45,099 nucleotides of DNA from Chloroflexota bacterium. GTDB taxonomy: Bacteria; Chloroflexota; Chloroflexia; QHBQ01. Below, piece by piece: positions 1-45,099 of the stretch (positions are counted from its first letter, which is position 1; the number at the start of each line of letters is the position of its first letter). The notes beneath the pieces were generated by a model. It did not search any database. It worked only from the letters and a program-made list of their open reading frames with translations, and had not been told where the DNA came from. Both the position numbers and the translations under genes were made by a program. The DNA lies in contig JAYUUN010000128.1 in NCBI GenBank assembly GCA_043754535.1, positions 1 to 45,099 on the forward strand. Reading direction: 5' to 3'.

Positions 1-3
1 GGC

Positions 4-2025
4 TCAGAGCGGGTTGGTTGTCTTGGCGAGGCGCACGGTGGGGATGGTGAAGATGAAGGTGCTACCCTTGCCCTGCACGCTGTCCACCCACATCCGCCCA
101 CCCTGCGCCTCCACCACCTGCTTACAGAAGGTCAGGCCCAGGCCAGTACCGGCCATGTGTCCCGCCTTGCGATTCTGCACCTGGTAGAACTTGTCAAATA
201 TCTTCTGGCCTGCATCGGAGGGGATGCCAATGCCAGTGTCGCGCACGCGCACCTCAACCATGCCGTCATCCATGCGCCCGCTACTGATCGTCAGGCCGCC
301 AGTCTCGGTGAACTTGAGGGCGTTGCTGATCAGGTTGCTGAAAACGCGCGCCAGCTTGGTGCGGTCGCCATAGACAGTCAGCTTACCACCGCCTGGTACA
401 GCCTTCAGGTAGAGACCGCGCTCCGCTGCCGCCCCCTGCATTTGGCTGACCACTTCGGCAATCATATCGTTGAGATCGAGGGGGCGCAGCGCAAGCTGCA
501 TCTGCCCTGCTTCTAGCTTGTAGACATCCAGCATATCACCGATCAGGTTGTTGAGGCTGTTGCAGCTAGCAATTGCCATCTGCACAAAGTTCTGCTGCAC
601 TGGGTTGACTGCGCCAATCGAGGGGTCAGCGATCATGTCCAGGCAGCCAAAGATGCCAGTGATCGGCCCGCGCAGGTCGTGGCTGATCATGTGAACAAAC
701 TCCTCGCGCAGGGCGGCTGCCTCGCGCAGCTTGGTTATGTCGGCCATTGCCACTACGCAGCCAGTTACGCGCCCACCCGCGTCGCGCAGTGCGTCGCAGC
801 TAACCAGCATTGGCACGCGACTGCCGTTGGCCGGGACAATCACGCTCATCTCCATGCCAACTACCTGTTGGCCGCTGCTCAGTACGGTGTGTAGGACACT
901 CGCAAGGCGGCCTTCCTCCTCTGCCAACAACTGCGCTACCTCCAGGCCGATCACCTGCGTGCGGCTTGCCCCTAGCAGGTGAAGGGCGGCGGGGTTGCAA
1001 TTGGTCAGGCGGGTGGCCTGGTCGGTGGTCAGCAACACCTCAGCCAGATTGCTCAGGATCGCTTCGGTACGCTGCTTCTCCTCTACCACTTCCGTGTGCC
1101 TGTAGGCATTGCGAGCTGCAATCATCACCTGGCTGGCGATAGCGGTCAACAAGTCTAGCTGGCCCGCCTGGAAGTGGCCTTTATCGGGGTGGACAAGAGT
1201 CAGCACGCCACCCACCTCCCCCCCACTCATCATTGGCACCGAGACTGCCGAACCGACCTTGATCGGGTCATCGGGGAAGTGTACCCAGCGGTCATCGGTG
1301 TCGGTGTCGGTGATCACCGCCCCTTGTGCGTGGCGGGCGACCCAGCCGCCCAGTCCACTGTCCAACACCTGGTTGACTACGCTCTTGCGCTCCTCGGCGG
1401 GCAGGTAGGCGCGGGCAAGCAGGAAGCGGACGACGCGGCGTTCCTGGTCGAGCAGGAGGATGCTACCTTTGTTCGCGCTCAGATAGTCTACGGTCATCTC
1501 AATTGTCTTGCTCAAAACGCGATCCACGTCGAGGCTGTCATTGAGTGCGTTGCTAACCTGGTAGAGCAGGTCGATCTTATTACGCTCGGCGGTCAGTGCG
1601 TCCTGGGTTCGTTTGAGGCGCAGCAGGGAGCGCACGCGGGCCAGCAGTTCGGGGTAGTTGACTGGCTTGACCAGGTAATCGTCCACACCCATCTCAAGGC
1701 CACGAATCTTGTCGCGCAGGTCGCTCTTGGCGGTAACGATGATAATCGGGATGAAAGGGAGGTGGGGGTTGTTCTTCACCCGCTCAGTCACTTCGTAGCC
1801 ATTGAGGTTGGGCATCATCAGGTCAAGTACGATCAGGTCTGGCACCTGACGGTCAACCTCGGTCAGAGCTTCTACCCCATCACAGGCGGTGACGACCTGG
1901 TAGCCGCCGCCGCGCAAGACAGTGGCGAACAACTCACGGTTGTCTTCGTTGTCGTCCACGACCAGCACGCGCTGGCGGAGGGCTTCGGGCCGGACTTCGC
2001 TTACCTGTTGCAGAGTGGTAGCCAC
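4..2025 (-). CDS. Hybrid sensor histidine kinase (REC-GAF-PAS-HisKA-HATPase)
   Basis: N-terminal receiver (VLVVDD, DLMMP, KPV), GAF segment, PAS (NPAA), H-box SHDLRGP, N-box NLISNALKF, G boxes DTGIG and GTGLGL; no TM helix seen; GTG start. Confidence 0.93.
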   Translation of the reverse strand: MATTLQQVSEVRPEALRQRVLVVDDNEDNRELFATVLRGGGYQVVTACDGVEALTEVDRQVPDLIVLDLMMPNLNGYEVTERVKNNPHLPFIPIIIVTAKSDLRDKIRGLEMGVDDYLVKPVNYPELLARVRSLLRLKRTQDALTAERNKIDLLYQVSNALNDSLDVDRVLSKTIEMTVDYLSANKGSILLLDQERRVVRFLLARAYLPAEERKSVVNQVLDSGLGGWVARHAQGAVITDTDTDDRWVHFPDDPIKVGSAVSVPMMSGGEVGGVLTLVHPDKGHFQAGQLDLLTAIASQVMIAARNAYRHTEVVEEKQRTEAILSNLAEVLLTTDQATRLTNCNPAALHLLGASRTQVIGLEVAQLLAEEEGRLASVLHTVLSSGQQVVGMEMSVIVPANGSRVPMLVSCDALRDAGGRVTGCVVAMADITKLREAAALREEFVHMISHDLRGPITGIFGCLDMIADPSIGAVNPVQQNFVQMAIASCNSLNNLIGDMLDVYKLEAGQMQLALRPLDLNDMIAEVVSQMQGAAAERGLYLKAVPGGGKLTVYGDRTKLARVFSNLISNALKFTETGGLTISSGRMDDGMVEVRVRDTGIGIPSDAGQKIFDKFYQVQNRKAGHMAGTGLGLTFCKQVVEAQGGRMWVDSVQGKGSTFIFTIPTVRLAKTTNPL

Positions 2026-2030
2026 GGCTG

Positions 2031-2741
2031 CTACTTCACCCCGCTGCTGATCGTCACGCCAAAGCGGTAGCCAACCCCACGCTCGGTAATCACGTAGCGG
2101 GTTGGCTCGACGGTGTCGCCTAGCTTGCGCCGCAGGGTACTCATCCGCACCCAGAGCGACTCCAGCCCGCCCTCGTCCTGGAAGTTCCAGGCTCGCCGCA
2201 GCAATATGTCGTTGGTGACGACCTTCCCTTCGTTCTGGATCAGGCAGAAAAGCAGGCGCGACTCGATGGGCGAGAGGTGGATTTGCTTGCCGCTGACTAC
2301 TGCCGTGTGGCGGGCAAAGTTGATCGACAGGCCATCGTCCACTAGCAGTTCGCCACCACTGTCTAGCAGGGCGTTGTTGATGCGCGAGAGCAGGCGGTTG
2401 ACGCGGGCGCGCAACTCTGGGTAGCGGAACGGCTTGTTGATGTAGTCGTCGGCGTAGTTCTCCAATCCCTGCACGATAGTATGCTCGTCGGCAACAGCAG
2501 TGAGCATGATCACTGGCACCTCGACATACTTTTGTAGGCGGCGGCTTAGTTCGAAGCCACTCATGCCCGGCAGCATCAGGTCAAGGATCGCCAGGTTGGG
2601 GAGGGTAGTCTCCACCTTGTTGAGTGCCTCGTTGCCGCTGCGGGCGGCCACCACCTCAAAGCCGTCGTTGGTCAGATTGACCCGCAGCAGATTAAGGATC
2701 GTTTCGTCATCATCAACAACAAGGATACGCTGCCTACTCAT
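2031..2741 (-). CDS. OmpR/PhoB-family response regulator
   Basis: ILVVDDD, DLMLPG, KPF receiver plus C-terminal winged helix ending TERGVGYRF; AAGGAGG RBS; ends 5 bp upstream of the kinase. Confidence 0.95.
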   Translation of the reverse strand: MSRQRILVVDDDETILNLLRVNLTNDGFEVVAARSGNEALNKVETTLPNLAILDLMLPGMSGFELSRRLQKYVEVPVIMLTAVADEHTIVQGLENYADDYINKPFRYPELRARVNRLLSRINNALLDSGGELLVDDGLSINFARHTAVVSGKQIHLSPIESRLLFCLIQNEGKVVTNDILLRRAWNFQDEGGLESLWVRMSTLRRKLGDTVEPTRYVITERGVGYRFGVTISSGVK

Positions 2742-2749
2742 GCCTTCCT

Positions 2750-2768
2750 CCTTACCAAAACCTTACCA
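2750..2768 (-). promoter_or_regulatory. Perfect 8-bp direct repeat with 11-bp period (TGGTAAGG-ttt-TGGTAAGG on minus strand); candidate OmpR-type autoregulatory site
   Basis: CCTTACCA at 2750-2757 and 2761-2768, between the minus-strand TGCTATAAT -10 (about 2777-2785) and the start codon; the downstream copy overlaps the RBS. Confidence 0.5.
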
Positions 2769-2932
2769 GTAGGCTTATTATAGCACGTATCTGGTGCGGT
2801 TGCAAAGCCGTTGGCAGCGGTAGCTGTTCAGCGATGTGAGCAGAGCAAAGCAGCCCTTTCAACCGCATCTGGTAGGCCGAGATCGTGTATACTAGCCCTA
2901 GCAACCGCGTACCCTCGGCGCAAGGATGGGCC

Positions 2933-3838
2933 ATGCAAACCACCAGCCTCAGCCTACAACCAACAGCACCCTACAGCTTCACCCACGCCTGCACCTACCT
3001 GGCGACCGCCTCTACTGCCGTGCTGGATCGGGTGGGCGAACGCAGCTATGCAAGGGCGGTGCGGCTGGGAGGCCACGACCTGCTGATCAGCATTACCGCT
3101 AGCGAAGAAGCAAGCAGCCTGCAACTTACCGTCAGCGGCGCGAGCTTGGACGAGGACGCGCTAGAGGCAGCAGTGGCCTGGGTGCGGCACACCTTTGCGC
3201 TGGACGAGGATGTGAGCGAGTTTGAGCGGCTGGGCGCAGGCGACCCGATCTTCGGCTCATTGATCGCCCGCTACCCTGGCCTGCGGCTAACGCTGATCGC
3301 CGAGCCGTTTGAGGCTCTGCTCTGGGCGGTGATCGGCCAGCAGGTGAACATCGCCTTCGCCCGCAAGCTGCGCCTGACCCTGCTGGAGTTGTCTGGCCGT
3401 GAGGGAGAGTTTGCTGGTGAACGCTATCCGCTGATGCCCATGCCAGCGACGGTGGCTGCACTCGACCCGACAGTACTGCGCGCCCGCCAATTCAGCCAGC
3501 AGAAGGCTAGCTACGTGATTGGCCTGGGCGCAGCGGTGGCAAGCGGCGCACTGGACTTTGCTGCGGTCGCAGCCCTCCCGCCTGCTGAAGCACGCACCTA
3601 CCTGACTGGTTTTCGCGGCGTGGGCCGCTGGACGGCAGAGTACCTGCTGATGCGTGGCCTGGGTCAGCGCGACAGCATCCCCGCCGCCGATGTGGGCTTG
3701 CAAACGGTGATAGGGCGGCACTATGGCTACGGCAGAAAAGCGACCGAAGCCGAAGTGCGGGGGCTGGCCGAACAATGGCTGGGCTGGCGCAGTTGGGCGG
3801 CCTTCTACTGGTGGTTCGCCTTGCAGCGTGGGGATTAA
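2933..3838 (+). CDS. alkA: DNA-3-methyladenine glycosylase II (AlkA family)
   Basis: AlkA N-terminal domain, FEALLWAVIGQQV, HhH motif FRGVGRWTAEY, catalytic Asp in PAADVGL, WRSWAA; ATG 2933 follows AAGGA. Confidence 0.9.
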   Translation: MQTTSLSLQPTAPYSFTHACTYLATASTAVLDRVGERSYARAVRLGGHDLLISITASEEASSLQLTVSGASLDEDALEAAVAWVRHTFALDEDVSEFERLGAGDPIFGSLIARYPGLRLTLIAEPFEALLWAVIGQQVNIAFARKLRLTLLELSGREGEFAGERYPLMPMPATVAALDPTVLRARQFSQQKASYVIGLGAAVASGALDFAAVAALPPAEARTYLTGFRGVGRWTAEYLLMRGLGQRDSIPAADVGLQTVIGRHYGYGRKATEAEVRGLAEQWLGWRSWAAFYWWFALQRGD

Positions 3839-3924
3839 GGAGGCAGTCGGCCTGGCAGAGGGCTGGGCAGGGCTCGTGTCTCCCTTGTGGCAGGGGTTTG
3901 GCTCGCAGCCACAAACCTTCACAG

Positions 3925-3960
3925 CAAAAGGGTGCGCCAGCCACAACTAGCGCACCCTTG
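3925..3960 (-). terminator. Intrinsic terminator of the opsin gene
   Basis: Stem AAGGGTGCGC (3928-3937) / GCGCACCCTT (3950-3959) with a T-run on the minus strand, just downstream of the opsin stop. Confidence 0.7.
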
Positions 3961-3972
3961 AGCTTGCGAAAA

Positions 3973-4677
3973 CTAGCCAGTTACCTTGTTGCCAGCTGGA
4001 GCCGGATCAGGGATGCGGTTGAGCGCACTGAGCAGGATGAAACCGAAGCCCACCTTTGCGATCACGTCCATAATTGCGAAGGCAGCTACTTCGATATCCT
4101 GGCCGAACAGCTTCAGACCCTCGGTGCCAAGCAGCCAGGCTACGGGGTAGAAAAGCCAAAGGACAACCAGGATGCTGCTCAACGAGTTGAAGGTAGCCAA
4201 CGACTCGGCACTCTGGCTGGCTGCCTCGGCACGTACCTGCCCAAAGAGCAAGAAGTAGATGGCTAGCAGCGCAACGCAGCTTACGATGTAGAACGTCCAG
4301 CGCATGGTGTCGTTGTTCGAGAGGGTGGCGATCAGGCCAGTCAGGATCATGAACACGTCTGCACCAATCAGGCCGCCAATGAGGGTGCCGCGATTGCGCG
4401 AAGCAAACGGCATTGCCAGCAGGGCCAGATCCAGCAAGAGCAACGGGGTGGTCAACACCCAGTCGAGGTAGCGGGCGTAGTAGACCTCGCGGGTACCAAC
4501 GATGGTGATACCGCTGCCGAGGGCCATCGCCAGGTAAGAAGCGGCTGCGATTAGCGGGACGAAGAAGGTGATCACATAGTGGTCACGGTGGTTCTTTGCG
4601 CTCAGGCTCATCGCCAGGAACGCAGCTGCGCCAAGAGCCATCCCTGCTACGCCGACCCACAGAAAAGTAGACTGCAT
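3973..4677 (-). CDS. Microbial rhodopsin, bacteriorhodopsin-like DTD proton-pump type (234 aa)
   Basis: Seven hydrophobic helices; helix C RYLDWVLTTPLLLLD, helix F WLFYPVAW, GTEG loop, helix G DVIAKVGFG with retinal Lys; start ATG 4677 after TAAGGAG. Confidence 0.96.
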   Translation of the reverse strand: MQSTFLWVGVAGMALGAAAFLAMSLSAKNHRDHYVITFFVPLIAAASYLAMALGSGITIVGTREVYYARYLDWVLTTPLLLLDLALLAMPFASRNRGTLIGGLIGADVFMILTGLIATLSNNDTMRWTFYIVSCVALLAIYFLLFGQVRAEAASQSAESLATFNSLSSILVVLWLFYPVAWLLGTEGLKLFGQDIEVAAFAIMDVIAKVGFGFILLSALNRIPDPAPAGNKVTG

Positions 4678-4822
4678 ACAATTCTCCTTAGAATGAGATG
4701 CCAATTGTCAGACTAGCAACGTTGCTTGACGACCCAGCATAGTTACCGAGCGGTCACGTCTTGGCAGGCGAGATCAGGGGGGTTAGCCTATTTGTGGTGG
4801 GTCGGAGCTTTGTTCTGACCAG

Positions 4823-4851
4823 ATTATAGCTTCTTGCACAGCCTTTGTCAA
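4823..4851 (-). promoter_or_regulatory. Consensus sigma70 promoter of the opsin gene
   Basis: Minus strand TTGACA (4851-4846), 17 bp, TATAAT (4828-4823); implies a leader of about 140 nt. Confidence 0.85.
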
Positions 4852-4874
4852 GGGTTTGCATAGAACCTGGATAG
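4835..4874 (-). promoter_or_regulatory. Four 11-bp-phased cTnnnCA repeats over the -35; CarH/LitR-like operator candidate
   Basis: Minus strand cTATCCA-ggtt-cTATGCA-aacc-cTTGACA-aagg-cTGTGCA; hexamers begin at + coordinates 4868, 4857, 4846, 4835. Confidence 0.5.
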
Positions 4875-4969
4875 ACTTCGCCTAAAATTAGGCTAGACAC
4901 GAAAAGCCCTATCAGGTACATCGCGCTTTAGCTGGCTGCTAGCGGGCGGTAGGCTGTATAGGCGGAGAT

Positions 4970-6130
4970 TTAGCCGCCACCTAGCCGAATGACCAGGCTG
5001 GGCCGATAGGTATTATAGTTGACGGTGTAGCTGTCCAGTACCCGCATATCAACCCGCACCCCGATGCCAGGCAGGTTGGGGACGCTGATCGTGCCGCGAT
5101 GGGGGCCGCTGCTGACCAGTTGGAAGGGAGCAGCGATCACGTCCTCAGCGTAGAAGCGGTTGCTAGCTGATGTGTCGCCAACCATCGTCAGCCCTGGCAG
5201 ACTGGCGACCGCCAGGTTGATCGCCCGGCCAATGCCCGTCTCCAACATTCCACCGCACCAGGCTGGGATGCCATGCTGCTGGCAGTAGGCATGGATCGCT
5301 AGCGTTTCGCTCAGACCACCCACCCGTCCGCGCTTGAGGTTAACGACCTTGCCTGCGCCGATCTCATGCATCTTCCGCACGTCGTCGCGGCTGCGCAAGC
5401 TCTCATCCAGGCAGATCGGGGTGCGTAGCTGCGGCTGCAACTGGGCATGGTCGATCAGGTCATCCTCACCGAGCGGCTGCTCGATCAGCAGCAGGCCATA
5501 GTCGTCAAGCTGCTTGAGCAAGGCTACGTGTTCGTCGCTCAGGGTGTAGGCCGAGTTTGCGTCCACCTGCAAGGGGATGTCGGGAAAGCGGGCGCGGATC
5601 GCCTGCACCGGCCCGACCTCGCGCCCCGGCTTGACCTTGATCTTGATCCGACGGTAGCCCTGTGCGATGAAGCCCGCCACCTCCTCGACCAACGTCGCCT
5701 CGTCCGCCGCGATGCCAATACTCACCCCAGCGGGGATCTGCTGGCGGCTGCCACCGAGGAACTTCCAGAGCGGCTGACCAGCCTGCTGCGCCGCGATGTC
5801 CCACAATGCCTCCTCCAACGCCGCCTTCGCCATACGATTGCCGCGTATCCAGGCGTAGCGTGCTGCATAATCCTGCGGCGACTGCACTGGGTTGTCCAGC
5901 AGGTTGGGGATGATGTACTGGCTGAGGATGTGGCGGGCAGTAGCAGTATCTTCCTCGTTGTAGTTGGGCAGGCTGAACGCACTGCACTCGCCCCAACCGA
6001 CGATGCCCTCGGCAGAGGTCGCGCTGAGAACGATCACCTCACGAGTAATATCACGGCCAAAGCTGGTCTCGAACGGGGCAAGCAGTGGTAGGCGCAGCAC
6101 GCGCATCTCCACTCTGGCTAGGCTGATCAT
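4970..6130 (-). CDS. menC: o-succinylbenzoate synthase / N-succinylamino acid racemase (NSAR/OSBS subfamily, enolase superfamily)
   Basis: PFETSFG capping loop, KIK catalytic motif, metal ligands in DAN, EQP and LDES, WCGGMLETGIGRA, GDTSAS. Confidence 0.88.
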   Translation of the reverse strand: MISLARVEMRVLRLPLLAPFETSFGRDITREVIVLSATSAEGIVGWGECSAFSLPNYNEEDTATARHILSQYIIPNLLDNPVQSPQDYAARYAWIRGNRMAKAALEEALWDIAAQQAGQPLWKFLGGSRQQIPAGVSIGIAADEATLVEEVAGFIAQGYRRIKIKVKPGREVGPVQAIRARFPDIPLQVDANSAYTLSDEHVALLKQLDDYGLLLIEQPLGEDDLIDHAQLQPQLRTPICLDESLRSRDDVRKMHEIGAGKVVNLKRGRVGGLSETLAIHAYCQQHGIPAWCGGMLETGIGRAINLAVASLPGLTMVGDTSASNRFYAEDVIAAPFQLVSSGPHRGTISVPNLPGIGVRVDMRVLDSYTVNYNTYRPSLVIRLGGG

Positions 6131-6153
6131 CTTTCATCCTCCCCTGGGACGGT

Positions 6154-7119
6154 TCAGACCGTCGTCATCTCCAACTGGTAGAAGACGCGTCGTTCGCCAG
6201 CAAAGCGGCTGCGCACCATGCCAGTGACGAAGTAACCACGCCCAAAGTAGTGCTGAAAGAGGGCGCGGGTCTGCATCCGCCAGTGCAGGGCGGCTTCGGG
6301 ATCGTGGTTGCGTATCTTGTCAATATCGGCGGGGATTTCGGCCCAGACCATGCCAAGCGGCGTGTCCAGGTCGATCTGATCAAGCAGGCGGTAGCCCTCC
6401 GCGTGCAGGCTGGTGGCGGTCACTAGCTGGTGATCCTGTAGCTGGAATGGCTCCTCGTCGGGGGGGGTAGAACGGCGGGGCGGTTGCTGCCAGTTAACCT
6501 GCTCGTTGAAGCTACGTAGTTGCTCGCTGAGGGGGCGACCCACCCTCCCCACTACCCGCGCACTCCGCAAGGCCCAATCCGCCGTGAAGCGGTCAGTGGG
6601 CAAGCCAGAGTGGGTGGCACTGTGCAGTTCACCATAGAGGTTGAGGGTATACTCCTTCGCGGTACAACCGAGCTTGACGATGTTGAACCAGGCGTTGCGG
6701 GCAACCAGCGGGTCGTAAGTCCAGGCCATCAACTCCAGGCCCTGGGCCATCACCGCCTCGCGCTGGGATAGCTTGAGCAAGTAGCCAATGTTGTGCTGCT
6801 GGTACTCTGGCAAGACGGCTAGCATATCGGAGTAGTGGAAGGCTTTACCGCCCCGTAGCCCCGTCCAACCCAGAGCGAAACCGACCAGTTGCGCGGCTTC
6901 GGTCCGTCTGCGTGGGCTGACTGTAGTACGGTAGGCACCGATCACGGCCCCGCCGCTCTTTTGGATCGCAATCAGGCTGTGGGCGGGGATCAGGTCGCGG
7001 TCGCTGAAGCCCCAGGCGGCGGCTTGCAGATCGCTGACCGCCTCGGCCTCCATGATGCCGTAGACAGGGCGAATGCTAAGCTGGGCTGGGGCGGTGGGCT
7101 GTTCATTCTTGCTGGTCAT
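6154..7119 (-). CDS. GNAT-family acyltransferase, probable D-amino-acid N-succinyltransferase partner of NSAR
   Basis: HYSDMLAVLPEYQ..IGYLLK, WTYDPL..RNAWFNIVKLG, LPTDRF..W, WRMQTR motifs; immediately upstream of the NSAR/OSBS gene. Confidence 0.8.
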   Translation of the reverse strand: MTSKNEQPTAPAQLSIRPVYGIMEAEAVSDLQAAAWGFSDRDLIPAHSLIAIQKSGGAVIGAYRTTVSPRRRTEAAQLVGFALGWTGLRGGKAFHYSDMLAVLPEYQQHNIGYLLKLSQREAVMAQGLELMAWTYDPLVARNAWFNIVKLGCTAKEYTLNLYGELHSATHSGLPTDRFTADWALRSARVVGRVGRPLSEQLRSFNEQVNWQQPPRRSTPPDEEPFQLQDHQLVTATSLHAEGYRLLDQIDLDTPLGMVWAEIPADIDKIRNHDPEAALHWRMQTRALFQHYFGRGYFVTGMVRSRFAGERRVFYQLEMTTV

Positions 7120-7124
7120 GCTCT

Positions 7125-7154
7125 ATTATAACACAGGGCTGGCTATGCTATAAT
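7125..7154. promoter_or_regulatory. Back-to-back extended -10 promoters (GNAT operon, probably leaderless; GT87 gene)
   Basis: Minus TGTTATAAT (TATAAT 7130-7125) ends 5 nt before ATG 7119; plus TGCTATAAT 7146-7154 precedes the GAGGAGG RBS. Confidence 0.7.
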
Positions 7155-7188
7155 GAGCCATCACCGCTTTTGAGGAGGATGCGCCCGC

Positions 7189-8499
7189 GTGAACAAAGCC
7201 CTGGCCGCCGCTGTTGCCGTGCTGCTGCTCGCCCCCTACCTCTGGCTAGCCCTCAGCCTGGAGCCAACGACCAACGGGCAGGACTTCTTGGAGAACGGCT
7301 GGCTACCCGCCCGCTTGATCCTGCTGGGCGACAACCCCTACCAGCCCGATCAGGCGACCGTCCACCAACTTGCCGACCGCTACACCCTCGCCACCTCTGA
7401 CCCGATTGACCAGCAGCAGTTCAACTCTGGCCGCGAGTACCATGCGATCTACCCCTACTGGGCGTTGCTGGCCGCCACCCCCTTCTCCACCCTCGACTTT
7501 CCCCTGGCCCTGCGTCTCTGGACGCTGCTCAACGGCCTGCTGCTCTTGCTGGGCGGCTACCTCGCTTTCAAGGCAGCAGGCGGCTACTTTGCGCCAGTCC
7601 TAGCCTGGCAGGCACAACTGCCACTGCTCGTCCTCAGTGGCGGTCTCGCGCTCTACCTGCTGGCAGGGGTTGCCTACTTCGTCTACCGACCTGCCATCGC
7701 TAATCTCTACATTGGGCAGCACTCGATCATCATCTTTGCCTTGCTTGCCCTCGTCTACCACTTGAGCCGCCCAGTCGGTGATGGTGTAGCCCAGCCCGCA
7801 AGCTGGGAGGTGCTGTCAGGTATTGCCCTCGCACTGGCAACCTTTAAGCCGCAACTGGTGGGGCTGGTGGTGCTGTTGGCCCTGTTGGTCTGGCTATGGG
7901 GGCGTAGGTGGCGACCAGTACTCGGCTTCGTACTTACAGGGCTGCTGCTCAATCTCGCGCCGTTGCTCCTGGCTCCCACTGCCCTGGCCGACTGGCTGAA
8001 GGTTAGCTTCAGCGGGCAGCAGCAGGCTACCCGCATGGCCCCGGTGGCTACCTCCTGGTGGGGGACGAGCTACAACCTGACGGGCGGCGGCTGGCTGCTG
8101 GCGGTTGTCTTCAGCCTGCTCACCCTCGCGCTGCTCGCCCGGCCCTGGTGGGTGGCGATCAACAGCGGGCGGCTAGCTAACGCCATGCCACTCACCGTGA
8201 TCGTTGGTCTGCTGATCACCCCCTACACCCTCGTTTATGACCAGGTGCTGTTGCTGCTGCCCTTCGCCTGGCTCTGGCTGGCAACGGGAGCGACCAACCC
8301 AAGAGTAGCGATTTACCTGCGGGTCAGCCTGCTCCTCTGGCTAACCTTCCTCTCTGTGCTACTAGGTGCTTTCGTAGAGGACCGCTATGGCTACCGCGCA
8401 GTGATCCAGACGGCCAGCTTGCTGCTGCTCTATGGCGTGGTTGTCTACCTGCGCCAACCAGCCACCAAGCGAGAACCAGCCACCCCAGCCAGCACTTGA
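7189..8499 (+). CDS. Polytopic membrane glycosyltransferase, GT87/DUF2029-like (GT-C fold)
   Basis: About 11 TM segments; GQDF, G.NPY, YPYW, GQ, FKPQ and PY..YD motifs typical of GT87; GTG start after GAGGAGG. Confidence 0.75.
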   Translation: MNKALAAAVAVLLLAPYLWLALSLEPTTNGQDFLENGWLPARLILLGDNPYQPDQATVHQLADRYTLATSDPIDQQQFNSGREYHAIYPYWALLAATPFSTLDFPLALRLWTLLNGLLLLLGGYLAFKAAGGYFAPVLAWQAQLPLLVLSGGLALYLLAGVAYFVYRPAIANLYIGQHSIIIFALLALVYHLSRPVGDGVAQPASWEVLSGIALALATFKPQLVGLVVLLALLVWLWGRRWRPVLGFVLTGLLLNLAPLLLAPTALADWLKVSFSGQQQATRMAPVATSWWGTSYNLTGGGWLLAVVFSLLTLALLARPWWVAINSGRLANAMPLTVIVGLLITPYTLVYDQVLLLLPFAWLWLATGATNPRVAIYLRVSLLLWLTFLSVLLGAFVEDRYGYRAVIQTASLLLLYGVVVYLRQPATKREPATPAST

Positions 8500-8531
8500 C
8501 ATTTAGCTGCCCTTGTGGTACATTTGTGCTA
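8496..8531 (+). promoter_or_regulatory. mutL promoter with overlapping SOS-box-like imperfect palindrome
   Basis: TTGACA 8496-8501, 17 bp, TACATT 8519-8524; GGTACATTTGTGCT (8517-8530) overlaps the -10. Confidence 0.55.
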
Positions 8532-8569
8532 ATGAAGTGATTATCAAAGAGGCAAAGTGGGAGGAAACT

Positions 8570-10636
8570 ATGCCGATCAAGGTCTTGCCCGAAGATATTG
8601 CGATCAAGATTGCCGCTGGCGAAGTGGTTGAGCGGCCCGCCGCCGTGATCAAGGAACTGTTGGACAACGGGCTGGATGCGGGGGCCAAGAACATCCGCGT
8701 CGAGGTCGAGGCGGGCGGCCAAAAGCTAATCCGCGTGACCGATGATGGTAGCGGTATCCCCGCTGACCAGGTGGAGACTGCCTTCCTGCGCCATGCCACC
8801 AGCAAAATCAGCAGCCTGCCTGACCTGTTCGAGATCAGCACCCTCGGCTTCCGTGGCGAAGCCCTGCCCTCTATTGCCAGTGTCAGCCGCACCAGCCTAC
8901 TGACCCGCACGGCGGACGACCCGAACGGCAACGAGGTGGTGTTCGAGGGGGGCGTACTGAAGCGGCATGGGCCACGTGGTACTGTGCGTGGTACGATCAT
9001 CACCGTCGAAGACCTGTTCTACAACGTTCCCGCCCGCCTCAAGTTTCTCAAGTCGCCCGCGACCGAGAGTGGGCAGATTGGTGCGCTGGTCAGCACCTAC
9101 GCCCTCGCTTACCCCGCCGTGCGCTTCAAGCTGACGATAGATAACCGCGTTACCTTCCAGTCGCCAGGCAGCGGCGAACTGCTGGACGCAATCACTGCCG
9201 TCTACGGCAACGAGATTGCGAAGGCAATGCTGCCAGTTGGGGCGATGACCACTGGCGAGATACCGCCTTACCCACCAGCCGATGCGCCCAGCCCCGCTGA
9301 GGATGACCTCTGGAGTCGGGGGGACAACCTACTGGACGAGGGGTCGGTACGTGAGCGGCGGACGAAGTACGGGGTGGCAAAACCACAACTGCCACCCCCT
9401 ACTGTCTGGGGCTACGTCAGCCAGCCGGGGACGAGCCGCGCCAATCGCCAGTACATCAACTTCTTTGTCAACCATCGGCCCATCGAGAGCCGCAGCCTCA
9501 TCTTCGCCGTCACCGAGGCTTACCACACCCTGCTGATGACGGGCCGCTTCCCAGTGGTCGTCCTCAACGTCGAGCTAGACCCTGGCACGGTGGATGTCAA
9601 CGTCCATCCCGCCAAGATCGAGGTCAAGTTCCAGGACGAGCGGCAGGTGTTCGTCACCGTGCAACGAGCCGTGCGCCAGGCGTTGGCCGAGTACAGCACT
9701 GTGCCTGGGCTAAAAAGTGGTGGCGAGCCGACTAACAGCACGCCGCCCCAGGAGCAGGGGGAGCAGGGCGACCTGCAATTCGGCCCCACCTACGACTCGC
9801 GGCCAACCCCCCACAACGGCGGCTACTTCCAGCCCGATAATGCCCTACCTTCGCGCCCACCGATCAACCCGGCAGCGGCTAGCAACCAACCCGGCCTCAG
9901 CGAAGCCGACTACGCTGCCCTTAGCCCCGACGAGATGTTTGAGCGGATGGGCAGCAGCAGCGATGGCCGCCAGCCGGTGCAGCCGCAGCTTGGCCGCATC
10001 GAGCCGGAGAGCAATGTTGTCCCCAGCCGTCGCACCTTGCCTGCCTTGCGTGTAATCGGCCAGGTCAGCCAGACCTACATCGTCGCCGAGGGGCCGGATG
10101 GGATGTACATGGTAGATCAGCACGCCGCCCACGAGCGCGTCATGTACGAGCGCATCCTTGCTGACCTGACGAAAGAGGGTGGCAAGCGCAACGATGGGGC
10201 GGTACAACCACTGCTTACCCCCCTGGAACTGGAGCTAACCCCCCGCCAGGTGGCCGAGTTGCGGAGCCGCCAGAAGGTGCTGTCCGACCTGGGCTTCGTC
10301 ACCGAGGAACAGGGTGAGCGGAAGATGTTGGTCAAGAGCGTACCAGCCACCTTCAAGCAACGTCATGAGGGGCGGCTGGCAGGAGCGACGACGGAGGTGT
10401 TCGACGATCTGATTGCCCAAAGTCGGATCGACCTCTGGCGCGACACGCTGGCGATCAGCCTCGCCTGCCATAGCGCGATCCGGGCCGGTCAGAGCCTCAG
10501 CGTAGAGGAGATGCGCGAGTTGATCGGCCAGCTTGAGCAGTGCCAGATGCCCCGCGCCTGCGCCCACGGTCGCCCTACCATGCTGCTCCTCAGTCAGAGC
10601 CAGCTAGAGCGCGAGTTCAAGCGCACGGGAGCGTAG
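8570..10636 (+). CDS. mutL: DNA mismatch repair protein MutL (endonuclease-type)
   Basis: IAAGEVVERP, KELLDN, HATSK, GFRGEAL, DVNVHPAK; C-terminal DQHAAHER, ACH and CAHGRP nuclease motifs; ATG 8570 after GGAGG. Confidence 0.97.
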   Translation: MPIKVLPEDIAIKIAAGEVVERPAAVIKELLDNGLDAGAKNIRVEVEAGGQKLIRVTDDGSGIPADQVETAFLRHATSKISSLPDLFEISTLGFRGEALPSIASVSRTSLLTRTADDPNGNEVVFEGGVLKRHGPRGTVRGTIITVEDLFYNVPARLKFLKSPATESGQIGALVSTYALAYPAVRFKLTIDNRVTFQSPGSGELLDAITAVYGNEIAKAMLPVGAMTTGEIPPYPPADAPSPAEDDLWSRGDNLLDEGSVRERRTKYGVAKPQLPPPTVWGYVSQPGTSRANRQYINFFVNHRPIESRSLIFAVTEAYHTLLMTGRFPVVVLNVELDPGTVDVNVHPAKIEVKFQDERQVFVTVQRAVRQALAEYSTVPGLKSGGEPTNSTPPQEQGEQGDLQFGPTYDSRPTPHNGGYFQPDNALPSRPPINPAAASNQPGLSEADYAALSPDEMFERMGSSSDGRQPVQPQLGRIEPESNVVPSRRTLPALRVIGQVSQTYIVAEGPDGMYMVDQHAAHERVMYERILADLTKEGGKRNDGAVQPLLTPLELELTPRQVAELRSRQKVLSDLGFVTEEQGERKMLVKSVPATFKQRHEGRLAGATTEVFDDLIAQSRIDLWRDTLAISLACHSAIRAGQSLSVEEMRELIGQLEQCQMPRACAHGRPTMLLLSQSQLEREFKRTGA

Positions 10637-10693
10637 CTTCAACCAGCCTGCCGCAACCCTGCTGTGCTGATTAAACTATAGTTAGAACCGCCA

Positions 10694-10741
10694 CCAGCCA
10701 TCGCCTGTAGTTTGACAGGCGGTGGTTGGGCGTGCTAGATT
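10694..10741 (+). promoter_or_regulatory. 15-bp hairpin (possible mutL terminator) overlapping the amidase promoter
   Basis: CCAGCCATCGCCTGT / ACAGGCGGTGGTTGG (two G-U pairs); TTGACA 10712-10717, 18 bp, TAGATT 10736-10741 preceded by TGc. Confidence 0.5.
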
Positions 10742-10785
10742 ACGGATCAGAGCTAATCGCGTCCCCTAGCTGGAAAGGTTCTCTC

Positions 10786-11793
10786 ATGCTGCCTGATCTC
10801 CATACCCGTGTTGCCGCCTTTGTTGCTGCCGTGCTTGCCTTCGCTACCATTGCGACCAGCCAGCCTCTACCAGCGGCGTTCAACAGCCAGCCTGCTGCTT
10901 TCCAGGCCGCCCCACCCGCTCAAGCTGAGCAGCCGGGTGATTGCACGCCGCGCTATGAGCCGTCGCCCATCCCCACGCCAGTCGGCACCCCGCGCCCGAA
11001 GCGACCGACCATCGGCAGCAATCGAGATGACTTCGCCCTCGCTGAGGCTGCCGCGCTGCCATATGGCCCTTCAGCCTTCCAGGCCGATGGCAGCTTCCGC
11101 CCGGATGCAGCCGCGCCCAACCTTGCGCCCCAGCCGAGCGGTCAGTTCCCGGCCACCACTGCCAGTGGCACCCCCTACGCCGTGCCGAGCCAGGTAGTCC
11201 CTTTCGCCAGCACGCAGCAGCCGAAGCGGGTAGTCCTGCAGGCGGGACACTGGCTAGCCTCTGCTCTACCCGACGAGTTGAAGGAATTGCGCGACAATAG
11301 CGGGGCCTATGCCGCAGGGCGCAGCGAGTGGCAGATCAACCTGGATGTTGCCCGCCGCACGGCAGCCCTGCTCACCCAGCGTGGCTACCAGGTACAGATC
11401 GTCCCGGCTACCGTGCCAATTGACTGCCAGGCCGACCTGTTCGTAGCCTTGCACGCTGACGGTAGCGAAAGTGCTGCCACTAGTGGCTTCAAGGTCGCCC
11501 GCCCGCGCTACATTGACAACCCGGAGAACCGCCGCTTGCTAGCCGACCTCTACATCGAGTACGGTAGCGCAACCAAACTTGGCCGCAGTGACAATCTTAC
11601 CCGTAACATGAGCGGCTACTACGCTTTCTACACCCGTCGCGTGCGCCACGCTGTCAACCCCCGCGTGCCAATGGCAATAGTGGAGATGGGCTACATGACC
11701 AGCCCTAACGACCGTCGTCTACTCTACAACAACCCCGACGTGGCTGCCTATGGCCTCGCCAATGGCATTGACCGCTTCCTGCGTGGCAAGTAG
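10786..11793 (+). CDS. Secreted N-acetylmuramoyl-L-alanine amidase (Amidase_3)
   Basis: Signal peptide, Pro/Ala-rich linker, Zn ligands QAGH, SEWQIN, ALHAD and catalytic IVEMGY. Confidence 0.85.
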   Translation: MLPDLHTRVAAFVAAVLAFATIATSQPLPAAFNSQPAAFQAAPPAQAEQPGDCTPRYEPSPIPTPVGTPRPKRPTIGSNRDDFALAEAAALPYGPSAFQADGSFRPDAAAPNLAPQPSGQFPATTASGTPYAVPSQVVPFASTQQPKRVVLQAGHWLASALPDELKELRDNSGAYAAGRSEWQINLDVARRTAALLTQRGYQVQIVPATVPIDCQADLFVALHADGSESAATSGFKVARPRYIDNPENRRLLADLYIEYGSATKLGRSDNLTRNMSGYYAFYTRRVRHAVNPRVPMAIVEMGYMTSPNDRRLLYNNPDVAAYGLANGIDRFLRGK

Positions 11794-11807
11794 GGATAGG
11801 CAGAAGC

Positions 11808-13169
11808 TCAAAACTCGTCAGCGCGGGCGGCTGAGATGCGGAGCAGCAGGCCAATAGCCAGGTAGTTGGTGATCAGTGACGAGCCACCATAGCTGATGAA
11901 GGGTAGGGTGATGCCCGTGAGCGGGATCAGGCGGGTCGTGCCAGCGATGATGATAATCGCTTGCAGGCCGAAGATCGTGGTCAGGCCGATAGCCAGCAGT
12001 TGGGCGAAGCGGTTGGGGCTACGCAGCGCGATGTGGTAGCCGCGAAAGACGAGGATTAGGTAGAGAGCAACCACCGCCAGGGTGCCAGCCAGCCCCACCT
12101 CCTCGCCAATTGCCGCAAAGATGAAGTCGCTCTGCACGACTGGGATGAAGTCGGGCCGCCCTAGCCCCACCCCCTGTCCTGCGATGCCGCCATTCGCTAG
12201 GGCGTAGAGACTCTGCACGACCTGGTAGCCCTTGTCGTTGGCCCGCGCCCAGGGGTCGAGCCAAATACCTACGCGGTCGCGCACGTAGTCGAAGCCGCTG
12301 ATATTGTAGAGGACGTAGGCACCGAGGGCAAACAGGCTGAGACCCGCCACCACGTAGCCGCCCTGCCCACTGGCAACGTAGAGCATGGTGAGGAAGATGC
12401 CGAAGAAAAGCAGTGCGCTGCCGAGGTCACGCTGCACGACTACTGTTACTAGAGCGAGACCAACCATCACGCCGAGGGGGGCGAGATAGGGGAGGGGGGG
12501 CAGCTTGAGCCGCCCGATCTTGTAGCTGCCGCCCAGCAGGTAGCGTTTGTCCACCAGGTAGGCAGCAAGGAAGACGACCAGGATCACCTTGAGCAGTTCG
12601 CTGGGCTGGAACTGGAAGAAGCCGAAGTTGAACCAGAGGCGCGACCCCGGCCCGCCACTCGTCTCCTGACCGCTAGTACCGCCAAAAGCGAGAGCTGCTA
12701 CCAACAGGCCAATGCCCAGCACCAGCCAGGTGTACTTGTAGCGGCGCAGGAAGCTGAGGTTCTTGAACAGGCTGAGGACAAGAAAGAGGGCGACGAAGCT
12801 GATGCCGATCCAGATCGCCTGCTTGTTCGCCAGCAGGCTGATCGCCCCAGCCCGCGCACTGGCCGCCGCTGGTTGCAGCCGCTGGGTCATTACCAACCCA
12901 ATAGCGGTGAGCATAGCAACGACAGGCAGTAGCACCTGATCAGCCTGCGGTCGCCGGGCGGTCAGCCACACATGGATCGCCAGGATCAGGCCGATAAAAG
13001 CGAGACTTACCCACACATCACCCGCCTGGACGCGGAACTGCTGGATCGTCGTTTGTTCGCTGTTCTGCCCAGCCACCAGCACCAGGATCAGCCCCACGAT
13101 GCTGAGTAGAGCAGGGGCGACCAGCAGTTGCAATTCAGTCCAGCGCAGGCGGCGCATCCGCTGTAGCAT
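11808..13169 (-). CDS. SEDS-family protein (RodA/FtsW/SpoVE)
   Basis: FQPSELLK, QRDLG, GYQVVQS, IP..QSDFIF, PLTGITLPFISYGGSS; long N-terminal TM extension as in RodA of Actinobacteria/Chloroflexi. Confidence 0.93.
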   Translation of the reverse strand: MLQRMRRLRWTELQLLVAPALLSIVGLILVLVAGQNSEQTTIQQFRVQAGDVWVSLAFIGLILAIHVWLTARRPQADQVLLPVVAMLTAIGLVMTQRLQPAAASARAGAISLLANKQAIWIGISFVALFLVLSLFKNLSFLRRYKYTWLVLGIGLLVAALAFGGTSGQETSGGPGSRLWFNFGFFQFQPSELLKVILVVFLAAYLVDKRYLLGGSYKIGRLKLPPLPYLAPLGVMVGLALVTVVVQRDLGSALLFFGIFLTMLYVASGQGGYVVAGLSLFALGAYVLYNISGFDYVRDRVGIWLDPWARANDKGYQVVQSLYALANGGIAGQGVGLGRPDFIPVVQSDFIFAAIGEEVGLAGTLAVVALYLILVFRGYHIALRSPNRFAQLLAIGLTTIFGLQAIIIIAGTTRLIPLTGITLPFISYGGSSLITNYLAIGLLLRISAARADEF

Positions 13170-14038
13170 CAGTTAGCCTCTGGGTAGTATTTGTCGAGCA
13201 GGATGCCCAGCTTCGCTCGCTGCGCTGGTGGGATCAGGGCAGGGTCGGTCATCACCGCATTCGCCAGCGCATCGGTGCAGCCGCAAGTCTGTGCGTCCAG
13301 GCCAGCCACCACCCGGCGCACGATCCGCTTCGCCAGTGCAGTATTGTGGGCCGAGTTTGCGGTTACCATCTGCACCGTCACGCTGTCGTGTTCAGGGTGC
13401 CAGGAGTCGTAGTCGGTGACCAGGGCGAGCGTGGCATAACACATCTCTGCCTCCCGCGCCAGCTTCGCCTCTGGGATAGCGGTCATGCCCACCACCGTCA
13501 TCCCCCACTGACGGTAGACGAGCGACTCGCCGAGGGTGGAGAACTGCGGCCCCTCGATGCAGACATAGGTGCCACCGTCGTGGATGGTCGCACCCTCCTC
13601 GCGGCCAGCGTCCAGCAAGGTCTGGCGCAGCGGGTCGCAGTAAGGGTGGGCGAAGGGGATATGACCAACAATGCCGCTGCCAAAGAAGCTGCGCGGGCGA
13701 GCTACGGTGCGGTCAAACAGTTGATTCGGCACTACTACGTGCAAGGGCGCAATCTCCTCTTTCATGCTACCCACTGCGCTGATCGCCACCACCGTCTGCA
13801 CGCCTAGCGACTTGAGAGCGTAGATGTTGGCCTGCGAAGGCACCTCTGTCGGCGTGTAGCGGTGGCCGCGAGCATGGCGCGAGAGGAAGGCTACCCGCCG
13901 CCCTGCCAGGGTGCCAACCACCAACAGGTCGCTGGGTGGGCCGAAGGGGGTGTCTACCTCCACCTCCACTAGCTCGCTCAGGCCATCCATCTCATAGAAG
14001 CCGCTGCCGCCAATGATGCCGATCTCTGCCTCTGCCAT
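13169..14038 (-). CDS. mtnP: S-methyl-5'-thioadenosine phosphorylase
   Basis: IGIIGGSG, TPFG.PSD, FLSRH, SAVGS, IEGPQFST, VGMTAIPEAKLAREAE, VTDYDSW; stop overlaps the rodA-like start (TGATG). Confidence 0.93.
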   Translation of the reverse strand: MAEAEIGIIGGSGFYEMDGLSELVEVEVDTPFGPPSDLLVVGTLAGRRVAFLSRHARGHRYTPTEVPSQANIYALKSLGVQTVVAISAVGSMKEEIAPLHVVVPNQLFDRTVARPRSFFGSGIVGHIPFAHPYCDPLRQTLLDAGREEGATIHDGGTYVCIEGPQFSTLGESLVYRQWGMTVVGMTAIPEAKLAREAEMCYATLALVTDYDSWHPEHDSVTVQMVTANSAHNTALAKRIVRRVVAGLDAQTCGCTDALANAVMTDPALIPPAQRAKLGILLDKYYPEAN

Positions 14039-14126
14039 CTTGCTCCCCCCCCATTCTCGCAAAGTTGCCTACCAATTATAACCGCCGCATCCCCTTGTGT
14101 GCAACGCCCGGTGCAGGGAGCAGCTA

Positions 14127-14179
14127 GCGGATGCTTAGCGATCAGCGGGGTAGGTAGCTGTGATCAGCTAAGCATCCGC
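14127..14179. repeat. Intergenic 18-bp imperfect inverted repeat
   Basis: GCGGATGCTTAGC-GATCA (14127-14144) ... TGATC-a-GCTAAGCATCCGC (14161-14179), between divergent promoters. Confidence 0.8.
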
Positions 14180-14309
14180 CCTTGACCACCACGCATCCCC
14201 CGTTAGATGCCCAGCGCAACCTCCGCTAGTTCCCGTGTGTACAATGTTGATCAGCTTGGTGTATAATGAAGCTGACGGAATGTTGGCAAGTACAAGGAAG
14301 GAATAGTTC

Positions 14310-15056
14310 ATGTTGCATAAGTTGCGCCCCCTGGCCTTTGGCCTGATCGCCCTCAGCCTCACCATCAGCCTCGCCCTCGGTGGCAGCAGCCTGGCAGCAC
14401 CCGCTGCCCTGGTCAAGCCGCAGCCGACCAAAGTAGCCGCGCCGATCAAGAACAGTGTGCTGTTCAAGCAGGCCGTCCTCAATATGCGTGCGCTCAAGAG
14501 CTACCAGGTTGACTTCCAGGGTGGTGCCGAGGTCTACGTGGTCACCGAAACCGCGACCATTGATGTCACAGGGCGGCGCAGTCGCTGGCTGTTCAAGTCG
14601 GAGTCGGTGGTAGAGGAACCTGCCAGGGTAGAGATCAACCTAGTGGTGCTAACTGCCCAGTACAGCTACGTCAGCAGCGACGGTGGCAAGACCTACAAGC
14701 GCGACACCCGCGAGGCGTACGCGGCCACACGCAGTGAGATCAACACCTGGGATACGATCTCGACCGCCGACATTGATCGCGCTGCGGCCAAGCTCGACAG
14801 TCAGCCGCTCCGCACTGGGCGCATCGACGGGGTAGCGGTGCGCTATATCACCTTCCAGAACATCCAGATCGGTGGGGTGATGGGCCTCAGCAAGCAGGAC
14901 ACTGGCCGCGCCCTGACCGACTACGAGTTCGCCGTCACCCTCGACAGCAAGCCGGTAGTCAAGACACTGCTGGAGAGTGCCATCGAATACGCAGGTACCT
15001 ACACCTGGAGCAAGCTCAACCAGCCAGTCAAGATCATCGTGCCAGTGGTCAAGTAG
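14310..15056 (+). CDS. Secreted hypothetical protein, possibly LppX/LprAFG/LolA-like fold
   Basis: Sec signal peptide, no lipobox Cys; LKSYQVDF, IDGVAVRYI and terminal WSKLNQPVKIIVP pattern resemble LppX_LprAFG-like carriers; AAGGAAGG RBS. Confidence 0.6.
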   Translation: MLHKLRPLAFGLIALSLTISLALGGSSLAAPAALVKPQPTKVAAPIKNSVLFKQAVLNMRALKSYQVDFQGGAEVYVVTETATIDVTGRRSRWLFKSESVVEEPARVEINLVVLTAQYSYVSSDGGKTYKRDTREAYAATRSEINTWDTISTADIDRAAAKLDSQPLRTGRIDGVAVRYITFQNIQIGGVMGLSKQDTGRALTDYEFAVTLDSKPVVKTLLESAIEYAGTYTWSKLNQPVKIIVPVVK

Positions 15057-15226
15057 CAGGGGGCAAGGCCAGGCTCTCCGCCCCGTAACCCAGCCTGCTT
15101 GCCTGGGTTGGTTCTGCCCGCAGAATACAGATGATACACCTTTAGCCTGAAGCCGCCCACCCACCAGTTTAGTATAATGGTGGTAGATAGTCGCGCCAAT
15201 CTTGCGGCGGCTACAAGGAGAGGGTA

Positions 15227-16558
15227 ATGTCTGCCGCAATCTTGCGTAAACTCAAAGGTAGTATGTTCTTCAGCAGCACTGCCTTTGCCGTGCTGCTGCT
15301 TGCGGTCTTTGTCGATCAGACGGGGATTGGCTTGATCATCCCAGTGCGCGCTCTGTTTGCCGAGCAGATGGGGGCGACCCTGACCGAGATCGGGCTGATG
15401 GCTAGCTCGTTCCTGCTCGCCAACTTCCTCTTTCAGATGCCCTTCGGCTGGGCTAGCGACCACTTTGGGCGCAGGCAGGTGATAATCCTTGGCCTGGTAG
15501 TACGTACTATCATGCCCCTGCTCTACGTTGGTGTCCACGAACCCTGGCTGTTCATCGCCCTGCGCTTCGTGGACGGCATCGGCGCGGCGGCAATTATACC
15601 GGCAGCCCGCGCCTACCTGATGGACATTACGCCAGAGGATCGACGGGGCGAAGCCTTCGGCCTGCTGGGTACGGTCTCTAACGCGGGCCTCCTGCTCGGC
15701 CCTGCTATTGGTGGCTTCCTTGCTATCGCAGGCGGCTACACCAGTCCCTTCTGGGGGGGGTCGCTGATGTGCGGCCTTACCCTCGTGCTGGTCTTCTTCT
15801 ACATTCACGAACGCCAGCACGTCAAGGATGCACGCAAGGCAGAGCGCGAAGGGGGTAGGCAGGCTGGCAACCTGGCAATCCTCAAGGCCAACCTCGGCCT
15901 GCCCCTCTACGCCGCCCTGGTGATGGAGGTTGGCTTGCAGTTCGGCTTCGGCCTGTTCGTCACCCTCTGGGCGATCTGGCTCAACGACCTGGGTGCAGGG
16001 ACAGACTACATCGGCATCACCTTCATCGCCTTCACCTTGCCAATGATCCTGTTCATGAGTTGGGGCGGGCGGCTGTCGGATCGGCTCGGTCGCTGGCAGT
16101 TCATCTTCTGTGGCGGGATCATCGTGGTGCTGGCTCACGTCAGCTACGGCTTCTACAACCGCGACAACTACTACTGGCTGGTGCTGGGCATTGGCGCACT
16201 TGAGGGGCTGGGCTGGGCCTTCAGCACGCCTGCCATCGAGGGCTTCTTCGCCGACATTGTGCCAGCAGAGGTGCGCGGGCGGCTGCAAGGGATGTTCAAC
16301 ACGGTCGGCACTACGGTTGCCTTCATCAGCGCGACCGTGGTTGCCTGGCTGTACGAGATCGATCACGTCCTCCCCTTCATCGTCCTCGGCGTGGTCGAGG
16401 GAGCTGGCTTGTTGGGCGGTGCGCTGATCGTACGCGTGGTCGAGCAGCGCAAGACCAGCAGGTTGCTTGAGAAGCAGCTTGAGCCGCAACTTGTGCCAGC
16501 CGCCTTCGGCGAGTTCGGGCAGCAGGCGGAGAAGCGCGAGTTGGCAGTGGTCAAGTGA
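15227..16558 (+). CDS. MFS transporter, DHA1 drug:H+ antiporter-like
   Basis: 12 TM; motif A GWASDHFGRR and GRLSDRLGR, motif B LRFVDG, motif C GLLLGPAIGG. Confidence 0.92.
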   Translation: MSAAILRKLKGSMFFSSTAFAVLLLAVFVDQTGIGLIIPVRALFAEQMGATLTEIGLMASSFLLANFLFQMPFGWASDHFGRRQVIILGLVVRTIMPLLYVGVHEPWLFIALRFVDGIGAAAIIPAARAYLMDITPEDRRGEAFGLLGTVSNAGLLLGPAIGGFLAIAGGYTSPFWGGSLMCGLTLVLVFFYIHERQHVKDARKAEREGGRQAGNLAILKANLGLPLYAALVMEVGLQFGFGLFVTLWAIWLNDLGAGTDYIGITFIAFTLPMILFMSWGGRLSDRLGRWQFIFCGGIIVVLAHVSYGFYNRDNYYWLVLGIGALEGLGWAFSTPAIEGFFADIVPAEVRGRLQGMFNTVGTTVAFISATVVAWLYEIDHVLPFIVLGVVEGAGLLGGALIVRVVEQRKTSRLLEKQLEPQLVPAAFGEFGQQAEKRELAVVK

Positions 16559-16642
16559 TCGCAGCCACTGCACTCCCGCCTGACACCATTAGCAATCTAC
16601 GCTGAGGCACAAGTAGCTGAAGCTAGAAGGAGAAGATAAGCG

Positions 16643-17539
16643 ATGAGCGTAACTCTGCGTCCGATTAACAGCCACAACTGGCAGCAAGTGGCCGCCCTCA
16701 AGGTCAGCGGTGAGCAGAGCCGCTATGTAGCCAGCAACAGCGACTCGCTGCTGCAAGCCAAGTACGATGTCAACCTGCACTTCCCAGTGGTGATCTACGC
16801 TGCTGAGCAGGTAGTCGGCTTCGCCCTCTACAGCTACTACCCTGCCACGGGCTGGCACCTGTCGCTGCTGATGATTGACTGTGAACAGCAGGGCAAGGGC
16901 TACGGGAGAGCGGCAGCCACGCAGTTGATCGCCAAGATCGGTGAACAGCCGACTTGCTTTGCGATCAAGATTAGCCACCACCCGGAGAACGAGGTTGCCC
17001 GCAAGTTGTTCGCCAGCCTCGGCTTCGTCGAAGCTGGCACGGAGGATGGCTACGTGCTGGCCGAACTGAAGCTGGAAAAGGAACCCTTGCCCCCAGCCAG
17101 GGTCAGCCTGCGCGAAGTAACGGCAAAGAACCTGAGTCCCGTGATCCGCCTCAAGGTTGCGCCGGGGCAGGAACACTTTGTCGCCAACAACGCGACCTCC
17201 CTGGCTCAGAGCAGGGTCGAGCCATATTGGATCGCCAACGCCATCTACGACGCGGAGACCCCTGTTGGCTTCGTCATGTACGGCGACACACCAGAGTACG
17301 GCTGGTATGTCACGCGCCTGATGACCGATGCTCGCTACCAGGGACGTGGTTACGGGCGGGCGGCAATGCAGATGGTCATTGATGACGTTAGGGGGAAGGG
17401 CAGCAAGCAGCTAGAGATCAGCTATGAACTAGACAATGAGGTGGCCCGCCGCTTCTACGCCAGCCTCGGCTTCGTTGAGACTGGTGAGATTGACGAGGGT
17501 GAGGCGGTTGCAGTAATGAAGCTAGATTTAGCAGGTTAG
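16643..17539 (+). CDS. Tandem two-domain GNAT, BltD/spermidine acetyltransferase-like
   Basis: Two ~150-aa homologous halves, each with AcCoA motif (QGKGYG; QGRGYG) and NEVAR...SLGF; AGAAGGAG RBS. Confidence 0.88.
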   Translation: MSVTLRPINSHNWQQVAALKVSGEQSRYVASNSDSLLQAKYDVNLHFPVVIYAAEQVVGFALYSYYPATGWHLSLLMIDCEQQGKGYGRAAATQLIAKIGEQPTCFAIKISHHPENEVARKLFASLGFVEAGTEDGYVLAELKLEKEPLPPARVSLREVTAKNLSPVIRLKVAPGQEHFVANNATSLAQSRVEPYWIANAIYDAETPVGFVMYGDTPEYGWYVTRLMTDARYQGRGYGRAAMQMVIDDVRGKGSKQLEISYELDNEVARRFYASLGFVETGEIDEGEAVAVMKLDLAG

Positions 17540-17559
17540 AGCAGCAGCATCCGCAGCAG

Positions 17560-17588
17560 AGCGCGCCAACAAGCGCGCTTCTTCTTTT
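17560..17588 (+). terminator. Probable intrinsic terminator after the tandem GNAT
   Basis: AGCGCGC / GCGCGCT stem followed by TCTTCTTTT. Confidence 0.6.
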
Positions 17589-17619
17589 GCCAGATTCAGG
17601 TATTTGCCAGCCCGCGCCC

Positions 17620-17648
17620 TTGACTTGCTTCTTCAGCGGGGTTAGAAT
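17620..17648 (+). promoter_or_regulatory. Sigma70 promoter about 340 nt upstream of the permease start
   Basis: TTGACT, 17 bp, TAGAAT. Confidence 0.65.
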
Positions 17649-17989
17649 AGCAGAGTGGTAAGTTAAACTTGTCACAATCCGTTTATTGGTCTAGCGAAAG
17701 GGTATCAACTATGGACGGCAGTGGTAGTAGTGGAGAAGGGCCGAGGTCAGGCCGCTGCTCCGAGGAGGCCGCCGCGCACCTAAGCGCACCATAATCCCTT
17801 CACTAGCCCCTCTCAGCAGTACCCTCATCTTGCGTTCCCTCTCCCACAGCTTACCCCTTGCTGGTGTATAAGCTGTTTTGGTGCGCGCCCCCACCGGGCG
17901 TGCTGGCAATAGTGCGCGGCTTCGGTACGCCTGCGGCTTTGGCTGCTTGCTGCCCGCGCCTCATGCTGTCGAGAGGAGGTGGAAACCCA

Positions 17990-19756
17990 ATGTTCAAACT
18001 GTTTTATCCCAACCCACAAGCGCAGGACACAACGATCACTGCTGCTCGCCCACGCTTCAATGCGGTTGACCTGCTGGTGCTAGGCGGGGTGATCGCCCTC
18101 ATCTACGGCCTGACAGTGGTTGGGCGCGGGGCAGCCGCACCCTTCAACGTCAATCTGCCCGCCGAGACGATCAGCCTTGACCCTGGCAACCTTCCCTACT
18201 ACGTGGGGCGCAGCTTGCTACGGATCGTAGTGGCGATGATTGTCTCCCTCACCTTTGCTATCGCGGTCGGCTACGCAGCGGCAAAGAACCGCCGTCTGGA
18301 GCGGGTGATCATCCCCATCCTCGACATCTTGCAGAGCGTCCCTGTGCTTGGCTTCCTCACCGTAACGATCACCGCCTTCATTGCTCTGTTCCCTGGCAGC
18401 CTGCTGGGTTTGGAGTGCGCCAGCGTGTTCGCCATCTTCTCATCGGCAGCCTGGAACCTCGCCTTCAGCTTCTACGGTACGCTCAAGTCGCTGCCACGTG
18501 ACATGGAGGAGGCAGCACGGGTGTTTGGCCTCTCTCGCTGGCAGCGGTTGCGGCGCATCGAAATCCCAGCGGCGACGGTTGGTCTGGTCTGGAACGCAAT
18601 GATGAGCTTCGGCAACGGCCTCTTTTTCCTCTCCCTCTCCGAGGCGTTCACCGTGCTGAACAAGCGATATGTGCTACCAGGGCTGGGCAGTTACGTCGCG
18701 CAGGCAGTGATTGAGCAGAACAGCGGGGCGATCTTGTTGGCTATTGGGGTAGTAATCGGGGTGGTGATCGCCATCGACCAGCTATTCTGGCGGCCCCTGG
18801 TAGTCTGGAGCGACAAGTTTCGCATAGACGACAGCGGCGGCGGCGAACCGCGCCACAGTTGGATGCTCGACCTGCTACGCCAGAGCAGGCTACCACAACT
18901 GGCGGGCCACTCGGCGCACTGGATGGGCGACCGCCTGCCGCAGAGCAAGGGGCTACCTCGCCCGCTACCTGCCGCTCGCCAGCAGAAGGAACGCGACCCC
19001 CAGCGCGAGAAGGTAGTGGACATCATCTTCTTTAGCGTGGTCACCCTGGCTATCGCCTACCTGCTCTACAAGGCGGCTAGCTACGTGCTGGTCAGCATGA
19101 ACGTGAGCGACGTGCTGGAGGTATTCGGCCTGGGCCTACTCACCCTGTTGCGTGTCAGCCTCGTCACCGTGATAGCCAGCCTGATTTTCCTGCCGCTGGG
19201 GGTCTGGATCGGCTTCAACCAGCGGGTGGCGAAGTTCTTGCAGCCCGTAGTGCAAGTGTTGGTTGCCTTCCCCGGCAACTTCCTCTTTCCCTTCGTCACC
19301 ATCCTACTGATCAAGACCAACTTCCCGCTCGACCTCGGCTCGATCTTCCTGATGGCTCTGGCTTCACAGTGGTACATCTTGTTCAACGTAATTTACGGCG
19401 CAGTTTCGGTGCCGAACGACCTGCGCGAGGCGGCCCGCAACTTTGGAGTCAAGGGCTGGCAACTGTGGCGCACCCTGATCCTGCCTGGCGTATACGGTGC
19501 CTGGGTGACAGGTGCGCTGACCGCGATGGGTGGCGCGTGGAACGCGAGCATCGTCGCCGAAGTGCAAGCCTGGGGCAACACCACGCTGACCGCCACGGGC
19601 CTCGGTGCCTACATTACCCAGGCGACAGCGGTCGGCAATCTCGCCCACCTGATCGTTGGTGTCAGCGTGATGTGCATTTTCGTCGTCGCCATCGACCAGC
19701 TATTCTGGAAGCGGCTGACCGACCTGGCGGAGACAAAGTTCCGGCTGGGCAGCTAG
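17990..19756 (+). CDS. ABC transporter permease with two BPD_transp_1 halves (NitT/TauT-like, duplicated type)
   Basis: Two EAA loops (EEAARVFG; REAARNFG), DILQSVPVLGF, paired AIDQLFW ends; ATG 17990 after GAGGAGGT. Confidence 0.9.
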   Translation: MFKLFYPNPQAQDTTITAARPRFNAVDLLVLGGVIALIYGLTVVGRGAAAPFNVNLPAETISLDPGNLPYYVGRSLLRIVVAMIVSLTFAIAVGYAAAKNRRLERVIIPILDILQSVPVLGFLTVTITAFIALFPGSLLGLECASVFAIFSSAAWNLAFSFYGTLKSLPRDMEEAARVFGLSRWQRLRRIEIPAATVGLVWNAMMSFGNGLFFLSLSEAFTVLNKRYVLPGLGSYVAQAVIEQNSGAILLAIGVVIGVVIAIDQLFWRPLVVWSDKFRIDDSGGGEPRHSWMLDLLRQSRLPQLAGHSAHWMGDRLPQSKGLPRPLPAARQQKERDPQREKVVDIIFFSVVTLAIAYLLYKAASYVLVSMNVSDVLEVFGLGLLTLLRVSLVTVIASLIFLPLGVWIGFNQRVAKFLQPVVQVLVAFPGNFLFPFVTILLIKTNFPLDLGSIFLMALASQWYILFNVIYGAVSVPNDLREAARNFGVKGWQLWRTLILPGVYGAWVTGALTAMGGAWNASIVAEVQAWGNTTLTATGLGAYITQATAVGNLAHLIVGVSVMCIFVVAIDQLFWKRLTDLAETKFRLGS

Positions 19757-19770
19757 CTCAGTTAGTTACC

Positions 19771-19805
19771 TGCGCTGGCTCCCCCTCGCTTGAGGAGCCA
19801 GCGCA
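19771..19805. terminator. 12-bp hairpin between convergent genes
   Basis: TGCGCTGGCTCC / GGAGCCAGCGCA; no strong U-tract. Confidence 0.6.
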
Positions 19806-19811
19806 CGGAGG

Positions 19812-22800
19812 TCACTTCTTGACTGCAACCATCGGTAGCTTACCCAGGTCGTCGGCGGTCAGGCTGTTTTCGGCGGCGGTGCTGGGCTTGTAGTCCTTGA
19901 GCGAGTCCTCCTGGCCCGGCTTCTGATCGGCTGGCAGGGCCGCGTCAATAATACGCGTGTGGTTGGTGTCGGCTGGCGCACCACCCAGCTTCCACTCTGC
20001 TGCCGTCGCCTGCACGTCGCGCACACGGCCACTCGCGGTTGCTGGCCCGTCCTGGCTCATTACCACCGCAAGGTAGCTCCAGCTGGCAGGGTCGCCCGCG
20101 CCAAAGGCCGACTGCGGCACGCGGATGGTGACTACCTGTTGGGCGGCATCCACCTGCACCTTCAGCCTGGCATCAGTCTTGGTCGGGTCGCCAGTTGCGC
20201 TGCCCTTGTAGACTGCCTGGCCGTCGGGCCAACCCTCGGCCTTGACCGCCACATCCCAGCTATCTACTGCGCTGACGGCGGCATTGCGGCCAACCAGCAG
20301 CTTACGTGCGCCACTACCGTCCTTGTGGTCAGTGTCTACATAGATGTCGAAGCTCTGCAAGGCAAGGCCACTTGGCGAACCCCAGGGGTTGTCGGTCGGG
20401 CCATTCATCTTGAAGCGGAAGACCATATTGCTATCGCCGTCGGTGCCAACCTGGAACTGGGCGATGTCGAAGTTGCCAGGCTTGAAGGCGGCATTCTGAG
20501 GGTAGGTGTAGCTGCCCGGCCCATGGTCGTCGCCCTTCGGGTCGTCAACAGTAAGGAAGAAGTTGATTGGGTTGCGGTCTGGTACGTTGAGGCTGAAGGA
20601 GCCGTTTGGGACTGCTGCTGGCGCAGAGCCTTGCTTGACCACGTAGCCTTGCAGCGTCAGCTTGTCGCCAGTGTTCAGCTTGCCGAGGGCAGCCCAGGGG
20701 ACGCTTAGTTCCAGCGTCTTGCCAGCGGCGGCGGCTTTGGCCCCCTGCTGCTCGATCTGCGCGTACTGGTTGCCGTCAGCGGCCTTGCGGATGCTGGGTG
20801 GGCCAGCCACACCGCCACTGAAGGGGATCACCACATCATAACCAGCGGAGAAGCCGACAGGTTGGGTGCTGCCATCCTGGAAGCCAACAGCGGTCTCCTG
20901 ACCTGGCGTGCCGAAGTAGAAACTAACGAGGCCGTCGCCGAACGCGCTCCAATCGGTAGCCTGATCAAGGCGCAGGTTGATGTTGGCTGCATCGTAGCCA
21001 TAGTAGAGGCTCGGCCCTTCACCGCTAGCCATTGCGCCACCACCCAGCTTGTACTGGCCTGCCTTGTCCCACTCGCCTGCCGCAGCGGTGCCATCTACGG
21101 TCACTGCCGCTTCGCTGCTAACTGGCCGGGTGGGGGCTGCTGCCCGCTTGCTGATGATCGGCACGTTGAGGAAGGCTGGGGGTGTGGCTCCAACGTTGAT
21201 GTAGACCTGGGCTAGGGTCTTGCGGTACTGCTCATCAAAGGCCGCATCGTCGCCGCTGTCCTGGTCGTCGCCAAACCACCAGAACCAGTCGCTACCCTCG
21301 GCAGCCAGCATCGCTTCCTTCGCCGCTTGTAGTTTGCCAGGGTCGGCAGCCTGCTTTGTTCCCTTCATGTATGGATCGAAGAAATCGCGGGTCTGGCGCA
21401 GGTAGTCCCAGCCCTGGTTCTCCTCTGGTTCGCCGATCCAGGTACTGAAGGTGCCGTCGATCCAGCTACCAGGGTAGAGCTTGGGGATCAGGTCGGCGGT
21501 GGGGAACTGGGCGAGGTACTCGGAGGGCGTGACCAGTTTGACCGCTGGATCGCTGGTTAGCTTGCGATACATGGAGTTGAGGAACTCCTTGCCGTCATTA
21601 TCGTAGTTCTCCCAGGCGTTCTCGCCATCCAACAGGACGGTAAGCAGGTGAGGCTTGCTAGCGGCGTTCTTGTTGCTGGCGATCTGCGCACCCGCCGCTT
21701 TGATGCGGGCTACCATGTCGTCACTAGCCTTCTCGCCCGGCATCGCGCTATAGTTGAAGCCCACCTCGTCGCTGAGGGCGTGGTCGCGGAATAGGATGTA
21801 GACGGGCTTGCCGTCCTTGCCATCCTGCACCTTGTAAGGCTTGTACAGGCTATCCGCCAGCTTAACCGTGCCGCTGCTATTGCGCTCGAAGCCGGTGCTG
21901 ATAGCGTAGCTACGGGCCAACACCATCTCATCGCTAGCGATCCAGTTGATACCATTGTTGGCAAAGTGCTTGACGATCTCCTGAGCCACCGAACCCTCGG
22001 CGGGCCACATCCCCTTCGGCTCTGCGCCAAACTTCTCCTGGTACAGTTGCTTGGCAAGCTGCACCTGCATCTCCGCATCCTCTGGGTAGCTGAAAGGCGC
22101 GCTCGGCTGGGTCGCGCCGGTGCCTTGCAGGCCGAGGCGGGCGAGATTGGTGTTCTCCAACAGAGGGAGGATTGGATGCGAGTAGGGGGTGGTGATGATC
22201 TCGATCCCCTTCTTGATCGCCTCGGCGTGTGCGGGGATGATCCGCTTCATGATCGCCAGGTGTTGGGCTAGCACTGTCGCCTTATCTGCGTCGCTGTAAC
22301 CCTTACCCTTCGTCACCAGAGCCTTAAGTGGCTCCTGGGCCAGATAGTCGGGATCCATCCATCCCAGATTGAACAGCACTTGCAGGTCGCGCCAGTCGGC
22401 CTCCTGCCAGTCGGCGAAGCGAATCTGGAGAGCAGCATCGCTGGTGTCGGCCCCGCGTTTGGCTTTCAGTTCCACGTAGCGGGGAAAGCGGTTGATGATC
22501 TTGGCGTTCGCATCGAAGAAGTGCTTGAGCAGGAAGGTCTTATCTGCATCACTCAGGTCAGCCACAGCCTTCTCGGTGACGACCATGTAGCTGTCTTTCG
22601 CACCGTTGGCGAAGTCGTCGATCTGGCGGATCAGCGAGGGGGTGAGATTGATGGTGACGTGGGCGTTGTACTTCTCCGCCGTTTCTACCATGTCCAGGTA
22701 GTCCTTGACCCCGTGCATCCGCACCCAGGGCCGCTCGTACACGCCAGTGGCAGGGTCTTTGAAGTAGAAGGGCTGATGCTGGTGCCAAATGATCGACACG

Positions 22801-23042
22801 TAGAGCGGTTGACTAGGTACAGCGGCGGTGGTGCTAGTCGGCGCAGCAGCGGCGGTGGTGCTAGTCGGCGCAGCGGCAGCCAGAGCGGTATTGGTCGCGG
22901 CAGGGGGGGTGAACTTGCTCTCAAACAGGATTGCGGTAGGGGTGGCATTGCTGCTGCCGCCTATGTCGCAGGCGGCCAGCACAAAAGTAGCAACAACCAG
23001 CAGGCTGAACAGCCGCAGCAGCCGGGGGTGGATGGTAGACAC
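19812..23042 (-). CDS. Lipoprotein GH57 amylopullulanase with C-terminal glucodextranase-C/DOMON-like domain
   Basis: Lipobox LAAC, Thr/Ala linker, WHQHQP, HPILP, nucleophile WPAEG, acid/base LDGENAW, AEGSDWFWW; C-terminal DPKGDDHGPGSYTYP. Confidence 0.92.
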   Translation of the reverse strand: MSTIHPRLLRLFSLLVVATFVLAACDIGGSSNATPTAILFESKFTPPAATNTALAAAAPTSTTAAAAPTSTTAAVPSQPLYVSIIWHQHQPFYFKDPATGVYERPWVRMHGVKDYLDMVETAEKYNAHVTINLTPSLIRQIDDFANGAKDSYMVVTEKAVADLSDADKTFLLKHFFDANAKIINRFPRYVELKAKRGADTSDAALQIRFADWQEADWRDLQVLFNLGWMDPDYLAQEPLKALVTKGKGYSDADKATVLAQHLAIMKRIIPAHAEAIKKGIEIITTPYSHPILPLLENTNLARLGLQGTGATQPSAPFSYPEDAEMQVQLAKQLYQEKFGAEPKGMWPAEGSVAQEIVKHFANNGINWIASDEMVLARSYAISTGFERNSSGTVKLADSLYKPYKVQDGKDGKPVYILFRDHALSDEVGFNYSAMPGEKASDDMVARIKAAGAQIASNKNAASKPHLLTVLLDGENAWENYDNDGKEFLNSMYRKLTSDPAVKLVTPSEYLAQFPTADLIPKLYPGSWIDGTFSTWIGEPEENQGWDYLRQTRDFFDPYMKGTKQAADPGKLQAAKEAMLAAEGSDWFWWFGDDQDSGDDAAFDEQYRKTLAQVYINVGATPPAFLNVPIISKRAAAPTRPVSSEAAVTVDGTAAAGEWDKAGQYKLGGGAMASGEGPSLYYGYDAANINLRLDQATDWSAFGDGLVSFYFGTPGQETAVGFQDGSTQPVGFSAGYDVVIPFSGGVAGPPSIRKAADGNQYAQIEQQGAKAAAAGKTLELSVPWAALGKLNTGDKLTLQGYVVKQGSAPAAVPNGSFSLNVPDRNPINFFLTVDDPKGDDHGPGSYTYPQNAAFKPGNFDIAQFQVGTDGDSNMVFRFKMNGPTDNPWGSPSGLALQSFDIYVDTDHKDGSGARKLLVGRNAAVSAVDSWDVAVKAEGWPDGQAVYKGSATGDPTKTDARLKVQVDAAQQVVTIRVPQSAFGAGDPASWSYLAVVMSQDGPATASGRVRDVQATAAEWKLGGAPADTNHTRIIDAALPADQKPGQEDSLKDYKPSTAAENSLTADDLGKLPMVAVKK
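22820..22873. repeat. Perfect 27-bp tandem duplication in the GH57 linker
   Basis: CAGCGGCGGTGGTGCTAGTCGGCGCAG x2, encoding the AAAAPTSTT repeat. Confidence 0.9.
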
Positions 23043-23166
23043 GGGGCAGGCTCCTTCTTTCGCGCTCTATACTGCTAACCAATAGTTGGATTGAGCAGAT
23101 GATAGCACAAAGGAAGCGCGGAGGCAAGGGTGGTTGGGGGTTGACCCAGGTCTAGAAAAGCAGTTT

Positions 23167-23940
23167 TTAGCTGGTTGGCTCAAGCTCGGTTGGCGTGGCT
23201 GGGGCAGGCGGCTCAGGCGCACTGGCGATGGCAGTTAGCCGCTTGCGGACAGCGAGCTTGGCCTTCTGCTCAAGCAGCTTGTCGCTACCCAAGATTTGGC
23301 GATCTAGCTCGCGACCCTCCGTACTGCTATCGCGTTCGTAGCCGGGGGCGATGTAGAGCAAGTCGCGGTAGCTCTCGTCAGGGGCGACCTCGATGCTGCG
23401 GCCCTCCTCGTTGCGTAGCGTCCACACGTTGTCGAAGCCGAAGATGAACTCCTGCTCCTCCTTGCGTGTCACCCGCGTCTCCTGCCAGCCGAGGTCATGC
23501 AGCCCCTCCAACAGCAGGCGGCTGACCAGCACCAGACCCTTAACGGCAGTCTCTTGGATGATCGGCCACTGTAGATCAGCGTGGTAGCGGTTAAACAACT
23601 CGCCCTGACCGCTAACCCGCTCCTCCACGCGCCGTCGCCCACCTGCCGCCACGCTGCTGAAGCCACGTGATCCTTTGCCGTGCGACACACGCTTGCTACC
23701 TGATCTCGCGCCCGGCCCACCACCCTGCCCACGCTCATCCCTACGCTCGGTCAGCGAAGGTCCCTTGCGGGGAGCCTGACCAGGGTGCGGACGCTTACGC
23801 TTGGGCCGCTCATCAACGCCAGCCTCGCGGGGCGGGCGTGGGGTTGCGGGGGCGGGCGGTCCCGCCTGCGCTTGCTCGGCCCCGGCTGCACGGGAGGGGC
23901 GTGGGGGTCGCGGAGGTCTATTCTGGTTCTGCTCCGACAT
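23167..23940 (-). CDS. Hypothetical protein (Arg/Pro/Gly-rich disordered N-half, ~140-aa globular C-domain)
   Basis: ATG 23940 after AAGAGG; fills the gap between same-strand genes; no family recognised. Confidence 0.7.
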   Translation of the reverse strand: MSEQNQNRPPRPPRPSRAAGAEQAQAGPPAPATPRPPREAGVDERPKRKRPHPGQAPRKGPSLTERRDERGQGGGPGARSGSKRVSHGKGSRGFSSVAAGGRRRVEERVSGQGELFNRYHADLQWPIIQETAVKGLVLVSRLLLEGLHDLGWQETRVTRKEEQEFIFGFDNVWTLRNEEGRSIEVAPDESYRDLLYIAPGYERDSSTEGRELDRQILGSDKLLEQKAKLAVRKRLTAIASAPEPPAPATPTELEPTS

Positions 23941-24012
23941 TGGTACTACCTCTTTTCGGCTATGGTGGACACTTGCCATCAATCTGCGTGCCAATAGCAG
24001 CGGGGGGACGAA

Positions 24013-24038
24013 GCGGCCTCCCCTGACGAGGAGGCCGC
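24013..24038 (-). terminator. GC-rich hairpin downstream of the SLH protein gene
   Basis: GCGGCCTCC / GGAGGCCGC stem, weak U-tract. Confidence 0.45.
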
Positions 24039-24085
24039 CTGCGGGCTAGTCGCCTCTGGCGGGGCCAGAGAGCGAAGGCTGAGGG

Positions 24086-27000
24086 CTAGGGTATCAGGTC
24101 TATAGAGCGTTTGACTACCTTGCTCAGTTCACCGCGCTTGATGTTATCGTTCGGGCGGAAGCAGAACGGCCCACTGGTGCCAGCGCAGTAGTTGCCGCTG
24201 ATGATGCCGCCATGTGCTAGCGTCTCGATAGCGTTGAAGAACAGGTTGTTAGCGGCTACGTCGCTGAAGGTTGGGCTAGTCGGTGAGTAGACGGCGTAAC
24301 GACGCACCCGCTGCACGATAGCCGCCACCTGGCCGCGCGTGATGTTCACGTTGGGGCCGTAGCAGGGCGATGTTGTGCCGAGGCCCGTACACTGGGCCGC
24401 AGTAAGGCCGTTGACCGCACCGACGCGGGCGACCGCCTCGATGTAACCGTAGAATACGCTACCAACCGCCACATCGCGGAAGGTCGGAGTGGCTGGCACG
24501 TAGCTGGGGATGCCGAAGCCCAGCTTGGTTATCTTGGCGAACTGGCCGCGAGTAGTATTGCTGTTAGGCTCAAAGCGGATGGTGGTGGGTGGGGTGTTGG
24601 GGAAGCCGCCCACAATACCGTTGCAGTAAAGGAACTCGATGTAGCTAACAAAGATGTTGGTAGCTGGCACATCGCTGAAGCTCGGTGTAGTGCGGGTAGC
24701 TACGCAGACTGTGCCAGAGCCGATGTCGTTGACTGGATTCTCGTCGCCCGGTGCGTCGATCACTACCCAAACCCGCTGCTTGCCACCCTCGGTGAAGGTG
24801 TGGGTGGTGCCGATAGCCAGCGTCTGGCCGCCAGGGAGGTTGCTAGTCTGTGCCGCAAAGCAGTCGTTGGGGTTGCTACAGGCCGTAACCTGGGTGGGGG
24901 TCGTCACCTGGTTGAAGTAGAGGCGCACGCTGGCCGAACCCTCGAACTGGATCGCCCCAAAGTTCTTGATCGTAGCGGTGACGATACTTGGCTGGTTCAA
25001 CTGCGGCAGGTTGCTGAAGTTGGGGACTGTCGCTCTTGCTTCCACCTTGTAGAGGCCGAGATCAACGATGGGTGGCGCACTGGGGGTGGGGGTGTTGTCG
25101 CCAGGGGCGATCACCTCTACTCGCAGGGGGATTACCTTGCCGCCGAGGCGCAGGTCAACCAGCGGGTCGTTATTCGCGCTGTAGAGGAAGCCAGTCAGCA
25201 CTGTGCGCGCATTGAGGTTGCGGGCATCAAGGGTGAACTGCACGCGAGTCGGGGTGGTGATATTCGTCGTGCCAGAGATCGGCGACTCGCTGATCCAGGG
25301 CAGGTCGGTATAGTTAATCGGTGGGGCTTCCACATACTTGAGCATATTGGCGTACCACTTGGCCGCTTGGGGGTCAGGCGGAATGTTGTTGATCCCCTGC
25401 CGATTGAGGACAAGGCGGTTGCTCGCCAGCACTGCCTTCTGGTCGAGGGTAGCAACCAGGCTGGCCTCACCCTCAGTGGCGTTACGGCTGTAGCCCGCCA
25501 GCGGTTGGGCGATCACCTCGTCTACCACCATCGGGCTGCCATAGCCGGTGTTGTAGCCCAGCAGGCTCTGGTTGGTTACGTCGGTGAGGACAAAGGGGCG
25601 GCTGAACAACTGGTTGTTTGGCTCCCAGATGTACTGCGAACGCGGGTTGACCTCGCGGGGGTTGCGCCCCTGAATGCCAAAGGTGTTGTTGAAGAACTGC
25701 GCAGTTTCGGTGTAGACCGGGTTGCCTGGCCCCGGCTGGAGGCCAGTTACGTCAAAGGTACTCATCACCAGCTTGCCACCTTCGCGCCCATTGAAGACAC
25801 CACTACCGTTTAGGTAGTCCCTGAGTATCTGCCAGTGAGGGGCGTAGGTGCCATTGGGTTGGCCGCTGAGGGGGTAGTCCTGGAAGCGCAGGTTCTGGTC
25901 ATGCTCAACCAGCACCACATCCCAGGTGTTGGTCGGGTTGTTCAGCGCGTTCCAGAAGCCAGCGGGTTCGTTGAAGTAGCCACTGATCTGGAAGGGCGGT
26001 TCGCCCGCGATGCGCGACAGGTAGCAGAGGCCACGTGCGCTGGGGTTGTAGTAGATTGCGGGAACTGGCGGCGGGTTCGCGTTGTTGTAGTAATAGAGGT
26101 CAGGAGGCTGGTTGTGGTCGCTGTAGAGCAGCACCCGCAGCGGCGCGGTCAATACATTGTGGGGGTTGAGCGTCCAGTCTACTGCGCTGGCCTCCAATGT
26201 TCCCGGCTGGCCGTCGGTGCGCGGCACCTGCCTACTGTAGCGCAGGGTGGGGTAGCCGTTGGTCAGGCAGGTCGCCGGGTCAATCGGGATCACGTCGTCA
26301 CCGGTGCGGGCCGGTAGTGCCAGCGGATTGGGCGGCGGGTTGGTCGCTTCACGCAGGAACCAACGCAGGTTGCCAGTGCCACCGTTGGCGATATTCATCG
26401 CAAAGTCGGTGCTGGTCATGCCGTATGTGACCCACATATTGTTGTAGGCAGCCTGCTGGTACACGCCGCGTGCGCTCTTGAGCAGGATGTCGGCCCCCTG
26501 GGTCGTCTGGCCTGCTACCACGCTAACCGTCGTCGTGTCGCTGATGTAGCGCGAGGCGTTGCCCTCAAGGGTGTAGGTGCCAGGCGGTAGGGTGAGAGTG
26601 TACACCCCATTGTAGCTAGTCAATGGTGGGGTGTAGTCCACGCGGGTACTGAAGGTGCGGCTGGTACCTCGCGCCCTGACCACCCCTGTTAGCGGGCTGG
26701 AAGGGGCGAAGAAGCGACGCAGCACACCCGTCACCGTCCCCTGAGGAGGGACACTGTAGTGGATCGAGAGACCAGTGAACAACACGCCTTCGCGGAAGCT
26801 GTACTGGAAGCCGTCAACTGTGTTGTTGGCGGCTGGCCCTTCGAGGCCGACCGAGGCCTTCTGGCCTATCGAGTAGTCATCCTCTGGGTCGGGAGTCTGG
26901 TTGCCAGTAGTCTGGTAGTTCATGTAGATGTCGTAGCTATAGGGCTGGGCTGCGCCTTTGCGCCAGAGTACCAGTTCGCAATCCAGGGTGGCAGTGGTGG

Positions 27001-27886
27001 TGGCCGGGTCCAGGTAGTGGCCTGCCCAACGGATCACAAAGCGCGAACCGTTACTGTCCTGGATGAAGTTGGTAAAGACCCCCGCCGCCCCAATGGGGTT
27101 GGGTAGTAGGATTTGGCTGAACCAGGTGCTGATCGTATTACGCGGGTTGGCGGGGCTAGGGATCGGTGAACCAGGACCGATCAGACCAGCGAGGCTACCG
27201 GGCTGGAAGCCAACGATACCAGCACTCTGCACTTCCAGGCTACTGTAGGAGGTTCCATAGTAGTTGAAGGCGAAGGGTAGACTGATCGTCGCTACCGCAC
27301 CATTGCTAGCGATGGCCTCGATCCGATTGGTGGCAGGAATGTAACTGCTGCTCTCCTGCGTACAGACGTAGCCGAACTGATCGGTCTTACGCACGATCCG
27401 CAGGTCGGGTACGCTGTAGTTGCTGTTGGACACGGTGATCGCAATGTCATCCGCCTTCTCGCAGTGGTCAGGGACGGTCACATGGAGGGTGTACTGACCA
27501 GGGAAGATTTCGCTGAAGCTGTACAGGCCGTTGACGTTGGTGGTAGCGGTCAGGTTGCCGAAGGTGACAGTGATGCCGACGACCGGGGTGATCACCGAGC
27601 CAGAAGCGTCGGTGCGGACTACCCGTCCCGACACCGTGTAACTGATGCCACCACTGGGCCGAATCACGCTGATTTTAGCCGCACTGGGGTTGGTCACTGC
27701 CGGTTGGACTTCGATCTCTTGCTGGTAAGCCTTGAAGATGCGGGCGGTGTGGGGTTTGCCGCCCTTCAGGGTGGAGTCGCTAGCCGTCCAGGTGACGAAG
27801 GTGCCGAAGAACATGGAGAGAACCAGCACCGCTGTTAGCCAGCGATAAACACGGTAGTTTGCACGCTCGTTTGTACTATTGACCAT
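24086..27886 (-). CDS. Large multidomain surface protein with three C-terminal SLH repeats
   Basis: N-terminal hydrophobic signal; two carboxypeptidase-regulatory-like beta domains (PGQYTL, PPGTYTL); LPFAFNYYG domain; CARDB-like (DL...ATIKNFG...DENPVND); FSDV/FRDV/FSDV SLH repeats with TRGQ, TRGQ, KRGE. Confidence 0.85.
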   Translation of the reverse strand: MVNSTNERANYRVYRWLTAVLVLSMFFGTFVTWTASDSTLKGGKPHTARIFKAYQQEIEVQPAVTNPSAAKISVIRPSGGISYTVSGRVVRTDASGSVITPVVGITVTFGNLTATTNVNGLYSFSEIFPGQYTLHVTVPDHCEKADDIAITVSNSNYSVPDLRIVRKTDQFGYVCTQESSSYIPATNRIEAIASNGAVATISLPFAFNYYGTSYSSLEVQSAGIVGFQPGSLAGLIGPGSPIPSPANPRNTISTWFSQILLPNPIGAAGVFTNFIQDSNGSRFVIRWAGHYLDPATTTATLDCELVLWRKGAAQPYSYDIYMNYQTTGNQTPDPEDDYSIGQKASVGLEGPAANNTVDGFQYSFREGVLFTGLSIHYSVPPQGTVTGVLRRFFAPSSPLTGVVRARGTSRTFSTRVDYTPPLTSYNGVYTLTLPPGTYTLEGNASRYISDTTTVSVVAGQTTQGADILLKSARGVYQQAAYNNMWVTYGMTSTDFAMNIANGGTGNLRWFLREATNPPPNPLALPARTGDDVIPIDPATCLTNGYPTLRYSRQVPRTDGQPGTLEASAVDWTLNPHNVLTAPLRVLLYSDHNQPPDLYYYNNANPPPVPAIYYNPSARGLCYLSRIAGEPPFQISGYFNEPAGFWNALNNPTNTWDVVLVEHDQNLRFQDYPLSGQPNGTYAPHWQILRDYLNGSGVFNGREGGKLVMSTFDVTGLQPGPGNPVYTETAQFFNNTFGIQGRNPREVNPRSQYIWEPNNQLFSRPFVLTDVTNQSLLGYNTGYGSPMVVDEVIAQPLAGYSRNATEGEASLVATLDQKAVLASNRLVLNRQGINNIPPDPQAAKWYANMLKYVEAPPINYTDLPWISESPISGTTNITTPTRVQFTLDARNLNARTVLTGFLYSANNDPLVDLRLGGKVIPLRVEVIAPGDNTPTPSAPPIVDLGLYKVEARATVPNFSNLPQLNQPSIVTATIKNFGAIQFEGSASVRLYFNQVTTPTQVTACSNPNDCFAAQTSNLPGGQTLAIGTTHTFTEGGKQRVWVVIDAPGDENPVNDIGSGTVCVATRTTPSFSDVPATNIFVSYIEFLYCNGIVGGFPNTPPTTIRFEPNSNTTRGQFAKITKLGFGIPSYVPATPTFRDVAVGSVFYGYIEAVARVGAVNGLTAAQCTGLGTTSPCYGPNVNITRGQVAAIVQRVRRYAVYSPTSPTFSDVAANNLFFNAIETLAHGGIISGNYCAGTSGPFCFRPNDNIKRGELSKVVKRSIDLIP

Positions 27887-28125
27887 CACTTCATCCTCTC
27901 TAAAGGAAACAAGGCCGCTGCCAACCACCCTCGAAGCGGGCTTGTAGCCGCAGCCAGTTTAACTCATGCACCTCAACACCCATCAGCAGGCGGTAGCGGC
28001 GGAAGGTGGAGGGCCTATATAGCCCAGGCAAGTTGCCAGGCAGGCCCGCCAAAAAGAGGAGATGGGGGCAGGCATACCAGGCTGACTGCTCCCGCCCCCT
28101 CTCTTTGCTTGTGTTGCTCGGCAGC

Positions 28126-30195
28126 TTACTGGCCGGGCAGTACCAGGTGAACAGGATTGCCGCGCAGGGTGATCAACCAGGTGGTGCGGTCGGTAGCCTG
28201 GGTGTCCACCACGTAGCGCACCTGCCAGTAGCCGCCAGTGTAGGTTGGTTCTAGTCGATAGACCATGTCGATCCAGCGGTTCTGGCCGTTCTGATTAGTA
28301 CCTACCTTCGCCAGGTAGCGGTCGGTGTTGTTAATCACTACAGGCGACTCACCGGCGCGGTTACGGTCGCTCTGCACACCCTGCACGATATTGAGGCCAG
28401 TCTGCACGTAGTTGGTAGGGTGGGTAGCGTCTGGTGGGTGGAGCAACTGGATCGTGCAGTTGCCATTACCAACATCACCAGGGTCGAACAGGCGCACATC
28501 CATCACCTTGCGGGCGGCATCAGCTGGGACGTTAGCCATGTAGAGATCGGACTGGCCTCGCGGCAGGGTAATATAGACAGGCAGCCGTTGCAGGGCGAAG
28601 ACGCGCACACCAGCCGCCCCAGCCCCATCGAGCAGTAGGCTGAAGTTGTTTTGGCCGGGGATGTCCACCCGCCGACCGCCATTGGTGTAGGCAGCGGTGC
28701 GGTCAGTATTGAGGTTGAGTCGCCACTGGGCAAAGCCATTGTTGGTCAGGTTACCGCCAGCTGGGCCACCAGGGTGGATGGGGCTACCCACACTGCCTGT
28801 GGTATTATAGTCCACCCACTTGAGGTGGTAGAGGTTGCTGACGGGGTCGAAGATACGGTTGTAGTCGTTCCAGTTAGTACCGGAGATGGTCGAAGTGTAA
28901 GGTACAGCTGGCACAGTCCACTGTGAACCAGCCAGCACTGCATCGTCACCGTAGTAATAGGGCGTGCTGTCCGGCGGGTAGAGCTTGTAGTAAGTGTTCA
29001 GTTGCTGCGCGCCCGATCTAGAGGTGTAATCACCGTTGACGTTAGCGTTAGTGCTTGCGGTGGTACCACGGCAGTTGGCTACATTCTTGGCAACCAGAGT
29101 TGCAGGTGTGGCTGTAACTTGAATTGACATGGAGCCAAGAGGATCAATCTGGTTCAGACCACTAGAGGCAGCGATGTTGTCACCAGTGAAGAACGAGTTG
29201 CTCGCGCACCAGGTGCTCTTCACCGGATCGCTAGGAGGATTAGCTCCTGTGGGGCTGGCGTTGTCGTAAGCATTAGGATTGTTGACATTGTAGGTGGGCG
29301 GGTTGGCAGCAAAAGCAGCATCGAAGACCCGCAACTGGGCCGCGCTGCCAGGGGGCATATAAATGCCGAAGTTGTAGCCGGTGTTGGGTTGATTGTTGTC
29401 GTAGTCCTCCTGGAACTGGCTGCTCTGGTCGTTGCAGAGGCCACCATTGTTGTTGCAGTTGTACTTGACTACGAAGGGGTCGCCATAGGCTTTGTCAGTT
29501 CCAGCCCAGTGTAGGCTAAGCCAGAAGTTCTGAGTGCGGATCGTACTTCTGTAATTGCCCTCGATCCGCTCTGGGTCGCCACCAGTGAAGGTAGGGTTAG
29601 AAGTATCGCCAATGTAACCAGGCAAGGGCGGGACAATCATACCAGGCGGTACCTGCCCCTTGCCGGTACCGAGGAATGCCTCTGGCGCACCCATCTGGAT
29701 GGGGCTGCTATACTCGGCGATAGCCTCGCGGGCCACCTTTATCTTCTTGAAACCGATCAGACCCATGAAAGTAGTGGTGTAGGGAGCAGTAACTCGCACC
29801 TTCAACTGCACATCAATCGAGACCTTGATCGGGATCACGCACACCTTGTCGAGCGGCTGGTTGGTGGCACTACAGCCGCTGGCGTTGGTGAAGCCGTTGC
29901 GCTGCGAGGTGTCCAGCGATAGTTCGGTGGCGTTGCCGCCAAAGTTGGTGCCAGCAAAGAAGTTGTCAGGCATGAAGACCACGCCCGCGAGGGAGGCGGC
30001 ATCGGCAGCCCGCTGCATCTTTGCCCCTTGCAGGCGCATCATGCCCACGTCGTAGACCAACCCGGCAATGGTGAGCAGCACGCCGAGGGCGAGGGCCAGG
30101 ATTACGATTGCCTGCCCCTTCTCGCGGCGTACCAACAGGTTGCGGGTTAGCCAACCCGCCTCAACCCTGCTCAGATTCATCCTTCGCTTATCCAT
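28126..30195 (-). CDS. TadG-like pilus protein with large C-terminal putative adhesin domain
   Basis: EKG|QAIVIL prepilin-like site, TM helix, D.G...MQRAADAASLAG Tad motif; ~520-aa Asn/Thr/Gly-rich extracellular region. Confidence 0.85.
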   Translation of the reverse strand: MDKRRMNLSRVEAGWLTRNLLVRREKGQAIVILALALGVLLTIAGLVYDVGMMRLQGAKMQRAADAASLAGVVFMPDNFFAGTNFGGNATELSLDTSQRNGFTNASGCSATNQPLDKVCVIPIKVSIDVQLKVRVTAPYTTTFMGLIGFKKIKVAREAIAEYSSPIQMGAPEAFLGTGKGQVPPGMIVPPLPGYIGDTSNPTFTGGDPERIEGNYRSTIRTQNFWLSLHWAGTDKAYGDPFVVKYNCNNNGGLCNDQSSQFQEDYDNNQPNTGYNFGIYMPPGSAAQLRVFDAAFAANPPTYNVNNPNAYDNASPTGANPPSDPVKSTWCASNSFFTGDNIAASSGLNQIDPLGSMSIQVTATPATLVAKNVANCRGTTASTNANVNGDYTSRSGAQQLNTYYKLYPPDSTPYYYGDDAVLAGSQWTVPAVPYTSTISGTNWNDYNRIFDPVSNLYHLKWVDYNTTGSVGSPIHPGGPAGGNLTNNGFAQWRLNLNTDRTAAYTNGGRRVDIPGQNNFSLLLDGAGAAGVRVFALQRLPVYITLPRGQSDLYMANVPADAARKVMDVRLFDPGDVGNGNCTIQLLHPPDATHPTNYVQTGLNIVQGVQSDRNRAGESPVVINNTDRYLAKVGTNQNGQNRWIDMVYRLEPTYTGGYWQVRYVVDTQATDRTTWLITLRGNPVHLVLPGQ

Positions 30196-30222
30196 CTCGC
30201 ATACTCCTTAGCTGCTTGTAGC

Positions 30223-30822
30223 TTACTGGCCGCAGAAATCACCGGGGTTGCCCTTGTAGCAGAGCGGTTCGATTGGCATCAGGGTGGTGGCTGTCAGATC
30301 AATACTACTAGACAGCGCGTGCATAAAGGGGTTGACCCAGTCATGGCGATAGCTGATCGTGATAGCCGCGATGTCGGTAGGGTCAATCGTCTTGCGGGTG
30401 GCTGGATCCCAGCCGCCAGGGGTGCTGTCTGGTAGCCAGGTATAAACCCCAAAGGCGTTCGGCCCCCAGTGATAGCGATTAAATACCGGGTCGGCGCAGT
30501 TAGGGTTGCTGAGGGCGACCCCAGCACAGCTACTCTTGCTGGCATCATAAATCTTGATTGCCCGCACGTTGTTGTAGTTGAGACCGAGCAGGCCGCTGGT
30601 GGTGATTGCGCGAAGGGCCGCGTCGTCGCTGCTAGGCTGGGTACCAGCGGCGGAGATGCTGCGGGCGGCATCCAAGACAGCGATCTGAATACCGAGGCGA
30701 TCCTTGAAGTAGAACGCGATTTCGATCAGGCCGAGGATGATCACTAGAAAGAGTGGGAAGACGAGGGCGAACTCGACCATTGCCTGGCCCCGGCTGCGCT
30801 TACGCCGCTTGTTCATCAACAT
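30223..30822 (-). CDS. TadE/TadF-like minor pilin
   Basis: RG|QAMVEFALVFP, TM helix, DAAR; AGGAGG RBS. Confidence 0.9.
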   Translation of the reverse strand: MLMNKRRKRSRGQAMVEFALVFPLFLVIILGLIEIAFYFKDRLGIQIAVLDAARSISAAGTQPSSDDAALRAITTSGLLGLNYNNVRAIKIYDASKSSCAGVALSNPNCADPVFNRYHWGPNAFGVYTWLPDSTPGGWDPATRKTIDPTDIAAITISYRHDWVNPFMHALSSSIDLTATTLMPIEPLCYKGNPGDFCGQ

Positions 30823-30835
30823 CGTAAAACCTCCT

Positions 30836-31483
30836 TTACGGTAGAGTACCGCACACAGACGTGGGGTCTGGTGCTGGCTCGATCCGCATAACCGACCGCT
30901 CCGAGGAGGAGAGTTGGCCGTTCGGCCCCATCAGCTTGCCGACGAACGTCATCGTAGTATGGGTGTAGTACATACGCACGCCCAACCAGGGGGCCGCCGT
31001 GAGGCCAGCGTTGGGCAGTGGATTGTCGCCACGGGTTCGGGGCTTCCAGGGCTTAGCTGCATCGGCCTCCACCACAGTGGGGGTCAGGATCGTGGAAGTG
31101 GTGCCAGTGATCACGAAGCGTTTGTAGGTGTTGACCAGACCGCCAGAGATGTTGCCACTTGGATCAGCCTTGTAAATCTCCACCTTCCAAATGTCGCCCG
31201 GATCCATCTTGCCCTTGAGGGCGGCACCGAGGCGCAGCAACACTGCGTCGTCCGGCGAAAAGCCAGTAGCGGGGTCAACCAAGCAGCGGGCGAACGCGCC
31301 AATACGCGAAGCCTCACGCACGGCGTAGAGAGCGTTGTAGTGGCCGGAGAGTAGCAGACCTACCTCTAGCGTACCCATAGCCAGCACGAGGATTAGCGGG
31401 GTGATGATCGCCATTTCGACCAAACCCTGACCGCGCCGCCGCGTTCCGGCCAGCCCTCGTTGCCTGTTTCGTGTTTTGAACAT
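30836..31483 (-). CDS. TadE/TadF-like minor pilin
   Basis: RG|QGLVEMAIITP, TM helix, AVREASR; ATG 31483 after GGAGG. Confidence 0.9.
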   Translation of the reverse strand: MFKTRNRQRGLAGTRRRGQGLVEMAIITPLILVLAMGTLEVGLLLSGHYNALYAVREASRIGAFARCLVDPATGFSPDDAVLLRLGAALKGKMDPGDIWKVEIYKADPSGNISGGLVNTYKRFVITGTTSTILTPTVVEADAAKPWKPRTRGDNPLPNAGLTAAPWLGVRMYYTHTTMTFVGKLMGPNGQLSSSERSVMRIEPAPDPTSVCGTLP

Positions 31484-31600
31484 CTTACTTTTCCTCCAAA
31501 CAACCGCGAGGATGCGACTTGTAGCACAATGATAGCGGGGGGTACACCTACCCGCCTTCATCATAACACGCTTATCAGTAGCCCGTAAATAGGAAATTGG

Positions 31601-32971
31601 TCATGGGTCGGCGCGCAAGTTGAGGCGGGCGCGGAGGGCAGCGGCAATCTCGCTGCGGGGGACAGCTTGCTGGGCGATCTCGCCCTTTGCGCCCCCCTCG
31701 GCGGCGATGGTGCGTAGCTGCACTAGATCTTGAGCCTGCTCGTCGGGGCCGAGGATCAGGGCTAGGGGGATGCCACGAGCGGCGGCGTACTTTAGCTGCT
31801 TGCCCAGGTCGCCCTTCTGGTAGTCGTAGGCGACCTCGACATTGAGGCCAGCGGCGCGCAGTTCGCCCGCCAGCATGAGCGAAGCAGGCAGGCTCGCCTC
31901 GTTAAAGACGCTGACGAAGACCTGGGCCAGCGTCTTGCGTGTCTGCTGCCCCGCCCGCCCCTCGATGATGTCGATCAGCCGCTCCAGGCCAAAGCTGGTG
32001 CCGACTGTCGGCAGATTGCGCCCGCTGAACATCCCTACCAGTTCGTCGTAGCGACCACCGCCCGTGACGCTGCCCACCCCACCATCCACCACTACCGTCT
32101 CGAATACTGCGCCGGTGTAGTAGTTGAGGCCGCGAGCGAGGGTAAGGTCAACCGCATACGCGCTGTCTGGCAGGAGGTGGGGGAGGATGCGGACAACCGC
32201 GCTCAACTCGTCGACCCCAGCCACCCCCTCTGGGATCGCGGCGAACCGCTGGCGCAGGTCGGCTAGCAGCTTGAGGTCATCGGCCTGGTCGCGGCGGCCC
32301 TTGCTGAGCAGGGCAAGGTCTAGGGCGCGGCGGGCTACGTCGTCGGCAATACCGTACTTCGCCATCGTCTCAAGCACGCCCGCTGCGCCGATCTTGGGCA
32401 GCTTGTCAATGGCGCGGAAGATGCCAGCCGCCTGCTCGCCAGCCCCGGCGTAGAGGCCGATAGCGGTCAGCAGCTTGCGGCTGTTAAGCTGGGTGTAGTA
32501 GTTGCTAAAGCCGAGGTCACGCAGCCCCTCATAGTTAATGCTGATCACCTCTGCGTCGGCCAGTGGACTGCTGCTACCCACTATGTCTACGTCGCACTGG
32601 TAGAACTCGCGGTAGCGGCCCTTCTGGGGCCGTTCGGCCCGCCAGACTGGTTGTATCTGGTAGCGTTTGAAGGGGAAAGTTAGTTTGGCTGCGTGCTGGC
32701 CGACTACGCGGGCTAGAGGCACAGTCAGGTCGTAGCGCAGGCCCACATTACGATCACCGTGCGCGAAGCGGTAGAGGAGATGTTCGTCCTCCCCGTACTT
32801 GCCCTCCAACGTCTCGGCGTACTCCAGAGCGGGGGTTTCCAGCGGCTCAAAGCCGTGCCGCTCGAACACCTGGCGCAGGGTGTCGATCACGTACTGGCGG
32901 ACGACCATCTTCTCTGGCAGGAAATCGCGGAAGCCACTGAGCGACTGCGCCTTAATACTTGCTTCTTGCAT
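31601..32971 (-). CDS. hisS: Histidine--tRNA ligase
   Basis: GFRDFLP, LRYDLTVPLAR, WRAERPQKGRYREFYQCD, ARGLNYYTG, GGGRYD, FGLER and anticodon-binding domain. Confidence 0.97.
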   Translation of the reverse strand: MQEASIKAQSLSGFRDFLPEKMVVRQYVIDTLRQVFERHGFEPLETPALEYAETLEGKYGEDEHLLYRFAHGDRNVGLRYDLTVPLARVVGQHAAKLTFPFKRYQIQPVWRAERPQKGRYREFYQCDVDIVGSSSPLADAEVISINYEGLRDLGFSNYYTQLNSRKLLTAIGLYAGAGEQAAGIFRAIDKLPKIGAAGVLETMAKYGIADDVARRALDLALLSKGRRDQADDLKLLADLRQRFAAIPEGVAGVDELSAVVRILPHLLPDSAYAVDLTLARGLNYYTGAVFETVVVDGGVGSVTGGGRYDELVGMFSGRNLPTVGTSFGLERLIDIIEGRAGQQTRKTLAQVFVSVFNEASLPASLMLAGELRAAGLNVEVAYDYQKGDLGKQLKYAAARGIPLALILGPDEQAQDLVQLRTIAAEGGAKGEIAQQAVPRSEIAAALRARLNLRADP

Positions 32972-33114
32972 GATCTTTCCCCTCAAACGTTTTAGGCACG
33001 CTGATCTTACCACAAACCAGTAGCGGGCGGCAAGCTGGCTCTGCTGCCGCGCTCCTTCTCGCAACCGCGGACAGCCTCTACAGCCAGAGGATGAAAGATC
33101 GTGGCTTGCTGCGC

Positions 33115-33143
33115 TTGACGAAAGCGGCGGCTTGCGCTATATT
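33115..33143 (+). promoter_or_regulatory. Sigma70 promoter of the DUF4388-kinase-HD-GYP operon
   Basis: TTGACG, 17 bp, TATATT. Confidence 0.65.
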
Positions 33144-33178
33144 ATGGTAACAATACGAGATATGGATACGGTGACGCA

Positions 33179-34777
33179 ATGGTGGAGCTAACGACCGATT
33201 CGACATCGCTGGCCGAGATGCTGGCCTACATCAAGCGCAAAGTCCGTAGCGGCTGCCTGCTGATCCGCGAGGAGCAGGCAGGTGGGGAGGTGGAAGCGCG
33301 CCTCTACTTTGATGAAGGCCACCTGGTGGATGTGCGGCGCGGGGTAGACAGTGGCGACGACATCATCTATCGCCTGCTGGGTAGCAAGATGCGTCAACGC
33401 TTCTCCTGGCAGAACGGCAGCCCGGCCCCTGGCACATCGATCAGTAGGGCCGACGAGTACTTCCTGCTTGCTACCCTCGGTTTGCAAGACGATGTAGAGA
33501 CTATGCGCCGCCAGTCGGATATTGAGCAGGTGCTGGACGCGCCAGAACCGCTCAGCCCGCCCCCAGCCGAGCAACTGGCCGCCCAGCCCGACCGAGTGGC
33601 GCAGGCGCAGTTGCGTTTTACCCGCCACGACACGATGCCGCTGCCGCTTGGTCGCGCTGTTGCCCTGGACGACGTGCTGGCCCTCGCCAGCAATGTCGGT
33701 GTAACTCCAGAAGACGACAGCCTCGCCCACCTGCTGGATGGTCTGGCGGTGCAACTTTTCTCTGGCTACCTCAGCTGGGAGCGGCGGGGTTCGCGGGGGG
33801 TCTTGCTGCTCTATCGTGGGCAGATCATTGATGCCCTCTGGCGGGATAGCGGGGTGCTGGCAGGCGGCTTCGCTACCCTCTCTGCCGACACCGCCGCTGC
33901 TTACCGCCAGATTGAGCGCGAAGCCAGCCAGAACGCCCTCCGCAGCGCAGCGACCCTTACTGCGCTGGACGACGACTTTGTGCGGAGCTATGCTGCCCTC
34001 GCTTATGGCGAAAACGCGCTCGGCAGCCGCCCCAGCCGCGAACAAAGCTTGACCAGCCTGCTAACCAGCCTCAGCCGCAACGCGCACACTGGTTGCCTCA
34101 AAGTTACGGTGGAAAGAGACGAAGCCAATGAGGGGGAGAGTGCGTATATATTTATGGCGGAGGGGGTTGAACTGGGCCGCTATCGTGAGAGCCTCAACAA
34201 CCTGGAGACGGATAGTACTTACCCCTTCGCCCTGGCGCGCAACACTCATGCCCTACTTGATGTCTACACCTCGCCCAGCCTGGAGCAGCTAGCGATCCTA
34301 ACTGTCCCAGCCGACAGCAGCGACCCCGCCCTGCAACTGGCCCAGCGTGACCAACGATTGCGGCAACCAACCCGACCAGCCACCAGCCCAGCCCCACAGG
34401 AACGGAGAGCGGCTCCGATTACTCAAAAGATAGACACCGGCGAGATTCAGCGGGAGGAGGGTAACCGAGTTAGCCAGCGCAGCAAACCCCCGCCACCGAC
34501 CGAGCGCGCCCCCAGCCCACCAGCAACCAGCCGCCCTAGCCCACAGAGCCTCAGCCGCGAGTTGCAGCAGGTAGCGCGCACCGTGCTGGGCAATAAGGCT
34601 AGCAGTGTGATCACGATCCTGGCTGGCGTAGCCCAGAAACCGAGTGAGATGGATAAGACGATCTCCCGCGCCAAGCTAGCAACCAAGATGCTGATTGGTG
34701 TTGACGAATACGAAGAACTGAGCAACCGATTTGATGCCCTGTTGGCTACCTACCGACGCAGCCAGCGGGAGGGATAG
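33179..34777 (+). CDS. Protein with repeated DUF4388/PatA-N-like domains and a C-terminal helical domain
   Basis: Three L..L.....[ST]G.L ... hydrophobic..G units (RSGCLLI..LYFDEG; FSGYLSW..LLYRG; HTGCLKV..IFMAEG), Pro-rich linker, helical tail. Confidence 0.7.
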   Translation: MVELTTDSTSLAEMLAYIKRKVRSGCLLIREEQAGGEVEARLYFDEGHLVDVRRGVDSGDDIIYRLLGSKMRQRFSWQNGSPAPGTSISRADEYFLLATLGLQDDVETMRRQSDIEQVLDAPEPLSPPPAEQLAAQPDRVAQAQLRFTRHDTMPLPLGRAVALDDVLALASNVGVTPEDDSLAHLLDGLAVQLFSGYLSWERRGSRGVLLLYRGQIIDALWRDSGVLAGGFATLSADTAAAYRQIEREASQNALRSAATLTALDDDFVRSYAALAYGENALGSRPSREQSLTSLLTSLSRNAHTGCLKVTVERDEANEGESAYIFMAEGVELGRYRESLNNLETDSTYPFALARNTHALLDVYTSPSLEQLAILTVPADSSDPALQLAQRDQRLRQPTRPATSPAPQERRAAPITQKIDTGEIQREEGNRVSQRSKPPPPTERAPSPPATSRPSPQSLSRELQQVARTVLGNKASSVITILAGVAQKPSEMDKTISRAKLATKMLIGVDEYEELSNRFDALLATYRRSQREG

Positions 34778-34780
34778 ACG

Positions 34781-36622
34781 GTGGAACAACCAGGCTCAAA
34801 CTACACGGCAGCTAGTAGTTCCCCCGCTAGTGGTGGCTACACGCCCGCCCAAATGCGCCTGCTACGTAGCCTTACCCGCTTCAGCACCTACCGCAACAGC
34901 GGTGACCTCTTGCAGCAGGTGGCGAACGAGTTGCAGGAGATTTTTGCGGCGCACAGTGCGATGGCTTTGGTGCGCCGTGCCACCGCCAACCACGACGAAC
35001 TGAACGGTAGTCCCCCACGGATCACCTTCCGCGAGGCTGGCACGATCAGCGAACCGTTCCGCTACCGCGTCGGTGCCTACTTCCGCACTAGCCAGCGACC
35101 GAGTAACGGCAGCCAGCCAGCCTACTATTGGCAGGCAGAGCCACTGGCGGGCAAGGGTCAGCCACCCGGTACCCTCTACAGCACCACGATTTACGTCGCC
35201 AACGAAGCGACTGGGGTTGCCAGCTTCCTGCTCGAAAGTGGCCGCACCCTCGACCCCCTCGACCTACAACTGCTCGAACTGTATAGTGAAGGCTTGAGTA
35301 CGGCGGTCAGTGCGCTGCAACTGTTCAGTTATACCGAACGCCGCCTGGAGGAGTTGAAGCTACTCTATGAGGTGGCCGCGATCATGGCGGGGGCTAGCCT
35401 GGACTTGACCATGCTACTACGCCAGACGATCATCCTCGCCAGTCGGGTGCTGCGTGCTAGTGCCGCTACCCTGATGCTGCTGGATGCCAAGACTAATGAA
35501 CTCGTCTTTGAGATACCAACTGGTGAGCGGGGCGACGCTCTAACCCAGTATCGCCAGAAGGTGGGCGAGGGCATTAGCGGCTGGGTGGCAGCCACCGGCG
35601 AACCACTGCTGATCAACCGCGTAGCCGAAGACCCACGTTGGAGTGCCAGTGCTGATCATGCCAGTGGCTTCGTCACCAAGTCGGCCCTCTGCACCCCGCT
35701 GACGGTGATGGGCCGTACCATCGGGGTGCTGGAAGTGTTGAACAAGTTGGACGAGGATGGCCGCGAGGGGTTGTTCACCGCTGAAGACCTGGCCCTGCTC
35801 AATACCATTGGCACCCAGGCCGCCGTCGCCATTGAGAATGCCCAACTCTACCAGAGCCTGGTTGAGGAGCGTGACCGCATCATCCAGACCGAGGAGGAAG
35901 TGCGCCGCCAACTTAACCGCGACTTGCACGACGGCCCAGCGCAGGGTCTGGCAGGCATCATCATGCGCCTGGACTATATCAAGAAGTTGATGGTCAACGA
36001 CCCCCGCTCGGTGATGTTGGAGATCGATTCGCTGCAAGAGCTGGCCCGCCGCACTAACAAGGACATTCGCAATATGCTCTCGCAATTGCGCCCGATCATC
36101 CTGGAAACGCAAGGGTTGATCCCCGCCTTGCAGAGTTACTTCGCTAGCCTGAGTGAGAGCGGGATCAGCTACCACTTTCTGGCCGACCAGAACGCGGCCA
36201 CTGCCGACCTGGGCAGTACCGCAGAGGGCGCAATCTACATCATTATCCAGGAAGGCATCAACAACATCAAGAAGCACACCGAAGCACGCAATGTCTGGCT
36301 CACGGTCAAGCAAGCTCCAATCCCCGTTGGCCCACGCAGCAGCAAGACCAACAGCGTCACTTCACCGCTCTACGGCACCAACGTCCTTGTCACCCCCGGC
36401 CTGGTCTTCACCCTGCGCGATGACGGGGCGGGCTTCAACGTCGAAGAAGTACTAAACAGCTACTCTGAGCGTGGCAGCTATGGGTTGCTCAATATGCGGG
36501 AGCGCGCCCAGCTACTAGGCGGCAATGTCCGCTTTGACAGTCGGCCAGGTAGCGGCACGACGGTCACGATCCAGGTTCCCCTATCCACTACCACCCGCGA
36601 CGATGTTCGCCCGCCGCGCTAA
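34781..36622 (+). CDS. Cytoplasmic GAF sensor histidine kinase (HisKA_3, DegS/NarQ class)
   Basis: GAF, H-box RDLHDGPAQ, LRP, N-box QEGINNIKKH, DDGAGF, GLLNMRERA, SRPGSGT; 3 bp after the previous gene. Confidence 0.92.
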   Translation: MEQPGSNYTAASSSPASGGYTPAQMRLLRSLTRFSTYRNSGDLLQQVANELQEIFAAHSAMALVRRATANHDELNGSPPRITFREAGTISEPFRYRVGAYFRTSQRPSNGSQPAYYWQAEPLAGKGQPPGTLYSTTIYVANEATGVASFLLESGRTLDPLDLQLLELYSEGLSTAVSALQLFSYTERRLEELKLLYEVAAIMAGASLDLTMLLRQTIILASRVLRASAATLMLLDAKTNELVFEIPTGERGDALTQYRQKVGEGISGWVAATGEPLLINRVAEDPRWSASADHASGFVTKSALCTPLTVMGRTIGVLEVLNKLDEDGREGLFTAEDLALLNTIGTQAAVAIENAQLYQSLVEERDRIIQTEEEVRRQLNRDLHDGPAQGLAGIIMRLDYIKKLMVNDPRSVMLEIDSLQELARRTNKDIRNMLSQLRPIILETQGLIPALQSYFASLSESGISYHFLADQNAATADLGSTAEGAIYIIIQEGINNIKKHTEARNVWLTVKQAPIPVGPRSSKTNSVTSPLYGTNVLVTPGLVFTLRDDGAGFNVEEVLNSYSERGSYGLLNMRERAQLLGGNVRFDSRPGSGTTVTIQVPLSTTTRDDVRPPR

Positions 36623-36647
36623 TGCCGCGCTCGTTGAAGGTAGAACT

Positions 36648-37853
36648 ATGAACAGAAGCGATCCTCTCCGCTACGGTAGCGATGATTACAGTACTTTCGG
36701 TAGCACAAATGTACTAGCTAGCTTCCTGGAAATCAACAAGGCGGTCTGTTCGCTCGGCCCCCTCGACCAGGTGCTGGACGACATCGTGCAGGCCGCCGCT
36801 GAGGTAATACGCGCCCGCGCCAGTTCGATTATCCTGCTCTATGAGGAGCGCAACCAGCTTGTCTTTGAAGCCGCCTACGGCGAGAAGGCTGAGGAGTTGA
36901 CCAAGCTGACCTTTGAGCGCGACGAACACAGCGTGGCAGGTTGGGTGACGACGCATGGCCGCTCGATGATCATCAATGACGTGCGCCAGTCCCCCTACTT
37001 CAACGGGGTGGTTGACGAGCAGACCAACTTCACTACGGAGAAGATGCTTTGCGTGCCAATGATCTTCAAGGGCAGGGTGAGCGGTTGCCTGGAGGTGCTG
37101 AACAAGCACTCTGGCAACGATTTCACCCAGCAGGACGCAGACATCTTGATCGCCTTCGGCGGACAGGCAGCAGTGGCGATTGACAACGCTCGCCAGTACG
37201 AGCAGCTTGACCGCCAACGCATTGAGATGGACATGACCTATAGCAACACCCTGCTGATGATTGGTGACGTGATCGATATGCGCGACTCTAACACTGCTGG
37301 TCACTGCCGTCGTGTGGTGGCCTATACCAGCAGCCTCGCCCAAAAGATGGGCATCAGCGACTCCGAACACCTCTCCAAGATCGAGCATGGCGCACTGCTG
37401 CATGACATTGGCAAGCTAGCGGTCAGCGATGCGATCCTCCGCAAGCCCGGCCCGCTCAACGAGGAGGAGTGGGCAGAGATGAGGAAGCATCCCGGTGATG
37501 GGGCGCGCTGGTTGCGGCGCATCCCCCTGCTCTGGCAGGCGATCCCCATCGTCGAACGCCACCATGAGTGGTGGAACGGCGCAGGCTACCCCGACGGTCT
37601 TAGCGGCGGGGGGATACCGATTGAGGCACGCATATTCTCGATCTGCGATGCTTTTGACGCGATTACCGCCAAGCGCGCCTACAAGGAAGCCCTCAGCTAC
37701 GAGGAGGCTGCTAACCACCTGAAGGTGCAGAGCGGGCGCATCTACGATCCAGAGGTGGTAGAGTGCTTCCTGCAACTGGGCGAGGCACACTGGCTCGACA
37801 TTCAGCGCGATGCTTATAGCCTTAGCATCATCAATGCCGTGCGCCTACGCTAG
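36648..37853 (+). CDS. GAF + HD-GYP cyclic-dinucleotide phosphodiesterase
   Basis: GAF, TAGHCRRV, LHDIGK, HHEWWNGAGYP, DAFDAIT..RAYK; ATG 36648 chosen to avoid overlap with the kinase. Confidence 0.92.
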   Translation: MNRSDPLRYGSDDYSTFGSTNVLASFLEINKAVCSLGPLDQVLDDIVQAAAEVIRARASSIILLYEERNQLVFEAAYGEKAEELTKLTFERDEHSVAGWVTTHGRSMIINDVRQSPYFNGVVDEQTNFTTEKMLCVPMIFKGRVSGCLEVLNKHSGNDFTQQDADILIAFGGQAAVAIDNARQYEQLDRQRIEMDMTYSNTLLMIGDVIDMRDSNTAGHCRRVVAYTSSLAQKMGISDSEHLSKIEHGALLHDIGKLAVSDAILRKPGPLNEEEWAEMRKHPGDGARWLRRIPLLWQAIPIVERHHEWWNGAGYPDGLSGGGIPIEARIFSICDAFDAITAKRAYKEALSYEEAANHLKVQSGRIYDPEVVECFLQLGEAHWLDIQRDAYSLSIINAVRLR

Positions 37854-37869
37854 AAGTGGGTGCTAACTA

Positions 37870-37898
37870 TGGACAAATGAGCGATGGGCGGGTATAAT
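37870..37898 (+). promoter_or_regulatory. Sigma70 promoter for the cNMP-binding/thioesterase pair
   Basis: TGGACA, 17 bp, TATAAT. Confidence 0.7.
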
Positions 37899-37989
37899 GA
37901 GCCTGGTTAGCGACGCTGCTGGTACGCAACTTGCACACTGTTTGTCGGAAGAAGATGAAAGTACGTCAAACACTATAAGGTAGGTTCTG

Positions 37990-38418
37990 ATGAGCATCGA
38001 AGAGTTCCTCGCCAAAGTGCCAATCTTCAGCGCGCTAAGCCGCGGCCAGCTGAGCAACCTTGCCAAGCTGGTCAACCAACGCACCTTCCCGCGTGGCACA
38101 GTGATCATCCGTGAAGGCGACACAGACGCAACTCTCTATATTGTGGTCAGTGGCTCGGTGCGCGTAACCAAGAAGCGGAGCGGCAATGCTGGCGAAGTGA
38201 ACCTGGCGACTCTTACTAGTGGCGACTTCTTTGGCGAGATGGGCCTGCTGGATGGTGCGCCTCGCTCGGCTACCGTCGCGGCGGTGGAGCCAACCGACTG
38301 CCTGCTACTCACCCGCTGGGTCTTCTACAGCACCCTACGCTCTGACCCAGAGATTGCAGTTGCCATGCTGCCTACCCTCAGCCAGCGCATCCGCAGCCTC
38401 GAAGAGTCGATTAGCTGA
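37990..38418 (+). CDS. Stand-alone cyclic-nucleotide-binding domain protein (no HTH)
   Basis: IIREGD, LYIVVSG, phosphate-binding cassette FFGEMGLLDGAPRSATV; ends after the C-helix at 142 aa. Confidence 0.92.
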   Translation: MSIEEFLAKVPIFSALSRGQLSNLAKLVNQRTFPRGTVIIREGDTDATLYIVVSGSVRVTKKRSGNAGEVNLATLTSGDFFGEMGLLDGAPRSATVAAVEPTDCLLLTRWVFYSTLRSDPEIAVAMLPTLSQRIRSLEESIS

Positions 38419-38816
38419 TGTTCAGCGTCGAACTCGATTTCCGTGCTGCCAGTTATGATATAGACTTCGCTGGCGTAGTCAGTAACCAGGTCTACCTGCG
38501 CTGGTTGGAGGATTTGCGCCTCCTCTTTCTCGAACGCACCACCCCGATTGAGCAATTGTTTGTCCAGGGCTTGGCTCCCACCCTCGTCCGCACTGAGATA
38601 GACTACCGCGCCCCCTTGCGCCTGGCCGAGCGCGTCCACGGCCTGATGTGGCTGGCTAAGGTCGGCAGTACCAGCTTCACCCTCGAAGCGCGGCTGACCA
38701 GGCCAGACGGTAGCCTGGTAGTCGAAGCTCGTAACGTCTGCGTGGTGCTAGACATCAAGGCAGGCCGCCCCGTCCCAGTTCCTGAGCAGATGCGAGCAGC
38801 CTACGCGCTGGGCTGA
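38418..38816 (+). CDS. Hotdog-fold acyl-CoA thioesterase (4HBT/YbgC/FadM-like)
   Basis: YDIDFAGVVSNQVYLRWLE, IDYRAPL, GRPVPVP; TGATG overlap with the upstream gene. Confidence 0.9.
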   Translation: MFSVELDFRAASYDIDFAGVVSNQVYLRWLEDLRLLFLERTTPIEQLFVQGLAPTLVRTEIDYRAPLRLAERVHGLMWLAKVGSTSFTLEARLTRPDGSLVVEARNVCVVLDIKAGRPVPVPEQMRAAYALG

Positions 38817-39041
38817 GGGCGGTGTTGCTTCTGTTTGGCAGCCTGAGGAGCATAGAAGCCTCTACGTATTAGATGTTGATTAGACACAAGGCCGATCCCT
38901 TGTTCGCTGGCCTTGTGCCTGCTATAATTGTACTTGTAGACCCCAGCGCACAAGCAAGCCGCTGACCGCAAGTAGCATCATGCAAAGCAGATCGCCTGCA
39001 CTGCCCAGGCTAGCAACGAACCAGGAAAGGACTACCGCGCC

Positions 39042-39716
39042 ATGCTTTACCTACTCTTCATGCTCCCAGCGATTGCAATCGCGCTCTGGGCGCAGAGCAA
39101 CATTCAGAACACCTACAAGAAGTTTTCGCAACTCCGCAGCACGCGGGGGATGAGCGGTGCAGAACTGGCCCGCTACCTGCTCGACCGCAACGGCTTGGTG
39201 GGAATGCCCGTCACTGCCGACACCGACAATGCGCTGGAGAACTACTATGACCCGCGCAACAAGAGTATGCACCTAAGCCCGCAGGTGGCCCAGGATAACT
39301 CGGTAGCCGCCCTCGGTATCGTAGCCCACGAAGTCGGCCACGCCCTCCAGGACGCGCAGCAGTATGCGCCAATGAAGCTGCGCTCGGCCCTGGTACCAGC
39401 CGCCCAACTGGGCAGCAACCTTGCCTTCGTCCTGATCCTGGCTGGTATCTTCATGAATGTACTAGGCCTGCTGTGGCTAGGCATTGCCGCCTTCGCGGTT
39501 GGCACAGCCTTTGCGGTCGCTACCCTACCGGTTGAGTTGGATGCTAGCCGCCGTGCCAACGTGATGTTGGCCGACAACGGTATCCTGGTTACTGAGGAGG
39601 AGCAGATAGGGGCGCGCAAGGTGTTGGGAGCAGCAGCCTGGACGTACATCGCAGCGATCATCGCCTCGGTTGCCACCCTTCTCTACTACCTGAGCATCGC
39701 CTCACGGGGCCGCTAA
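39042..39716 (+). CDS. Membrane zinc metallopeptidase, YugP family
   Basis: YYDP, AHEVGHALQ (HExxH), TLPVELDASRRA, AAAWTY; extended -10 TGCTATAAT at 38920-38928. Confidence 0.9.
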   Translation: MLYLLFMLPAIAIALWAQSNIQNTYKKFSQLRSTRGMSGAELARYLLDRNGLVGMPVTADTDNALENYYDPRNKSMHLSPQVAQDNSVAALGIVAHEVGHALQDAQQYAPMKLRSALVPAAQLGSNLAFVLILAGIFMNVLGLLWLGIAAFAVGTAFAVATLPVELDASRRANVMLADNGILVTEEEQIGARKVLGAAAWTYIAAIIASVATLLYYLSIASRGR

Positions 39717-39739
39717 CCAGCAGCTAGCAGTAACAAGTA

Positions 39740-39768
39740 GGGGCGTGCATAACGGGTACGCCCCCTTT
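39740..39768 (+). terminator. Probable terminator after the YugP-like gene
   Basis: GGGGCGTGC / GTACGCCCC stem followed by CTTT. Confidence 0.55.
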
Positions 39769-39878
39769 GCTTGCCCGATTTCACGGTTGACGAAAGCCTT
39801 TGTCAGCAAAGTAGCCCAGTAGATGGCAACCCTACACGCTGGTTTGCCTTAGCCGCACGAGATTGTTATAATTGTCAC

Positions 39879-40139
39879 ATGGAAAGAGGTTTTACAATCA
39901 CCGACATTGCCCTGCTACTACTCGGCTTTAGCGAAGCAGCGTTTGGATTGCGGGTGGTGGCAGAGAGCTTCGGTGGGGGTGGACCGCTGCTCACCCTGAC
40001 GGGAACGCTGCTGCTCGGTTGTGGGGCGGTGATCATCCTGGCTGGCCTCAACCGCGTTGGTCGGGGCCTGCCGCTCTTTGGTGCGATTGGCCTTGGCATG
40101 GCAGTCATGCTGGCCTTGCTGCTGCGCATAGCCCGCTAG
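39879..40139 (+). CDS. Small 3-TM membrane protein (86 aa), probably leaderless
   Basis: Three hydrophobic segments; TGTTATAAT (TATAAT 39867-39872) ends 6 nt before the ATG, no SD. Confidence 0.7.
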   Translation: MERGFTITDIALLLLGFSEAAFGLRVVAESFGGGGPLLTLTGTLLLGCGAVIILAGLNRVGRGLPLFGAIGLGMAVMLALLLRIAR

Positions 40140-40200
40140 AGAGCAGATAGCAGCTTCTATTGGCGACCTGGCAACGTATATAGAAAAGGATATGTAAGCT

Positions 40201-41697
40201 ATGGCACAGAAAGTTGTGGTCGTTGGCGCGGGCTTCGCTGGACTGGCGACCGCGATCCGCTTGCAGGTAGCAGGCTACGAGGTGACGGTGGTGGAGAAGC
40301 GCACGAAGGTGGGTGGGCGCGCCTACCGCCTGGAAGACAGCGGCTATACCTTCGACATGGGGCCGAGCCTCGTTACCCTACCCTCGTTGTTCCGCGAACT
40401 GTTCGCCCTTGCTGGGCGTAATTTCGACGACTATGTGAAGCTGATCCCCCTCGATCCTTACTACCGTATCTACTTCCCCGACGACGGCTACACTCAGTAT
40501 ATTGACTACTCTGGCAACACCGAGCGGATGAAGCGGGAACTGGCAAAGTTCGACCCCCGCGATGCGGAACGCTACGAGCCGTTCCTCAAGTCCATTGACC
40601 CGATCTTCAAGACGGGCTACCTCAAGTTTGGCAGCCAGCCCTTCATGCGGCTGTGGGATCAGATGAAGCTGGTGCCGCAGATGCTCAAGATGAACGCGAT
40701 CCTGCCCGTCTACCAGTTCATGAAGGGCAAGTTCCACCACGAGTACAACCGACGGGCGATGGGCTTCCAGTCGCTGTTCCTGGGTGGCAATCCCGCTAGC
40801 GTACCAGCGATCTACGCAATGCTACCGGCTATCGAGCGGCATGAGGGGGTCTGGTATGCCCAGGATGGGGGAATGTACGGGGTAATCCTCGCCTTTGCCA
40901 AGCTCTACGCCGAACTAGGCGGCAAGCTGATCACCAACTGTGCGGTCAAGGAGATAATGATCGAGAACCGCCGCGCCACGGGCGTGCGCCTGGCCGACGA
41001 TAGCATCCTGCCCGCCGATATTGTGGTTAGCAATGCAGACACCTCGTGGACTTACAAGTACTTGATCAAGACCGAACACCGCCGCTTCTGGACTGACCGC
41101 AAGGTGGAAAGCATGAAGCGGGGGATGTCGCTGTTCCTCCTCTACATCGGCACCGACCGCCAGTACCCCAAGCTGTTCCACCACACCCTGATCCTCAGCG
41201 AGCAATATCGCGAGACCTTGCAGGCTATCTTCAAGGGCAAGAAGCTGTCGGAACAATACTCGATCTATGCCCACGCCCCTACCCGCAGCGACCCTAGCAT
41301 GGCTCCTGAAGGGGGCGACAGCATCTATATGCTGATCCCAGTGCCGACCCTGGATGCGGGCATCGCCTGGGAGACCTATGGCGCGGTGATGGAGGAGAGC
41401 GTAATCCATTTCCTTGAACACGACTTTGGCCTCGAAGACCTGAGCAAGCACATCAAGGTGTTGCATCGCATGACCCCGCTCGACTTCCAAGATGACCTAT
41501 TGGCTTACCAGGGTAGCACCTTCAGCTTTGAGCCGACCCTCTTGCAGTCGGCCTACTTCCGCGCCCACAATCGCTCGGAGGACTTCGCCAACCTCTACAT
41601 CGTGGGAGGCGGCACCCACCCCGGCGCGGGCGTGCCAGGCGTACTGCTGACCGCCAAGATCGCTGCTGACCTGATCACTGGGGAGATCAAGGGGTAG
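40201..41697 (+). CDS. crtI: Phytoene desaturase / CrtI-family carotenoid desaturase
   Basis: VVVGAGFAGL FAD motif, GGRA, FDMGPS, VVSNAD, SAYFRAHN, GTHPGAGVPGVL. Confidence 0.9.
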   Translation: MAQKVVVVGAGFAGLATAIRLQVAGYEVTVVEKRTKVGGRAYRLEDSGYTFDMGPSLVTLPSLFRELFALAGRNFDDYVKLIPLDPYYRIYFPDDGYTQYIDYSGNTERMKRELAKFDPRDAERYEPFLKSIDPIFKTGYLKFGSQPFMRLWDQMKLVPQMLKMNAILPVYQFMKGKFHHEYNRRAMGFQSLFLGGNPASVPAIYAMLPAIERHEGVWYAQDGGMYGVILAFAKLYAELGGKLITNCAVKEIMIENRRATGVRLADDSILPADIVVSNADTSWTYKYLIKTEHRRFWTDRKVESMKRGMSLFLLYIGTDRQYPKLFHHTLILSEQYRETLQAIFKGKKLSEQYSIYAHAPTRSDPSMAPEGGDSIYMLIPVPTLDAGIAWETYGAVMEESVIHFLEHDFGLEDLSKHIKVLHRMTPLDFQDDLLAYQGSTFSFEPTLLQSAYFRAHNRSEDFANLYIVGGGTHPGAGVPGVLLTAKIAADLITGEIKG

Positions 41698-41734
41698 GGT
41701 TGTTGGCGACAGGTAAGCGTGCTATAATGCTGCC

Positions 41735-43066
41735 ATGACCAACCAGCCCCAAACCATTCACCCCAGCCCGCGCCTACAAGGTAGCCTTACCGTGCCTGGC
41801 GACAAGTCGCTCTCGCACCGCGCTGTGATCTTCAACAGCGTGGCCGAGGGTACGGCGGTGGTCAGCCACTTCCTGGCGGGGGCCGACTGCCTGGCGACAC
41901 TGGCGATCATGCGCCAGCTTGGCGTGCAGATTGAGCAGCAAGAGGCCGCCGATGGTAGCCTCACCCTAGCAGTACATGGCGTGGGCCGGGCGGGTCTACA
42001 CGAAGCCGAGGGCGTGCTGGACGCGCAGAACTCTGGCACGACCACGCGGCTGCTCTGTGGCCTGCTGGCTGGTCAGCCCTTCTATAGCGTGCTGATTGGC
42101 GATCCCTCCCTCAGTCGCCGCCCAATGGCGCGGGTGGTCGAGCCATTGCGAGTGATGGGCGCACAAATCAGCGGGCGGCAGAGCGGCAGGCTGCTACCCC
42201 TCTCCATCGTTGGTCACCGCCCGCTGCAAGCCGCGAGCTATCGGCTGCCCGTCGCCAGTGCGCAGGTCAAGTCGGCGATCCTCCTTGCAGGCCTCTACGC
42301 CGAGGGCGAGAACGTGTTGAGCGGCAAAGTGGGCAGCCGCGACCATAGCGAGCGGCTACTGCGCGCTATGGGCGTGTCGCTGACCAGCACTGCCAGCCTC
42401 GCCAGCGAAGATGGCGAAATCCGCATGGTCGGCGGCGCAAGCCTGCGGGCGATAGATGTGGCGGTGCCAGGGGACTTTAGCACGGCGGCCTTCTGGCTGG
42501 TGGCCGGAGCGATCCACCCCAATGCAGAGATCAGCTTGCGGGGAGTCAACCTCAACCCGACGCGCACAGGCCTGCTTGATGTGCTGCGCGCGATGGGTGC
42601 AGAGATCGTGGTCGGCAACGAACAGGAGCAAGCAGGCGAGCCAGTCGGTGACCTGCTGGTGCGGAGTAGCAGGCTGCATGGGGTGACAGTAGAGGGCGCG
42701 ATCATCCCGCGGCTGATCGATGAAGTGCCAATCCTTGCCCTGGCCGCCGCCTGCGCCGAGGGGCCAACCACGATCCGCGACGCGGGCGAGATGCGAGTCA
42801 AGGAGAGCGACCGCATCGCTGCCGTCAGCCGTGGGCTGGGTAAGCTAGGCGTGCAAGTCAGCGAGTTGCCAGATGGCATGATCATCAGCGGAGGGGCGAA
42901 GCTACGCGGGGCTGACCTACAAACCTACGGCGATCACCGCCTTGCCATGACCTTCGCTATCGCTGCTGGCCTCGCCGTGGGGGACAGCACCCTCGATGAC
43001 CCTGCCTGCGTTGCCGTCTCCTACCCCAGCTTCTGGCAAGACTACGCCGCTCTCGCAGGCCGCTAG
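41735..43066 (+). CDS. aroA: 3-phosphoshikimate 1-carboxyvinyltransferase (class II EPSPS)
   Basis: PGDKSLSHRA, NSGTT.R, RPM.RV, SAQVKSA, RDHSE, NPTR, RVKESDR, DHRLAM, SYPSF. Confidence 0.97.
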   Translation: MTNQPQTIHPSPRLQGSLTVPGDKSLSHRAVIFNSVAEGTAVVSHFLAGADCLATLAIMRQLGVQIEQQEAADGSLTLAVHGVGRAGLHEAEGVLDAQNSGTTTRLLCGLLAGQPFYSVLIGDPSLSRRPMARVVEPLRVMGAQISGRQSGRLLPLSIVGHRPLQAASYRLPVASAQVKSAILLAGLYAEGENVLSGKVGSRDHSERLLRAMGVSLTSTASLASEDGEIRMVGGASLRAIDVAVPGDFSTAAFWLVAGAIHPNAEISLRGVNLNPTRTGLLDVLRAMGAEIVVGNEQEQAGEPVGDLLVRSSRLHGVTVEGAIIPRLIDEVPILALAAACAEGPTTIRDAGEMRVKESDRIAAVSRGLGKLGVQVSELPDGMIISGGAKLRGADLQTYGDHRLAMTFAIAAGLAVGDSTLDDPACVAVSYPSFWQDYAALAGR

Positions 43067-43118
43067 CCGCTCCTGACCACCCCACTCACCACGTGGAGGC
43101 AGAAAGGCACCTCGAAAA

Positions 43119-43177
43119 TGGTAAGGTAAAGGTAAGGGTGAGCGGTAGGTCATTTGGTAAGGTTGGTTTGTTATAAT
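43119..43177 (+). promoter_or_regulatory. GGTAAGG repeat cluster upstream of an extended -10 promoter
   Basis: TGGTAAGG 43119-43126, AGGTAAGG 43130-43137 (11-bp period), third TGGTAAGG 43155-43162; TGTTATAAT 43169-43177; no good -35. Confidence 0.55.
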
Positions 43178-43234
43178 TTGCTCAAGCAGTGAAGCAACCA
43201 ATTTGGCAAATGTAGAATTAGAAGGTGAAAGGGA

Positions 43235-43492
43235 ATGACAATGAACTTGCTAAAGATGACATTGGTGATGGCAGTTATGGGGCTGATGGTAGTGGTTCTG
43301 CTGGCTGGGCTGGGCGAGTTCCCGGCTGCGACAGACGTAGGCAGCTACCCAGCGTCTGCCCCGCTGCTAGCTCAACCGCAAGCCGAGAATGGGGAAGCCA
43401 CTCGCCTCCACCGCAAGCAGGGCAAGATTGAGATGCACGTTTACCCCGGTGGCCCTACCACGAGCGACAGTAACACCAACCACAGCAGGTAG
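43235..43492 (+). CDS. Small exported or membrane-anchored hypothetical protein (85 aa)
   Basis: N-terminal hydrophobic helix, own promoter, purine-rich RBS; no family recognised. Confidence 0.55.
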   Translation: MTMNLLKMTLVMAVMGLMVVVLLAGLGEFPAATDVGSYPASAPLLAQPQAENGEATRLHRKQGKIEMHVYPGGPTTSDSNTNHSR

Positions 43493-43552
43493 TTAGCTTG
43501 CAGCAAGGGAGAGGCTGCGGCTAGCTATGGCCCCGTTGCTTTGCCGCTTGCC

Positions 43553-44236
43553 CTACTTGCGGCCTACTACCATGTATACCGGGTCGTTCTGCGGGGCTAG
43601 CCAGCTACGCAGCCTACCACCCGCCGCTGCTTCGTCCTTGCGGATGATAGCGCGCACCTCGCTGTAGCCAACCGCGTGCTGGAAGTAGTCTTCTACCAGC
43701 GTAACCCGCTGCTCCTCGCTCAGACCGCGCCAGACCGCCACTGCCTTCGTCGGGAACATCCGATTGCTGAAGGCGACGATGTGCTGACCGCCCGGCTTCA
43801 GCACCCGCTGCACCTCGCGGAACACCTCGATGGGCCGGGTGAGATATTGCACAGAGACGGTGTTTGTCACCGCATCAAAGTAGTTGTCGCCAAACGCCAA
43901 CGTGGGGTTCTGGTTGAGGTTTTGCACCACGTAACGGTCTAGCACCGGGTTTTCGCGCAACTCCACCTCGTTCATGCCGTGGCCGACGATCTCGTGCTTG
44001 CTCTGCACCAGCCCTGCCGGGTAGTGCGACCGCCAGCTACTCATCAGGTCGAGGATGGTTGCACCGGGAGGGATTAGCTCGGCGTAAAGCTGGCCGATGG
44101 TCGCCCGCGCGTGTTCGTCGATGTGGACGACCAGGCGCGGGCTGCTATAGAAGCGGTCGTCCAGGCTCTCGTCCTCGCGGGCGAAGTATGTGGGTGGATA
44201 GTAGTTCGGGTTGTCGCCAATTTGCTGCTCTGCCAT
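43553..44236 (-). CDS. Class I SAM-dependent methyltransferase-like protein
   Basis: F.R.DES.D..FY..PRLVVHID, ILDLMSSWRSH, GMNEVEL..N, VSVQYL, RVLKPGG, FSNRMFPTKA; ATG 44236 after GGAGGAG. Confidence 0.88.
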   Translation of the reverse strand: MAEQQIGDNPNYYPPTYFAREDESLDDRFYSSPRLVVHIDEHARATIGQLYAELIPPGATILDLMSSWRSHYPAGLVQSKHEIVGHGMNEVELRENPVLDRYVVQNLNQNPTLAFGDNYFDAVTNTVSVQYLTRPIEVFREVQRVLKPGGQHIVAFSNRMFPTKAVAVWRGLSEEQRVTLVEDYFQHAVGYSEVRAIIRKDEAAAGGRLRSWLAPQNDPVYMVVGRK

Positions 44237-44567
44237 TGTAGTCTCCTCCAAAGGGGTAAGCCTTGCTTCAGTCGCCCCTTGAACCTAGCAGAATACGTAC
44301 CAGAGTGGCTGGCTGACGGCAGGCGAAGGGGCCTACTCGTGCTACTTGCCTGCGGTGGGGTAGCTGGCACGCACGCTTCGAAGTCGGCGGGTGGCTGGAT
44401 GTCGAAGTTAGCATCAGGCGCATTAGACGGGTAAACCCTATTCATTTGCGCATTACCCTCCCCCTTCGCGCACAATCCTGCCAACCAACCCGCTGCTGTG
44501 CTATAATCATGCCGCAACGCAGCGGCCTGCTATTATAATGCAAGCGAAGAAGGGATTCCAAAACTCA

Positions 44568-45099
44568 ATGGAGAGCAACAACAGCAACGGTGCAAACAGT
44601 GGTAACCTGCAACAGCCGTTTATAGGCATTGCTATGGCTCGCTTCGACAGCGGCGAGACCCGCACCGAGCGAGACCCGCTGGGCGAGAAGCAAGTGCCGG
44701 TCGGCGCACTTTACGGCGTGCAGTCGGCCCGCGCCCGCGAGAACTTCAATATTAGCGGTCTCGGCCCCCACCCCGCCTTTATCCGCGCCACCGTGACGGT
44801 CAAGAAGGCAGCGGCAATGGCGAACGCTAGCACAGGCCGCCTACCCCAGGCGAAGGCTGATGCTATCATCGCCGCCGCCGACGAAATCCTCGCTGGGCAA
44901 CACCTCGAACACTTTGTCGTAGACGTGTTCCAGGCGGGGGCTGGCACCTCACACAACATGAACAGCAACGAAGTGCTGGCGAACAGAGCTATCGAACTGC
45001 TCGGCGGCCAGCGCGGTGACTACAAGCTGATCCACCCCAATGACGACGTGAACATGGCTCAGAGTACCAACGATGTAATTCCCACTAGCATGAAGATTG
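44568..45099 (+). CDS. aspA: Aspartate ammonia-lyase (fumarase/aspartase family), 5' part, runs off the window end
   Basis: Hand translation (not in ORF track): [27 protein letters not shown] ... [23 protein letters not shown] ... [18 protein letters not shown]; exact start uncertain. Confidence 0.85.

Follow-up and report, generated by a model that had tools for sequence, protein, structure and literature searches.

A bacteriorhodopsin-type rhodopsin gene on an isolated branch, in a Chloroflexia genus recurring in glacier, ice and freshwater metagenomes

Results

Rhodopsin Gene and Surrounding Features

The window (the whole stretch of DNA that was analysed, 45,099 nucleotides of contig JAYUUN010000128.1) is part of a 3.87-Mb Chloroflexia MAG made up of 132 contigs, 88.9% complete and carrying one rhodopsin gene. 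The sole close relative of the protein encoded by this gene (hereafter the window protein) is a 97% identical twin from the MAG of a Chloroflexia bacterium rated as belonging to the same genus, referred to below as the sister species. The twin locus shows the same eight flanking genes, with 89–99% amino-acid identity, and this syntenic twin bears out the Chloroflexota host that the sequence-only reading of the window had proposed. The features considered in this work are the following:

3973..4677, minus strand: rhodopsin coding sequence, 234 amino acids plus stop (ORF, translation, PF01036, PDB matches, AlphaFold2)
4684..4689, minus strand: Shine-Dalgarno sequence AAGGAG, 6 nt before ATG 4677, kept in the sister species
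4690..4816, minus strand: putative 5′ leader of about 140 nt, the transcription start being predicted near 4816 from the −10 box
4823..4851, minus strand: sigma-70-type promoter, TTGACA-17 nt-TATAAT, 12/12 consensus, 29/29 bases identical in the sister species
3920..3960, minus strand: hairpin resembling a terminator, with 14 bp and UUUUGCUG after it, located in the gap that separates the stop codon of the rhodopsin gene from a converging AlkA-like gene
40201..41697, plus strand: CrtI-family phytoene desaturase (PF01593; TIGR02734, 536 bits, cut-off 238)

The open reading frame of 234 codons plus stop runs on the minus strand from ATG 4677 to a stop codon at 3973–3975. The window protein is a type-1 microbial rhodopsin: residues 2–219 match PF01036 (Bac_rhodopsin) far beyond chance (E 1.3e-57; 195.3 bits, cut-off 24.6), and 139 distinct sequences were retrieved from the PDB at E <= 1e-5, with archaerhodopsin-2 on top (E 4e-50). 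The AlphaFold2 model, obtained from a 28-row alignment (mean pLDDT 92.7, pTM 0.88), shows seven helices and a B-C beta-hairpin, K208 being located in the last helix (193–219). When superimposed on solved rhodopsins, the model gave TM-scores of 0.85–0.91 and rmsd values of 1.4–2.3 Å; AR2/AR3, BR, RxR, CyR and SsGHR all fall within this TM-score range, at sequence identities of 36–44%.

Two start codons were considered, ATG 4677, which is shared with the homologues in a MAFFT alignment, and TTG 4704. As AAGGAG lies 6 nt upstream of ATG 4677, the homologues begin at the same point and the preceding DNA is non-coding, ATG 4677 is the likely start. The stretch just upstream of it is judged non-coding because it is only 74% identical to that of the sister species and the comparison includes one 3-nt and one 1-nt gap. 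Within the coding sequence, the two species differ by 31 nucleotides and by only 7 amino acids, none of them at a key residue, so that the rhodopsin gene is under purifying selection.

A consensus scan of the region yielded two promoter-like sites against 0.5 expected. The first 109 nt of the predicted leader are 98.2% identical between both species, whereas flanking non-coding DNA is about 74% identical; a search of this conserved leader for a stable fold (z 0.11) and for Rfam families gave no candidate. On the other side of the gene, the hairpin folds with −36.4 kcal/mol (z −6.75, none of 200 shuffles folding as well), and its stem is kept in the sister species. The consensus scan did not list it because its T-run comprises only four T. 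Two in-gene terminator sites that were suggested by the same scan were disregarded, folding being used instead.

The 5′ neighbour, separated by a gap of 292 nt, is an o-succinylbenzoate-synthase-like MR/MLE gene (OSBS-like), and the 3′ neighbour is the converging AlkA-like glycosylase gene. In GC3 (0.73) the rhodopsin gene resembles the genes around it. No transducer family (Htr/MCP or ASRT) was found among the 33 window ORFs scanned. Taking together the promoter, the hairpin, the converging neighbour and the lack of an adjacent transducer, the rhodopsin gene forms a single transcription unit at the level of sequence signals, which agrees with the earlier description of it as monocistronic, with its own promoter and terminator and no transducer.

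Proton-Path Residues

The sequence-only reading had attributed to the gene the complete residue set of the BR proton pump. Counting along the translation, all 16 residues listed were found at their positions: T37, Y48, R69, D72, T76, D83, D107, W174, Y177, P178, W181, E186, E196, D204, A207 and K208. T37, Y48, R69, D72, T76, D83 and D107 are the equivalents of BR T46, Y57, R82, D85, T89, D96 and D115. In the C-terminal part, W174/Y177/P178/W181, E186, E196, D204, A207 and K208 correspond to BR W182/Y185/P186/W189, E194, E204, D212, A215 and K216. These equivalences agree among HMMER alignments (with archaerhodopsin-2 and with Haloquadratum BR), three MAFFT alignments and the residue spacing, and the claim of a complete set is thereby confirmed. 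The spacing of W189-E194-E204-D212-K216 in BR is matched by W181-E186-E196-D204-K208, that of R82/D85/T89/D96 by positions 69/72/76/83, and the distance from D115 to W182 is of 67 residues in BR and in the window protein alike. Hence the acceptor/threonine/donor triad D72/T76/D83 is present, along with R69 and D204, and the release pair E186/E196, spaced identically to that of BR, is aligned to glutamates of AR2 and HwBR.

In the retinal pocket, W73, T77, L80, M110, G114, S133, W174, Y177, P178 and W181 are kept, and three positions are unlike BR: W138 is replaced by Y130, T142 by C134 and M145 by L137. Binding of a xanthorhodopsin-type carotenoid antenna needs a glycine at the BR W138 position. 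Since the window protein has there a bulky tyrosine and not glycine, it is not expected to carry a carotenoid antenna.

All 11 positions of the signature of the window protein recur in 7 of 56 non-archaeal loci, belonging to Rubrobacteria, Ktedonobacteria and Thermoleophilia in addition to the window lineage; therefore the BR residue set is neither rare in bacterial sequences nor confined to this gene. As had been stated earlier, RxR and the cyanorhodopsins are the characterised bacterial proteins combining DTD with the glutamate pair (PMC5349596, PMC6959264, PMC7541481).

Two readings other than an outward pump have to be weighed against these residues. In the first one, the protein would be a light sensor signalling to an OmpR-type response regulator (2031–2741) and a GAF-PAS hybrid histidine kinase (4–2025), both encoded about 1.2 kb downstream on the rhodopsin strand in an arrangement that is kept in the sister species. 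However, the converging AlkA-like gene and the strong terminator hairpin stand between the rhodopsin gene and these two genes, and the window ORFs include no Htr/MCP-type or ASRT-type transducer. Furthermore, D83 in combination with T37 and E186/E196 is a feature of pumps, whereas in the ASR-like sequences aligned the donor site is occupied by A or S and the D212 position by P. A sensory role is thus very improbable.

The second reading, an inward proton pump or an anion pump, draws on the nearest solved structures, which include two anion pumps (SsGHR and MrHR) and an inward pump (BcXeR) with similar TM-scores. Yet SsGHR, MrHR and BcXeR lack D85 or D96 (SsGHR is TTG; PMC11532467), cyanobacterial anion-pump-like sequences have T at D85, and ASR/XeR-like sequences have P at D212; the window protein keeps D72, D83 and D204. 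We give this reading hardly any credit, and an outward proton pump is the reading followed below.

Isolation Among Known Rhodopsins

In a collection of 5.8 billion clustered proteins, the window protein falls in one 90%-identity cluster of four members. Beyond the 97% twin, the next match is 56% identical over 94% of the query (P0015), and the best-scoring database matches (P0003–P0005) are 48–51% identical. An HMMER pass over 1.84 billion 50%-representatives gave nothing above 53%, the top score corresponding to a DTG protein (P0005). Within the proteins searched, the window protein is an orphan lineage, the interval from 56 to 97% identity being empty.

Motifs were tabulated for 136 sequences with a minimum length of 200 aa, namely the query, the 120 matches ranking highest and 15 further cluster members; 8 shorter fragments were left out. 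Of them, 75 show DTG with both glutamates and S at T46, 54 show DTD with both glutamates and 7 show other combinations. The named loci of the DTG group belong mainly to Thermoleophilia, Solirubrobacterales, Gaiellales and lake 'Mycobacterium' MAGs; the DTD sequences come from haloarchaea, Rubrobacteria, Ktedonobacteria, Miltoncostaeaceae and others. Several rows could be tied to characterised proteins. P0148 matches RxR (6kfq, E 1.1e-79), the Phormidesmis locus L035, from the host genome of B1401R, matches the cyanorhodopsins 6lm0 and 6lm1, and P0005 matches 8xx8, the TTG anion pump SsGHR (PMC11532467). Rows P0158 and L078 fit the PspR-type DTG pumps, which have H37, G84, E188 and T198 (PMC8927995). 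The mean identity of the window protein to each recognisable group is of 34–47%, with 43% for the RxR clade, 45% for the actinobacterial DTG group and 47% for other bacterial DTD proteins.

The portions of the literature on Chloroflexi, Ktedonobacter and glacier rhodopsins that were covered contain no characterised Chloroflexia DTD rhodopsin; the window lineage may already be among the 'BR-like' clades in the supplements of 10.1101/2020.08.06.239558 or in Table S2 of PMC7701988. A study of Antarctic soils describes uncharacterised Actinobacteriota and Chloroflexota rhodopsin clades that are less than 50% identical to bacteriorhodopsins and pantorhodopsins (10.1101/2020.08.06.239558), so lineages of this kind have already been noticed.

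Phylogenetic Position

Three trees were constructed: a FastTree phylogeny of 153 rows (4 of the original 157 were left out, the lysine being missing), and a quick and a careful IQ-TREE analysis (LG+C20+F+G4, PMSF) of 85 rows and 252 columns, the rows having been chosen from the 153 to cover every clade. The window protein and its twin group together with full support (100/100) on a stem of 0.63. In all three trees they are placed inside a 44-row clade (UFBoot 90, SH-aLRT 95), which also holds a DTH pair and a 40-row clade (98/94) of proteins without a carboxylic donor. This latter clade comprises DTG, DTS, DTA and DTN proteins, TTG anion pumps and ASR-like proteins; the window protein lies outside it, and its sister relation to it is weak (84/24). 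The helix-E residues Y130 and C134 were considered as derived characters shared with the DTG/DTS proteins; they are also present in CyR and sporadically elsewhere, and are not decisive.

In AU tests, for which the groups were defined with the tree already known, placing the window protein with haloarchaeal BR was rejected (delta lnL 30.6, p 0.0075), placing it with Ktedonobacteria was marginally rejected (delta lnL 23.4, p 0.034), and placing it with the five rows of the RxR clade was not rejected (delta lnL 18.5, p 0.198). From the free ML trees and the AU tests it follows that the window protein is not nested in any characterised clade. Its position would be either basal to the donor-less DTG/DTS/ASR-like superclade, as in the ML tree, or that of a distant sister of RxR, which the AU test does not reject.

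The latter position leads to a different reading of the isolation, namely that the window protein is a divergent member or sister of the characterised RxR (Rubrobacter) clade and not a separate basal lineage. Besides the AU result, the residue set is the same as that of RxR with nearly the same numbering (PMC5349596), the C-D loop is lengthened in both (13–14 residues versus 9 in haloarchaeal BR), and the identity to RxR or its cluster representative is 44–47%. Nevertheless, FastTree (153 rows) and both IQ-TREE analyses (85 rows) place the window protein with the DTH pair and the donor-less proteins (90/95), and its mean identity to the RxR clade is no higher than that to the actinobacterial DTG or the other bacterial DTD proteins. 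We regard membership of, or sisterhood to, the RxR clade as rather unlikely. The earlier suggestion of an uncharacterised clade stands in that no characterised clade contains the window protein and no relative of 56–97% identity was found; as a claim of separateness it has to be softened, the RxR sister position not having been rejected.

Host Genus, Distribution and Habitat

A total of 61 genomes, including that of the window, were surveyed for the window protein. The gene is present in both genomes of the host genus with identical synteny, and it was found neither in three other genomes of the family (83–84% complete) nor in another 35 of the order. Elsewhere in the class Chloroflexia only two matches came up, with 27% identity. 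Being confined to its own genus and absent from 38 other genomes of the order, the gene was likely acquired horizontally; one acquisition in the ancestor of the genus, not a recent one, is the likely and simplest reading. This agrees with the independent acquisition of rhodopsins by separate Chloroflexi lineages described in PMC5826079. An empty insertion site was sought in a rhodopsin-less sister genus: only the OSBS-like gene and its neighbour are kept there and synteny breaks exactly at the rhodopsin side, leaving no clean empty site. With respect to other phototrophic systems, the host MAG (88.9% complete) yielded no reaction-centre L/M gene (PF00124, Photo_RC).

Near-identical DNA of the rhodopsin locus (2–7 differences in 3.4 kb) was assembled in glacier metagenome runs from four studies, and also in freshwater (one study), an unspecified metagenome (one) and sediment (one, as a possible source). 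An ice metatranscriptome contains two contigs of the locus, one of 237 nt inside the rhodopsin gene (4397–4631), with an identity of at least 99%, and one of 242 nt at the 3′ end of the AlkA-like gene. The data come from one library and consist of assembled contigs given without strand or level, so that the parts of the locus they leave uncovered are uninformative. We consider these contigs a weak hint of rhodopsin transcription in ice, as two short contigs could be carried-over DNA.

Chromophore Supply

The sequence-only reading had extended to retinal phototrophy, and in this respect the case is weaker than stated, no complete chromophore route having been found. Blh/Brp (PF15461) was found neither in the host MAG (88.9% complete) nor in that of the sister species (87%), the Halorubrum control giving two matches. 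The host MAG contains CrtB (contig C84), CrtI, which is a possible upstream step of chromophore supply, and one RPE65-family oxygenase (contig C22, 16950–18332); a search of it for a lycopene cyclase gave no convincing candidate. Matches to PF05834 corresponded to a gene of the geranylgeranyl-reductase family and to generic FAD motifs, and a match to PF18916 to a low-complexity frame of 68–93 aa; both were discarded as lycopene cyclases.

Both rhodopsin-bearing genomes have the RPE65-type oxygenase, which was found in none of the five rhodopsin-less relatives searched. Given the kinship of these genomes, the co-occurrence counts roughly as a single event. Dictyobacter aurantiacus and a 'Mycobacterium' MAG, both with related rhodopsins, likewise have such oxygenases and no Blh, while in a Rubrobacter MAG neither Blh nor an RPE65-type oxygenase was found. 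The closest solved relative of the host oxygenase is NdCCD from Nitrosotalea (6vcf, E 1.7e-160). NdCCD has apocarotenoid regiospecificity. A review describes NdCCD as inactive on beta-carotene (PMC9227343).

Chromophore supply is thus the weak point of the retinal-phototrophy reading, and the possibility arises that the gene is intact and the opsin either unpigmented or fed with the retinal of neighbours, the host having no retinal pathway of its own and thus not being self-sufficient in retinal phototrophy. The missing Blh in both MAGs of the genus, the missing clear lycopene cyclase in the host MAG and the likeness of its sole carotenoid oxygenase to an enzyme reported not to cleave beta-carotene speak for it. 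Against it, the MAGs of the genus are just 87–89% complete, CrtB and CrtI are present, the oxygenase tracks the rhodopsin, the Blh-less Dictyobacter and 'Mycobacterium' genomes show the same pattern, and the rhodopsin coding sequence and its promoter are under constraint. On balance we consider an opsin without chromophore, or with a borrowed one, unlikely, and a pigmented outward pump is the reading that is developed below.

Discussion

The results presented here make it probable that the rhodopsin binds retinal and, driven by light, pumps protons outward in the manner of bacteriorhodopsin, and that its gene was gained horizontally, is organised as a single unit and serves to supply supplementary proton-motive force. 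The intact gene, its residues, fold, promoter, terminator, distribution and purifying selection are direct results of the computational analysis; pigment formation, direction of pumping, release kinetics and source of retinal are what we infer from it. In the pump so envisaged, light would isomerise the retinal on K208, the Schiff-base proton would pass to D72, held by T76, R69 and D204, and a proton would exit early from the E186/E196 water cluster; the Schiff base would then be reprotonated by D83, tuned by T37, and D83 would be refilled from the cytoplasm. A strong, constitutive-type promoter would drive the rhodopsin as a single transcription unit, and the pump would give supplementary proton-motive force to a genus in which no reaction-centre genes were detected.

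These BR-like steps are assigned to D72, E186/E196 and D83 because RxR, with the same residue set (R71/D74/T78/D85/E187/E197/D205/K209; PMC5349596), has been shown to act in this way. RxR pumps outward and release precedes uptake, an order that is inverted when the glutamate pair is mutated (PMC5349596, PMC6959264). In RxR, D74 receives the Schiff-base proton at the same time as E187/E197 release one, D85 reprotonates the Schiff base, and uptake takes place during O-decay (PMC6959264). Cyanorhodopsins with DTD and the glutamate pair also pump outward (PMC7541481).

The window protein is an isolated branch of the known family of BR-type pumps; the known mechanism is unchanged and no new kind of system is involved. 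Its relevance is fourfold. The full BR proton path has been proven in few bacterial lineages (RxR and cyanorhodopsins), to which an isolated one is now added. The host is a Chloroflexia genus of the non-reaction-centre type that recurs in glacier, ice and freshwater metagenomes, and the protein is thereby a candidate BR-type pump from cold habitats that may be of use in biophysics or optogenetics. The likely place of the lineage beside the donor-less DTG/DTS group bears on the loss of the cytoplasmic donor. Lastly, the host raises the concrete question of a Blh-independent supply of retinal.

A bolder proposal, which we put forward tentatively and with more doubt than confidence, is that this is the only known surviving DTD lineage basal to the donor-less superclade (DTG/DTS pumps, TTG anion pumps, ASR/xenorhodopsin-like proteins and actinobacterial S46-DTG-EE proteins), keeping the ancestral donor and the full release group from just before the donor was lost. 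Its chromophore may, in addition, come from the co-acquired NdCCD-like oxygenase of the RPE65 family, by a route independent of Blh. If true, the lineage would provide an experimental anchor for the origin of donor-less and of inward or sensory forms.

Comparison With Known Systems

Among characterised proteins, RxR (6kfq) resembles the window protein in being bacterial, in the combination R + DTD + E/E + D + K and in its long C-D loop (44% identity, TM-score 0.89). It differs in its thermophilic actinobacterial host, that of the window protein being a cold-habitat Chloroflexia; the RxR clade has mostly W/F and T in helix E where the window protein has Y130 and C134, and RxR is not grouped with the window protein in the free ML trees.

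The haloarchaeal BR and archaerhodopsins (1vgo, 6guz and the 1c3w family) have identical proton-path residues, with 41–44% identity and rmsd values of 1.6–1.9 Å. By comparison with them, the C-D loop of the window protein is 5 residues longer and its B-C loop 4 residues shorter, and Blh/Brp, found in the Halorubrum control, was not found in the window host.

The cyanorhodopsins (N2098R, 6lm0, and B1401R) are characterised bacterial pumps of the DTD or DTE type that have the E/E pair (PMC7541481). They differ in identity (36–41%), in S at T46, in a short C-D loop and in forming a separate ML clade with cyanobacterial anion pumps. The rhodopsins of Ktedonobacteria (Dictyobacter/Ktedonobacter) share with the window protein the phylum, DTD with E/E and a C-D loop of 13 residues; their identity to it is 41–45%, and monophyly with them has a p-AU of 0.034, in keeping with the separate acquisitions among Chloroflexi described in PMC5826079. 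As a side observation, no characterisation of these BR-like rhodopsins of Ktedonobacteria was found in the literature on Ktedonobacter rhodopsins.

The nearest neighbours in the ML tree, with the best database scores, are the DTG/DTS pumps (PspR, 7W74; SpaR) and the uncharacterised actinobacterial S46-DTG-EE group. They resemble the window protein in their long C-D loop and in the 'SC' residues of helix E. However, they have G/S at the donor site and S/H at T46, PspR in particular showing H37, G84 and a T198 that replaces E204 (PMC8927995), whereas in the window protein D83, T37 and both glutamates are all in place.

Conserved DNA upstream of the rhodopsin gene

The rhodopsin gene (window 3973-4677, minus strand) is preceded by DNA that is highly similar in the two species compared:

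4708-4851, minus strand: promoter and conserved leader stretch, from the identity between the two species

All 29 promoter bases match, as do 107 of the leader's first 109 nt, compared with between-species identities of 73.7% in the DNA further upstream, 74.3% in the RBS-proximal leader and 95.6% in the rhodopsin coding sequence. Folding of the conserved leader gave no stable structure, and an Rfam scan of it returned no family. The stretch 4708-4851 may correspond to an operator or to another regulatory element.

Carotenoid genes and other genes of the window

The following genes were found in the window and elsewhere in its MAG (G000):

G000 contig C22, 16950-18332 (= locus L003, 1444-2889): RPE65-family carotenoid oxygenase
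Window 40201-41697, plus strand: CrtI-family phytoene desaturase (TIGR02734, 536 bits)
Window 28126-31564 and 19812-27928, minus strand: Tad/Flp pilus-assembly genes (TadE/TadG-like), a GH57 enzyme and a 1280-aa SLH-domain protein

The oxygenase, whose nearest solved relative is 6vcf (E 1.7e-160), occurs in the two genomes of the genus that carry the rhodopsin; searches of 5 rhodopsin-less relatives found it in none of them. The CrtI-family gene and the rhodopsin gene are 35 kb apart, and phytoene synthase is encoded on a different contig, C84. The C-terminal module of the GH57 enzyme is of the SLH-like glucodextranase type.

Related rhodopsins

A DTD-EE rhodopsin is encoded by L069, a 6-kb lake-sample contig titled as a Bifidobacterium breve MAG. 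This rhodopsin groups with a Miltoncostaeaceae protein (support 100; FastTree, 153 rows). The organism name given to the contig looks doubtful.

Two rhodopsins, one from an uncultured Thermomicrobiales MAG (L077, 6001-6675) and protein P0161, carry a 'DTH' motif: in the alignment, His occupies the BR-D96 donor site and Thr the E194 site. In ML trees they form a long-stemmed pair (UFBoot/SH-aLRT 100/100), basal in the donor-less superclade. A whole-word literature search for a rhodopsin DTH motif yielded no relevant paper.

The alignment also delineates a large group with S at T46, a DTG motif, both release glutamates and a C-D loop of 15-20 residues (loci L005-L032, L052, L053 and L073; proteins P0003-P0031), hosted by Thermoleophilia, Solirubrobacterales, Gaiellales, lake 'Mycobacterium' MAGs and one Limnocylindrales MAG. 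This group is apparently uncharacterised. It differs from the DTG pumps of the PspR type, in which T46 is replaced by H and E204 is missing.
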